From: Octopus vulgaris | Lineage: Eukaryota | DNA: 64,000 nt | Assembly (NCBI GenBank): GCA_951406725.2 | Contig: OX597817.1 | Span: 75,950,001 to 76,014,000 of the forward strand | Direction: 5' to 3' | In this document: positions 1 to 64,000 of the stretch, piece after piece | Layout of the letters: each line of letters starts with the position of its first letter | Position numbering within the stretch: position 1 is the stretch's first letter | Notes under the pieces: model-generated | What the model saw: only the letters and a program-made list of their open reading frames with translations | Told to the model about the DNA's origin: nothing | Databases searched by the model: none | Translations under genes and position numbers: made by a program

Positions 1-99
1 GAGCAATACGCGCGCAGCAATGCAACATTTCCCGGGATACGATATTAGCAAGTATTTTAAGCCAAGTTGAAGGCAGCCGATGTATTTTAAACTTTCACT

Positions 100-540
100 C
101 CACTCATGTAAAAACTGAATTTTCAGTGTAATGTTTGTTGCTGTAGGACGTGTACTTTCGAACTTGCATCCCTGTTATACGTCCCATTATTATACGACCC
201 TTTATTATCCATAGTGTCTCTGTTATACATCCACAACTGTTTTGTGTGACTTGCCACTGAACCAGAAAGTTAAAGGTGAAGGAGTAATGCAATCCTCCCT
301 CACTATGGTGCAAGTTCATTGCAAGTTAGACCTTGAACTTCTTCAAACTAAAAGTAGACAGCCTATATTTCGTCGCAGCGTTCGGTTATCATGTGTATCT
401 GCGTCATCGAAATATCACCAATATCCTTTGTTTCATCGCTCAAAAGGTTTAAAATTGACAGGAAGAGTCATCACTACACAGTCCATTGAGCAGTTACACT
501 ATTCAATGATGCAATTTATTAGAACTGGTTTCTTACCTTA
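100..540 (-). pseudogene. Possible hAT transposase fossil
   Basis: Minus strand LSDETKDI (cf. DETKDIS) and IMGRITGMQVR (cf. MSG...GVQ.R); otherwise heavily disrupted. Confidence 0.3.
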
Positions 541-3500
541 AAAACAAAATGACATAGAAAATAAATAACTGCTTCTACCAAGTTTGCATAAATCATTATT
601 ATTTGATAGATTAATTTCCACCAATCACTGATTCAATATTCTTACTACCCTCGATGTTAAGTACTGTATTGGTAAATTACATACACTCAAATTATGTCCC
701 TTGTTAATCGATGTGGGTTTTATTTTTGGTTCCGATTGCAAGCTATTTTAATTAAACTATTAATGCACTTCAGAACGAACATCATCCAATCTATTTTTGG
801 CTCCGAAAATGTAAGTTTACTTACTATCCTATCTTATGGATTTATATAGATTATAGAAATTATTTTATTAACGTTTATAAGCGGGAACCGTTGAATGTAG
901 TTAGGTTCTGGGAAAACGATGGTCAGTACTTAGTTTGAAATTACTTTTATTATAGTGAGATATCAATCCTGTTGCTTATACTCTTTATAAATATGGATTT
1001 CATTTTGTTTTCGCCTTCTACAACTGGTTCCATATATTGATTCCGTCAAGTAAATATTCTATTAGATTATTTAAAAATAATGGTTTGAAATTTTGGTAAT
1101 GGGTCAGCATTTGTTTGTGGTGGGGGGAGGACTGGTACTTATTTTAATGACTGGTACTTGTTTTATCGACCCCGAAACGATGAAAAGCAAAACCGATTTC
1201 GGCGGAATTGGTACTCAGAACGTAAAGACGGACGAAATGTTGCGAGGAATTTTTTCGGCGTGCTGACGATTCTACAGGCTAGTCGCCTTAATTTATTCAT
1301 AAAATAGATACTTTCTAATACAGGCACAAGGCCTAGAATTTTGGGGTAGAGGCAAGTTCATATTTTATCGACGGAATCTGAACTCAGGACGTAAAGCTGG
1401 AAGACTTGTGTGCCAGACTTGTATATCTATTGCTTAGAGCAAAGAATGTGATATATGCTCAATATCAGAGATATGAAGCAAGGAAGCTTTGGCTTACAAC
1501 CATCTCTCTTTATGTAGGCTTTTTCAGCGTAGAAATGATTTGCGCCTAATAATCTCTATATACCTGAAGAAACCCAATCTTTATGTCATTGCCTATTGAT
1601 TGTTTTTATATATTCAATTTAAAAAATGTGCGAATATGCGCTAAATATTTTATATATTTGTGGTGCAATGTAGCTATGCCTCATTGTCCTTACTTTTTAA
1701 GAAGCAAGTCTTCACAATCATATTGTTAAATGTTTTACTTTCCATAAAGTAACGATACTAGAAAACCGAGCAGATTTCAGAAAATTATTGGAAAAGAATT
1801 AATTATTTGTTAGACAAGGAAATTGGAATCTTATTAAGATGGTGAACGCTTTTCTATATTAATAGAAACCCAGCGTGTAATTCATAAAATTAAAATGAAT
1901 AGGTCGTAATCTCAATCATATTCAGTTGTTAAACTCTTACTAAAGATCTCGGAAAGACATGAACAACTCGTGATTTTATGTCACTTTCATGACACTATGT
2001 CCATAAATAAAATACTTAACTCTAACAGAAATGGCTACCAAGTAAGACAAGATGGATCTGTTGTGAAAAATATCTTAGTATGTAAAGGATGCGAACACTT
2101 CATCTCGCAATGCAGAAGCTCATTCGTGTTCGGCTCGTGATAGGCATTTTTACAACATCATTCTACTTTCAATTCTATAATTATCAATCTAGAAATGAAA
2201 CTGATAGCAGGTAATAAAGCAATCCTTGCATAGGCGTGACACTCGAACGACTTCTTTTTGGCTTTTCTACACAGCAAGCAGTGCCTCAAATACTGAGTTG
2301 ACATCTTGCCATCTTTCTGCTTAAAAATCAACAGCGTGTCACTTAGGAGAGTAATTGTGTTGATCACTGTTGGTTTCAATATTTATTTCAGAATTAAATG
2401 TATTAAATCCTACAAATATTCTAATACTCTAACGCTCTAGCGTGTCATATAAACATAACTAAAACATGGCTAACAGATATCAAAACAGTGTCACGCAGTT
2501 TTGATGACATAATCAAAATCAATGATTATTTATACAGCTCTGACCATGTATTATGCATTATTAAAACACACATATAGATGTAAACTTTAATATACCATCA
2601 CATACCTGAGGTACTATATCATTTAGAAATTCTATAAAAATATCTCAACAACTTCAAACATTTTCTTAAATCAGAAAGTTACACAAAGTAATTAATTTTT
2701 GATTAGTTTGCAGAAACTTTTCTCAATATTAATTATATTCGCTGTACTTCAAAATGTCTTACATTTCTATTTTTAAATACTTCTATTACTATTGAAATTA
2801 AATTAATTAAAACAACATTTTATTTGGCTTCTTCCACTTCTTCAATTAGTTTCTTTAATATTTGATAAAGTAGAGCCAGACAAGTGTTTTATGCTCTCAC
2901 CGAGAGGTCAGTGTTATTCCTTTGTGTTGTACGTAGATAAAAACCATTTTTTAAAAAGATTTTGTATTTTGTAAAATATTAATGAGATTCGAATCAAAGT
3001 AAAAAAAACATATATGGTATCTACTGTTGATAACTGACTGGTGTAAAGTGTAGCTGCCAAAGCCCAAGTATAAAAATTAACTGTGACTTTTAATTCGGAT
3101 ATTCATTACCCATTCACCGAGTAAGTATTTTCTTTATACTAGCTGGAGAGGTTGCAATCTGCTCATCAGCAGACCATGTCTATAAATGAAAATGAAAAGC
3201 CAGATCAAATGGCAATGTTGACGAGGAATAGTGGAATCACAATTTGTTTTTTCTATGCAAATACATCCCATATAAATGCAGTCATTGTTTCTTTTATACA
3301 GACATTTAAATATATTATTTCAAGTTAAATACTCAGTTACATGGTACTGTAGAAGGTTGTTGTTGTTCTTTTTCTTTACTCCCATGTCCAACTAATTATG
3401 AAAGTGTTCTGGCCTTGACCATTCATATTTTCATATATTTAAAGTATTTTCACTGTGTTGACAAGATATGGATAGTATTCGCAATGTGTTTCTCTGGTGA

Positions 3501-3705
3501 TTATTTAGAATTGGGTGGACTGAGGTGGCGAAGACTAACATATCACTGTATTAGGAAAAGAGTTTTGGCGGCGAGAAAAGGGAGATAATTTATTCTTTCG
3601 TTGGAATTGAGAAATTCTACCGACTAAACAATCAGCAGCCATTGTTTCTATGTACTGAATAACTTTCAATTAAACTTCTGAAAGTTAAAGGTAACTAAGG
3701 AAGAA

Positions 3706-3709
3706 TTAC

Positions 3710-3760
<51 letters not shown>

Positions 3761-3890
3761 CGAGTGAGAGAGATAAGATAGTGAGAGAGAGATAAGATAG
3801 ATAGAGATAGAAATATAAATAGGTAGATACATAAATAGATAGATAGAGGTAGATAGAGATAGAGAGAGAGAGAGAGTGAGAGAGAGAGAA
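3706..3890. repeat. (AAT)n followed by (GA)/(GATA) low-complexity tract
   Basis: Seen directly. Confidence 0.95.
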
Positions 3891-4332
3891 AGAAATACCA
3901 CTTGATGAGAAACTTAATAAGCGGGAATAAATGAATTCCAAAACAAAAGCAGGGCCTAACATATGAAGGGTACAAAGAATAGTCTGTGGAGCAATGACGA
4001 CAGTATACAGTGCTTTCTAGTTGTCTGCAAATTTAATCGGAACTCATCCTATCACAGCGGAAGTAAAGCAGCCCAGAACCAGGATCGGCATCTAAGTAAA
4101 TAAACATATTTAACTCGATCGTCCGTAAAATGTATCTAAGCAGATTTAAAGAAGCTGTAAATAGTGAATGGGTAAACTGGACATGGAAAAATCAAAGCAA
4201 GCAAATACATCAAGAAAGGGGAATTCACAGAAGAAAATTAAGCAAGAAAAGCCGGAATTTAATGCATATACTCACTCAAATCGCTTTTGGTTAAGCGAAA
4301 AACGTGCAAAACAAGGCAAGCACAGCAGTAGT

Positions 4333-4510
4333 GGAGGCGCAATGGCCCAGTGGTTAGGGCAGCGGACTCGCGATCATAAGAATGCGGTTTCGATTCCTAG
4401 ACCGGGCATTATTGAGCAAAAACACCTAAGCTCCACGAGGCCTCGGCGGGGTGGGGGGTGAACCTCGCTGTACTTTTTCACCACAATTTTCTCTCGTTCT
4501 TTCTTCATAC
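4333..4510 (+). mobile_element. tRNA-derived SINE (third family)
   Basis: ggcgcaatggcccagtggttagggcagcggactcgcgat..gtttcgattcc; homologous to 20476-20752. Confidence 0.8.
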
Positions 4511-4798
4511 TTCTGCTACAAAGCAGAGGAACCATGGTGTAACCCACTATGGTGTGGTAAACTCTCAGACCCTAATCTAGATTGCAAATGCTCTGTACCC
4601 CAGGATGGTTCAGCTCTGCACCCGTTAAAAGCCACCGTTTATGGAATGAGGATAACAACATAGCTGTCGCGTCCGTGCAACCACCAGCCTATCGCGCATG
4701 GTGGGTGGATCTTCAAGTTGCCACATGCTTTCTTAGTAGCTTAGAGTAGGCTCGAATTAGAGATTATTCTTTGTGGCTAATGGCGTGAGTCCTGATTA

Positions 4799-4998
4799 GA
4801 AGAAGAGAAGAAGAAGAAGAAGAAGAAGAAGAAGAAGAAGAAGAAGAAGAAGAAGAAGAAGAAGAAGAAGAAGAAGAAGAAGAAGAAGAAGAAGAAAAAG
4901 AAGAAGAAGAAGAAGAAGAAGAAGACGAAGAAGAAGAAGAAGAAGAAGAAGAAGAAGAAGAAGAAGAAGAAGAAGAAGAAGAAGAAGAAGAAGAAGAA
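4799..4998. repeat. (GAA)n microsatellite, ~200 bp
   Basis: Seen directly. Confidence 0.98.
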
Positions 4999-5559
4999 AC
5001 ACAGCAGTTTAAATATATCCAAGCCAGAACACAATAATCATTTATGCGTTGTTAACTCTGACCTCCAGCTAAACGTTCCCTAGCCCAATGGCTGATAAAG
5101 TGCTTTCATCTGAGCCCTAAAATATAATTCAATCGTTTGAATATCGCAGCGAAAGAATTTGTCGAAATGTTTGTGAAGACAGTAAGATCCAGAAATGTCT
5201 CACAAAATAGTGGCTTCGTATTGGAGATTTACAAATATCACTTTGTCTTTCTCAGAGTGATGGTGAGTCTAATTGATCGAGATTACAGAAGACGGAACTG
5301 TAATAAAAGAACAACGCTTAGAGTAAGTCCGGAATCTAACTTATAACTCCTGCTCGCACTCTTTTTCTGTATAGACATTAAGTTGATTATATAAAGCTGG
5401 GAAGAAAGGTGCTCCTAGCACTGAATGCCATCATAAACACACAAACATAAAACACACGCACACATATATATACACACACACACACACACAGAGATACACT
5501 GACACATACATGTTTGGAATGAAAAATTTTGGGGGACTGATAAAGGATTTCAACAACGA

Positions 5560-5900
5560 GTGTAACCTTGCCAGACAGATTCAAATATTGTAAGAAAATT
5601 AAAACAGCGCAGTAATCCTAAACAATAAGATCGAAGAATCTTTCAGGACAACAGTTGGACTTCGTTAAGCCTCCGCATCCCAACACTACTCAATATTGTT
5701 TTGAGCCGGTCAGTTCAGAAAAGAACAAAGCTTTTGATTTATAACCATAACCATTTTGGAGCAGCCAACATCATGATGAGCGGACAAAAGACCAGCTCGG
5801 CTCTTCTGGTGCAACGGAAGAAAGCGATCGGTGACGATTGCTGATTGTCAGTATCTAGAGCGGCACGCCAACGATGACGTTGACAGTCATGGGAAGTTGA
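5560..5900 (+). mobile_element. Highly decayed RTE-like fragment ending in (TATG)n
   Basis: KIEESFRTTVGLR resembles the RT motif F....GVRQG; a GC-richer 3' portion abuts a (TATG)n tract. Confidence 0.4.
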
Positions 5901-6111
5901 TGTATGTATGTATGTATGTATGTATGTATGTATGTATGTATGTATGTATGTATGTTGCTATATATGCATGCATGTATGAATTCCTGTAGCTATGTATGTA
6001 TGTATGTATCTTATAAACACCTTCCACGCTGTAATTGTCTTCGTTCCAGTACACGATCCCAGATCAGGTCACTTGCTATGCAACTTAATCTCCGTAATAT
6101 ATGTATGTATG

Positions 6112-6175
<64 letters not shown>

Positions 6176-6179
<4 letters not shown>

Positions 6180-6525
6180 TGCCCCCTCGTTATCGAGTAT
6201 GGCCATTGCACGAAGCTTATCTGTTACTGGTGCTGTGATCGAATGTGACTTTCTAGCCCAGCTAAATATCTACAATGTCTTGTACAAAATTGGCAATTAA
6301 GACCTTTACTGGTAATAGCCGGCTGTAGTTGTAACTGGGCTTCATGTACCTTTGCATGTCATTTAAGTCCTCCTGCCGAATTACACTCTCTTCCACATGT
6401 CCGACAGATATAATTAGTATGGTGTGATACACCCCCACCAGTGGCCAGGTTTTCACTCATCTGTCTCATTTTATGACTACGAAGATGACTCATGAGTTCA
6501 GCTTTACTGAGACAGGGCCTTGCAT
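6176..6525 (-). mobile_element. RTE-like LINE 3' end with C2H2 zinc-finger tail, embedded in (TA)n
   Basis: Minus strand [46 protein letters not shown]; ends gccatactcgataacgagggggcagcc-(TA)n. Confidence 0.7.
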
Positions 6526-6532
6526 AATATAT

Positions 6533-6620
<88 letters not shown>

Positions 6621-7542
6621 GGATATACATTTATCTTTATTTCTTTTACATGTTTCACTCCAAAGGTTGTGTATATCATGTATATGATATATTATATACC
6701 TATATAAATACATATGTATATGTCTGCGTGCATGTATACATGCTTGTGTAATTGTGTATATGAATTATACTGCTGACAGGAATATGTCCAATTTTAATCT
6801 TATTCTCTATTAAGCCTGTATTAATTCCTACGTATTTTGCAACAATATCTTTACTAATCCCATTAATTGCCCGCCCTCACCAACCCAATGAAATAACAAT
6901 AGTAGTGGTTGGCTATTCTTGTGTTTTAGAATAGGTTTTAAAGTTAGACAAGCTTGTTAATAAAGCTCCAACCATCACTTGAATCATTTTATTCAGAAGA
7001 CAAACAAGAAAGGTCTGGAAATGCTAATGGACACAAAGATGTTATTGTTCCAACTTAAGCATAAAGGACTAAGAATGAAATATGATAAAAAGTAATACTT
7101 TAACGAAATAGCTTTAAATCAGACACAATAATTACTTTGGCCTAACGTGTTTCAAAGAAAAGCTGTTTTAAATATTAGCCCTTCATATTTGAAACAAATT
7201 GACTAACATCTATTGAGCAAATTTGCTCAACGTCTTGAAGCGTTACACTACAAAATGGTATGATTCAAATATATTAACCTACTTTCCTCATCTCGAGGCT
7301 CTTTTGTTTTCTTTTCTTTATGTATCTTTCTTCACGCTGATGAAGCTCCATGTACCAGAACGGATGTGCTATAGAATATGACGTATATTATTCTCAGAAT
7401 TTTCTTTATCGGTGCTGAGGGACATACGAAGCAGAAACGGTTGTTAGATGTGAAACAATTTTGTATTAAAAACTAATAATCTATGGTAGCCAATTTGTTT
7501 GTTCATCGAGGATTTTCTCTATTTTCTGCTTAATTTAAATTT

Positions 7543-7695
7543 GATAAACTCTTGTTTATTTTGTTATTGCCTGTATCATATGAGCATAATATGCTTGCAT
7601 ATGTATGCTCAGAGTTAACATAAGTAATTTATATCGATCGTAAAAACGGATATTCTTATCCCTGAGATGGTTATCCCATCTGATAACTCTACTAA

Positions 7696-7698
<3 letters not shown>
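7543..7698 (+). repeat. ~155-bp dispersed repeat abutting TA/CA tracts; second copy at 11291-11447
   Basis: tgataaactcttgtttattttgttattgc.tgtatcatatgagcataatatgcttgcatatgt.tgctcag..ctctactaac in both copies. Confidence 0.8.
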
Positions 7699-7758
<60 letters not shown>

Positions 7759-8240
7759 GCGTGTGCGCGCGCACGTGCGTCTGTGTGTGTGTATACATAT
7801 GTGGAAGCGTTTGGTTTAATGGTTAATGTGTTGCGCTCATGAGCGTAATATTGTCGTTTCGATTTCTGGACCGGGTGATGGGTTGTGCCCATGAGCAAAA
7901 TATTGCATTTCACGATACTCCAGTTCACTCAGCTGTCGAAAATGAGTACTCGTGCGACGAACCAGCGTTCCATCCAATGGGAGTGCTGGTATTGGGTTAA
8001 ATATATACATCACAGAATCCATGAAACCAGTCTTATGAATCTATGACCTGGGATGGACCTTTGATGCTTTTTACCCCAGATATATACATATAAATATATG
8101 TATGCATATATATATATTTTCATACAAGTATAAATAATTATATAAATATAATTATAATAGTAAGGGCGCTAATGAATAGCGCAACATGCTAGAAATAGAC
8201 ACCAAGTGGCTCTAAGGACTATAGTTACTTCATCCATATA

Positions 8241-8655
<415 letters not shown>

Positions 8656-9405
8656 TATTAAAAGAATAAAAGAAAATGAGTCAAAGTGACACTACTCAGA
8701 GTGGGCTGTGTTATGTCTTTACACAAGAAAGACAAATTATATATGTAATACTAAAAAAGGTAAATTCTTAATCTCTAAATTTTAATTCCATTCCTAGTGA
8801 AGGTAAACAGACGCTTGGTGGCAATTACCACTGACTTCGAAAAAGAATGAGAGATAATCTTAATAAACAATAATTATCTGGAATTTCTTCTTTTTCTAGA
8901 GATAAGATAACAACTTGGGTCGTTTTGTTCCCAAATAAACGTCGTCACCACAACGATTATCTCAGACTGATTCCAGCAGACTTAAACATAAAAACAAAGT
9001 GTAGGCAATTTCTATGGTCTTTCATAATTTTAACGAAAATGACTTAAGTGAGCGACTAGTGGCTCACATACATACATAGATACATATATACATACATACA
9101 TACATACATACATACATACATACATACGTACATACATACACACTCATGCATACACACAGTAAAATCGAAGTGAAGGCGCATGTTCAGTGGTTAGAGTTTC
9201 AGCTCACAATCATGAGGTAGTGAGTTCGGTTACCATGGCCATTTATGACCGAAGAGGGTGTAAAATTAGAATCGATAAAAAAAATCTACAATCAACTTGT
9301 CGTTAAGGTGTTTCGGATAAGTGTCCTTCATGAAAAAGAGGTAATGTCGAAAATGATAGACAGCAGAGTTAAACGTTAAAAAAACAAAAACAAAAATAAA
9401 ACTAT

Positions 9406-9638
<233 letters not shown>

Positions 9639-9801
9639 GTATATATATACGTAAATATAAGAGAGTGACCACTATGTGGTCGAATCTTGCACTAAAAATA
9701 GATCCGCTGGTTTCAGCCACGAAGAATTGTTTCCGATGAAAGTTAGCACAACTATCACCGTAAACGAACAGGGTAAATAAAAAATAACAAAATTGCAGAT
9801 T

Positions 9802-9880
9802 AATTCAGGACAATTGTTTCGCTATTAATAAATTATGCAATTTTACTCACATAGCATATCTGTAGCTCATCAGCTGAATT
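9802..9880 (-). ncRNA. Type I hammerhead ribozyme (inverted copy of 10363-10441)
   Basis: Plus strand aattcag-ga-caattg-tttc-gcta...tagc-tcatcag-ctgaatt is the reverse complement of a complete core. Confidence 0.82.
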
Positions 9881-10362
9881 TGTCTAGAATACAATTTACT
9901 CAACCGCATGCCAGATTTTACCATAACGATAAACACACATGCGGTTCAGTCGATTGCATTCGCCGTTATGATTCAAGTGCCCCCGCCAAAACCCGCCAAA
10001 ATTCACGGAAACATACTACATCAAAAATTAAATGCAGTATAATTACAATCAACTAATAAGGGTGAGAAAATTGGATACTAATTTAATAGTACCATTAATT
10101 TAATACCAAGTGGCTTAGTGCATAAAAACCAAGAATACAATAAATTTTATACGTAAATATAAGGGAGTGACCACTATGTGGTCGACTCTAGCACTAAAAA
10201 TAGATCCGCTGGTTTCAGCCACGAAGAATTGTTTCCGATGAAAGTTAGCACAACTATCAGCGTAAACGAACAGGGCAAATAAAAAATAACAGACTGAACC
10301 GCATGTGTGTTTATCGTTATGGTAAAATCTGGCATGCGGTTGAGTAAATTGTATTCTAGACA

Positions 10363-10441
10363 AATTCAGCTGATGAGCTACAGATATGTTATGTGAGTAA
10401 AATTGCATAATATATTAATAGCGAAACAATTGTCCTGAATT
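10363..10441 (+). ncRNA. Type I hammerhead ribozyme, minimal helix III
   Basis: aattcag-CTGATGA-gcta..(long stem atatgttatgtga/ttgcataatatat)..tagc-GAAA-c-aatt-g-TC-ctgaatt. All core nucleotides and helices I, II and III are present; GUC cleavage site after 10434. Confidence 0.85.
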
Positions 10442-10700
10442 AATCTTCAATTTTGTTATTTTTGTTATTTAAAGTGTAAACTGATAAATAAGGCATGATG
10501 ACGCCATCTTCATTCGTGAACAAGAAATGGTAGGATAAACAGTGTGAGAAGGAAGAAGGGAAAGGCGAGGGTGAAGTGAAAAGATGAAATGGGAGGGGAT
10601 GAAAGGATACAGAAAGGTTTAATGAACTATGAAGAGGTGTAGGAGTAGACAGAAAGCAAAAAACAAAAAAAAACAAAAACAAAAGAAGAATAAAACGTTC

Positions 10701-10863
10701 CGCAGGAGTGGCTGTGTGGTAAGTAGCTCGTTTACCAACCACATGGTTCCCGGTTCAGTCCCACTGCGTGGCACCTTGGGCTAATGTCTTCTACTAAAGC
10801 CTCGGGCCGATCAAAGCCTTGTGAGTGGATTTGGTAGATGGAAACTGAAAGAAGCCTGTCGTA

Positions 10864-10952
<89 letters not shown>

Positions 10953-11184
10953 ATGTGTGTGTATGTGTGTGTGTCTGTGTGTGTCTGTGTTTGTCCCCCT
11001 AGCATTGCTTGACAACCGATGCTGGTGTATTTATGTCCCCGTTACTTAGCGGTTCGGCAAAAGAGACCGATAGAATAAGTACTGTGCTTACAAAAGAATA
11101 AGTCCCGGGGTCGAGTTGCTCGATTAAAGGCGGTGCTCCAGCATGGCCGCAGTCAAATGACTGAAACAAGTAAAAGAGTAAAGA
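10701..11184 (+). mobile_element. tRNA-derived SINE with internal (TA)n(TG)n (octopus OK/OR-type)
   Basis: A-box-like tggctgtgtggtaag, B-box-like ggttcagtccc, internal microsatellite, 3' tail ggcggtgctccagcatggccgcagtcaaatgactgaaacaagtaaaagagtaaagag. Confidence 0.88.
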
Positions 11185-11448
11185 GTGTATGTATAGTGCC
11201 AAGGTCAAATATGAAACGTTGTTTCTTCCGTTTTCTTGAGAATGTGGATCGATGGTGTTCAGCATTGCCGCGCACCAATAAGTGGTTCCTGATAAACTCT
11301 TGTTTATTTTGTTATTGCTTGTATCATATGAGCATAATATGCTTGCATATGTGTGCTCAGGGTTAATATAGGTAATTTATATCGATAGTAAAAACGGATA
11401 TTCTTAACCCTTAGAGGGTTATTCCAATCGCTACCTCTACTAACCTAT

Positions 11449-11527
<79 letters not shown>

Positions 11528-11528
11528 A

Positions 11529-11566
<38 letters not shown>

Positions 11567-11570
11567 CGCA

Positions 11571-11633
<63 letters not shown>

Positions 11634-11766
11634 TGATATATATATATAATCATATCAGAAGGGAAATGGAATTTAATTAAATTTAAAATATTCAATCAAA
11701 ATTTACATTTCCAGTGGTCTAGCGTGCAAAAAAATTAGTCAAGAAGACTATATATTAGTTATAAGA

Positions 11767-11987
11767 TATAGTGCATATTTATACACATAAGGAATCCACT
11801 TAGTGTGAGATTCGGCACATTAGAGAGAGCAGCTAGGTTCTATAGATGGTAAATGTTTTTCATTTCCAAATTTATTCCTGTTGAATTTTATCCGTTATTT
11901 TTGTGGTTTATAGATCCTAGCTGTTCTCTCTAATGTGCCGAATCTCACACTAAGTGGATTCCTTATGTGTATAAATATGCACTATAT
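11767..11987. repeat. Inverted repeat, ~80-bp near-perfect arms, in a TA-flanked module
   Basis: atagtgcatatttatacacataaggaatccacttagtgtgagattcggcacattagagag..ctagg / cctagctgttctctctaatgtgccgaatctcacactaagtggattccttatgtgtataaatatgcactat. Confidence 0.9.
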
Positions 11988-12461
11988 TGTGTGTATATAT
12001 ATATATATATATGGTCTGTATTTTTGAAATGAGTGTGTGTGGTTTTGGTGGCGTAACAGATGGCCTTGCGTATGTAGTAGTATGTTTAGACCCCGAAAGA
12101 ATGAAAGGCAAAGTCAACCTCGGCGTAATATGAACTCAGATCGTAGTGACAGACGAAATACGGCTATGCATTTCGCCTGGCGTGCTAATGATTCTGCTAG
12201 CACACCGCCCTATAAAGGCTTATAATAAAATATGATAAAAAATAATTTAACGGAATGGCTTAAAGACATACACAATTGTTTCTGACGAACTCTTTTAAAA
12301 GTGCCTGCTCGTGTGGGGCTGGTCGCCACGGAGCTTCTTACTAAGAGGCTTTCAAGGTTCTTATCTCTTTAAAGGTGAGAAAAGGTGGTGCGGGGGAATA
12401 GATTAACGCAGTTGTGGGTTCAAATAGCAGGATTCAGAAATATTTTGCTGTTTGAGTAAAG

Positions 12462-12770
12462 AGTAAAGACCCCCTTCGGTCATTAATCACCTCCAAGGCA
12501 CAAGTCCGGCAAGGTTGTTTATGGAAGACCAACAGTCGCACATGTATATCAGTGTTCCCTAGCCACGCCACTGATATTATCCAAGGGGGAGGTAAATGCC
12601 TATACAGCATGGCACTAGTGACGTCGCAACCTATTTCTACAGCTGAGTGAATTGGAGCAACATGAAGTATAGTACTGTTCTCAAGAATACAACACACAGC
12701 CTGGTCCGGGAATCGAACTCACTACCTCATGATTGCGAGCCCGACGTTATTACCACTGAGCCATGCGCCT
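12462..12770 (-). mobile_element. tRNA-derived SINE, same family as 50492
   Basis: Reverse complement of ggcgcatggctcagtgg..gttcgattccc..cagctgtagaaat..gtcttccataaacaaccttgcc..ccgaaggggg. Confidence 0.85.
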
Positions 12771-13308
12771 ATTTGAGTATATCTTTCAAATAGGTGATGG
12801 ACGATTGGAAGGTGAGAGAGATGTGAGAGATTAGTCTGTAGACTAATATAAAAACGGTAGAAGAACGGTAACGCAGCCGATGGCCTGGGCATGGTGGAGC
12901 GCCCCATTCAGAAGTCATCCACAGTACTCTCAAATCAGGAAGAAATGTCGCATTGTTTGGCATTGGGATTCGGAAACCCAATCAATGCTGCTGATTAGGC
13001 GATGGCAAAGGAGTTGAGAGAAAGGTATGGCAAATTTAGCATGTTTGTATATGAGAAGAAGAGTTATGGGTAGAGTTATAGTGAGAGTCAGTTGTTTTGT
13101 AGTGGTTAGAGGGAGATAGGTTGATACTGCTTATTGAGGCTTTGGATTTCTCACTCCTAGCGGTAAGTACATTGTATTCTTATCGATTTTACTACGTTAT
13201 ATAAGTCTTGCCTAATCAGTCTCTTTGGACTCCGATCATATATATGCATACATACGTACAGGCACTACCTCCCCCATGCACGCATACACACATACACAAA
13301 CACACACA

Positions 13309-13353
<45 letters not shown>

Positions 13354-13467
13354 TTGTGTGTGTGTGTATGTATGTGTCTATCGATATATGTGCATGTGCT
13401 GATGTAGTGGTCATGATAGACCACGAAGCACAATAGCTAGCTCTACGATCCACCTATTTTCAATATA

Positions 13468-14105
13468 TTGGTTTCAAACTTTGGTACAATGCCTGCAACT
13501 TCGGTGGTGGGGGTGGGTAAGTTGTTTACATCAACCCCAGTATTCCCCAAAAGGATGACAGGCAAAGTCGACCTCGACAGAGGTAGAACTTAGAACGAGA
13601 AAACAGACGAAATACATATTTCTTTACTACCCACAAAGGGCTAAACACAGAGAGGACAAACAAGGACAGACAAACGGATTAAGTCGATTATATCGACCCC
13701 AGTGCGTAACTGGTACTTAATTTATCGACCCCAAAAGGATGAAAGGTAAAGTCGACCTCGGCAGAATTGGAACTCAGAACGTAATACCTATTTCTTTATT
13801 ACCCACAAGGGGCTAAACATAGAGAGGACAAACAAGGACAGACAAACGGATCAAGTCGGTTACATCGACCCCAGTATGCAACTGGTACTTAATTTATCGA
13901 CCCTGAAAGGATGAAAGGCAAAGTCGACCTCGGCAGAATTGGAACTCAGAACGTAACCGCAGACGAAATACCTATTTCTTTATTATCCACAAGGGGCTAA
14001 ACATAGAGGGGAACAATAAGGACAGACATAGGTATTAACGTAACGGCAGACGAAATACCGCTAAGCATTTCACCCGGCGTGCTGAAGATTCTGCCAGCTC
14101 GCTGT
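13468..14105 (-). mobile_element. Chain of ~4 nested/tandem SINE units (gtcgacctcggc/atcgacccc family, Nin-domain-like)
   Basis: Repeated atcgaccc..aaggatgaaagg.aaagtcgacctcggcagaatt.gaactcagaacgt, with tails tttctttactacccacaaggggctaaaca.. Confidence 0.85.
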
Positions 14106-14795
14106 CTTTCCTGTGTCTAATATATTAATAATTATTTCAAAATACTATAGGCGGTATTGTCGAATCCATAAAGTAATATTTAACATATTCAGTTATCGTT
14201 TCTTGAAACACGATTCTAGCGTTTTTCAGTATAGAACTCGTAAACCCTCAGTTCATTTCAAATGGTCGTCTATAATAAATATCAGACCATTTCAGATTGC
14301 ACATCCTCATATATAAATTCACCCACTTTTTCCAGTAGTGTACTCAAAAGCCTATTCTTATAACGCATATGTGGAGTGGTTGCTGGGCAATACTCCGTTT
14401 CTTATCACATATACTGGCGCGTATTTTGATCATCATGTATAGATATACAATCTACTTTGCTGTAAAGGATTCTATATCTTACTATAATAAATTCTGTATA
14501 TAGCCCGTAAATCTACATGCAGAAGCAACCAAATGTTCAGATTGCACCATACTGCTTGAGGCAGCAATGGATATATTGTAGGCAAAAAGAAAAACAATCA
14601 AACAAGAAAAAAAGACGAGAAGGTCATGGTTGGGACGTGTTTGCTCAATAGAGGCGGAATGAGCTCAACATTCTCCAGCAGCTGCGACAAAGATAAAAAA
14701 TCCTAACTAATTTAAATATACTGTTATACATACAATGTGGAAACTCGGAGATAAAAACTAACAAGTAAAACAAACAAGCACACCGTCAATCACAT

Positions 14796-14886
<91 letters not shown>

Positions 14887-16129
14887 TACATACATACGAA
14901 TAAAAGCATAGATTCGTTTCTTTTTTATAATCTCCTCATGTATTTTTCCATGTTATTAATATATATGTAACTAATGTCAGAGGAATCTATTATTGTCTGT
15001 ATACGTTGAATATCTATCTTAACTCCATAGCTCACAGCTGTGTAGTTGCTGAAAATAATATAATATATACTGAATGAACACAAATGTTGTCTACTGGGAA
15101 TCTTCTGTCATATTTATTGATTATCATCTAATGTTACATCTAGGAGATATTTCTGCGTATTGAAATAGCTAACTTCTCTCTATAAAAACCTAATACTCAT
15201 TTATAATATTGGTACCATGCTAGGCATCGTCACTGGATGTTTATAAATTGATTACAGAGTGTCTGTATATTTCTGGTACATATTTAATTGACTTAAGTGA
15301 AGTTAAAAAACACAATTTCGGCCAGATTGAAACCGAATGTGTAAAAAGACATAACTCAGTATCATAATTAATTTCTTTCATCCACCCAATCCATTTACCT
15401 AACACTATGTTTTTGTTTCTTTTATGCTAACATGAAGCTCATATACCAGAAGAAGATACTGTTTTTAAATGGGGTATTTTTTGTATTGTTAACAGGTATG
15501 TTAAAAAAAGCCAGTCAATTTGTACTTACAACTCTGTATCTGAAAATATCCCGATGATACAGAATGGACGCTGCGCTGTCTGACACAAATCTGTTTGAAC
15601 AGTTCCTCTGACACCAAATATTAGACATAGATACAGGGAAATAACTAAATAACATCCAGGCATTTTATTCTATCCTCCACCGATTCCAAAGATCCACTGC
15701 ATTAACACAGCTAATATTAATACTAGCTAATGGAAGAGCCTCATTTGTGCTGCACGATTTGCTTTATATAGAGGTGAAATCATTCCATGCCCAACCACTT
15801 GAAAAGGGAATGAAATCAGCGATGAATATGGAACTAGAATCCCTAAAGGGTGGGATAGCCACATCTTAAACATCTTTGATCATATTTCTGCTCAAACTGT
15901 CGACATGGCGTTGACTATCAACAATATAACACGCACACGCGCACCCACTCACCCACGCACACATACACATGTCTATAATAACACTGCAGTCAGGTTACTA
16001 TATTTACTATCATTCTATGGTAATAAAGTAAATATGATATACACACTTGAAACAGAATGAAATTAAGATAACGATACGTAGAATATTTATAATGTATATA
16101 CAAATGTTGAATGACACAAATTGTAATAT

Positions 16130-16500
16130 TTTATCTCAGAGAAAGTTCCGAAAGTTTCTCAAAAACGTCTTGTGTATTAAAACCCAAGGGCTCGCTCACA
16201 ACGTCACCAGTGGCTCGATAGACACAATGTTTCGTCCTCATATAGTCTCCTCGGTAACGAACGCCGAAGATGTTTTGAGCAGTAACTACAAGTCTGGTCA
16301 GCCTCCGCTCATATCAGTTTTGTTTACTGAATTATATACCGGAAAAAGTATTTTTCTACTTTGTTCAAAAGTTCCGGAATGTTTGTCCTTAAGTAGACAA
16401 AATGTGGTTGAAACCCCTGAAACTCCATTGTCTGACAATCTATCAACAACGTTCGGAGTCACAAGCTTCTTTGAGAAGTTTCTCCTAGATAAAACATTAC
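16130..16500 (-). mobile_element. Possible mariner transposase fossil
   Basis: Minus strand ERRLTRLVVTAQNIFGVR..RTKHCVYR resembles R.GRP..VVT.ENI.AVR...DRH.TYR; weak. Confidence 0.35.
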
Positions 16501-17887
16501 ATCTAACATCGTTGTATATTTGTATACATACACAATAAATGTTATACCCACCGGTATTTAAAAGTATTAGTAATATATAATGTACAATTCAATCAAATCG
16601 GTATTTCATTCTTTGGTGTTTTTTTTTTTAAATCAGCATAAATATTTAGAGCGATATTTCATTGCTGCCGTTGATTAATCCCAAATCAACTTTGGCTAAT
16701 TAGACGTATTAACGAAAATGTTTCATCGTTATCAGTTTCGTTTCTTTCTAGGAAGAAAACACGGGAGACCACATTACTGAACTTTTATAGTTTTTTAAAA
16801 CAACGTTTGAATTGCTATCGTGTGGAACGACTGTATAAAAAAAACTCTCTGGTTTGCTAGAACTCTGTAGATGCATCATCTAGTATGTTGGCCACAATAT
16901 TCCCACCAGAAAGACTCAGGTGTAAATCCTCATTAGTCTTGATCAGTTTACAGCACTGAGACTGGGGATTTATGTATAAGAGAGCAAAACTTTCTATCTT
17001 GAATTCATAGAATACTTTTATAAATAATCAGAAAATCTTCATTTATTCCTATACATTTATGCTATTAAATTCGGCCAGTAGTATACAAGAGGATGCCATG
17101 CCCTTTGTTAAGGACTCCAAATGCATGTAGGAGCAATCAATTATATAACATATCCATTTCGTTCATATAAGGCTTTCCATTACGAAATTACAGAGGATAG
17201 AACAAATAAATAGAAACTGATATGGATTATTATATTATGCTTCATTTTATCTATAATTCTTTACTTCAAAGTCATTTCATAAACGTTAAGATTCTCCCAA
17301 AGCTATTTAACTTTGTAATTTGATTTTCTAAAGGAAAATGATATTATTATTATTTTTGTATTAAGTTTTTCTTATCCCCCCTCCCTTCGAATAAAAGGAA
17401 ATGTATTTACGTCATCTTCGAAATGCATTTAACAAAGGAAAACTGAAAATACATTTTCTAATGATCATTTGTTTTTCTGTTTTCAATTATTGTATTTTAT
17501 TTGGTTCGGCAAAATAAAGATTCTTCTCGAATACAGTTTAGGTAGGTAGATATTAGATATGCGTGTATGTTTGGATGCTACCATATTTTACTTTTTAATT
17601 GTAATTATCGGAATTTTTCACGCAAGGGGGGAAAAAAGAACAAACTCTTAACAAACATATCAAACTCCATCGCTGGATTATAGACAGAACAACACTGAAT
17701 AACTACATGTTGAACTTCAAGAAAACATTACATGTTTCCCCTACTGCACTTAAATATAGCGTGTGTAAAGTACGTGTAAATAACTAAGCTAATAACGTCC
17801 TATGAATTGTAACTTGTATTTTGAAATAACCTCTTAAACAGTTGCTAACTCATCAAAATACAACGGACGGTAATTATAAGTATAAAT

Positions 17888-18332
17888 CATTTTTTCTCTA
17901 GTTTCAGCTCAGAGCTGCGGCCATGCTGATGCACCGCCATTTTGCTACACTGATATTACTAAGAGTCTCCTCTAATATGTAGCCATTGGTGAAGCATGGA
18001 GTTTGATATAGCTACCCTCATTTGCACCTGTTTGCCGTGAAGTAGGCTCATCTGGGACTCTCGACAGGAAGAGGTCCAGCTTTGATTTAAAAACCTCTAC
18101 ATCTACTTTCTGCAAGTTCCTCAGACTAATTGGGAGTATATTAAAAAGCTGTGGGCCTTTGAAACCCAGGTTGTTGCAGTAACTGGTCCTGAAGCGTGAT
18201 GGCATTGCAGGGACCTTTGGCACTATGCAGTGTCGTCCCGTTCTGGCATTGGTGTAGCTTTCAATGCCAAAATTTGGCACAATTCCTTCCAGGATCTTCC
18301 AGATATATATTACTGTATACCTCTCCCGTCTT
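17888..18332 (-). mobile_element. CR1/Jockey-group LINE 3' fragment
   Basis: ORF 17972-18388: RRRERYTVIYIWKILEGIVPN..RTGRHC..GPQLFNILP..FKSKLDLFLSRVPDEP; 3' end ggcggtgcatcagcatggccgcagctctgagctgaaac. Confidence 0.85.
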
Positions 18333-18573
18333 CTAAATGGAGAAGCTGCAAATACGAAAGAACTGTCTATAAGTATGCTACTAGTCACTGATATTGAAAG
18401 AAACGTTCTGATCTATGGAGCAGTTAAGCTCTAAAGCTGCATAGCTGCATAGATGCATATATTCTTACAGGTTTTATTCTATTTTTCATTATTTGAATTG
18501 TTCCTGTAAGGAAGAAGCTGGATTCCAACAAAGATGCAAAACTCCGCCGTTACAATGTAGATAACAAAAGCAA

Positions 18574-19125
<552 letters not shown>

Positions 19126-19144
19126 CATATATCTATAAATATAT

Positions 19145-19430
19145 GCATGGTCTAGTCTAGTGGTTAGAGAGCTGCACTCACGATCATGAGATTTCAATTC
19201 CTAGAACAGGTGTTCCGTTGCGTCCTTGAGCAAACGCCTCATCTCACGTTGCTCTGTAAACACCCCGACGCCTGGCGCGTGATACATCATGCACCTCTTT
19301 AGGCAAGGTCGATTTAATGGAGGGGTAAGCTAATATACAGCTCATAGACTTGATCATTATTAAAAAATCAGTTCTATAGGTCGCTCGGCTTAAGCTGAAC
19401 ACTTACACATCGTCTTCAACGGGGAGGTTC
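19145..19430 (+). mobile_element. Diverged tRNA-derived SINE (similar remnants at 7802-8060, 9172-9258, 48550-48720)
   Basis: tagtggttagagagctgcactcacgatcatgag..ccttgagcaa head and core. Confidence 0.6.
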
Positions 19431-19584
19431 ATCATATACATGAATATGTACATACATGCATACATTATATATATATATATATATAAACACTGGGATTATT
19501 GTCATGTATTTCTCATACGCACCCGCACAATATATATATATATGTATATATACATACATACATACATATATATGTATATATATG

Positions 19585-19617
<33 letters not shown>

Positions 19618-19642
19618 GTATGTATCTATGTATGTATGTATG

Positions 19643-19697
<55 letters not shown>

Positions 19698-20067
19698 ATA
19701 TATATTTATATATATACATGTGCATACTGTATATATATATATATATGTATGTGTGTATGCATATGTATATGTACATACATACGTATGTAAGTGTGCATAT
19801 ATATCTTTAAAAGCACTAATGGTTTCTGATTAATGCAGCTCATAATGTTCTCGATGACAGGAAAAATATCACATCCCTGAATATTATTCTAAATATATGG
19901 CTCTAAAAGACAGTCTTAGTTAATTATATATGTACAAGGAAGCTTGTTTCCTATCAGGATTTACTGCAATGATTTGTAGTGAAAGAACATAAGATTAAAC
20001 AACTTCTTAATTACCGATATATATTTTTGTTGAGTACACATTAATACTCTCTTTCCCCTCTCTTCTA

Positions 20068-20185
<118 letters not shown>

Positions 20186-20475
20186 CACATATATATACAA
20201 ATATATATATACAAATATATATATATTGTTTAAGAAACACAGCATATAATTTTATGTGTAACTAACAGATTCGTGCGACGAAAACGATCCAGACAGCATT
20301 TTATAACACGCTTCGTGCCTTCACGCAGTCCTGATGCCCACATGGCATAAGAAGCTAAGACAGAACGATAAAATAAGACAAAATACGAGAAAGGCAAGAA
20401 AAATAGATGTAAAAGGTGGAAGGTTGAAATATATAAATATATACAAATACGCGCGCGCGCGCGTGTGTGTGTGTG

Positions 20476-20752
20476 AAGACGCAATGGCCCAGTGGTTAAG
20501 GCAGCGGACTCGCGATTGGAGCATCGCGGTTTCGATTCATAGACCGGGCGTTGTGTGATTATTGAGCGGAAACACCTAAAGCTTCACGAGGCTACGACAG
20601 GGGGTGGTGGCGACCCCTGTTGTACTCTTTCGCCCCAACTTTCTCTCACTCTCTCTTCCTGTTTCTTGAGTAACGCTGCGATGGACTGGCGTCCCGTCCA
20701 GCTGGCGGGAACACAAACACCACAGAAACCGGGAAGGCTTGAAAAGGAGGCA
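20476..20752 (+). mobile_element. tRNA-derived SINE, same family as 4333
   Basis: gcaatggcccagtggttaaggcagcggactcgcga..attgagcggaaacacctaaagct..gatggactggcgtcccgtccag. Confidence 0.8.
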
Positions 20753-20765
20753 TAGGTAAAATAAT

Positions 20766-20815
<50 letters not shown>

Positions 20816-21331
20816 CTTAGAGTTAAAGTTTAAAATTGAATTTAAAATGGAAAGTTTACGTGTTGGGTATGTCCTTAATAGTATACCGATAAAGCGGGTT
20901 CACTTCCTACGACTCCCTGGCGTCATTCCGCGGTAATTGCAGAATCGTTTCTGGATCTACATTAGGAATTCCTCAGTTTGCGTTGAGTATAATAAAAACG
21001 ATAGATACAGAAGATAGAATGTACTGGTTACTGTACTTTATCACAACGATCCTTTCGACACATCCTACATCTCGCCCTTGCGGGTGGGAAAATAAAATAT
21101 GAATGTCAATGCATCTGACGGTACAAAAGCAACTCATCAGATGATGTAATACAGTTTCTAGTTACATAAGTAATGTTTCTTTCTTAAGATCAACTAGAGC
21201 ATGTTGATAGCAGTAGTAGCTAAAATACATTAACAAATGACAAAACCAGATTAAGCTCTGAATACAAACAGGAAGTAATAAGAAAAATAATACAATACAA
21301 AAAATACAGAAAATAAAGCATACATATATAC

Positions 21332-21407
<76 letters not shown>

Positions 21408-21410
21408 TAT

Positions 21411-21504
<94 letters not shown>

Positions 21505-21904
21505 CATATACATATACATATATTTATACAACAGCGCCCTGACAACTGCAACACACACATACACACGCGCACACATACACACATACGCTTACACGCAAAT
21601 ACAAACCATTCTTCACTTCTAAATCATACATATAAACGCACTGAAAAAAAATTTTGTCAATCGTCAACTACATTGTGAGCCGTGACCATAAGCCACCCAC
21701 ACTGTTTTTACATTTGAAAACGAATACGAATACTGGATGAAAATGACATTCAAAGAATATATCATTAACATTTATCTTTTTGGGATAAAAGGAAGATTTT
21801 ATACGGAAGACTTGCTACTCTGTTTATAACTGTCAAACTCCAGCTAGATGCAAGACCCTTAGAAGTCAGATCCGGGTATTTTAAACGGTCTGTTACATAT
21901 TTTA

Positions 21905-22300
21905 TCTTCTTGTCAAAGACTCTATAACTTGAACGAGATATATTCAAGTAAACTCATTTTCATCTTAAGATTATAAAGAAAAATTCTTACCTGATCTGAA
22001 TGTTTTTATGTAAACTATTTCTTGACTCAACACAGTGGATACACATATTTCATCTCCTTGTCAAAGACTCTTTTACATGATAAGCACATATTCATGTAAA
22101 CTAGGTTTTCTTCTTATCATGATAAAAGAAATTTTATTACGTGATCAAAAAGCTTTTATGAAAACTATTTCTTGTCTCATCACAGAGGATGCACAAAGTC
22201 TCAAACCTTTTCTTATCATTGTCAAATACTCTTTCACTTGATTTCAATACATTTTGCAAACTAATTTTTGACACCACAGAGAATACACAAAACTTCACAC
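21905..22300. repeat. Degenerate ~150-bp tandem repeat, ~2.5 units
   Basis: ttgtcaaa(g/t)actct recurs at ~21910, 22058 and 22219, each followed by gtaaact../aaactatttcttg.ctca.cacag.ggat.cac. Confidence 0.65.
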
Positions 22301-22600
22301 GTTTTTTGAAAATCATTTTAAATAAGTGAAACCGGCTAAATTAATAAATACTTTTAAAAGACTCCTGTATTTTCAGATTCTTTTCCTCGTATATAAATAC
22401 CCCCCCCCCCCCACTTTTATTAATGTTTGTTTTTATGTCATGTCATAATAAAAGTTGTACATTAAACTGATGGCATGCTCAATAATTTTTGTAGAGTACA
22501 CATTTCTTATTATTTAACAAGAGTAGCGTTGACAGTAACTTCGAGATTTCAGGTTCGAAGTCACTGGCAACACTGTTCTTGTAAAAGGAAAATAAATATA

Positions 22601-22995
22601 TGTGTGACTGTGTGGTAAGAAGTTTGCTTCCAAGACATGGCTCCGGGTTCAGTCCCATTGCGTGGCACGTTGGGTAAGTGTCTTCTGATAAGCCTCAGGC
22701 TGACCAAAGCCTTCTGAATGCATTTAATAGACAGAAACTGAAAGAAACCCATCGTATATAAATGTACATATCTATGTGTGCGTGCGTTTGTGTCTGTGTC
22801 TGACCACCAACCACCGTTTGACAACCGATAATGGTGTGTTTATGTCCCCGTAACTTAGCGGTTCATCGAAGCCCGATAGAATAAAAACCACTACCAAAAA
22901 TATAAGACCTGAGGTCGATTTCAGCGGCTAATACCTTTCAGTGTCTCAAGGCAGTGTCTCAACATGGCCGCAGTGAAACGGGTGCAACAAGTAAA
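22601..22995 (+). mobile_element. SINE, same family, diverged
   Basis: gactgtgtggtaagaagtttgcttcc..gggttcagtccc..tgacaaccgat..cgtaacttagcggttc. Confidence 0.8.
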
Positions 22996-23794
22996 CACAC
23001 GCACACACGCACACAAATGTATATATACGTATATGTATATTTTTATATATAATATATATGTTTACAAAACTAAATATAAATGCATATAATATACATACAT
23101 GCATACACGCACAAACACACAAACACACTCGCACACACACGCATACAAAGAGGCACATTATACTTTAAGAATCCTCATATTGGTGAATGCAATTGAAGAC
23201 ACGGAAGCGAGATAATAAATTAGTTTTCAGAAATTCGTTCGTTTTTGTAGTCGAAGCACAATGGAACACAATGAAGTGCGCAGCATCTCCGTATGTGTTT
23301 GCCAAAACATATACAGAGAATTAAAAGAAATAAACAATAAAATATCACGAGGAAATCAACAACAAAATGCATCGCTTCTTATCATTTTTAGTACAATCAA
23401 ATAAAGAAAAGAAAAAGAAAAACGCCATTTTATTCGTCTCTATTTTGATATCAGTTTTCCTGTTCCATAATAATGATGATTATGATGAAGATGACGACAA
23501 CGACGACGACGACGATGATGATGGTGATTCTGATGATGATGATGATGATGAGGATGACGACGATGATGACGATGATGATGATGATGATGATGATGATAAC
23601 GACGACGACAACATTAACAATAATGATTTCAAATTTTGGCTCAAGGTCTGAAATTTGGGGAAAGTCAATTTCATCGATCCCTATAATCGACTGCCACATA
23701 TTCTATCGATCACGAACGGATGAAAAACAAAATCGACCTGGCGGAATTTGAACTCTCGCCACTTTAATACTAATAATGATGACGATGATGAAAA

Positions 23795-24000
23795 TAATAT
23801 GTAAGCTATGATACAGACAAACGACTAAAGGAGGTTGAAATAGAACGCCCGGTAGAGCTCCTACAGAAAGTTTACTTCTTAGAAATAGCAAGGATTATCA
23901 AGAGGGTTCTAAGCTCTTGAAAGACTACCGAAAACGTATGGATACCCACTTCCACATAAATCCTACCCGGAATAAAATGAAACCCGAGCTTTGTTTCTAT
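23795..24000 (+). mobile_element. Short 3' fragment of a further Dong-like LINE subfamily
   Basis: Translates DKRLKEVEIERPVELLQKVYFLEIARIIKRVLSS*, matching the QK..L.TA.ILRR.L C-terminus of the neighbours; followed by (AAT/GAT)n. Confidence 0.6.
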
Positions 24001-24034
24001 AATAATGATGATGATGATTATGATGATGATGATG

Positions 24035-24104
<70 letters not shown>

Positions 24105-24159
24105 CAACAACAACAATAACAACAGCAACAACGATGATAACAACAACAACACCAACAAC

Positions 24160-24192
<33 letters not shown>

Positions 24193-24193
<1 letters not shown>

Positions 24194-24748
24194 TGCCCTG
24201 ATGCAGCACCAGGCAATGGCTCTCATGGCTTCTGATCTGAACTGATTGGAAGTGTCATCATGTATATTGTTTTGTCTTGGTATAAAAGATGGGCTACAGC
24301 AAATATTCTACTCAATACCACAGATTTGCTTGTCAGTTGTTTGACCTTAACCAGTTGAGCATGTCCCTTAGTGGCTGACGATATGTGCATCTCTGATCAC
24401 GAACAGAAGTAGTGGGGGAGTATCATAACCATTTGTTGAGAGGAATTCTTTGGGGTTTGAATAATTCACCTCTGGAAACATGGGTGTTTCATTCAACATT
24501 CTTAACCAACCCTTATTCAGGGACCTGTTGAGCGGGATGGGTTACTCGACAAGAAGAAAATTCTAACTGGGCCCCCACCTGTATGGTCATGTGCTGCTTA
24601 TCTTGATATGAGATCACCCTGTTGCACACCTATGGTTGTGATGCATGTACTTATGTACCCTTATCAGACGGGTAGTCACGATGAGTATTCTGGGCTTCGT
24701 ATATTTTACCCCAGTGTCACTTTGATGGCATGCTCTGCTTTGTCACTC
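24193..24748 (+). mobile_element. ~555-bp non-coding repeat inserted in (AAT)n (non-autonomous element or long 3'UTR remnant)
   Basis: GC-richer block bounded exactly by (AAT)n on both sides, with no RT/EN ORF. It resembles an abundant octopus repeat I recall; strand is inferred from the tail. Confidence 0.6.
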
Positions 24749-24779
24749 AATAATAATTATAATAATAATACTAATAATA

Positions 24780-24869
<90 letters not shown>

Positions 24870-24872
24870 TTA

Positions 24873-27655
24873 ACTGAGCTAATCTCTGGAAATGATGTAA
24901 GATCAAGAAAAGGTAGGAAGATTGTGAGAAAATATGGACATCAAGAAGAGAAGAACTAATGTCAGCGAAAGAAACACTTAAACAAAAAGTTCAAGCAAAA
25001 GCTCAGAGAATACGCAGATTTGAGAAAAGAATCAAATTCTACAAACAAAATAAGATGTTCAAATCCATTGCCAAATCATTTTACAGGGAAATAGGGAAAG
25101 AAAAAATGGAAGAAGTTGAAAACTTTTGGAAGGGGATCTGGAGTGATGAGAAACCATACAATGAAAATGCAGAGTGGATCAAACGCACCCAAGATGATTA
25201 CAAAATTCTACAAGAACAGGTATGGGAAGACATCTCAATCGCCGACCTAAGGAGAGCACTAACGAAGGCTCATAAGTGGAAATCTCCTGGTATTGATAGA
25301 GTACCAAATTTCTGGCTCTCATCACTCTCGTCCGCACACAAAATGTTAGTAATACTATTTAATAGTATTATGAAAGACCCGAAAAAACACCACATTGGAT
25401 GGCAAATGGTATTACTTACCTCCTCCCCCAAAAATAACAAAACGAAAACCCAAAATACTATCGGCCTACAACATGTTTATCTACTACCTATAAGATCTTG
25501 ACATCTATTCTAGTAGAGAAAACATATACGTTTATCGAAGAGAATAACCTCTCTCCCACTGAACAAAAAGGATGCAGACGAGGCTCATACGGATGCAAAG
25601 ATCAGCTCCTAATTAATCGCATGATCCTTGAGAACTGCCATAACAAGCGCAGAAATCTCAGCTCTTCATGGATTGATTATAAAAAAGCCTTTGACAGCAT
25701 ACCAAATTCGTGGATTCTGAAATCGCTGGACATTTTCAAAATTTCTCCTGTGATTTCAGATTTTTAAAATTATAATATGTCACTATGGAACACGAAGCTC
25801 CAATTATATCATTCTAATGGAGTATTGCACTCAAACAACATTAGCATAAACTGTGGAGTTTTCCAAGGTGACTAACTTTCACCACTAATATTCTGCATAG
25901 CACTAATACCACTCTCAAGTGAACTGAATAGAACAGGATATGGCTACAAAATTGACAACAAGAAAATAAGCCATCTATTTTATATGGATGAGTTAAAGCT
26001 ATATGGCAAAGATGATGAAGAGCTTGAAGGATTATTACATACTGTGAAAGGATTCAGTGATGATATCGGGATGGAGTTTGGCCTTAAAAGTGTGCCAAAG
26101 CCACTTTTAAGAAAGGGAAATTGGTAAAGTCTAGTTCAATCGAATTAGATGTCGAAATAGTAATAAAGGAACTTGAGCAGGAACAAACCTATAAATACCT
26201 AGGAATAAATGAAGGCTCTGGTATCCAGCATGCAAGCATGAAAGAGAAGGTTAGGAAAGAATGTTATAGAAGAGTTCGAGCAGTCCTGAAGTCTGAGCTG
26301 AATGCATATAATAAGATTTTAGCCATAAATTCCTTAGCAGTACCAGTTGTTCTTTATAGCTTCAATGTGCTTAACTGGAATACTAGTGAAATAATGAAAA
26401 TTGACAGGAAAATCCGCAAGCTACTGACTTGTAATAAGATGCACCATCCAAAGGCAGACGTGGATCGCATTTACCTTCCCAGAGCTCAGAGAGGTCGAGG
26501 TTTGATCCAGCTTGAACTTACATACAAAACCACCACAATCGGACTGGCCAAATACCTTGAAGCAACCAACGATTGGATGCTAAAACTTGTTGAAAAACAT
26601 GAAAGACCTAAAAAACTTTACTCTATTCTCAAAGAGAGTTAAAAATTCGCTGCTGATCTCTTAGATACCCGCCAGATTGACCAGGCTGAAGGAAATGCGC
26701 CAACTGCAGCTGCAAAGAAGATAAAATTAATTGCAAAGACAAAAGCACATGAAAATTTAACTAGCAGATGGGAACAGAAACCTTTCCATGGCAAGTATGT
26801 GGCCCGTAGCAAACAAGCTGATGTCGACTTGAAACACACGCACCAATGGTTACGAAGTTCAGGGCTAAAAGCAGAGAGTGAAGGTTTCATATTAGCTGCT
26901 CAAGACCAAAGCTTATTTACTCGGAACTACCAAGCCAATGTGATGAAAAATAGAGCTGACCCAAAATGCCGATTCTGTAACGATGAGATTGAAACAATAG
27001 ACCACCTAATCTCAGGGTGTAGAGTCTTAGCGCCCGCAGAATATAAAGCAAGACATGACAGAGTCGGCCAGTATTTACATTGGACAATATGTTGGCATTA
27101 TAAAATCAAAACCGCTGACAAATGGTATAAACATCATCCTGAAGCTGTGACTGAGGAAGAAAATGTGTCGATTCTATGGGACTTCCCCGTGCAGACCGAC
27201 AGGACTATAAAAGCCAATAAACCGGATATCATTATAAAAGATCAGACAAAAAGGATGTGTTTATTAATTGACATGAGTATTCCCTGTGATCACAATATAG
27301 CGGCGAAAGAATTTGACAAGATTAGTAAATATAAAGACCTGCTAATGGACATTGAAAAAATGTGGCATCTCAAGGCGACTACAGTACCAGTGATTGTAGG
27401 ATCTCTAGGAATGATAAAAATACGCACTGAAACCTATTTGAAAATGATTCCAGGCTTACCATCCCTACAGGAAGTGCAAAAAATCGTATTAACTGCAACG
27501 GCTCATGTACTGAGAAGAGCACTATCGCTGTGAAAATAACATCCATCCATGAATTTATTTATTTATTTATTAATTTTTAAATGCATATTTTATCTGTGAA
27601 TTTACGCATGTAATCTGGGAATGCATACAATGCCCTTCTCTGCCCTAGATGTCTC
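24873..27655 (+). mobile_element. R4/Dong-clade non-LTR retrotransposon (REL endonuclease), subfamily A; 5'-truncated, decayed
   Basis: ORF pieces 24959-25501, 25498-25767, 26121-26642 and 26799-27533 give RT motifs (KSPGIDRVPNFW, EQKGCRRGSYGCKDQL, WIDYKKAFDS, YMDE for YMDD), a CCHC knuckle CRFCNDEIETIDHLISGC, RHD, and REL motifs KPDIIIKD..LIDMSIP..K..KY. Preceded by (AAT)n; the 3'UTR is cut by a SINE at ~27656. Confidence 0.93.
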
Positions 27656-27754
27656 CTAAGGATAAAAGGCAAAGTTGACTTCGGCGAAATTTGAACTCAG
27701 AACGCTAAGCGTTTTCTTCCGGTGTGCTAACGATTCTGCACGCTCGTCACTTTA

Positions 27755-27856
<102 letters not shown>

Positions 27857-27866
27857 ATAATAATGA

Positions 27867-28220
27867 TGATAAAATGCTTTCTAATCCCAACAGATGAAAA
27901 TGTACCTAAACGATACAGAAACACAAAGATCTGGAATTAGAGATAGCTCGTATATAGAGCCTGAAGCAGAAATAATTCCTATAATAATAAGTGCATTAGG
28001 TTTGGTTAAATTCATACAAACAAATGCATAACCAAAACATCTGGGCTTACGAATATAACATACAGAAAATAGAACTTCTAATCACTGCACATCTCTTACG
28101 TAAAGGACTTTCAGCACAGTAAAAGTAACAACACCAAAACGAACCACAACATATACCCAAGGCACAGAGAGCTGTGCTCGGTAGTGCAGTGAAAGTACAT
28201 GATAAAAATAACACCACTGA
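27867..28220 (+). mobile_element. Older, diverged 3' fragment of Dong subfamily B
   Basis: Aligns by eye with 31140-31527 (aaaatgctttctaat..., cccaaggcacagagagctgtgctcggtagtg..., actgaataataat). Confidence 0.85.
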
Positions 28221-28231
28221 ATAATAATAAT

Positions 28232-28299
<68 letters not shown>

Positions 28300-28332
28300 T
28301 AATAATAATAATAATAATAATAATGATAATAA

Positions 28333-28690
28333 AAATTGAAAAATGTGGCATCTCAAGGCAACTACAGTACCAGTGATTGTAGGATCCCTAGGAATGATAA
28401 AAAAAGGTACTAAAACCTATTTGAAAATGATTCCAGGCTTACGATCCCTACAGGAAGTGCAAAAAATCGTATTAATTGGAACGGCTCATGTACTGAGAAG
28501 AGCATTATCGCTGTGAAAACAACATCCATCCATGAATTTATTTATTTATTAATTTTTAAATACATATTTTATCTGTGAATTTGCGCGTGTAATCTGGGAA
28601 TGCATACAATGCCCTTCTCTGCCCTAGGTGTATGGAAAACACTCGGCTAGAAACGGAAGAAAATTTTAAGAAAGAAGGAAAAAACATCAT
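28333..28690 (+). mobile_element. 3' fragment of Dong subfamily A with complete 3'UTR
   Basis: Near-identical to 27350-27650 (tgtggcatctcaaggc..gagcattatcgctgtgaaa..gcccttctctgccctag); flanked by (AAT)n/(ATC)n. Confidence 0.9.
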
Positions 28691-28774
28691 CATCATTTTC
28701 ATAATAATAATCATAATAATAATAATCATAATAATAATCATAATAATAATCATAATAATAATAATAATAATAAC

Positions 28775-31527
28775 GCTACTGAGCAACAAAAAGAGAACAA
28801 AAATACTCCGCAAATATAACATCACAGAGAAAGATTTGCCTGAAATAAAAGAAAAGCTGAAGCAAGATATCCTTGCCAAAGCACAAAGGATCCGCCGGTA
28901 CAAGAAACGCCAACGCTTCTTTGAAGAAAACAAAAAGTTCAACTCCAACCCCAAAAAGTTCTACCAAGAACTGGGAAAAAATAAAATAGAAGTCACTGCA
29001 GCACCAACGGCAGAAGAATTGGAAGAATTCTGGAAAGAAATATAGTCGGCGAACGAACAGCCAAAAAAAAGGAGTATGAAAATAACAAACTCGGCATCTG
29101 AACAACTTTGGACCCCCCATAACAACTGAAGAGGTCACCCAGGCACTGCAAAAACTAAGCAACTGGAAGGCACCTGGGCATGACAAGATCCCCAACTTTT
29201 GGTTGAAATATCTAACAGGAATGCACAAAAAGCTGGCTGAAAACTTTAACAGCATACTAACAGAGCGAGAGACAATGCCTGAATGGCTCACGAAGGGGAA
29301 AACCATCTTAATTCCCAAATCAAATGAAACAACAAAACCAGAAAACTACAGACCAATAACCTGCCTCCCTACTATGTTCAATGCATTTACTGCAGTGATA
29401 TCGCAAAGGCTGAACAAGCACCTGGACGAAAACAAACTGTTCCCAGAAGAGCAGAAAGGATGCCGCAAGGGCTCATATGGCTGTAAAGATCAACTAATGA
29501 TTAATAAAGCCATAACTGAAGACAGCCACAGAAAGAAGAAAGGCCTCAGTATGGCCTGGATTGACTACAAAAAGGCGTTTGATAGCATCCCCCACACATG
29601 GATCCTCGAAACACTAGCCATTAACAAAGTAGCACCAACAATCATAAAATTCATAGAGCACTCTATGAATAAATGGCAAACAGTCCTACACCTCCAAACA
29701 AAAGAGGGACTCATGAAAACCAAAGACATCCCCATTAGAAGAGGAATATTCCAGGGAGACACGCTCTCTCCACTCCTTTTCTGCTTGGCACTGTCACCTC
29801 TATCTAATATGTTAAATAGAACTGGATGCGGATATAAATGTTACGGCAAAACGATCAGCCACCTTTTATATATGGATGACCTAAAACTATACGCTGCAAA
29901 TGACAAACAGCTGGAAACACTATTAAAGACAGTTCATGGATTTACCAAAGAAATAGATATGAAATTTGGATTAGAAAAATGCGCCAAAGTAACCCTGAAA
30001 AGAGGAAAACTAGATAAGAGTAACAACATCACACTAGATAAAACCAATGAAATAAAAGAATTAGACCAAAGCCAAACTTACAAATACTTAGGAATCCATG
30101 AACTAGATAAGACACAACACACACAAATGAAAGAGAAAATAAAAAAAGAATATTATAGACGAGTTAGATCAATACTAAACACAGAGCTCAATGCTAAAAA
30201 CAAGATAATAGGTATCAACACTTTAGCTGTCCCAGTTATAAGTTACAGCTACAATATCCTTAACTGGACACGAAATGAACTGACCAAAATAGATAGGAAA
30301 ACAAGAAAAATAATGACAGGATCTAGGATGCATCACCCAAAATCTGACATAGAAAGACTATATATATAACGTATAGAATGTGGTAGAGGCCTTATACAGC
30401 TGGAAAACTACTATAAAATAACCACCATAGGACTGCAAAAATATCTACTTCAGAAGGAAGGAAAACTGATCCAGATAGCGGCAAAACACGAGCAAAACAA
30501 AAAACTGTTCTCAGTATTTAAGGAAGCTGACAAATACAAACAAGAAATCATACCACCTAATAAACATGAAGAAGAAGAAGAAGATGAAGAAACAACAAAA
30601 GCTATAAAACAAATGAAATCCAAACTAAAAATAGAACAGCAACGAACCATGATAAAACGATGGCAAGAAAAGCCCCTTCATGGTAAATACTGGACTAAAC
30701 TAAACGCAAAAGAAATAGACAAAGAAAAATCCCAGCAATGGTTGAGAAGCTCAGGACTCAAAGCAGAAACAGAGGGATTTTTAATTGCAGCACAAGACCA
30801 AAGCCTCCCCACCAGAAATTACCAAAAACATGTAATGAAAAGAAATATTACAAGTAACTGCAGAATATGTGGAGATGGACAAGAAACAATAAATCATATT
30901 ATCTCTAGCTGCCCAGTCTTGGCTAAGCAGGAATACATTCACAGACATGACAGAGTTGGAACCTACATACATTGGAAGCTATGCCAACATTATGGAATAA
31001 CAACAGAAAAAAGATGGTATAGGCACACACCAGAAAAGATCACAGAAAACGAGAAAGCAACCATACTCTGGGATATGACGATACACACAGATAGAGAAAT
31101 TAAGGCCAACAGACCAGATATAGTTGTCAGAGATCATGAAGAATAAAATGCTTTCTAATTGATGTATCAATACCGGCTGATGACAACGTGTCTCTAAAAG
31201 AAATGGAGAAACTCTCAAAATACAAAGACCTGGAAATAGAGGTAACTAGAATGTGGAATCTGAAAACAGAAACAATTCCTATCATAGTAGGTGCATTAGG
31301 CATGATAAAAAAATATTCAGACAAATACGTAACAAAAACACCAGGACTTACAAAGACATATAACATACAGAAAATTGCACTACTAGGCACTGCACACATC
31401 CTACGCAGAACACTTTCCATACAATAACCATCAGAGCATCACAACAAATCACAGCACATACCCAAGGCACACAGAGCTGTGCTCGGTAGTGAAGTGAAAG
31501 CACGCTATAAAAATAAAACTACTGAAT
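28775..31527 (+). mobile_element. R4/Dong-clade LINE, subfamily B; 5'-truncated, with stops/frameshifts
   Basis: ORF 29203-30369 has RT (NYRPITCL, DYKKAFDS, GIFQGDTLSP, HLLYMDDLKLY, YKYLG). 30613-31146 has CRICGDGQETINHIISSC, RHD and RPDIVV. 31188-31427 ends ...GTAHILRRTLSIQ. Flanked by (AAT)n on both sides. Confidence 0.94.
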
Positions 31528-31548
31528 AATAATAATAATAATAATAAT

Positions 31549-33051
31549 ATTTAGGGATAAATGAAGGCTCTGGTATTCAGCATGCAAGCATGAAAGAGAA
31601 AATCAGGAAGGAATGTTATAGGAGAGTTCGTGCAGTCCTGAAATCTGAACTAAATGCACTTAACAAGGTGTTAGCTATAAATTCCTTAGCAGTTCCAGTT
31701 GTTACTTATAGCTACAATGTGTTGAACTGGAATATGAGTGAAGTAAAGAATATAGATAGGAAAATACGCAAGCTGCTGAGTTGTAATAGGATGCACCACC
31801 CAAAGGCAGACGTAGATCGCCTTTACCTTCCCAGAGCCCAAGGAGGTCGAGGCCTGATCCAATTTGAACTAGCTTACAAAACAACCACAATTGGACTGGC
31901 CAAATATCTCGAAATATCGAATGACTGGATGCTAAAGCTCGTGGAAAATCACGAGAGACGAAAGAAGCTTCATTCTATCATAAAGGAAAGCAAAAAATTT
32001 GCTATTGATCTCGTGCAGGATACCCAAACTGAACAACCCGAGGGAAGTACGGCAACTATTGTTGCAAAGAAGGTGAAAATGATGACAATGAAAAAAGCGC
32101 ACGAGCAATTGGCTGATAGGTGGGAGGAGAAACCTCTGCACGGCAAATATGTGACCCGCAGCAAACAAGCTGATGTTGACCAGAAGCAAACCCATCAGTG
32201 GCTACAGAGCTCAGGGCTAAAAGCAGAGAGCGAAGGTTTCATCCTCGCTGCTCAAGATCAAAGCCTATTAACCCGGAACTACCAGGCCAATGTAATGAAA
32301 AATGGAGCAGACCCAAAATGCCGATTCTGCAACGACATGATTGAAACAGTGGACCACCTAATCTCTGGATGTAAAGTCTTAGCACCAGTGGTGTATAAAT
32401 TAAGACATGACAGAGTTGGCCAATATCTCCACTGGCTAATAAGTCGGCATTACAATATCAAAACTGCCGACAAGTGGTATAATCACCACCCTGAGGCTGT
32501 AACTGAAGGAGAAAATGTAACCATTCTGTGGGACTTTCCAGTACATACAGACCGAACCATCAAGGCCAATAAACCAGATATTGTTGTGAAAGACCAAAAC
32601 AATAAAGTTTGCTTATTGATCGACATGAGCATCCCCTGTGATCATAATATCTCAGCAAAAGAGTTTGACAAGCTCAGAAAATATAAAGACCTACTCATTG
32701 AAATTGAGAAAATGTGGCATCTCAAGGCGGTTACAATACCAGTGATCGTAGGAGCACTAGGAATGATCAAGAAGGGAACCGAAAATTATATGAGAATGAT
32801 CCCTGGCTTACCATCCCTGCAAGAAGTGCAAAAGATTGTCTTAACTGGTACATCACACGTATTGAGAAGAGCATTGTCGATGTGAGAACTGTTGCTGCTC
32901 ATGTATTTTAATTTAACTTAAAAAAAAAAAAAATGAACGAATTACTGAGTTTGGTTTAATGGCCTACCGATGTATACTATGAGTTCCTTTGCCCTAGGAG
33001 TCGGGAAGACGCTCGGCAAGAAATGGAAGCAAATTTGAAAGAAGAAAAAAA

Positions 33052-33052
<1 letters not shown>
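31549..33052 (+). mobile_element. R4/Dong-clade LINE, subfamily C (related to A); 3' 1.5 kb with an uninterrupted 431-aa ORF
   Basis: ORF 31590-32885 encodes the thumb region, CRFCNDMIETVDHLISGC, RHD, KPDIVVKD..LIDMSIP and KLRKY. Starts at a YLG codon run directly after (AAT)n and ends in (AAT)n at 33053. Confidence 0.94.
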
Positions 33053-33124
<72 letters not shown>

Positions 33125-33304
33125 TAACAATATACTGGAAAAAAAAAAGGCATCGGAGAGGCGATGCATACCTTGCACACATAATTTTTTTTGTAAATTA
33201 TAGTGTGGCTTACAATGCGTTGCTCATCCAGGTATTTTAATTGAACTGAATTGGGTTTTTTTTAAGTATCACAATTATATTTATTTATACTCCACTGAAT
33301 TAAG

Positions 33305-33835
33305 AAACCCTCGAATCCATCACTTTACACACACATACACACATACACACACACACGCACACACACAGTCACATATGTATGTATGTACTCACACGTTTCT
33401 ACGCGCATGATCTATACACACGCAGACGATGGTCACTTCATATGAAATAAAATATGAACAAAATAATATGACCATTTACTCATCGGGAAATTTTAAAGTT
33501 CAATTTTATTTCATTTCTTTTATTTATATAGGTTTTGTTAAGTATTATCATTATAGGTAATTATACTCCGGTGAAATTAAGAAATCAACTCGTAAATAAA
33601 CGAAACACTCGAATCCATCACTTTACACACACGAACGAGTACACACACACACAGTCGCATATGTTTGTATGTATGTATGTATGTATGTATGTATGTATGT
33701 ACCCACACATGTCTACGCGCATAGGTACAACATGATCTACAAAGACGCAGACGCAGGTCGATTCATATGGAAAATAAAATGAAGAAAGCAACATAATCGC
33801 TTGCTTATCGGGAAATTTGTAAGTTCGATTTTTTT
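33305..33835 (+). repeat. Local ~300-bp tandem duplication
   Basis: ctcgaatccatcactttacacacac..tctacgcgcat..gcagacg..atcgggaaattt at 33305-33510 and 33602-33835. Confidence 0.75.
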
Positions 33836-34049
33836 AAAAAAGTTAAATTTTTTTTTTTAAAGATAATCAATCAGAATGATCGTCATTTCAAGCCACTCAC
33901 CCAATGAGTATTTCTGCCAAAATTACTGAAAATCCGTTCAGCCTTTTTCCAGGATTTTTGCCAACACAGGAATTTCAGTACCCTGCTTTCGCTTACACGT
34001 GCAGGGTAATATTAATAAGCATCAACTTAGGTGAGGAAGATCGAAAGAA

Positions 34050-34770
34050 TTTAGATGAGCTGAAGGAAGCAACGAGAAAAAAGAAAGAAAAAGATTAGCA
34101 GTATTAAACATATTAATAAAAGGAAGTTACTAGACGCTACAAGGAAAGTAGATCCTGTTTATCAGTAGGATAGATACTAAAAATATAGGTGACACCAACT
34201 TATTGATTTATCCAGGAGGGGTAGTATTTACTAGGAGAATAGGTATCCTTCAAGGAAAGGACAGGAAGGAGCAGATGTGGAACCAGATATTATAAAATAA
34301 AATGGAGACTTTATGACAAAACATGAGTATAACAGAAGCCTGAAAACAGGACAAATTAGAATATACAATATTTAAATCTTCTCTTGAGAAAAAATGCTTT
34401 GTCAAAGAGAAGGCGTATAATAGCAATAGAAGGTGAAATTTCCAGATATCAGTACAGAATAAATCAGTATTAACAGAACAGATTGTTAGAGCTGGACCGG
34501 AGGAGATTTTCTCGCCAAATAAATTGGATAAAAGCGACTACTGAAGATGAGAAGCTTAATGCTGAGGAAGCTAGAAAGTTCTGGAGTGATATTTGGGATA
34601 AGCCAGTTAACCATAATGGAGATGCATCATGGTTAAAGAAAGTGAGGGAAAAAGTATTTAGTGAGATGCAACCAAATCTAAAGCTAACTAGCGCATTAAA
34701 GAATAAAGTGTTAGGAAGAATGCTGATGTTAGGAATATTTTTCCAACAGTCTAATCTGTTGTGCGCAAAT
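34050..34770 (+). mobile_element. Decayed Dong/R4-like LINE fragment (region N-terminal to RT)
   Basis: SRYQYRINQY*QNRLLELDRRRF..AEEARKFWSDIWDKPVNHNGDASWLKKV parallels RIRRFEKRIKFYKQNKMF..ENFWKGIW..NAEWI in copy A; followed by an AAT run. Confidence 0.7.
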
Positions 34771-34959
34771 GAAATAATAATAATAATAATGATTATCATT
34801 ATTATATCTTTTATTTGCGAGAAGATCCCAATACATTAAGAACTGCATCAAATGATGAAAGACAGCTCAAGAAAATTAGGGCTTCCATCAAAAGAAAAAT
34901 AAGGATATAACAAAAGATATAAAAACAGAACTCAGAAAAATAGATAAATAGAATCTCCA

Positions 34960-36012
34960 GCAACAGGACAGTATACGTTGTGTTATTCGAACAAATCCCC
35001 AAGGCAAAGCCCAGTGTAACTCTGTCGTTTCCAAGACATCGGAAACCCCCTTTTCCACTTCCTTTCCTCCTATTCACGTACCAATACATCATTAAAGACG
35101 GTTTCCTGTGAACACTACGAAGAATGTTGTTGGCAGCGGATGGAATTCCTGATCAGTGAAATATGACTCTTTCATAGGAGTCGGAAAACAAACGAGCCAA
35201 TCTGGTTAGAGTTTACTTGGGTCGAGGTACGACTTTCAGGCGGCTGTACACCACCAATACAATGTATGAATTCACTACTTCCACTCGGCCTTTCAGAGAC
35301 AGCCTACACTCAGTCCATTTCTGTGTAAGACTGGAAACCCCGCTCATTACCTCACACAAGTTCTTATCCATCTGGTCCGAACTAGATTCCAAGCACTTTC
35401 ACTGGACCCTCAGTCCAGCGACAGAAATAGACTACTGGTCAAGATGTACTTGCCTTTCCATATTCCTAGTCGCAAATTCAACGATTTGTCCTTGTTTATG
35501 TGCTTCTGTACATATTCAGTATTCTCTTAGTACGGTGTCGATTGCTACTTTATCCGAGGTGTCCAATACTGTAACAGTGACGTCATCAGTGTATGCAAAC
35601 ACTGTGACCTAATTCCAGCGAAATACCACTGAAACTTTCCAGCCTTCGAAGTAAAGTTTCGAATACCAGAACATATAAGAAGGACGTGAGGAAAGTCCTT
35701 GGCGGACCGAACGTTAAATGCTGAAATATTCCGAAAGGTGGTTGTTTAATTTCACCACTAAGAACACACCGCTGTACATTGTGGTGAGATAGAATATAAA
35801 GACGGAATGGAAATCTTAGGACAACTGTCTGATAGCTACAGTCTACCATGCCAAATGCCTAACATTGCTACAATCTTATTTCACAAAGCTTTCGTGGATA
35901 GACCTGCTGGGGATCGCACAGATTTTCACATTTGCCACTACACTGTCGACCGTGATAGCACTTTGGTGAACGTTTTTAGTAGAGTTATGGATCTCAAATT
36001 TTCAACCACGAC
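34960..36012 (-). mobile_element. Decayed L1/Tx1-like LINE RT fragment
   Basis: Minus strand gives NLRSITLL (NxRPITLL), FLYVLVFETLLRRLE (LSPLLY.L..EPL), VFAYTDDVTV (YADD) and PVKVLGI; many disablements. Confidence 0.7.
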
Positions 36013-36013
36013 C

Positions 36014-36052
<39 letters not shown>

Positions 36053-36270
36053 GTAGTAGTTTCAAATTCTGCCACAAGCGCAGTCATTTTGGAGTCGGGG
36101 GAATAAGGCGATTACATTGACCCCAGTGTTTCACTGGTTCTAAATTTATCGACCTCGAAAGAATGAAAGGCAATGTCGAACTCGACGGAATTTGGACTCA
36201 AAGCGTGAGACGGGCAATGTGCCGCTAAAGATTTTGCCCGGCATATTAGCTATCCTCCAGCACGCCACCC

Positions 36271-36341
<71 letters not shown>

Positions 36342-36670
36342 GATGATGATGATGATGATGATGAAGATGATGATGAAGATGATAACAACATGAAAAATAA
36401 TAATAGCTGTTTTTGCATTTTAAGTATTTCAGAAATTTACAATGCCAAAAGGAATTGCTGCTCTATTGTCCATATTTTTCTGGTTTTCATTTCATTATCT
36501 TACATAATCTTTGTTACTGTAAGAACCTTTTCAATAGCAAAATCAGAAGTATTATTTGTCTAGGTATATATTTAGAGAGAATATATTAATATATTCCGAT
36601 ATTGCTTTACTTAACAAATATATTAATATACACAAAGAAATTCTCTAAATCGCAGTGTGTGCATATGGGG

Positions 36671-36764
<94 letters not shown>

Positions 36765-36796
36765 TCAATAGATATAACTACAGAAAATAATACATC

Positions 36797-36852
<56 letters not shown>

Positions 36853-37077
36853 CGAGCGCATGTGGATCTGCATGTGTGTATGTGTTTATGTGTTTGTGTA
36901 TATGTATTTAGATATGCATTGATTTTATAATCATGTGGTATGAAAGCAGAAATGGAGTTGATATTTCAAAGAAAAGAAGTAGAATGAGAAAAAGAAGGAG
37001 CAACAAAATGATATGTTTACGTGGAAGTATGTATGTGACAGTCTCTCTCTATGTATATAAACATACAAAAACACAGA

Positions 37078-37129
<52 letters not shown>

Positions 37130-37387
37130 CACGCATACTGTACTGACTAACATTTGTTGGCTGTTTACTCCTGGTGATGGGCTTTGTACCTGAAATACAA
37201 AAAGGTTATTAATATTTGGCATTGCAAGATACTCCCCGTCTTCAGGCTTTTGCTATTCTGCTTCTTATTCACAATGCTTCAAACCAGCTACAATGTTCTT
37301 CTTTCATTCGTTCATTCACATACATACATAAATACATACATACATACATACAAACATACATATATACATACTTACATATATACATAC

Positions 37388-37484
<97 letters not shown>

Positions 37485-37890
37485 GTATGTATGTATATTC
37501 AGCAACGATATTCTATAGCATAAATTTTCGAGTATACAAATATGCAGGCGAGCGTCGTCGTCGCACAACCAATATATATACACACTCGTAGAAATATACA
37601 CCAAAGTAGAATTCACATCTCTCTTTTACAACCACGTGTAGAATGCCGAGACATACTCTGCAGTTAATGAAGTTTTGATGAATGAGTAAATTTTTCAAAT
37701 ATTAATTATAACAACCAAGTGTGTTATTTTCGAGAATTTTAAGGCGGTAATAGTGTCTTTTTGGCGTCTATTTTTCCAGCGCGTGGAGAAGCTTCTGGGC
37801 AATCCCTTGTTATAATTTTGTATATAATTATAAAATATTTGTAAAGTTTACTTATAAGGTTTTTATTTCCACGCTGACCCCCTGGTAAAA

Positions 37891-37977
37891 CCATTAATGA
37901 TTTTTACCCTATATTATTATTATAATGTATATATACATACTTATTATAATAATAATAAAGGGTAAAAATCATTAATG

Positions 37978-37978
<1 letters not shown>
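37891..37978. repeat. AT-rich hairpin
   Basis: cattaatgatttttaccct..ttattattataat / attataataataataaagggtaaaaatcattaatg. Confidence 0.75.
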
Positions 37979-38039
<61 letters not shown>

Positions 38040-38043
<4 letters not shown>

Positions 38044-38432
38044 ATTTCGGGATGGTCATTTTTTGGCTAAATAAACACACACACCATATATTTGTTCTTC
38101 ATTCGTTTATTACTCTTCTTATTCTAGCTCGTGTCCATTGTCTGGAAATCTTTCGTCGCACATCTGTGACCTCTTTCGCTTTCGTGTATACTCTTGCTCC
38201 ACTTCCTCCATTTTATTCTTCTATGATGTGTTTCAGGGAAGAGCAGAATGGAGTAGGTGGAGAAAGAGTGCACGCGAAAACGAAAAGTGTCGCAGAAGAG
38301 GTCGCAGATGTGTGACGAAAGTTTTCCAGACAATGGACATAAGTTAGAATAAGAACAGTGTCAAACAAGGGAAGAATAAATGTCTAGTGCGTGTGTTTAT
38401 CTTGCCCCCAAAATGACCGTCCCAAAATACAA
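38040..38432. repeat. ~390-bp imperfect palindrome (two inverted pLTR-like arms) next to (TA)n, with decayed hammerhead motifs
   Basis: ttgtatttcgggatggtcattt..gtccattgtctggaaatctttcgtcgcacatctgtgacctc pairs with gaggtcgcagatgtgtgacgaaagttttccagacaatggac..aaatgaccgtcccaaaatacaa; centre ~38228. Confidence 0.85.
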
Positions 38433-39084
38433 TGTTTGAACGCACGATTTCACATCAGGAGTCTGGCAACACAAATTCATAAACGTATATATATAAGATA
38501 TAATATATAAGATAATAATAAAGACTGATAAAAGAATTATATGCAATATCGCTTTTCACTCTTTGAAAAACAAAATTCTCCACAGAAGAAAGATGGATAT
38601 GTTTGGAAAGGAGCAGCAACTCTCTTTCGCCCTCTGCCTCTACCACAGTATATACAGTTTCTTCTGTGACCACCACATGCACGCGCACACACGCACACAT
38701 ATACACACATACTCACACTCACATGTGTGTGTGTATGGAAGCGTATGCGCGTGTACATGCACATAGACGACCGGTTAGATAATTCCCTTTACAAAGCAGC
38801 AGTCAACCTGAGTCAACAGTAGAAGATACTTGTCCAAGTTACCGCATTTTGAGATCAAACCCGTAACCACTGCGAAGCGAACTTCTGAATATCGCAGCCT
38901 GTTCTAAACATTTCTGAACGTGCAATAACTTTAATATTCTCCTGTTTACATAAATAATAACTTAATTAACTTCATTAGCTTTTGGTAATATTTACTAGAA
39001 ATTAAGGAAGACTAGCTTTAGGAAATATTTACTAGGAATTAGAAAACTTTCGCTTCAGGCAATAGTTGCATAAATAACGGCTTA

Positions 39085-39657
39085 ATTAACTTTATGTTGT
39101 ATATACCCGTAATTATGGTGTTTGTATAATTGTAGTAGGTAATAACTCTAGTGTATGTTGTTGGTGTTGTTGAGAGCAATATGGTACATAAGAGAGCAGA
39201 TTAATGATCGGAGACATTCTAGCCATGCCCTTCCAAACAGTATTCTGCAATATGTCCTTTTAAGGTCATAGGATGTGATTTGGGGGAGATTCGATTACTT
39301 CCAGAATTCCCTAAATTGCTGTATTATTGCTGTTGCTTTTGTCTTTATTCAAAACCTAAATTGTTTTTTATGGAAACGACCAGTGGTTTTTAACGCGGGT
39401 CTAGTTGGCCCTTGGGGTCCAGTTGGCTGTTGGGATCGATATAAGATTTTGTTAAAATTTATGAGCAATAAATTACTTACTCTTTTAATTGTTTCTGTCA
39501 TTTGACTGCAGCCATGCTGGAGCACCGCCTTTAGTCGTTCAAATCGACCCCGGGACTTATTCTTTGTAAGCCTAGTACTTATTCTATCGTTCTGTTTTGC
39601 CGAACCGTTAAGTTACGGGGACGTAAACACACCAGCATCGGTTGTCAAGTGATGTTG

Positions 39658-39693
<36 letters not shown>

Positions 39694-39990
39694 TATATAC
39701 ATATATATATATATGACGGGCTTCTTTTTGTTTCTGTCTACCAAATCCACCTACAAGGCTTTGGTCGGCCGCAGGCTATAGACACTTGCCCCAGGTGCCA
39801 TGCAGTGGGACTGAACCCAGAACCATGTGGTTGGTAAGGAAGCTACTTACCACACAGCTACTCCTGCGCCTACTTAACTAGTTTTATGTAGTATGTACCC
39901 GTAATTATCGTATTTGTATAATTGTAGTAGATGTTCTATCAACTCTGAGTATGTTGTTGTTGTTCGTGTTACTGAGAGCCTACAGTACAC
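39085..39990 (+). repeat. ~105-bp direct repeat pair (39085-39190, 39875-39990)
   Basis: tacccgtaattat.gt.tttgtataattgtagtag..aactct..gtatgttgttg..tgagagc in both. Confidence 0.7.
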
Positions 39991-40146
39991 CAAATATTTT
40001 AACAATTTTTAAAAATATAATTCCCAATAATACGTAATTATTAAAATATAATAGGATTTCTTTAAACATCGAATGGTCATGGGGGTCCATTTGAAGAAAA
40101 TGGAAATCAAAGGAGTCCATAACAAAAAAATGGTTGAGAGCCACTG
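39381..40146. mobile_element. Possible hAT(Charlie)-like MITE interrupted by a SINE
   Basis: Ends cagtggtttttaac / gttgagagccactg with subterminal ggggtcc motifs; no clear 8-bp TSD. Confidence 0.4.
39478..39871 (-). mobile_element. tRNA-derived SINE, same family as 10701
   Basis: Reverse complement of the full element; possible tactta TSD. Confidence 0.85.
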
Positions 40147-40999
40147 GAACAGGATTTTGATCAAAGGCAGCCTTTCCATGACCTTCCTGCTTTTCATACG
40201 GACATTATATCTAGAAATAGATTATCTACTGTCTCTTTTCTTTTTTCAAAAACAGTAGGATATGATTCAAGAGACGACTTGCGGCAAATTCTAGAAGAGT
40301 TTTTCTGTGTAATCTACAGGAATAGACTTTCTCTTTCATTCTTTTTGGGAGTGATATAAAGTGATTGCATGATACTATAGTGTATTTTATTGAGTCTACA
40401 AATGTGCGTAGCCTACCCTGGTGCAAATGTCAGGAAATAATATTTTTACTGGTTCTATTTTTATTTGTATAAAGGACGTGTGTGCATGGCTGTATCAAAT
40501 CGTATGAGAAATAAAAATAGGATACTTACTGCATCAAGATACAGTATATAATAAAGCAGCTAATATCATACTGCACTGCCTGCAATATTTCCATCATATC
40601 ACTTAGGTCAGCAATTATGATTCCTCTCCTTAGAAGCAGACTCTTTAATCTATTTTCGATCGTAATTATGTTTTATGGATCATCCGCGATTCTGAAAGTG
40701 AGTGGTCGCAGAACATACGGATATCCCTGGAAGTACACCTAAGGCAATTACACAGAAATATTTCCTGTTTACGGTTACATTTTACACTCGTTCTTTTTTT
40801 CCGTATCTTTATTTCACAGAGAACTAGTTGCTAGCTGCAACGAACTTCTAATTAGTTTTAAAACACTTTCATTAAAGTAATGGCTCGATTTGAAGAATTT
40901 AGTGTGAGAAAAGTTGTAAACTAAGTTAACAGGTACATTATTTACATTAATTACATTATTTACATTCGACGGATATTTGTCCTCATCATGTTTGTTGTT

Positions 41000-41044
41000 A
41001 ACACAACGTTTCGGCTGATATACCTCCAGCCTTCTTCAGGTATT
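41000..41044 (-). ncRNA. Minimal hammerhead ribozyme in a short PLE-like remnant (~40930-41080)
   Basis: Minus strand aatac-CTGAAGA-a-ggctg..cagcc-GAAA-cg-TT-gtgtt; palindromic ACGU helix III; helix I has one GU pair. Confidence 0.65.
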
Positions 41045-41330
41045 TTGGTGAAATTTCGAACCTGGGTTCTCATTCCTAAGAGAGAAAGAGAGAGAGAGAG
41101 AGAGAGGTGGGGAGAAAGAGAGGGACGAGCGAGAGGGATAGAGAAAGAAAGAGAAAGAAGGAGGGAGGAGACAGCGCGCAACTTAACATCTCATCTGTTG
41201 ATTAAAGATGCACTCAATCAGGGTTCATTGGTTGAGCATCGGGGTCTTCTCAATTAAGGCTCAACTGGTTGATCATCAGTTACTTAGCTCACTGTGAGTT
41301 AAACAACAATAACACTGGGGCAGTGTGAAC

Positions 41331-41375
41331 CTACTACTACTACTACTGCTGCTGCTTCTACTGGTGCTACTGGTG

Positions 41376-41433
<58 letters not shown>

Positions 41434-41435
41434 AG

Positions 41436-41511
<76 letters not shown>
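41331..41511. repeat. (CTA)n/(CTG)n compound microsatellite
   Basis: Seen directly. Confidence 0.97.
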
Positions 41512-41513
<2 letters not shown>

Positions 41514-41882
41514 GGTCGTTATTGTTATGGCGAACGAAAAATTTTGATATGTAGATTATCTTCCACAACACTTGAGAGCAGAACTGTTTTGTCGATAGTT
41601 CGTACATCAGCTGGTAAGTTGGTAATTTCAACCAATTACGTTTCTCTATTGCTACGCTCAGGCAGAATAAGAGGTGATGCTGACAAATTGTAGATCGATA
41701 ATTTTGGGATTATGGTTGAAATTGTAAGATGTAAATTCGAAAATTTAAAGTACGTTAATCTTCGTATTCTTCATAATTATTTTAGCCTCAGGATTTGAAA
41801 GCTGGCTTTTGATGGGTGCGGAAAACATATTTATCTGATCTGCAGGCACTTTTAGATCCTTGGTATCGCGTATATACATATC

Positions 41883-41917
<35 letters not shown>

Positions 41918-42396
41918 ATGTATGTATGTATGTATGTATGTATGCATGTATGCATGTATGTATGCATGTATGTATTAATGCATTTGTATATGTATCAATG
42001 TAAGAAATGTAAGTATGTATATGTATACATGTATATACGTATGTCTGTCTGTCTGCCTGTCTGTCTGCCTGTCTGTCTGTCTGTTTGTCTGTCCGTCTGT
42101 ATGTATGTGTATATATATATATACACGCGCACGCATCCATTTCTAAGTAAGATTGTTCTTAATATAAGGTAGTTAATAAAAATTATTTAGATAATATTAA
42201 CATAATCTCGAAAAAATTATGATCAAATATGGTGTTGAAAATAGAACTGAACCATATGTCTCGATGTATCCAAAAATAACGATTAAAGACCATAAGGATA
42301 ATTTTTACTAAAACCCCTAAGTAAGGCTAGTATGCCCTAGCAAGTCAGATATAGGCAGACTTAGTAAATTAATATTAGATAAATATATAGTTAAAT

Positions 42397-42432
<36 letters not shown>

Positions 42433-42914
42433 AAATTCAAATAAACAAACAATTAAAAGAGAAAGGAAAAAGAGAAAAGAACAAAAACGAACTTGAGGAC
42501 GTACACAAGAAATATATTAATAAGACGCTCGGTGACGAGAAAGAGTTGTTAAAGTTTTGAGCATCGCCCTTCGTCGGAAACAAGAAAATCCAAAGAGAAA
42601 GAAGGAAAAAGAAGAAAAAAAACAGTCCACGAGCGGTTATTGTTTAATCAAAGCAAGATTATCTGTACGACATAAAGGGAAAATATTTTTCCATGTATTT
42701 ACGTGTATGAAAATGACAATATAAAAAGGTTCTCCAATTACATTTTTACTGAAAATGCATATTCATATCATGACTTTGACATATATCCACAAGCGCAAAG
42801 GAGAGAAAGAAAAAAGGGATCACAGATGAGTCTTCTATGTAGAAAATGGTGTCATCGTATACGTTTTTGTGTGCTTTACGACTGAAAGAGGTTTCGTAGT
42901 ACAAAGACAGATCA

Positions 42915-42976
<62 letters not shown>

Positions 42977-43277
42977 TCATGCACACATATACACGCATGT
43001 TCACACCACATACACATAGACGCACATACACACATACGTATATACATACACGCATACAAACATACATACATGCATATATATATAAACACACACACACACA
43101 TATACACATGTATATATATACATGTATGTATATCTGTGTGTATATATTTGTATATATGTACTCATATATATGTATATATATATAACATATATACATATAC
43201 ATGTATACATATATATATGCATATGTTTATAGATATATATGTAATATATATACATACATATATATATGTATGTATAT

Positions 43278-43655
43278 AGGTGCAGGAGTGGCTGTGTGGT
43301 AAGTAGCTTGCTAACCAACCACATGGTTCCGGGTTCAGTCCCACTGCGTGGCATCTTGGGCAAGTGTCTTCTGCTATAGCCCCGGGCCGACCAATGCCTT
43401 GTGAGTGGATTTGGTAGACGGAAACTGAAAGAAGCCTGTCGTATATATGTATATATATATATATGTATGTCTGTGTGTTTGTGTGCTGGTGTGTTTACAT
43501 CCCCGTCACTTAGCGGTTCGGCAAAAAGAGACCGATAGAATAAGTACTGGGCTTACAAAGAATAAGTTCCGGGGTCGATTTGCTCGACTAAAGGCGGTGC
43601 TCCAGCATGGCAGCAGTCAAATGACTGAAACAAGTAAAAGAAAAAGAAAAAGAAA
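43278..43655 (+). mobile_element. tRNA-derived SINE, same family as 10701
   Basis: Full head, internal TA/TG and the same 3' tail. Confidence 0.88.
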
Positions 43656-43659
43656 AGAA

Positions 43660-43706
<47 letters not shown>

Positions 43707-43709
<3 letters not shown>

Positions 43710-44723
43710 CTGGCCGTGATCTAGTAATCTCAAGATTAATCAGCCGAAATTACTACGATGATCCGGTTCTTGACTGAAGACTGAGGGTTTCGAATGTCCT
43801 GTCCGTGTTTATTGTATCGTCTTCTAAGAGTTATACGTTCTTGTCCATGTTGTATTTTTCTACATACCTTAACATATATTCCAGGCGCCACGTACCCTCT
43901 TAACATTAATGTGAGCACATATTCTTAATAACTGGTACGACTCTTTGTTTGTCTCTCTCTCTCTCTCACTTTTACATGATCTGTCCCCTTCTCTCTCTAC
44001 TCATCCTCTTTTTCTCTTCTCTTTCCTCTGATTCTTTGGTCTAATCTTCCACTACCCTCCTATTTCTTTGTCTCGCTCTGCACTCACAGGTCAATCTTCG
44101 ACACCCATCCCTTCTCCTCTCTGATTCCTTCTTTCTCTCTCTTCTCTCTCTTTGTTGCGTTTGTCCCTCCTCTCTCCTCTCTCTCTCTCTTCCGTTGCTT
44201 CTCTTTCTTTTCTTTTCTCTCTTCTCTGTCACGTGACTGCTGGCCGAAATCTGCCTTTCAGCTTCTGACCAGCGTCGTGTTAACATCGTTGTTTTTCGTC
44301 CGCCGCTATAGGCATCGCCGATAAGGCTCCTTTCCTTGCGCCAGAGAAAAATTTGTTTGCTTGTTATCAGTCGTAAGACACTTGTTGTTGTTTTCACCGT
44401 TAATGCTTCTGTATTTCATGTTTCTGTATTCCATTATTTTTTTGTTTTTTTATATTCGTCCCTTTTGCTGTCCTGGTGTCCGTATGCATTCGATCCTTCT
44501 TCCAGGAAATCTACGCTCCCAGCTTAGTTTTTCTAATGCTCGTTGCTTAGTTTTTCTTGGAGGGCTGGCCGTGATCTAGTAATCTCAAGATTAATCAGCC
44601 GAAATTACTACGATGATCCGGTTCTTGACTGAAGACTGAGGGTTTCGAATGTCCTGTCCGTGTTTATTGTATCGTCTTCTAAGAGTTATACGTTCTTGTC
44701 CATGTTGTATTTTTCTACATACC

Positions 44724-44727
<4 letters not shown>
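43707..44727 (+). mobile_element. Non-coding element with identical 166-bp direct terminal repeats in (TA)n (pLTR-like)
   Basis: 43707-43872 equals 44562-44727 (gggctggccgtgatc...catacctta(a)); CT-rich interior; TA runs on both sides. Strand is inferred. Confidence 0.85.
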
Positions 44728-44797
<70 letters not shown>

Positions 44798-45479
44798 AAT
44801 TTACCACAAATAATTTAGTTGCTGACATTTGTTTAGCCTCATGAATAATATTCAGGTGCATATGGACGAAAGCTTATATGTGTGATATATATGGGTGTAT
44901 ATAAATGTGTGTGTATATGAATGTGTGCGCTCATACCAGAGAAGAGAAATATGCATAAAAATATTAATCCAATATATATATATATATATATATTGACACA
45001 TAATGTCACATAATTATTCATCAACGTAGAAAATGAGAGGGTCTGAGTGAGAGAGGCATGTGGAAAGAGATCAATAGATAAAGGAGAGAGAGAGAGAGGT
45101 AGAGAGAGAGAGAGAGAGACGGAGAGAGGGATAGAAAGAGAGACGAGGGAGAGAGAGAACATTGTAGAATAAACGTATAGAATAGATAAGTAATGTTGTG
45201 ATTTGCTTTTGCTCTTCACCTCCTCATGTGACTGACACTGATATGAGGGCAATTGGTATGACTTACGTTTTATATGCATATTATGCATGTGCATTGGTGC
45301 GTGTGAATATTTATGAGCATGTGTATGTGCGTGTAAAAATAGTGAGAGAGATGGAAAATAAAGAAAAGTTAAGAATATAAAATAAAACAAAAAATTATTG
45401 TGTGTATGATTATTAGTAATAATACTATAACGTGCTAAGGTGGCGAGCTGGCAGAAACGTTAGCTAAGATGGTCTACAG

Positions 45480-47345
45480 TAGAAATGAGATTCTCTGGAA
45501 TCACAGTAAATGCAATGAAGCAGGAAGCAAAAGCAGCAAGAATATAGAATTCCTAAACATCCTGATAGAAAATGGCTATCCTTACTCTTTCACAAAAGAC
45601 CGGTCATCATCAGAAACCTAATACAACCCACACGTCAAAGGTTAACGTGTTTTTTGAAACTGCCACATTTTAATTAAAAACAAAAAAAAACACTTGCTGC
45701 AATGCGCCGTACAGTCCGTAGGGAGAAATTAGATATATGCCTGGCACGCTCAGAAACTTCCTGAGTGGGGTCCTAACTAACTTACTGGTAATGGAAGAAT
45801 TGATGACGCGCATCCTCGATGATAGTGATGCTGTTGACATCGTTTTATTGGACTTTGCCAAAGCTTTTGACTCGGTAAACCACCGCCTATTACTTGTCAA
45901 GCTTCAAGCATATAGTTTCGATCCGGATATTGTACGATGGGTTGTTGCCTCCCTCTCAGATCGCTCCTTCCAAGTCCAAGTTAATGGTTCACGGTCCGAC
46001 GTCTCCAATGCGAGCAATGGCATGCCTCAAGGTTCAGTGCTTGGGCCCTTATTGTTCTTAGTCTTCATAAATGACTTGCCCGACGACCTCACGCAACACA
46101 CCCTTCTATTTGCCGACGATGTCAAACTGGTCGCTCCTCGCGGTGATATAGAGGATCTTCGTCGATGCCTCCACCAAATTTGGAGATGGTCTAACGAATG
46201 GGACCTGTGTCTGAACGTGTCAAAGTGCTGTCATCTGCCTGTTGGCTCTCCTCTTGCAACTCAACTTGATTTCGAGCCGGGTCGTCTGCTACTGGAGAGG
46301 ACCGATCAGGTAAAGGACCTGGGTATCTTGGTGGATTCCTCCTTTTCGCCTTCGGTCCAGTGCGTCCATGCTACCAACAAAGCACACGGAATTCTGTTTT
46401 TGATTCGACGGTCATTCGGAATGCTCGCAGCAGCCATATTCCTACCGCTCTACGTCACGCTGGTGAGACCCATATTGGATTCAAGCCTCTTCTCCTTATC
46501 TCCTCAAAGATATACAGCATCTCGAAAGAGTCCAGAAGCTGGCTATCCGCATGGTTCTTGGTCTCAAGAATGTGTCTTATGAAGAAAGGCTGAAGACGCT
46601 CGACCTCTATTCTCTAGAAAAACGACGACGCCGTGGAGATCTCATTCTTGCTCACAACATCATAAGCAGAAAGTGTAACCTCTCGAAAGAGCTGTCCTTA
46701 ACTCCTGCCCCAGAGCGTCGGCTGCGGGGTCATTCCGAAAAGCTCTATCTGCGACGATTTCATCTCAATCGAAGGAGAGGGGCTTTCTCGGTCCGGGTTG
46801 CGGATCCGTGGAATAAGCTGCCAGACGAGATGGTGAAGATGCCGACGACCGCTCAGTTCAAAGTCTCCCTTGACCTCAAGCGGCCTGAACTCTTTACATG
46901 AACACCACCCTGTACATAACTCCATGTCCCCCTACATGGCCTTGCTTTTTGCTTTTTGAGCCAAAAAATTAACTAACAACAGGCCATGACAAAACACCAC
47001 ATGTTCATTGCCCAATAGCCCTGTCAGTGACGAAAATATATGTCTGCAGTCCTACGTTATGTGGCAATTGTAATGAATCTTACATGGGAAGTACCATCCG
47101 ACAAGTAGCATACGTATTAAAGAATACCTCTATGCTAATGATTCTTCCATCAAAACACACCTAGCGAAATTCCATAACAAAGATCACATAGTGTCCATTG
47201 AAGAAACAGAAAAAAGACATTGGGAAAAAAACATTGGGAAAAAGTACAACCAACTTAACACAGTATTCAAAGTTCACAAAGCTAATTGTTACTATGGCAA
47301 CACGAAAAGCAACCCCTCATACTCACACGCTATAGAAGAGAAAAG
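45480..47345 (+). mobile_element. Old Penelope-like element fragment split by the CR1 insertion
   Basis: FLNILIENGYP (PLE thumb motif L..NGYP) at ~45550 lies left of the CR1; CGNCNESYMGSTIR..RIKEY (GIY-YIG Y.G.T.R) at ~47060-47130 lies right of it. Confidence 0.6.
45765..46978 (+). mobile_element. CR1-like LINE, 5'-truncated (RT + C-terminus + tail)
   Basis: ORF 45737-46582: LTNLL..DIVLLDFAKAFDSVNH..GMPQGSVLGPLLFLVFINDL..LFADDVKL..KDLGI. ORF 46551-46901: SYEERLKTLDLYSLEKRRRRGDLI..LRGH..FSVRVADPWNKLP. Ends aattaactaac. Confidence 0.92.
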
Positions 47346-47484
47346 TTACCTAACAATGTCTTTTATTCGAAGGTATCCTGTAAAGGGGTTATAACCCTAA
47401 AATATTGAAATACCAAGTAAAAGAACTAAGTACTGACGTGTACTATTAATTCTTTCTAGCTAGCACTGGTTTGGTTCAAAAATA

Positions 47485-47525
<41 letters not shown>

Positions 47526-47590
47526 ACTCATATATTTATATTTCTATCTTTTTGTATTTAAGTATATATGTAAGTATGTACGCATTATAT

Positions 47591-48257
47591 TTTTCCAACG
47601 ACAAACTGTCGCTGATCTCGAAAAAGGAGAAATAAGTTATATTAAATCTCCGAGCGAGAGGTAAACAGTAACATTACGGAATCGTAAAATATATTTGCCA
47701 ACTAAATGTGGCTGTCCCACAAAAGACGATGTTACTGTTACTTTTAGCCTCAGGAAGACGTCTCCTCCAGCTGGCTAACGACCCACTGTCTCTGTCCGAT
47801 TAGTATTTATGAGGGGAGGTAACTAAAGACAGGGAACTACCAAGAAACCCGTGTCTGTGTGTATCACGTAAGGTCCTCTGAGTTGGCAAATATTTTTTAT
47901 GATTCCGTACTGTTACTGTTTACCTCTCGCTCAGAGATTTAATATAACTTATTTCTCCTTTTACCAGATCAGCGACAGTTTCTCGTTGGAAAAAGCATAT
48001 AATATTTTTGCGTTAGGAATGAGTTTTCATCGCTAGCTGGTGATTATCGCACTGAAGACGCGTAACTACCCACAAACACATCTATGTATTCCGTAAGGCT
48101 AGAGATGGGAGTGATGATCCCCACTTGCAAATAGTAATCGGACACAGACAGTGTGTTGTTAGTCAGTTGGAGGGGAGGTTTTCCTGGGGCTAAAAACAAT
48201 AGTAACGTCGTCCTCTATGGGACTGCCACGTTTAGTTGGCAAATATATTTTACGATA
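47591..48257. repeat. Complex inverted-repeat module (47591-47704 vs 47881-47994; 47681-47808 vs 48128-48257)
   Basis: Reverse-complement matches read directly, e.g. ttttccaacgacaaactgtcgctgatc / gatcagcgacagtttctcgttggaaaa. Confidence 0.8.
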
Positions 48258-48752
48258 TATATACGTACATATGCACATAAGCACACACATATGCATACTT
48301 ACCTACACAAACATACACACTATTGTGCTGTGCTCACGATCATACAGGTGAGTGAATTGATGTGAGCCACGTTTATTCAATCTTGCTTCAGTCTATTCAA
48401 ACGAAGTGAGTAACGGCCGAGTGCTGGCGCAATCTTCTCTTATTTCAGCTCACATGCCATAGATATTAAAGGGTGGAGCAACTGAGAATATCTGCTTGCG
48501 TTTTTAAGCGAATGAAATAATTAGCGACACATAGTCCATGCTAAGTGAGAGCGCGTCGCTTAGTGATTAGGAAGTTGCGCACTAACCACTGAGAAATCGG
48601 GGTTTCGATACCCAGAGCGGGCGGTACGCACCGTTGCGTTCTTGAGCAAAACACTTTATGTTGCGTGCCTCTGCGGTCACAGGCTAAACATCTGTGCAGG
48701 TTGTGCAACAAGTTGCGTACCTTTGTTTTTCTTCAAGAAAAGATGTGTTCAC

Positions 48753-48826
<74 letters not shown>

Positions 48827-48829
48827 ACG

Positions 48830-49500
48830 GATAACCCCCACCCTAGTAAATTAATTCAATATAGCCCCTAACTCTATACATATAAACCCAATGCACCTAC
48901 AAAACTAACCCTCAGAACTACAACTATAGTGCCAATGTAAACACCCGACCCTTAAATGTACCACAACGCCCAAATATACCTCCTGTCATAACAGAGAACA
49001 ACCGACCAATATCACCCTCAACTCCTTAGCAAATGATAACCTTAGCACCAACTATAATAACGACCCGAACACGGATTTTTCACTAAATAACAATCCCCTC
49101 TCAAGCTCATCCGGAATAACCCCTACAAACCTATGCAGCTTCAGATGTCCAAACTCCTGTCTTTTAGATAACCGGTGTCTCACTAAAAACATAGTTTATC
49201 AGTGCACAGCATCAGCTAACAACTGTAACTGCATTTACATCGGCTCAAGTAGCACAACCTTCAAAGCCAGGTTTAGCAATCACTATTCTAGCTTCAAATT
49301 TCAAACAAAATTAAGCAGTACATCGTTATCTCAACGCTTGACTCAACTCCATATAGTCCATTATCTCCCACACCAAACCTTACAGCGGATATAACAAGTG
49401 TGATCTATGCATAGCCGAGGTCACGGCTATTTTGCAATCCACGGAATGTCTTAATGAAGGCAGCAGTATAATATTCACCTTCAAGCATCGGGCACTAAAT
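48830..49500 (+). mobile_element. Decayed Penelope-like GIY-YIG endonuclease region
   Basis: CSFRCPNSCLLDNRCLTKNIVYQC..IYIGSSSTTFKARFSNHYSSF..STSLS..KCDLCIAE; begins directly after (TA)n. Confidence 0.8.
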
Positions 49501-49856
49501 CTAGTTCTCAATATAGATAAGGTGGTGTAATATGATTTTATTAAAGCTGCAACATCTTTCCGACGAACTGGTACTCTTAGTAACAGTTTTGTGAAAATTT
49601 TGCAGCTTTAATAAAAGTATACACACACAAACTATCAGCACACACACACATACATAGACACTATTAAACGCAAACATAAAGTGAGAAAGAAAATAAATCT
49701 CATCTATTGAATTACATACAAAGAATGGAATGAGAATTACACCGAAGAAACTGGATAACAATTACTCAACAGCCTGAGAATGTACAAACAACAAATTAAA
49801 GATTCCTGTCCTAGTAAATTTAGACATTAGTGCAAATGGAAAACTGAAAATAAATA

Positions 49857-50155
49857 AATAGCCTTGGGCCGACCAAAGTCTTGTGATTAGATTTGGTAGA
49901 CGGAAATTGAAAGAAACCCGTCGTATATATATATATATACAAGTGTGTGTGTGCCTGTGTTTTTCCCCACCATCGCTTGACAACCGATGCTGGTGTGTTT
50001 ACGTCCCTGTAACTTAGCGGTTTGGTCCAAGAGACCGATAGAATAAGTACTATGCTTACAAAGGATAAGTCCGGGGGTCTATTTGTTCGACTAAAGGCGG
50101 TGCTCTAGCGTGGCCGCAGTCAAATTATTGAAACAAATAAAAGAATGAAAGAATA
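49857..50155 (+). mobile_element. SINE, same family, 5'-truncated
   Basis: atagccttgggccgacc..aaggcggtgctctagcgtggccgcagtcaaat..gaaacaaataaaagaat. Confidence 0.8.
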
Positions 50156-50491
50156 AATGGGAAATTCAAAATATTTCTTTTCTTTTCAAAATAAAAGAAT
50201 AAAATGGTGAGTTACGATAAGCAAGAGAATACATTATAAGAATTCAAAATCTGAAACTGAATCGGAAATAATAAACAGCATTACTAAAACAACTTCATCT
50301 ATACTGATTAGCCAAGAACACATGTGTGTGAAAAGTTGAATAATGAATACAGTTACACATAATGCACAAAATACGAACAATTCCTTCCAGAAGGTAGGTA
50401 GCATTCAGTTTTACAAAAAATGATGTTTTTCAATAGCCAATAACTTTTAAGAAAATCTTTCTTTAAATATTGAGTTTGTACCAAGTATTTT

Positions 50492-50830
50492 GGAGGCGCG
50501 TGGCTCAGTGGTTAGAGCGTCGAGCTTACGATCGTGAGGTTGTGAGCTCGAATCCCGGACCGGGCTGCGTGTTGTGTTCTTGAGCAAGACACTTTATTTC
50601 ACGTTGCACCAGTTCACTCAGCTGTAGAAATGAGTTGCGACGTCACAGGTGCCAAGCTGTATCGGCCTTTGCCTTTCCCTTGGACAACATCGGTGACGTG
50701 GAGAGGGGGGCCGGTATGCATGGGCGACTGCTGGTCTTCCATAAAACAACCTTGCCCAGACTTGTGCCTCAGAGGGTAACTCTCTAGGTGCAAATCCATG
50801 GTCAGTGTCTGACCGAAGGGGGTCACACAC
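50492..50830 (+). mobile_element. tRNA-derived SINE (second family), young, with 12-bp TSD
   Basis: ggcgcgtggctcagtggttagagcg (A box)..gctcgaatccc (B box); TSD accaagtatttt at 50480-50491 and 50831-50842. Confidence 0.92.
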
Positions 50831-51584
50831 ACCAAGTATTTTAACAAAAACTTTTAAATATATATTTGTGTACTCGTGTCTGAAAAGAAACATATGTAGA
50901 AGTATGAAAGCAAAAACAATTGCAAAATGTGCGCAATGAAAGTATATTCGCTAATGAACTAAAAGCCTATAAAAGGTCAATTACTGACACAACATATATA
51001 CGTACATACGTATATATATATGTGTGTGTGTGTGTGTATGTGTGTGTGTTTGTGTGTATACCTATATATATGTATATATGTGTGTATATATGTGTGTATA
51101 TATGTGTGTGTGTGTCTATGTGCGCGCGCACACAATATAAAATCTCTGCATACCTTTTAAACAATGATAAGAAATAAATCATCCATGACATTTAACACAT
51201 AACGTCAAGATAGCAATTGTCTAAAAACTAAATGTCCGATTAACTAAGGTTAATGCAGTGGATTATTTATAATTTTTCGTTTGTCGTTTTTTTAAATTTC
51301 ATAATGGCTTTCGCGAACAATAGCATCTTTGGTTATAGACTTTGATTGGGACATTCACAGGTTCATTGCATTTCCAATTGAGAGAATAACAAGTATCTAT
51401 GCTACTGATCTCGGGTTGAATAAATATCAGAAGCTATTTTTGTTCGATAGATGGTTTATCAGCAATATTCACGTCAATGTTTATATACATGTTTATATAC
51501 ATGTTTATATGGTTTGCCAGTATGCACACACACTCACACACACACATGTATGTATTATGTATTTGTGTGTATATATGTAAACAG

Positions 51585-51770
51585 TCGCCATGATAGATCG
51601 TTAGCCACGACACACATTTTTTTCTCTCCTTGTTTCTCTCCTTGTTTTTTCTGTGTCCCTTTCTGTAAAACGTAAAAGACTTTTTCTAATCCTGAGCGTT
51701 ATACTAATACATCAGTTTGTTTTGTACACCACCTGTTTTCGTCTTTTGTTTTTTTCGTAAACTCTCCCTA
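51585..51770 (+). mobile_element. Short TA-tailed PLE-like repeat (copy 1)
   Basis: Reverse complement of 60193-60388; ends ..gtaaactctccc-(TA). Confidence 0.75.
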
Positions 51771-51789
51771 TATATATGTAAACATATGC

Positions 51790-52235
51790 ATACATATCTG
51801 TGAAGTGTAAAAGCAACAAGCCAGATACTGTTGTTAGGGTTAGAGAAGTACCCTCAAGGAAGTCATCTGCCTTAGTGATGTGAAAATCTCTTTGGAAATC
51901 AAGGAGAAAGAGGATAACTATAGACAAGTACTTCGTAACCTCCAGCTTCTATATTCAGATTATAAATCCATATTTATACCAATAATAACTGGTGCACTTT
52001 GTTTCGTGAGTAAATACTGAAGTGACAATCTAGATAAGTTAGGGATTTTAGAAAAAGAATTCACCCAACTAACCCATACATTACAAATACAGTCTGTAAG
52101 TGGACGAGTAAAATCATGCAAGACTTTTTTCAATTTTAAAATGTGACATTGTTTTTGTTATTTATATTCCAATGGAATTTTGTGTCTTTGTTAGAAACCA
52201 GCACTTTCCTTAGAAGAAAAATTTACATAATTAAA
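51790..52235 (+). mobile_element. 3' fragment of another REL-endonuclease (R2-superfamily) LINE
   Basis: Translates KCKSNKPDTVV...EIKEKEDNYRQVLRNLQLLYSDYKSIFIPIITGAL..LQIQSVSG: PD..K..Y and P.I.GALG motifs of the REL C-terminus. Confidence 0.65.
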
Positions 52236-52476
52236 AACAGAATAGAACACACACATGCATGTGCACGCACACACACACACACACATCCACGCACGCATAC
52301 ACACACACACCGCATTGTAAGTTCACCTCATTGTTTTATTCACAATGTAATTGTCCAAACCAACTTACTCGAGTAGCTGTGTTGTGCGACTTGATTCTCA
52401 AGAATTAGGCGAAGTGTTTTATTTGGAGCCTGAGGTCGTGACACAAATTGTGGTGAATGTAGCGGAGGGGGAGAAT

Positions 52477-52692
52477 ATTCTTTTCTACTCTAGGCACCAG
52501 GCCCGAAATTTTGTGGGAGGGAGCCAGTAGATTAGGTCTACCCCTAGTACGCAACCGGCACTTAATTTATCGACCCCGAAAAGATGAAAGGTAATGTCGA
52601 CCTCGGCGGAATTTGAACTCAACGTAAAGACAGACGAAATACCGCGAAGTATTTCGCCCGGCATGCTAACGTTTCTGCCGGCTCGCCGCCTT
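52477..52692 (-). mobile_element. SINE, same family as 13468 (other copies 1080-1400, 12085-12212, 23625-23757, 27656-27752, 36058-36272, 53765-53930)
   Basis: tttctactctaggcac..atcgaccccgaaaagatgaaagg..gtcgacctcggcggaatttgaactc..gctcgccgcctt; flanked by gggggagaatatt / ggggagaatatt (TSD-like). Confidence 0.85.
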
Positions 52693-53199
52693 AGTGGGGA
52701 GAATATTGGATAATCTATACTAGCGGTGGTATTTATCTGGCTAGTTTAGAAGAGAAGAGGCTATCATAGTAGTGATAGAGAGGGAGTATTGAAACAGTGA
52801 ATCTGTGGGTGGGAATTTATAGTGGGATTGTGTAAGGGAGAATCTGATATTATAATGGGTAGCTTTCGTTTTGCTACGGTGAAAGATATTCATGAGATTT
52901 GAACTCAGAACGTAAAACATGTAACCAAATACAGGAAAGTTGTTTGACAAGACATCAACCAAATCATGACTATCGACCAGCCCTTCATAAATATAATCTT
53001 CAGCATACATGGGGAACCCTAGAAAAGCTTTCCAAAGCGGAAGAAGACTGATTTCGGATCCCTGTGGTATTTCTTCTTAAAATTCAAGATGTCACCAAAT
53101 TTTAGATTTATTAAGGCGAGATTTGTCAGATATTTCCTAGCTTTACATGCTTCTCTTTTGCTTTACTGGCACATCCTTAGTTATACGGCCCTTTTCATC

Positions 53200-53560
53200 G
53201 GCTGTACGGGCCCCTGGATCGATGTGCCGACTGATGTACCCACCCTTTTTTAGGCCCTACGTACACAATGTCGATGAATTGGCAGGGGGCACATGTAATG
53301 CTGCTCCCCAAAAGATGGCCTTCTTGCAACAGTACACAAGGCAAAGAAATGTAAAAGAATATCTGTAAGCAAATTGACGTGGCGGGTTGAGAGTATTTGG
53401 CAGTCAGATGTATGATGTATTTTCGTTGTTATTTGCTGATATCCAATAGCACTAAACACTACTCAAATGATGGTGTTGTCGGAAGAGAGATATAAGCTAC
53501 ACGTTGACAAACATTTTTGTTTTGTATGGCATCATAGATTATTCTTCTCCGTTGGAATAA
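53200..53560 (-). pseudogene. Possible hAT C-terminal dimerisation-domain fossil
   Basis: Minus strand ISLPTTPSFE*/VFSAI resembles LP.T.AS.ER.FS.L; GC-rich ggggccc subterminal motif downstream. Confidence 0.3.
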
Positions 53561-54289
53561 ATATTTATCTTTTGCAAGATGTTAACAAATATCTTCATGC
53601 TAACATTTGAAATTTAGATGCAGAAATGGTTGTTAGCACACAAAATAGGTACCACTTACGAAGACAGATTACGCTTAATGGAACAGTAAAAATCTTCCCA
53701 GCATGATAAAATGTAATGTCAGTGTTGTTGGGGTTTTAATCGTACTTTAGCACAATAATCCCGTCTAATTTTGACACAAGGCAAGCCAATTCTGAGGGTA
53801 AGGGAAACCGACCCCAGTGCTCAACTGGTACTTAATTTATAGACACAGGATGAAAGGTAAAATCGACCTTGGCATCTCAAATTGCAGAGCCGCTAAGTAT
53901 TCCAGTGCGGTTACGATTCCATCAGATCTCTGTATTCAGCACATTAATTAGTAACACTAACTATACATTTTCCATTTGTCTACGATTAACTTGCACTGAA
54001 CTTATAGCAGGTACATAAGCATTGACAAACCAGTATCTATGCATCATTCAGGTGATTTATATGTATTTTACAAATATTCTAGTTATGTATATACTATTTT
54101 GTATCCATCAATGTGTTAAAAAGGGTATTACTGTAAAATGAATTGGATATGACGCTAGAATTGGATATACACGCTAGAATCTAAAGAAATGGAGTCTCAA
54201 TAAATTAACAGCTAAAAAAAAAAAGAAATGCGACCAATGATATCGAGGAAAGAATTTTGGTATGCATCAGAAAAATGCTGTATATTTGT

Positions 54290-54516
54290 ATCGTTTTGCT
54301 TGTTTCAGTCTACTGGTATGGTGGGGTACTATCTTGAAGGGTTCAGTCGAAAACTCGCCTCCGGTATTAATTGTTTAAGCCTGGTATATATTCTATCGAT
54401 ATCCTTTTGCCGAATTGTAAAATTACGGGAACGTAAAAGAAACAAATACCAGTTGTCAAGCGATGGTGAAATAAACGCACACACACACACACACGCACGG
54501 ACAAACAACATACACG

Positions 54517-54559
<43 letters not shown>

Positions 54560-54690
54560 CAGGCTCCTTTCAGTTTCTGCTTACCACAAGCCGTTGGTTG
54601 TTCTGGGGCTATAGGAGAAGACATGCTGAAAGTGCTACATCGTGGGATTAAAAACGAAACCATGCGATGTGAGCGCAAGCTTCTTACGTC
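54290..54690 (-). mobile_element. SINE, same family, diverged
   Basis: tgtttcagtc..tctatcg..ttttgccgaa..gttgtcaagcgatgg..(CA)n..tttcagtttc. Confidence 0.7.
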
Positions 54691-55182
54691 ATGTCTGGGC
54701 CTCAAAACACAGACAAAAAAAAAAAAAAAAAAGCTACGAGAGAAATTTCTGGAAAGCAAAACGCTAATGAGCCACATGAAGATATTTTTTTTATATCATC
54801 TACAGAAAATAATCGCCCAAACTATTCGGAAGACGCTATAACGTGAGGATTACCACTAACGGAAGTAAAAAAAAAACAGAGAGTAAAAAAAAGACTAGAA
54901 GTTTGATGATCAAAAGTTAATTAAAACAGACTCGTCTGCTACTTCTCAAGTATGTGATACATCAAAAAGTATATTAAATAAGTAGAAAAGACTTCGTCAC
55001 TAGGTTGTCAGAAGTCATTTAATTGTTCTGACTGGTATATATTGTTTTTGTTTGTTTTTGTTTAATTCTTGGCGTACCAACTCGCCTGATGCTACTCTTT
55101 CTTTGATGCAAATTATCTGACATAAAGTGATCTAACTCAAAACTTCGCATCAAAAAATTTATACTAATATATGTTCAAAATA

Positions 55183-55801
55183 TTGATTTCAAATTTGGTA
55201 CAAGGCCAGTAATTTCGGTGGAAAGAGTTAGTCGATTACAACAACTTCAGTGTTCAACTGGTATTTATCTTATCGACCACGAAAAGATGAAAGGCAAAAT
55301 GGACCGCGGCTGAATTTGAATGGAGTACGTAAAAACGGACGAAACGCTGCTAAGCATTTTGGCTGTCGTGTTAACGATTCTACCAGCTCGCCGTCTTATA
55401 ATGTTGAAAATATTTTCTACTCTAGGCACAAGGCCCAACATTTTGGGGGAGGGGGCCAGTCGATTAGATCGACCCCAGTACCCAACTGGTACTCAATTTA
55501 TCGACCTCGCAAGGCAAAGTCGACCTCTGCGGAATTTGTACTCAGAATATAAAGACAGTCCAAATACCTATTTCTTTACTACCCACAAGGAGCTAAACAC
55601 AGAGAGGACAAACAAGGACAGGCAAGCGGATTAAGTCGATTATATCGACCAAAGTGCGTAACTGGTACTTATTTAATCGACACCGAAAGGATGAAAGGCA
55701 AAGTCGACCTCGGCGGAATTTGAACTCAGAACGTAGCGGCAGACGAAATACTGCTAAGCATTTCTCCCGGCGTGCTAACGATTCTGCCATCTCGCCGCCT
55801 T
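55183..55801 (-). mobile_element. Chain of three SINE units, same family as 13468
   Basis: Three successive tcgacc..aaggcaaagtcgacctc..gaatttg.actcagaa units ending ..ctcgccgcctt. Confidence 0.85.
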
Positions 55802-56102
55802 AAAATATCAATTGGTTAATCAATATGTTAGTTTTACAAGAGCAGTGATATTTCAACAGAAATATAGAAAGAAGATCGTAATGGTGAAGACACGAACTTT
55901 TTAGTGCTGTGTATATCTCTAATAAGTTTCTGATTTTCAACATCTTATTTCTGAGAATTATTCACTGTATATTTCTCTAAGATTTTGTTCATGAGATTTT
56001 AGGCTCTGTGTCAAAGCCAATGTAATGTTTCAAAGTAAACACAGAATGTTCCAAAAATACGTTCGATTACGTGTAACTTACATACTGTGATAAAGTGATA
56101 TA

Positions 56103-56280
56103 TACGAAGGTGTACTGAGAAGTAACTGGCTGTGGGTAAGACAAAATATAGGAGGATCGGTTAACTATGGTTTTATTCAAAATATACCCGTGGTACTTCA
56201 GTTTTTCTAAGCCCAGTAAAAGAACACAGAACTTTGGGTCTCCAACCAGGCCTTTTGCGATACCTTTAAAGCCAGGAACT
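56103..56280. mobile_element. Possible mariner-derived MITE
   Basis: tacgaaggtgtactgagaagtaactggct ... aaagccaggaact: degenerate TIR-like ends. Confidence 0.4.
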
Positions 56281-56552
56281 ATCCTGGCACCCACACACAC
56301 GCACATACACATACATACTCGCATACATGCTTTCATATATATTAATATTTGTATTTATCTTAGAATAAAAAAACGGTTTTGCATTAAACTGAAGGATCAC
56401 ACAATTCTTTTTGTAGAGTGCAAATTTAGTATTCTTTTACAAAAATATTATTTACAGTGACTTCGATGTAGCGGTCAGCTAAGCCATCATCATTAACTGT
56501 CGGAAACTGCGAAGTCACTTCAATACTATTTTTATTTAAGAATAATACACAT

Positions 56553-56602
<50 letters not shown>

Positions 56603-56621
56603 TATATATATACTTATATAT

Positions 56622-56848
56622 AATGTGTTGTGAATTTATGGAAAGGAATTCCATCAAATTCAACAATTTTGTTAAAAATGGAGAAGAAAAGATGCTAAAA
56701 TAGATAAGAGAATTTTAATTCATGCAGAATTATATTTATTTACTGCATGAATTAAAATTCATTTATATATATTAACATCTTCTCTTCTCAATTTTTAACA
56801 AAATTGTTGAGTTTTATGGGATCTCTTTCCATAAATTCATGCCACATC
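56622..56848. repeat. AT-rich imperfect palindrome (~110-bp arms) after (TA)n
   Basis: gaatttatggaaag..caacaattttgttaaaaat..gaattttaattcatgcag / ctgcatgaattaaaattc..atttttaacaaaattgttg..ctttccataaattc. Confidence 0.8.
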
Positions 56849-56991
56849 ATATAGAAGTATTATTTTCATATTCGCAAATTTACGACTGTGAACTAGCAGC
56901 AAAATATGAAGAATCAATATTAGAAATCTTTGTTGGAAACTTCCAAATTAAAGGACGAATCTAATTCAACTTTTTTTCACCTACATATATA

Positions 56992-58162
56992 CAGGGTGGG
57001 GAAGCAAAATTTACAATAATTTGAGGCAGGGATTGAAAGACAGTGTATGACCAGTTTGTTTATTGAGGCGTTCCTCAAATATTCGACAGACAACTTCTCC
57101 CGTTCTTCTTTAATAGTATCTTTAAGAGAGTCGACATTGCTGTGTGATGTTCTATTGGTAGCATGTTCTAAAACACCCCAAATAGCATAATCCAGAGAGT
57201 TTAGATCTGGGATAGAAGGCGGCCATAAACATGATTACAAAAAATTGCTAAAGTTGGATTTGCAGAATTCTTGTATTTTTCTAGCTGTGTGGGCTGGAGC
57301 ACCATCATGTGTCCATACATAATTACCATCTGGGTAGTTTGCTTTAAGCTATGGCAATACCTCGTATCTCAGAGTCTTGTAATAAGTATTAACATTGATC
57401 TTTTCATCAGCTTTGTAGAATTTTATAGGCATTTTCTTTCCATCGGAAGCCACAACACCAAAAGCCATAACTTGAGCAGGATCTTTTATTTTGAATATTC
57501 CTTTAATCTCAGCTGTTGATTTTGCGATAAATCTGTCATTTCTGTTGTTCAGAACAGCATCGACCGTGAAGATCTTTTCATCTGAAAAGATCGTTACAAT
57601 GGAGAACTTTTTCTTGAACCATGTGATAATTTTCTTGCATCTCTCCAATCTCTTTTCCTTCATAGCTGTTGTCAACAAGTGTTTTGGTGTTCTTGTGTAA
57701 GATTTTAACCTCAAATCATATTTTACAGAATTTCTAATGGTCTTGTTGTCTATCTCAAGTTCAATTGCCATTTTCCTCATGGATTTAGTTGGATCCTTTA
57801 GGATTTTGGATTTGAGTGCTTTAATAAAAGCTTTGGTACGATTTTGTTGATTCCTCAACTTCCAGACTTCCTCGTAATAGTTTTGGTCATAGTCATTCTA
57901 TTATTTACATTATAAACAGTCTTTATGGACACTCCAACTATTTTTGAAATCTCTTTTGGTGTGATGAGTGCATTTAGAAAATCACACACTCTTTGACGTT
58001 TGCTTTCCTGATTACTAATATGGGCAAAAGTTTCTGAAAAGGTAAGGATAATAGTGTTAGAAATGAGTATGACATCAATATATGCTAGGTTTCAAAAAAA
58101 TTGACTTAGTGCCTGGTGAGAAAAAGCAACTTAACGTTCATTGTAAATTTTGCTTCCTCACC

Positions 58163-58165
<3 letters not shown>
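56992..58165 (-). mobile_element. Tc1/mariner DNA transposon, DD37D (maT)-like, defective
   Basis: TIRs cagggtggggaagcaaaatttacaat / attgtaaattttgcttcctcaccctg with TA on each side. Transposase has an HTH (SMRKMAIELEI), IFSDEKIFTVD, HDGAPAH and WPPSIPDLNSLDY; contains stops/frameshifts. Confidence 0.92.
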
Positions 58166-58217
<52 letters not shown>

Positions 58218-58220
<3 letters not shown>

Positions 58221-58430
58221 TTTTAGTTTTTCTTTGATTTGTTTCAGTCATTTCACTGCGGCCATGCAGGAGCACCACATTTAGTGGAGCAAATCGACCC
58301 CAGTACTTGTTCTTTGCTTTGTACGCCTTATTCTATCGGGCTCTTTTGCCGAACCGCTATGTTACGGGGACGTAAACACACCGGCATCAGTTGTCTAGTG
58401 ATGTCGGGGGAACACACACACACACACACA
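58218..58430 (-). mobile_element. SINE 3' half, same family
   Basis: gtttcagtcatttcactgcggccatgcaggagcacc..ttttgccgaaccgct..ggggacgtaaacaca. Confidence 0.75.
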
Positions 58431-59651
58431 TAGATATATATAAAGTAATACACTAAGGAAAGGAATTCCTTCAAAGGAGTGTATAAAACATCCAATTCAC
58501 TGGTACGTCAGTTGAATACTACATAAATATGGGTATAATGCAAATTACAAACAATTAATTAGAGAGATTCAATTAATAATCCAATTTATTTATATTATAA
58601 TATAACATAATATACTATCAATGTGATATAAGATAACATAAAAATCATTAAAAACCAAAATTGACTTATATACATTATTTGATTTATAAACAATTGAGTC
58701 CGCTTATATGAGTCTCATCAGAGCTATGGTTTAACGACAGACGAAATTCTGTGTGAAAGGACAGCTGGACTGTAAAAACTTTAATTCAAATTCTTATGTA
58801 TTATGAGCATGAGCGTTAACTTTTCAAGTACGTAACAATTACAATTAAAAAATACAACAGAATTATAAAGGACAAAATAATTAGCTAAACAGAATCTACA
58901 ACCATCGAAATATATTTCTATATATCTCAAATTATATTAATCCAAATTCGTTTAGGTAGAAGACAATCTTTGGCTGTTATAATAACATACAATAATATAG
59001 GTACATAAATTAAGTATTAGGGTCTTACTTAATGTAGAGACTGTAATAAACGTGTAAATATATATAAATGATGATATAGTATTATATTGGTAATATATAA
59101 CACTTCTTCTCTTTATTGAAAGTTATTGATAATAAACAAATTGTTTAAAGTAACAAACAAAAAATGTTTTTTTTTATTTATTTAGTTTATCGGAGGGAGA
59201 ATTCCGTAATAAATATGAATATAAACTTAGAACTACAATAACTACAACCTATATTACCCCGTAGATATAGAGTTAGGCTATAATAATGGATATCAAAATA
59301 TTACTAGTTTCTTAGAAGTAATGAGATTTGAAGTAACTTAGATAAGGATTATTCACAGTAACTAACAAGTAAATGTCCCTATATTATGGATTGAGTACCG
59401 GTCCTCGATAAACTTAAACGATATTATTTTTCATATAAATGACTATAAATAGTATGTATCCAAATTTTATTAATTCTTCCAGTAGTAACAAGATAATATT
59501 GTTGTAATAAGAATACAAATTATAAACTATACAATACTAATGCTACTACTGAATAATAATAATTATTATTTTGGTTATTAAATTTAGTTAGTAAGTCAAA
59601 TAAAAGTATTCATTTGTTGTTGTTGTTGTTACTATATATACATGTGCATTA

Positions 59652-59932
59652 TTTTACTTGTTGCAGCCAGTTGACTGCGGCTATGCTGAAGCACCGCCTT
59701 TAGTCGAACAAATCGACCCCAGGACTTATTCTTTGTAAGCCTAGTTCTTATTGTTTCGGTCTCTTTACGAGAACGTAAACATATCAACGTCGTTTGTCAA
59801 GCGATGGTAGGGGAACAAATCTTTGGTTAGCCTGAGGCTAGAGTAGAAGACATATGCCCAAAGGGTCACGCAGTGGCACTGAACTGGGAAGCATATGGTT
59901 GAGAAACAAGCTTCTTATCATACAGCCACAGC
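59652..59932 (-). mobile_element. SINE, same family, internally deleted
   Basis: tgactgcggctatgctgaagcaccgcctttagtcg..cgcagtggcactgaac..cttatcatacagccac. Confidence 0.7.
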
Positions 59933-60192
59933 ATGGGTGTTGATTGCCATTTATTCATCGTTGTATTTCAAATTAGTTATTCAATCAGATTAAATGCTTA
60001 TTCATTGAACTGGAGCAATATAAAATGAAGTATTTCGATCGAGAGTCTATAAATCGAAACCATTGTCTTACGATCGTGAGTGAAACACGCTAATCGTTTG
60101 GCCAAATTCCTCCCGACACTCACACACACACTCACACACAGAGACGCTTGTCTATGTATATGTATACATATATATATATAAATATATGTATG

Positions 60193-60388
60193 TAGGGAGA
60201 GTTTACGGAAAAAAAAAACAAAAGACGAAAACAGGTGGTGTACAAAACAATCAGATGTATTAGTATAACGCTCAGGAATAGAAAAAGTCTTTTGCGTTTC
60301 GAGCCTAAGCTCTTCTACAGAAAGGGACACAGAAAAAACAAGGAGAGAAAAGAAATGTGTGTAGTGGGTAACGATCTATCATGGCGTC
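60193..60388 (-). mobile_element. Short TA-tailed PLE-like repeat (copy 2) with hammerhead-like motif at 60289-60324
   Basis: Minus strand cttt-CTGTAGA-a-gagc-ttag-gctc-GAAA-cg-CA-aaag; homologous to 51585-51770. Confidence 0.75.
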
Positions 60389-60408
60389 TGACTCGGACAG
60401 ACGCCATG

Positions 60409-60443
<35 letters not shown>

Positions 60444-60491
60444 CCAAGCACCTGAGGAAACACAGATAATTGGGATATACGTATATATATA

Positions 60492-60530
<39 letters not shown>

Positions 60531-60717
60531 AAAAATGGAACCAAGAAGTGGACCGAAACGACGAATCGGAACGAACCTGATGCGGTTTTTTCCGTTTCTA
60601 CGTCTTATTGTGATGTCCTGTACTCACGTATAATTATTTATATATGCATGTATATATACATGTAGATGTAGGTACGTACATATATGTTTGTGTGTATGCA
60701 TATATTTTTATTTTATC

Positions 60718-60789
<72 letters not shown>

Positions 60790-60790
60790 G

Positions 60791-62668
60791 AAAATAGTAA
60801 AAAGTGAAAAAACTACAGAAGGCTTGTTTTATAAGGTTAAATAATATATTTGAGTCATTATGTTGGAAGAATGTTATAAAATTTTTTCATACAGTAACAT
60901 TGTTTTTGAAGAAATTACCGGTTTCGTGTTAACATTTCAAATTTCTCGAGTGTCTTTACCTACATCGTTTTATGTCTTCGTTATGAATCAAAAAGTAGGT
61001 ATTGTTTAGCGTCTGTGGCTTTGTAAAAAATGTCTGTTTCTATTTTAAGGTTAATTTTTTTAATTAGTATATCTAAGAATGGAAGCTCCTTTTGGTTGTA
61101 TTCCATTGTGAACTGTATATCTGGGTTGATGCTGTTCAATAGGTTTTTGAATTTTAGGAGTTTATCTGTGTTTTAATTCCAGAGTATAAAACAATGGTCC
61201 AGGAATCTTTTCTAATTCTCTTTTATGTATTGAGAGAGGGGGTTTCCAAAGGTCGATAAAGATTCCTGGTATATAATTATTTCCAGGTTGCCCATTGTTA
61301 GGTTCGCAATGACTGGTGCTGCCCTTGTACCCATAGCAATTCCGGATTTTTGACGGTAAAATGTATTGTCAAACATGAAGTGGTTATTATGTAATACAAC
61401 CAAAAGGAGCTTCCATTCTTAGATATACAAATTAAAAAAATTAACCTTAAAATAGAAACAGACATTTTTTACAAAGCCACAGACGCTAAACAATACCTAC
61501 TTTTTGATTCATGCCACCCAAGACACACTAAAACAAACATCCCTTTCAACCTTGCAAGAAGGATATGCACAATAGTGTCAGAACAAAATACCAGGAATCT
61601 TAGACTACAAGAACTCAAAAACACCCTAATTGACAGACACTACCCAGCTCAACTCATAGAGGATGGGATCAGACGTGCAACAGAAATCGACATAGAAACT
61701 TTGAGAAAAGTTCAACACAACAACACACCTACCCCGAAAATACTGCCTTACATATCCACATACAACCCCAGAAACAAAGAAGCCTTCACCATCATCACCC
61801 AGAATTTACCAATACTTCATAAGGACCCCAAATTAAAGGAAATTCTAAACATACATAAAATCATTAAAAGCTACAAACAACCTAAATCACTTAAAAAGAT
61901 ACTCACAAAGGCAAAATTGTTTTCTGAAACTACGGATGCAAAAGTAAAAAAAATGTGGTAAACCAAACTGCGCAACATGCCCAAAGCTTCTAGAAGGATC
62001 AGAATTCCTTTTCAAAGAGGGACAAAAATTCAAGATCAAATCTAATTTTACTTGGGCTTCTGAAAACATAATTTATGTCATAAGATGCTCGGGCTGCCAC
62101 CAAAACTACGTGGGGTCCACGGGACTATCACTCAGACGTAGATGCACTCTGCATCGACAACAGATTGCATTCCCAGAATACAGAATGATACCCTTTAGTG
62201 AGCATATTGAGAAATGTGCAAAGCAACTACTACCACAATTTTTAATCTTTCCATTCTATCAATGTGCTATTGGAACACCAACACAAATTAGATTAAACAA
62301 GGAAACATTCTTCATTGAAAATATAAACCCAAACTTAACCATTCTAACATTCTTATACAGAGAAACTCACCCCATTAAATAAAGGGAAAAGAAATATAAA
62401 GCGATTATCTCCCTTATACCGGAAGAAATTGCTTATTACCGCCCCCTACCTGGAACTCTACTTTGCACTTCATAACAAAGACATAACACGATGTAGGTAA
62501 AGACACTCGAGAAATTTGAAAAGTTAACACGAAACCGGTAATTTCTTCAAAAACAATGTTACTGTATGAAAAAAAAATTATAACATTCTTCCAACATAAT
62601 GATTCAAATATATTCTTTAACCTTATGAAACAAGCCTTTTGTAGTTTTTTTCACTTTTTACTATTTTC
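60791..62668 (+). mobile_element. Penelope-like element (Neptune-type) with inverted terminal pLTR and 5' inversion
   Basis: 61393-62382 (+): ELPFLDI..TDIFYKATDAKQYLLFDSCHP..IPFNLARRI..L.DRHYP; CGKPNCATC linker; IIYVIRC..NYVGSTG..RRRCTLH (GIY-YIG). 60983-61403 (-): NNHFMFDNTFYRQKSGIAMGTRAAPVIANL..KRFLDH (RT). 60791-60987 is the reverse complement of 62469-62668. Confidence 0.92.
62510..62546 (+). ncRNA. Minimal hammerhead ribozyme variant (U3:A8) in Penelope pLTR
   Basis: agaaat-TTGAAAA-gt-taac-ac-GAAA-ccgg-TA-atttct. The inverted copy at 60910-60946 has TTGAAAT. Confidence 0.62.
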
Positions 62669-62708
62669 TATATATCCAACCACGTGCTTTCACACACCAA
62701 TTTTCTCA

Positions 62709-62744
<36 letters not shown>

Positions 62745-62929
62745 CTCACACAATACGTGCTTGTGTGTATGAGTGTGTATATATAATTTCTGGAATACTT
62801 GATTCATGACAGCCAAAAGGTGGACTGGGATTGGAAATGTTATGAATACGGCTGAAAGGAAAATTAATAAGGGCTTTGGGGATTGCTATTCTGTCAAAAG
62901 TGGATTATTAGATATTTCACTTCGTCTAA

Positions 62930-63560
62930 AGTCTCACTCTTATAAACCGTGCCAAAAGCCTAACGAGAAACTTGCCTACAAACGTAAAGAGCCATGCCAC
63001 CCATAACTATATTGTTTAAAACCCTGACAGCTAACATTAGTAACAGGATTCCAATCTTTCTTATGAAGAAATATTTTAGTTAAGTATCTCCCAGAAAATT
63101 CCAAGTACAGAAATAGCAGTCGCTCATTAAATTATCATATAGCTACTGTCCCGTTATGAAGAGCATCATTACTCGTAAACACAACAACTGTCGAAAATCT
63201 GGAGCTCATCCACTTGACCAGGCGTGTACAATAAACCCCTTCTTATATGGTGCAGAAATAACAGCAACTCTACATGTTAAGTTGATCGGGTTAAGCGAAG
63301 GTGACTTCAAAAATCAATATGCTGATAACCTATCTTATTTCTGGCACATGGTTAGTCATGTATGGAGCTTCAAAACCAATTCCACGCCAAATGCAATCAA
63401 ATGAAAATCGTAAAACATACATGCTATGTGTTGATGGTTCCAAAAAATGCAAACTGCATAGCTGGAGAGATGACATATTCTTTCGAGATCTAAGAACTTC
63501 ACTATACCACTGAGTTTCAGATCAGTAATTTTCAGCTAATGCAAACACATGGAAAAGTTC
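62930..63560 (+). mobile_element. Very decayed Penelope-like GIY-YIG region
   Basis: ORF 63156-63404 NCRKSGAHPLDQACTINPFLYGAEI..LIGLSEGDFKNQY and 63301-63513 GSKKCKL match the CPL.G.C..IY.A....YIG..E..FK.RY..SKKC.LC pattern. Confidence 0.6.
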
Positions 63561-63835
63561 CTTGTGGTGGAGGGAACAGCACCCCTCAAATCAAACAGCT
63601 GTATCACAAAAGTTAGATCCCTTGCGTTGATTCTACATCAACCTGCTTTATAACTTTATTCTCAAAGGGGATATAAATCTAATGCGCTTCTAGTTTTTTC
63701 TTTTTCCGTTTCTTTCACCATTTCTCGTGAATTCTCTATTATCGTGATTGCTCTATTGTCCTGATCTGTACCTTGTACAGGCCACGTGATTAGAGCCTGA
63801 ATTGCTTGGAGACACTAAGTATGTTATTCAAATAT

Positions 63836-63962
63836 ATAAATATACAAAGGGATGTACATGAAGTACAATCATTGCTAGAAGCTCTACGTAGTGCCGATAG
63901 CTTACCGGCCGCTCTTTCTAGCAATGATCGTACTTCATGTACATCCACTTTGTGTATTTATA
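63836..63962. repeat. Inverted repeat, ~50-bp arms
   Basis: ggatgtacatgaagtacaatcattgctagaa / ttctagcaatgatcgtacttcatgtacatcc. Confidence 0.85.
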
Positions 63963-64000
63963 ATTCTACCTTTTATGGTGCTTTATTGTTGCTGGATAGT

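What the first reader, a model, noticed from the sequence alone, without database searches (positions are those of the whole stretch)
9648..10470. Non-coding, TA-embedded module carrying two intact hammerhead ribozymes in opposite orientation
Seen: both copies have a complete type I core (CUGAUGA, GAAA, GUC), a 7-bp helix I, an unusually long helix II, and a 2-bp helix III closed by palindromic AAUU, all inside an A-B-C-A-B' repeat with no ORF. Known: Penelope-like pLTRs and retrozymes carry minimal type I hammerheads with palindromic helix III loops that work as dimers. Inference: this is a non-autonomous PLE/retrozyme-like family that would self-cleave RNA transcribed from either strand.
Basis: partly seen in the sequence, partly recalled or inferred. 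Interest (0 to 1): 0.85.

Follow-up and report, generated by a model that had tools for sequence, protein, structure and literature searches.

The report
Hammerhead retrozyme with a flipped end
This is one copy of a common, protein-free ~500-base repeat that carries a single predicted self-cutting RNA motif; the second, reversed motif is likely a by-product of the way Penelope-type jumping genes paste themselves in, not a two-way switch.

Summary
Two intact type I hammerheads (10363-10441 +, 9880-9802 -) sit in an ORF-less A-B'-C-A-B repeat; Rfam RF00163 passes for the + copy. Only the left side is (TA)n.

Contigs from 4 public runs show that the family unit is a head-to-tail ~502-bp C'-B-A' repeat with ONE hammerhead. 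This locus is 1.3 direct units on the minus strand plus a flipped 5' piece that overlaps the direct part by 10-16 nt. Both hammerheads point outward, so a read-through RNA from either strand meets the antisense arm first and is predicted to bury the ribozyme in a 172-bp duplex. Opposite-strand hammerhead pairs are already described for Penelope-like elements (PLEs), and a PLE remnant at 60.7-62.7 kb of this window shows one too.

Best reading: a new family of animal non-LTR retrozyme, likely mobilised by a PLE and predicted to cleave as a dimer. Less usual features are a 46-nt helix II and a template that crossed two cut sites uncut. Cleavage, circular RNA, the partner PLE and the host species are not shown. 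Interest 0.35.

The parts
9540..9649 (.). (TA)n-rich array at the element's 3' end, the likely target; it follows a SINE-like dispersed repeat
   Evidence: (D5)
9646..9789 (-). A', 3' terminal segment of the unit (144 bp), ends in the TA array
9780..9951 (-). B, hammerhead-bearing segment in its family position between C' and A'
   Evidence: joints
9802..9880 (-). Type I hammerhead of the full unit; predicted cut after 9809
9952..10147 (-). C', non-coding segment present once here
10148..10291 (-). Second A', the partial-tandem (pseudo-LTR-like) upstream copy
   Evidence: contigs bridging 10147/10148
10292..10471 (+). Inverted 5' piece: segment B flipped; its outer end overlaps the start of A' by 10-16 nt
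10293..10345 (+). Stable predicted hairpin upstream of the hammerhead (z -4.3), a block shared with other subfamilies
   Evidence: depth and loose ends at 10295 and 10345
10363..10441 (+). Second copy of the same hammerhead, inside the inverted piece; predicted cut after 10434

Best explanation
This is a single insertion of a multi-copy, non-coding ~502-bp repeat with one type I hammerhead per unit, likely a non-LTR retrozyme copied into the genome by the enzyme of a Penelope-like element, with the reversed hammerhead likely made by a 5' inversion during insertion. SHOWN: the unit order C'-B-A' head to tail, one hammerhead per unit, many diverged copies, no ORF, the 3' end in (TA)n, and a flipped upstream B piece. 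PREDICTED: the lone hammerhead rests in an inactive fold, and two copies in a tandem transcript pair through the palindromic helix III and cut, releasing ~502-nt monomers that could be circularised. INFERRED: a PLE RT/GIY-YIG protein nicked the TA tract and copied A'-C'... from an RNA longer than one unit (uncut multimer or circle). The opposite target strand primed a second time near the B/A' border and copied B, which gave the inverted piece (twin-priming geometry; concept recalled from L1 work, not from a call). PREDICTED consequence: the locus is ribozyme-silent in read-through RNA and forms a 172-bp duplex; only a transcript starting between the arms would fold the hammerhead.
For: (4 of 24 listed runs laid, all contigs): the C'-to-B joint (9952/10292) is in 4 of 4 runs; the B-to-A' joint (10283-10291/10453) in 3 of 4; and 3 listed records in 2 runs bridge A'-to-C' (10147/10148) with 31 or more letters on each side. 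None of the 32 listed pieces (of 899) crosses the inversion point 10291/10292. 505, 85, 213 and 70 contig records were laid, spread from 99+ to under 90% alike. Of 12 variable places in 10363-10434, none is among 14 core places except that the free N7 carries two major alternative bases in all 4 runs; 6 of the 12 are helix changes that keep pairing; active monomer -19.3 vs inactive MFE -22.4 kcal/mol; the double hammerhead (-49.8) is the cofold MFE, 5 kcal/mol better than two inactive monomers; circular monomer z -6.8; masking in read-through RNA; an RT+GIY-YIG PLE remnant in this window also has an inverted 5' piece with an outward-facing hammerhead copy. Papers: opposite-strand pairs 100-700 bp apart in Schistosoma (PMC4209133); inverted pLTR overlapping the direct one by 15 bp (PMC3846280); PLE protein cuts and extends both strands at AT-rich DNA and uses unprocessed RNA (PMC11167929).
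Against: No sequence link to any autonomous PLE: none to the window's own remnant (a shared 14-mer is not significant, 99 of 500 and 91 of 500 shuffles) and none to 40 fetched PLE loci. No array with two consecutive hammerhead units was seen, and short contigs cannot show one. No TSD of 7 nt or more. Avoidance of the core by variants has P = 0.058 only; 13 variant rows were hidden; no two-sided compensation could be read; five listed changes break pairs (10368 A>T, 10369, 10386, 10412, 10413). Contigs of collapsed repeats can be chimeric. In Li 2026 only 1 of 9 predicted retrozyme dimers cleaved. The classic PLE inversion mirrors the pLTR itself, whereas here the flipped piece is the sequence upstream of the direct repeat.
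Confidence: 0.7

Rival explanations
1. The module is the 5'-truncated end (pLTR region) of an autonomous Penelope-like element whose ORF is simply not included in this copy.
For: Most PLE hammerheads occur as single motifs in truncated copies (PMC4209133). Partial tandem, 5' inversion and microsatellite target are PLE hallmarks (PMC8557442). Loose ends at 10066, 10118, 10295 and 10345 show relatives that continue into other sequence.
Against: All three joints of a closed ~502-bp unit exist in family contigs, which leaves no gap for an ORF in this subfamily. No protein relic: best 23.1 bits vs 20.8-26.6 in 20 shuffles against 170 PLE proteins. The 4 hammerheads found on the ORF strand of fetched PLE loci (L121, L128, L129 twice) have 16-19 nt between core and GAAA, and the window's own PLE remnant has 8, against 46 here.
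Confidence: 0.13
2. A hammerhead-bearing minisatellite spread mainly at the DNA level; the flipped piece came from a local repair or template-switch event, and the ribozyme is a passive relic.
For: Li 2026 discuss tandem amplification by unequal crossover. No RNA evidence was obtained and no TSD found. Core conservation is only P = 0.058.
Against: The copy is isolated (no other in 64 kb) and ends exactly in a TA array. The inverted and direct parts abut with a 10-16-nt overlap. In run X1 a flank contig fits only from 10471 on, with 48 non-fitting letters before, a possible empty site (letters not shown).
Confidence: 0.1
3. One reading: a purpose-built ambisense module that cleaves RNA made from either strand.
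For: Both copies are intact and on opposite strands. Transcripts starting between the arms could fold them: minus strand from 10291 gives helix I and II probabilities of 1.0; plus strand from 9952 gives helix I 0.43 and helix II 0.95, and from 10148 helix I 0.01.
Against: The family unit has one hammerhead and no listed piece crosses the inversion. The copies differ by only 3 of 172 bases, as do the non-catalytic A copies (5 of 144), so intactness reflects youth. Read-through RNA masks both.
Confidence: 0.05

Closest known systems
Animal non-LTR retrozymes (Cervera & de la Pena 2020, PMC7229834; Li, Clavereau & Pollet 2026, 10.64898/2026.07.22.740005)
   Same: Non-coding head-to-tail unit, one type I hammerhead per unit, low GC (35%), highly self-paired predicted circle (66% paired), many diverged copies, PLEs in the same genome.
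   Different: The 502-bp unit is above the 170-400 nt of the 2020 paper but inside the 51-972 bp of the 2026 preprint. Helix II is extended to 46 nt. This locus is a 1.3-mer with a flipped 5' piece, not a dimer or array. Circular RNA and cleavage are not shown.
Hammerheads in pLTRs of EN+ Penelope-like elements (PMC4209133) and PLE tandem/inverted insertions (PMC3846280, PMC8557442)
   Same: Palindromic short helix III, partial tandem, inverted 5' piece with a short overlap, AT-rich target, no clear TSD, opposed hammerheads a few hundred bases apart.
   Different: No ORF; no bulged base after A9; 7-bp helix I; no homology to a PLE found; the inverted piece is the upstream segment rather than a mirror of the direct repeat.
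Rfam RF00163 Hammerhead_1 (type I)
   Same: All core positions and helices I and III align; 35.4 bits, above gathering.
   Different: 34-nt insertion in loop II.

Membership tests
Type I hammerhead ribozyme | Conserved core with helices I, II, III in type I order | tested here: met
   (RF00163 35.4 bits vs 34 for the + copy; the - copy has an identical core)
Type I hammerhead ribozyme | Self-cleavage after NUH | not testable with these tools
   Only energies: dimer fold favoured, active monomer about 0.1-0.2% of the ensemble
Type I hammerhead ribozyme | Family-wide core conservation and helix covariation | tested here: inconclusive
   0 of 12 variable places in 14 core places (P 0.058), N7 free, one-sided changes only, 13 rows hidden
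Metazoan PLE minimal hammerhead (Cervera 2014) | Unpaired base between A9 and G10.1; short helix I (4-5 bp) | tested here: not met
   G10.1 follows A9 directly; helix I is 7 bp
Metazoan PLE minimal hammerhead (Cervera 2014) | Palindromic 15.2-16.2 / loop 3 | tested here: met
   8-nt palindrome
Animal non-LTR retrozyme | Non-coding unit of a few hundred bp, low GC | tested here: met
   502 bp, GC 0.35, longest frame 99 aa, no PLE relic
Animal non-LTR retrozyme | Head-to-tail units, one type I hammerhead each, multi-copy | tested here: met
   three joints and 70-505 laid records per run
Animal non-LTR retrozyme | At least two consecutive hammerhead-bearing units somewhere in the genome (Li 2026 criterion for 'active') | tested here: inconclusive
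   Not at this locus (one direct hammerhead); no genome held; no listed contig piece is long enough
Animal non-LTR retrozyme | Expressed as unit-length linear and circular RNA | not testable with these tools
   No RNA holder on record; contigs cannot show ends or strand
Autonomous Penelope-like element | ORF with RT and GIY-YIG endonuclease | tested here: not met
Non-autonomous PLE derivative | Homology to the pLTR of an autonomous PLE | tested here: inconclusive
   None to the window's remnant or 40 PLE loci from other hosts; the host's own PLE set was not available
Non-autonomous PLE derivative | Partial tandem plus inverted 5' piece, AT-rich/microsatellite target | tested here: met

The most novel reading that the evidence does not exclude
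A large, undescribed retrozyme family (probably of an octopus) that replicates through a ~500-nt circle and uses a new hammerhead architecture: loop 2 is replaced by a long arm, and helices I and II each carry the same CA/AA 2x2 internal loop that may form the tertiary contact. This locus would then be a fossil of reverse transcription running round the circle past two cut sites and being primed twice.
Probability: 0.2. Interest if true: 0.6.

Novelty: new member of a known kind. Interest (0 to 1): 0.35.

Why it matters
It adds a high-copy retrozyme family, with an unusually long helix II, in an animal group for which my searches found no report (if the host is a cephalopod, which is not established). 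The insertion records how such RNAs get in: the template ran through two predicted cut sites uncut and was likely primed on both target strands. That fits the 2024 in vitro finding that a PLE protein extends both strands and prefers unprocessed RNA. It also shows that opposed hammerhead pairs in animal genomes should not be read as ambisense ribozymes.

Tried and rejected
No genome is held, so there was no copy count or array search. The Rfam gathering scan of the whole window gave 0 hits; the local E-value scan found the motif.

Pattern scans: metagenome contigs 0 hits twice; viral contigs 9 and prokaryote genomes 110 stretches matched a loose pattern, but 0 of 120 matches had helices I and II and none resembled the unit, so these are chance. 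The search for related loci with P0001 found nothing.

No RNA holder was listed. Run X10 is only guessed to be RNA, so it is not used as evidence of expression. Three listed contigs end at 10434, the predicted cut, but two are from a run guessed to be DNA and contigs cannot show RNA ends, so this is not used.

Rejected ideas: a relic second hammerhead in A' (280 of 500 shuffles score as well); a relic PLE ORF in the unit; a 14-mer link to the window's PLE 3' end; distant family members at 11481 and 37721 (149 and 244 of 300 shuffles). TSD search negative. Bacterial promoter and tRNA scans were uninformative.

The host could not be named: one Octopus bimaculoides protein among mollusc and other marine hits at 58%, no named close hit. 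Summed depths (16-4400 times a single flank contig) are not a copy number. Look-ups of earlier findings by sequence, place and first word set were empty.

Full report
OBSERVATION. The window is animal DNA rich in microsatellites and retroelement remnants. No genome is held. The host is probably an octopus; that rests on my recollection of its repeats and on one Octopus bimaculoides name among many marine hits, and is not established. The module runs from 9646 to about 10471: (TA)n 9540-9649 | A 9646-9789 | B' 9780-9951 | C 9952-10147 | A 10148-10291 | B 10292-10463/71 | ordinary flank. Rfam RF00163 scores the + copy at 35.4 bits, above gathering, although the fast whole-window scan missed it. 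Helix II is 4 bp, a 2x2 internal loop, up to 14 further pairs and a 6-nt loop; helix I also continues past a 2x2 loop of the same letters. The longest stop-to-stop frame is 99 aa, and 170 PLE proteins find no relic above shuffles.

THE FAMILY UNIT. 20 of 24 listed public runs (4 coded organisms, 8 studies) hold part of the module, at most 27% of its words. I laid 4 of them on the non-redundant stretch 9952-10640 (contigs only). 505, 85, 213 and 70 records fitted, with likeness spread from 99+ to under 90%, so the family is multi-copy and diverged. The joint C'-to-B appears in 4 of 4 runs, B-to-A' in 3 of 4, and A'-to-C' is bridged by 3 listed records in 2 runs. These are the three joints of a closed ~502-bp unit read on the minus strand. 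None of the 32 pieces shown (867 not shown) crosses 10291/10292, the inversion point; pieces stop at 10283-10285 or start at 10292. A joint 10029/10295 and loose ends at 10066, 10118, 10295 and 10345 show other subfamilies, one probably shorter by about 80 bp. One X4 record matches 10454-10604 without a difference (only 18 letters on the element side). One X1 record fits the flank only from 10471 on, with 48 unfitting letters before it, perhaps an empty site.

VARIATION. In 10363-10434, 12 places vary among the rows shown (13 rows of the table hidden). The only one inside the core boxes is N7, the free position, with A and G both common in 4 of 4 runs. Six of the 12 are helix changes that keep a pair through G-U/A-U exchange, and so does a seventh at 10358 in the outer helix I. 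One is an unpaired loop base. Five listed changes break pairs, three of them in one 2-bp patch of the distal arm. Avoidance of 14 core places has P = 0.058, and two-sided compensation could not be read. This fits selection on the ribozyme but does not prove it.

HOW THE LOCUS AROSE (inferred). On the minus strand the locus reads [B flipped]-A'-C'-B-A'-(TA)n; un-flipped it is B-A'-C'-B-A', 1.6 units. The flipped piece's outer end overlaps the start of the direct part by 10 identical bases, up to 16 with a 2-base insertion. This is the geometry of twin priming (recalled from L1 literature). The 3' end lies 163 nt past one cut site, and the flipped piece reaches 143 nt upstream of another, so the template crossed two cut sites intact: an uncut multimer or a circle. 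The two copies of each repeat differ by 2-3%, so the event is young. No TSD was found.

FUNCTION (predicted). Alone, the hammerhead prefers an inactive fold in which the core extends helix I (-22.4 vs -19.3 kcal/mol for the + copy). Two copies give the double hammerhead as the cofold minimum (-49.8, against -44.8 for two inactive monomers); tertiary contacts and Mg2+ are not modelled. The 502-nt unit folded as a circle is 66% paired, z -6.8 against 60 shuffles. Because both hammerheads point outward, read-through RNA of either strand makes the antisense arm first: 77-78 of 79 ribozyme bases pair with the other arm and helix I/II probabilities are 0.0. A minus-strand RNA starting at 10291 folds both helices with probability 1.0.

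PLE CONTEXT. The same window holds a broken RT+GIY-YIG PLE (61395-62382; 68-75% to P0001). Its 3' UTR has a small hammerhead with the U3-A8 core variant (62509-62547), and an inverted 5' piece (60722-61394) repeats that hammerhead region at 88%, pointing outward, with one core change. A further small hammerhead lies at 41044-41000 (0 hits in 60 shuffled windows). So opposed hammerheads arise twice in 64 kb. 40 PLE loci were fetched from contigs filed under prokaryote bins. 4 of them gave descriptor hits (6 in all); the 4 hits on the ORF strand have 16-19 nt between core and GAAA, and none of the 40 loci resembles the unit. The partner PLE is therefore not identified.

LITERATURE (what I saw). 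PMC4209133: parts 1-2 of 4 (results, discussion). It reports dual minimal hammerheads 100-700 bp apart on opposite strands, the U3-A8 variant, the dimer requirement and low activity. 10.64898/2026.07.22.740005: parts 1-3 of 5. It treats animal retrozymes as non-autonomous PLE derivatives, with units of 51-972 bp, and 1 of 9 dimers cleaved; its supplements are closed and could list related families. PMC7229834: passages and the mussel section; 'octopus' and 'cephalopod' occur 0 times. PMC8557442, PMC3846280, PMC5680766, PMC6765202 and PMC13282606 ('ribozyme' 0 times): passages only. PMC11167929: parts 1-2 of 4. Searches for octopus or cephalopod with hammerhead, ribozyme, Penelope or retrozyme listed no description of a cephalopod retrozyme. 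I saw only the listings (15 of 30, 20 of 51), the library lacks subscription journals, and Repbase and Dfam were not searched.

VERDICT. A real hammerhead in a new family of a known class (animal non-LTR retrozyme, likely PLE-mobilised). The opposed pair is an insertion by-product with precedent. What remains of interest is the long helix II with matching internal loops, and the record of an uncut, doubly primed template. Interest 0.35.

Noticed in passing
window 60722-62742: Broken RT+GIY-YIG Penelope-like element with a small U3-A8-core hammerhead in its 3' UTR (62509-62547, +) and an inverted 5' piece that carries upstream RT sequence (124-nt overlap, 98%) and a second, outward-facing hammerhead region (88%).
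   Followed up: partly
window 41044-41000 (-): Solo PLE-type minimal hammerhead (bulged base after A9, 6-bp helix II, 4-nt palindrome), with no other copy in the window.
   Followed up: partly
window 58385-58725 (-): An intact CUGAUGA box followed by a degenerate second box with an AAUU palindrome, then weak similarity to segment C' (12 of 300 shuffles as good): possibly an old relative of the family.
   Followed up: partly
window 47077-49394: GIY-YIG-like fragment (48930-49394, Pfam E 0.004) near nested inverted repeats at 47590-48256; no convincing hammerhead found.
   Followed up: partly
window 24917-32885: Cluster of at least three RT-bearing non-LTR retrotransposon remnants on the + strand, separated by trinucleotide repeats.
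   Followed up: no
window 11481-11990 (-) and 37850-37980: Other fold-back structures next to TA arrays, seen by eye in the printed sequence; not related to the unit by shuffling tests.
   Followed up: no
L123-L159 (GTDB bins, e.g. OZ220040.1, OZ220047.1): Contigs filed under bacterial MAGs carry many Penelope-like RT copies, in part regularly spaced; probably animal host DNA in the bins.
   Followed up: no
window 57349-57897 (-): Tc1/mariner-like transposase fragment (Pfam E 0.002).
   Followed up: no
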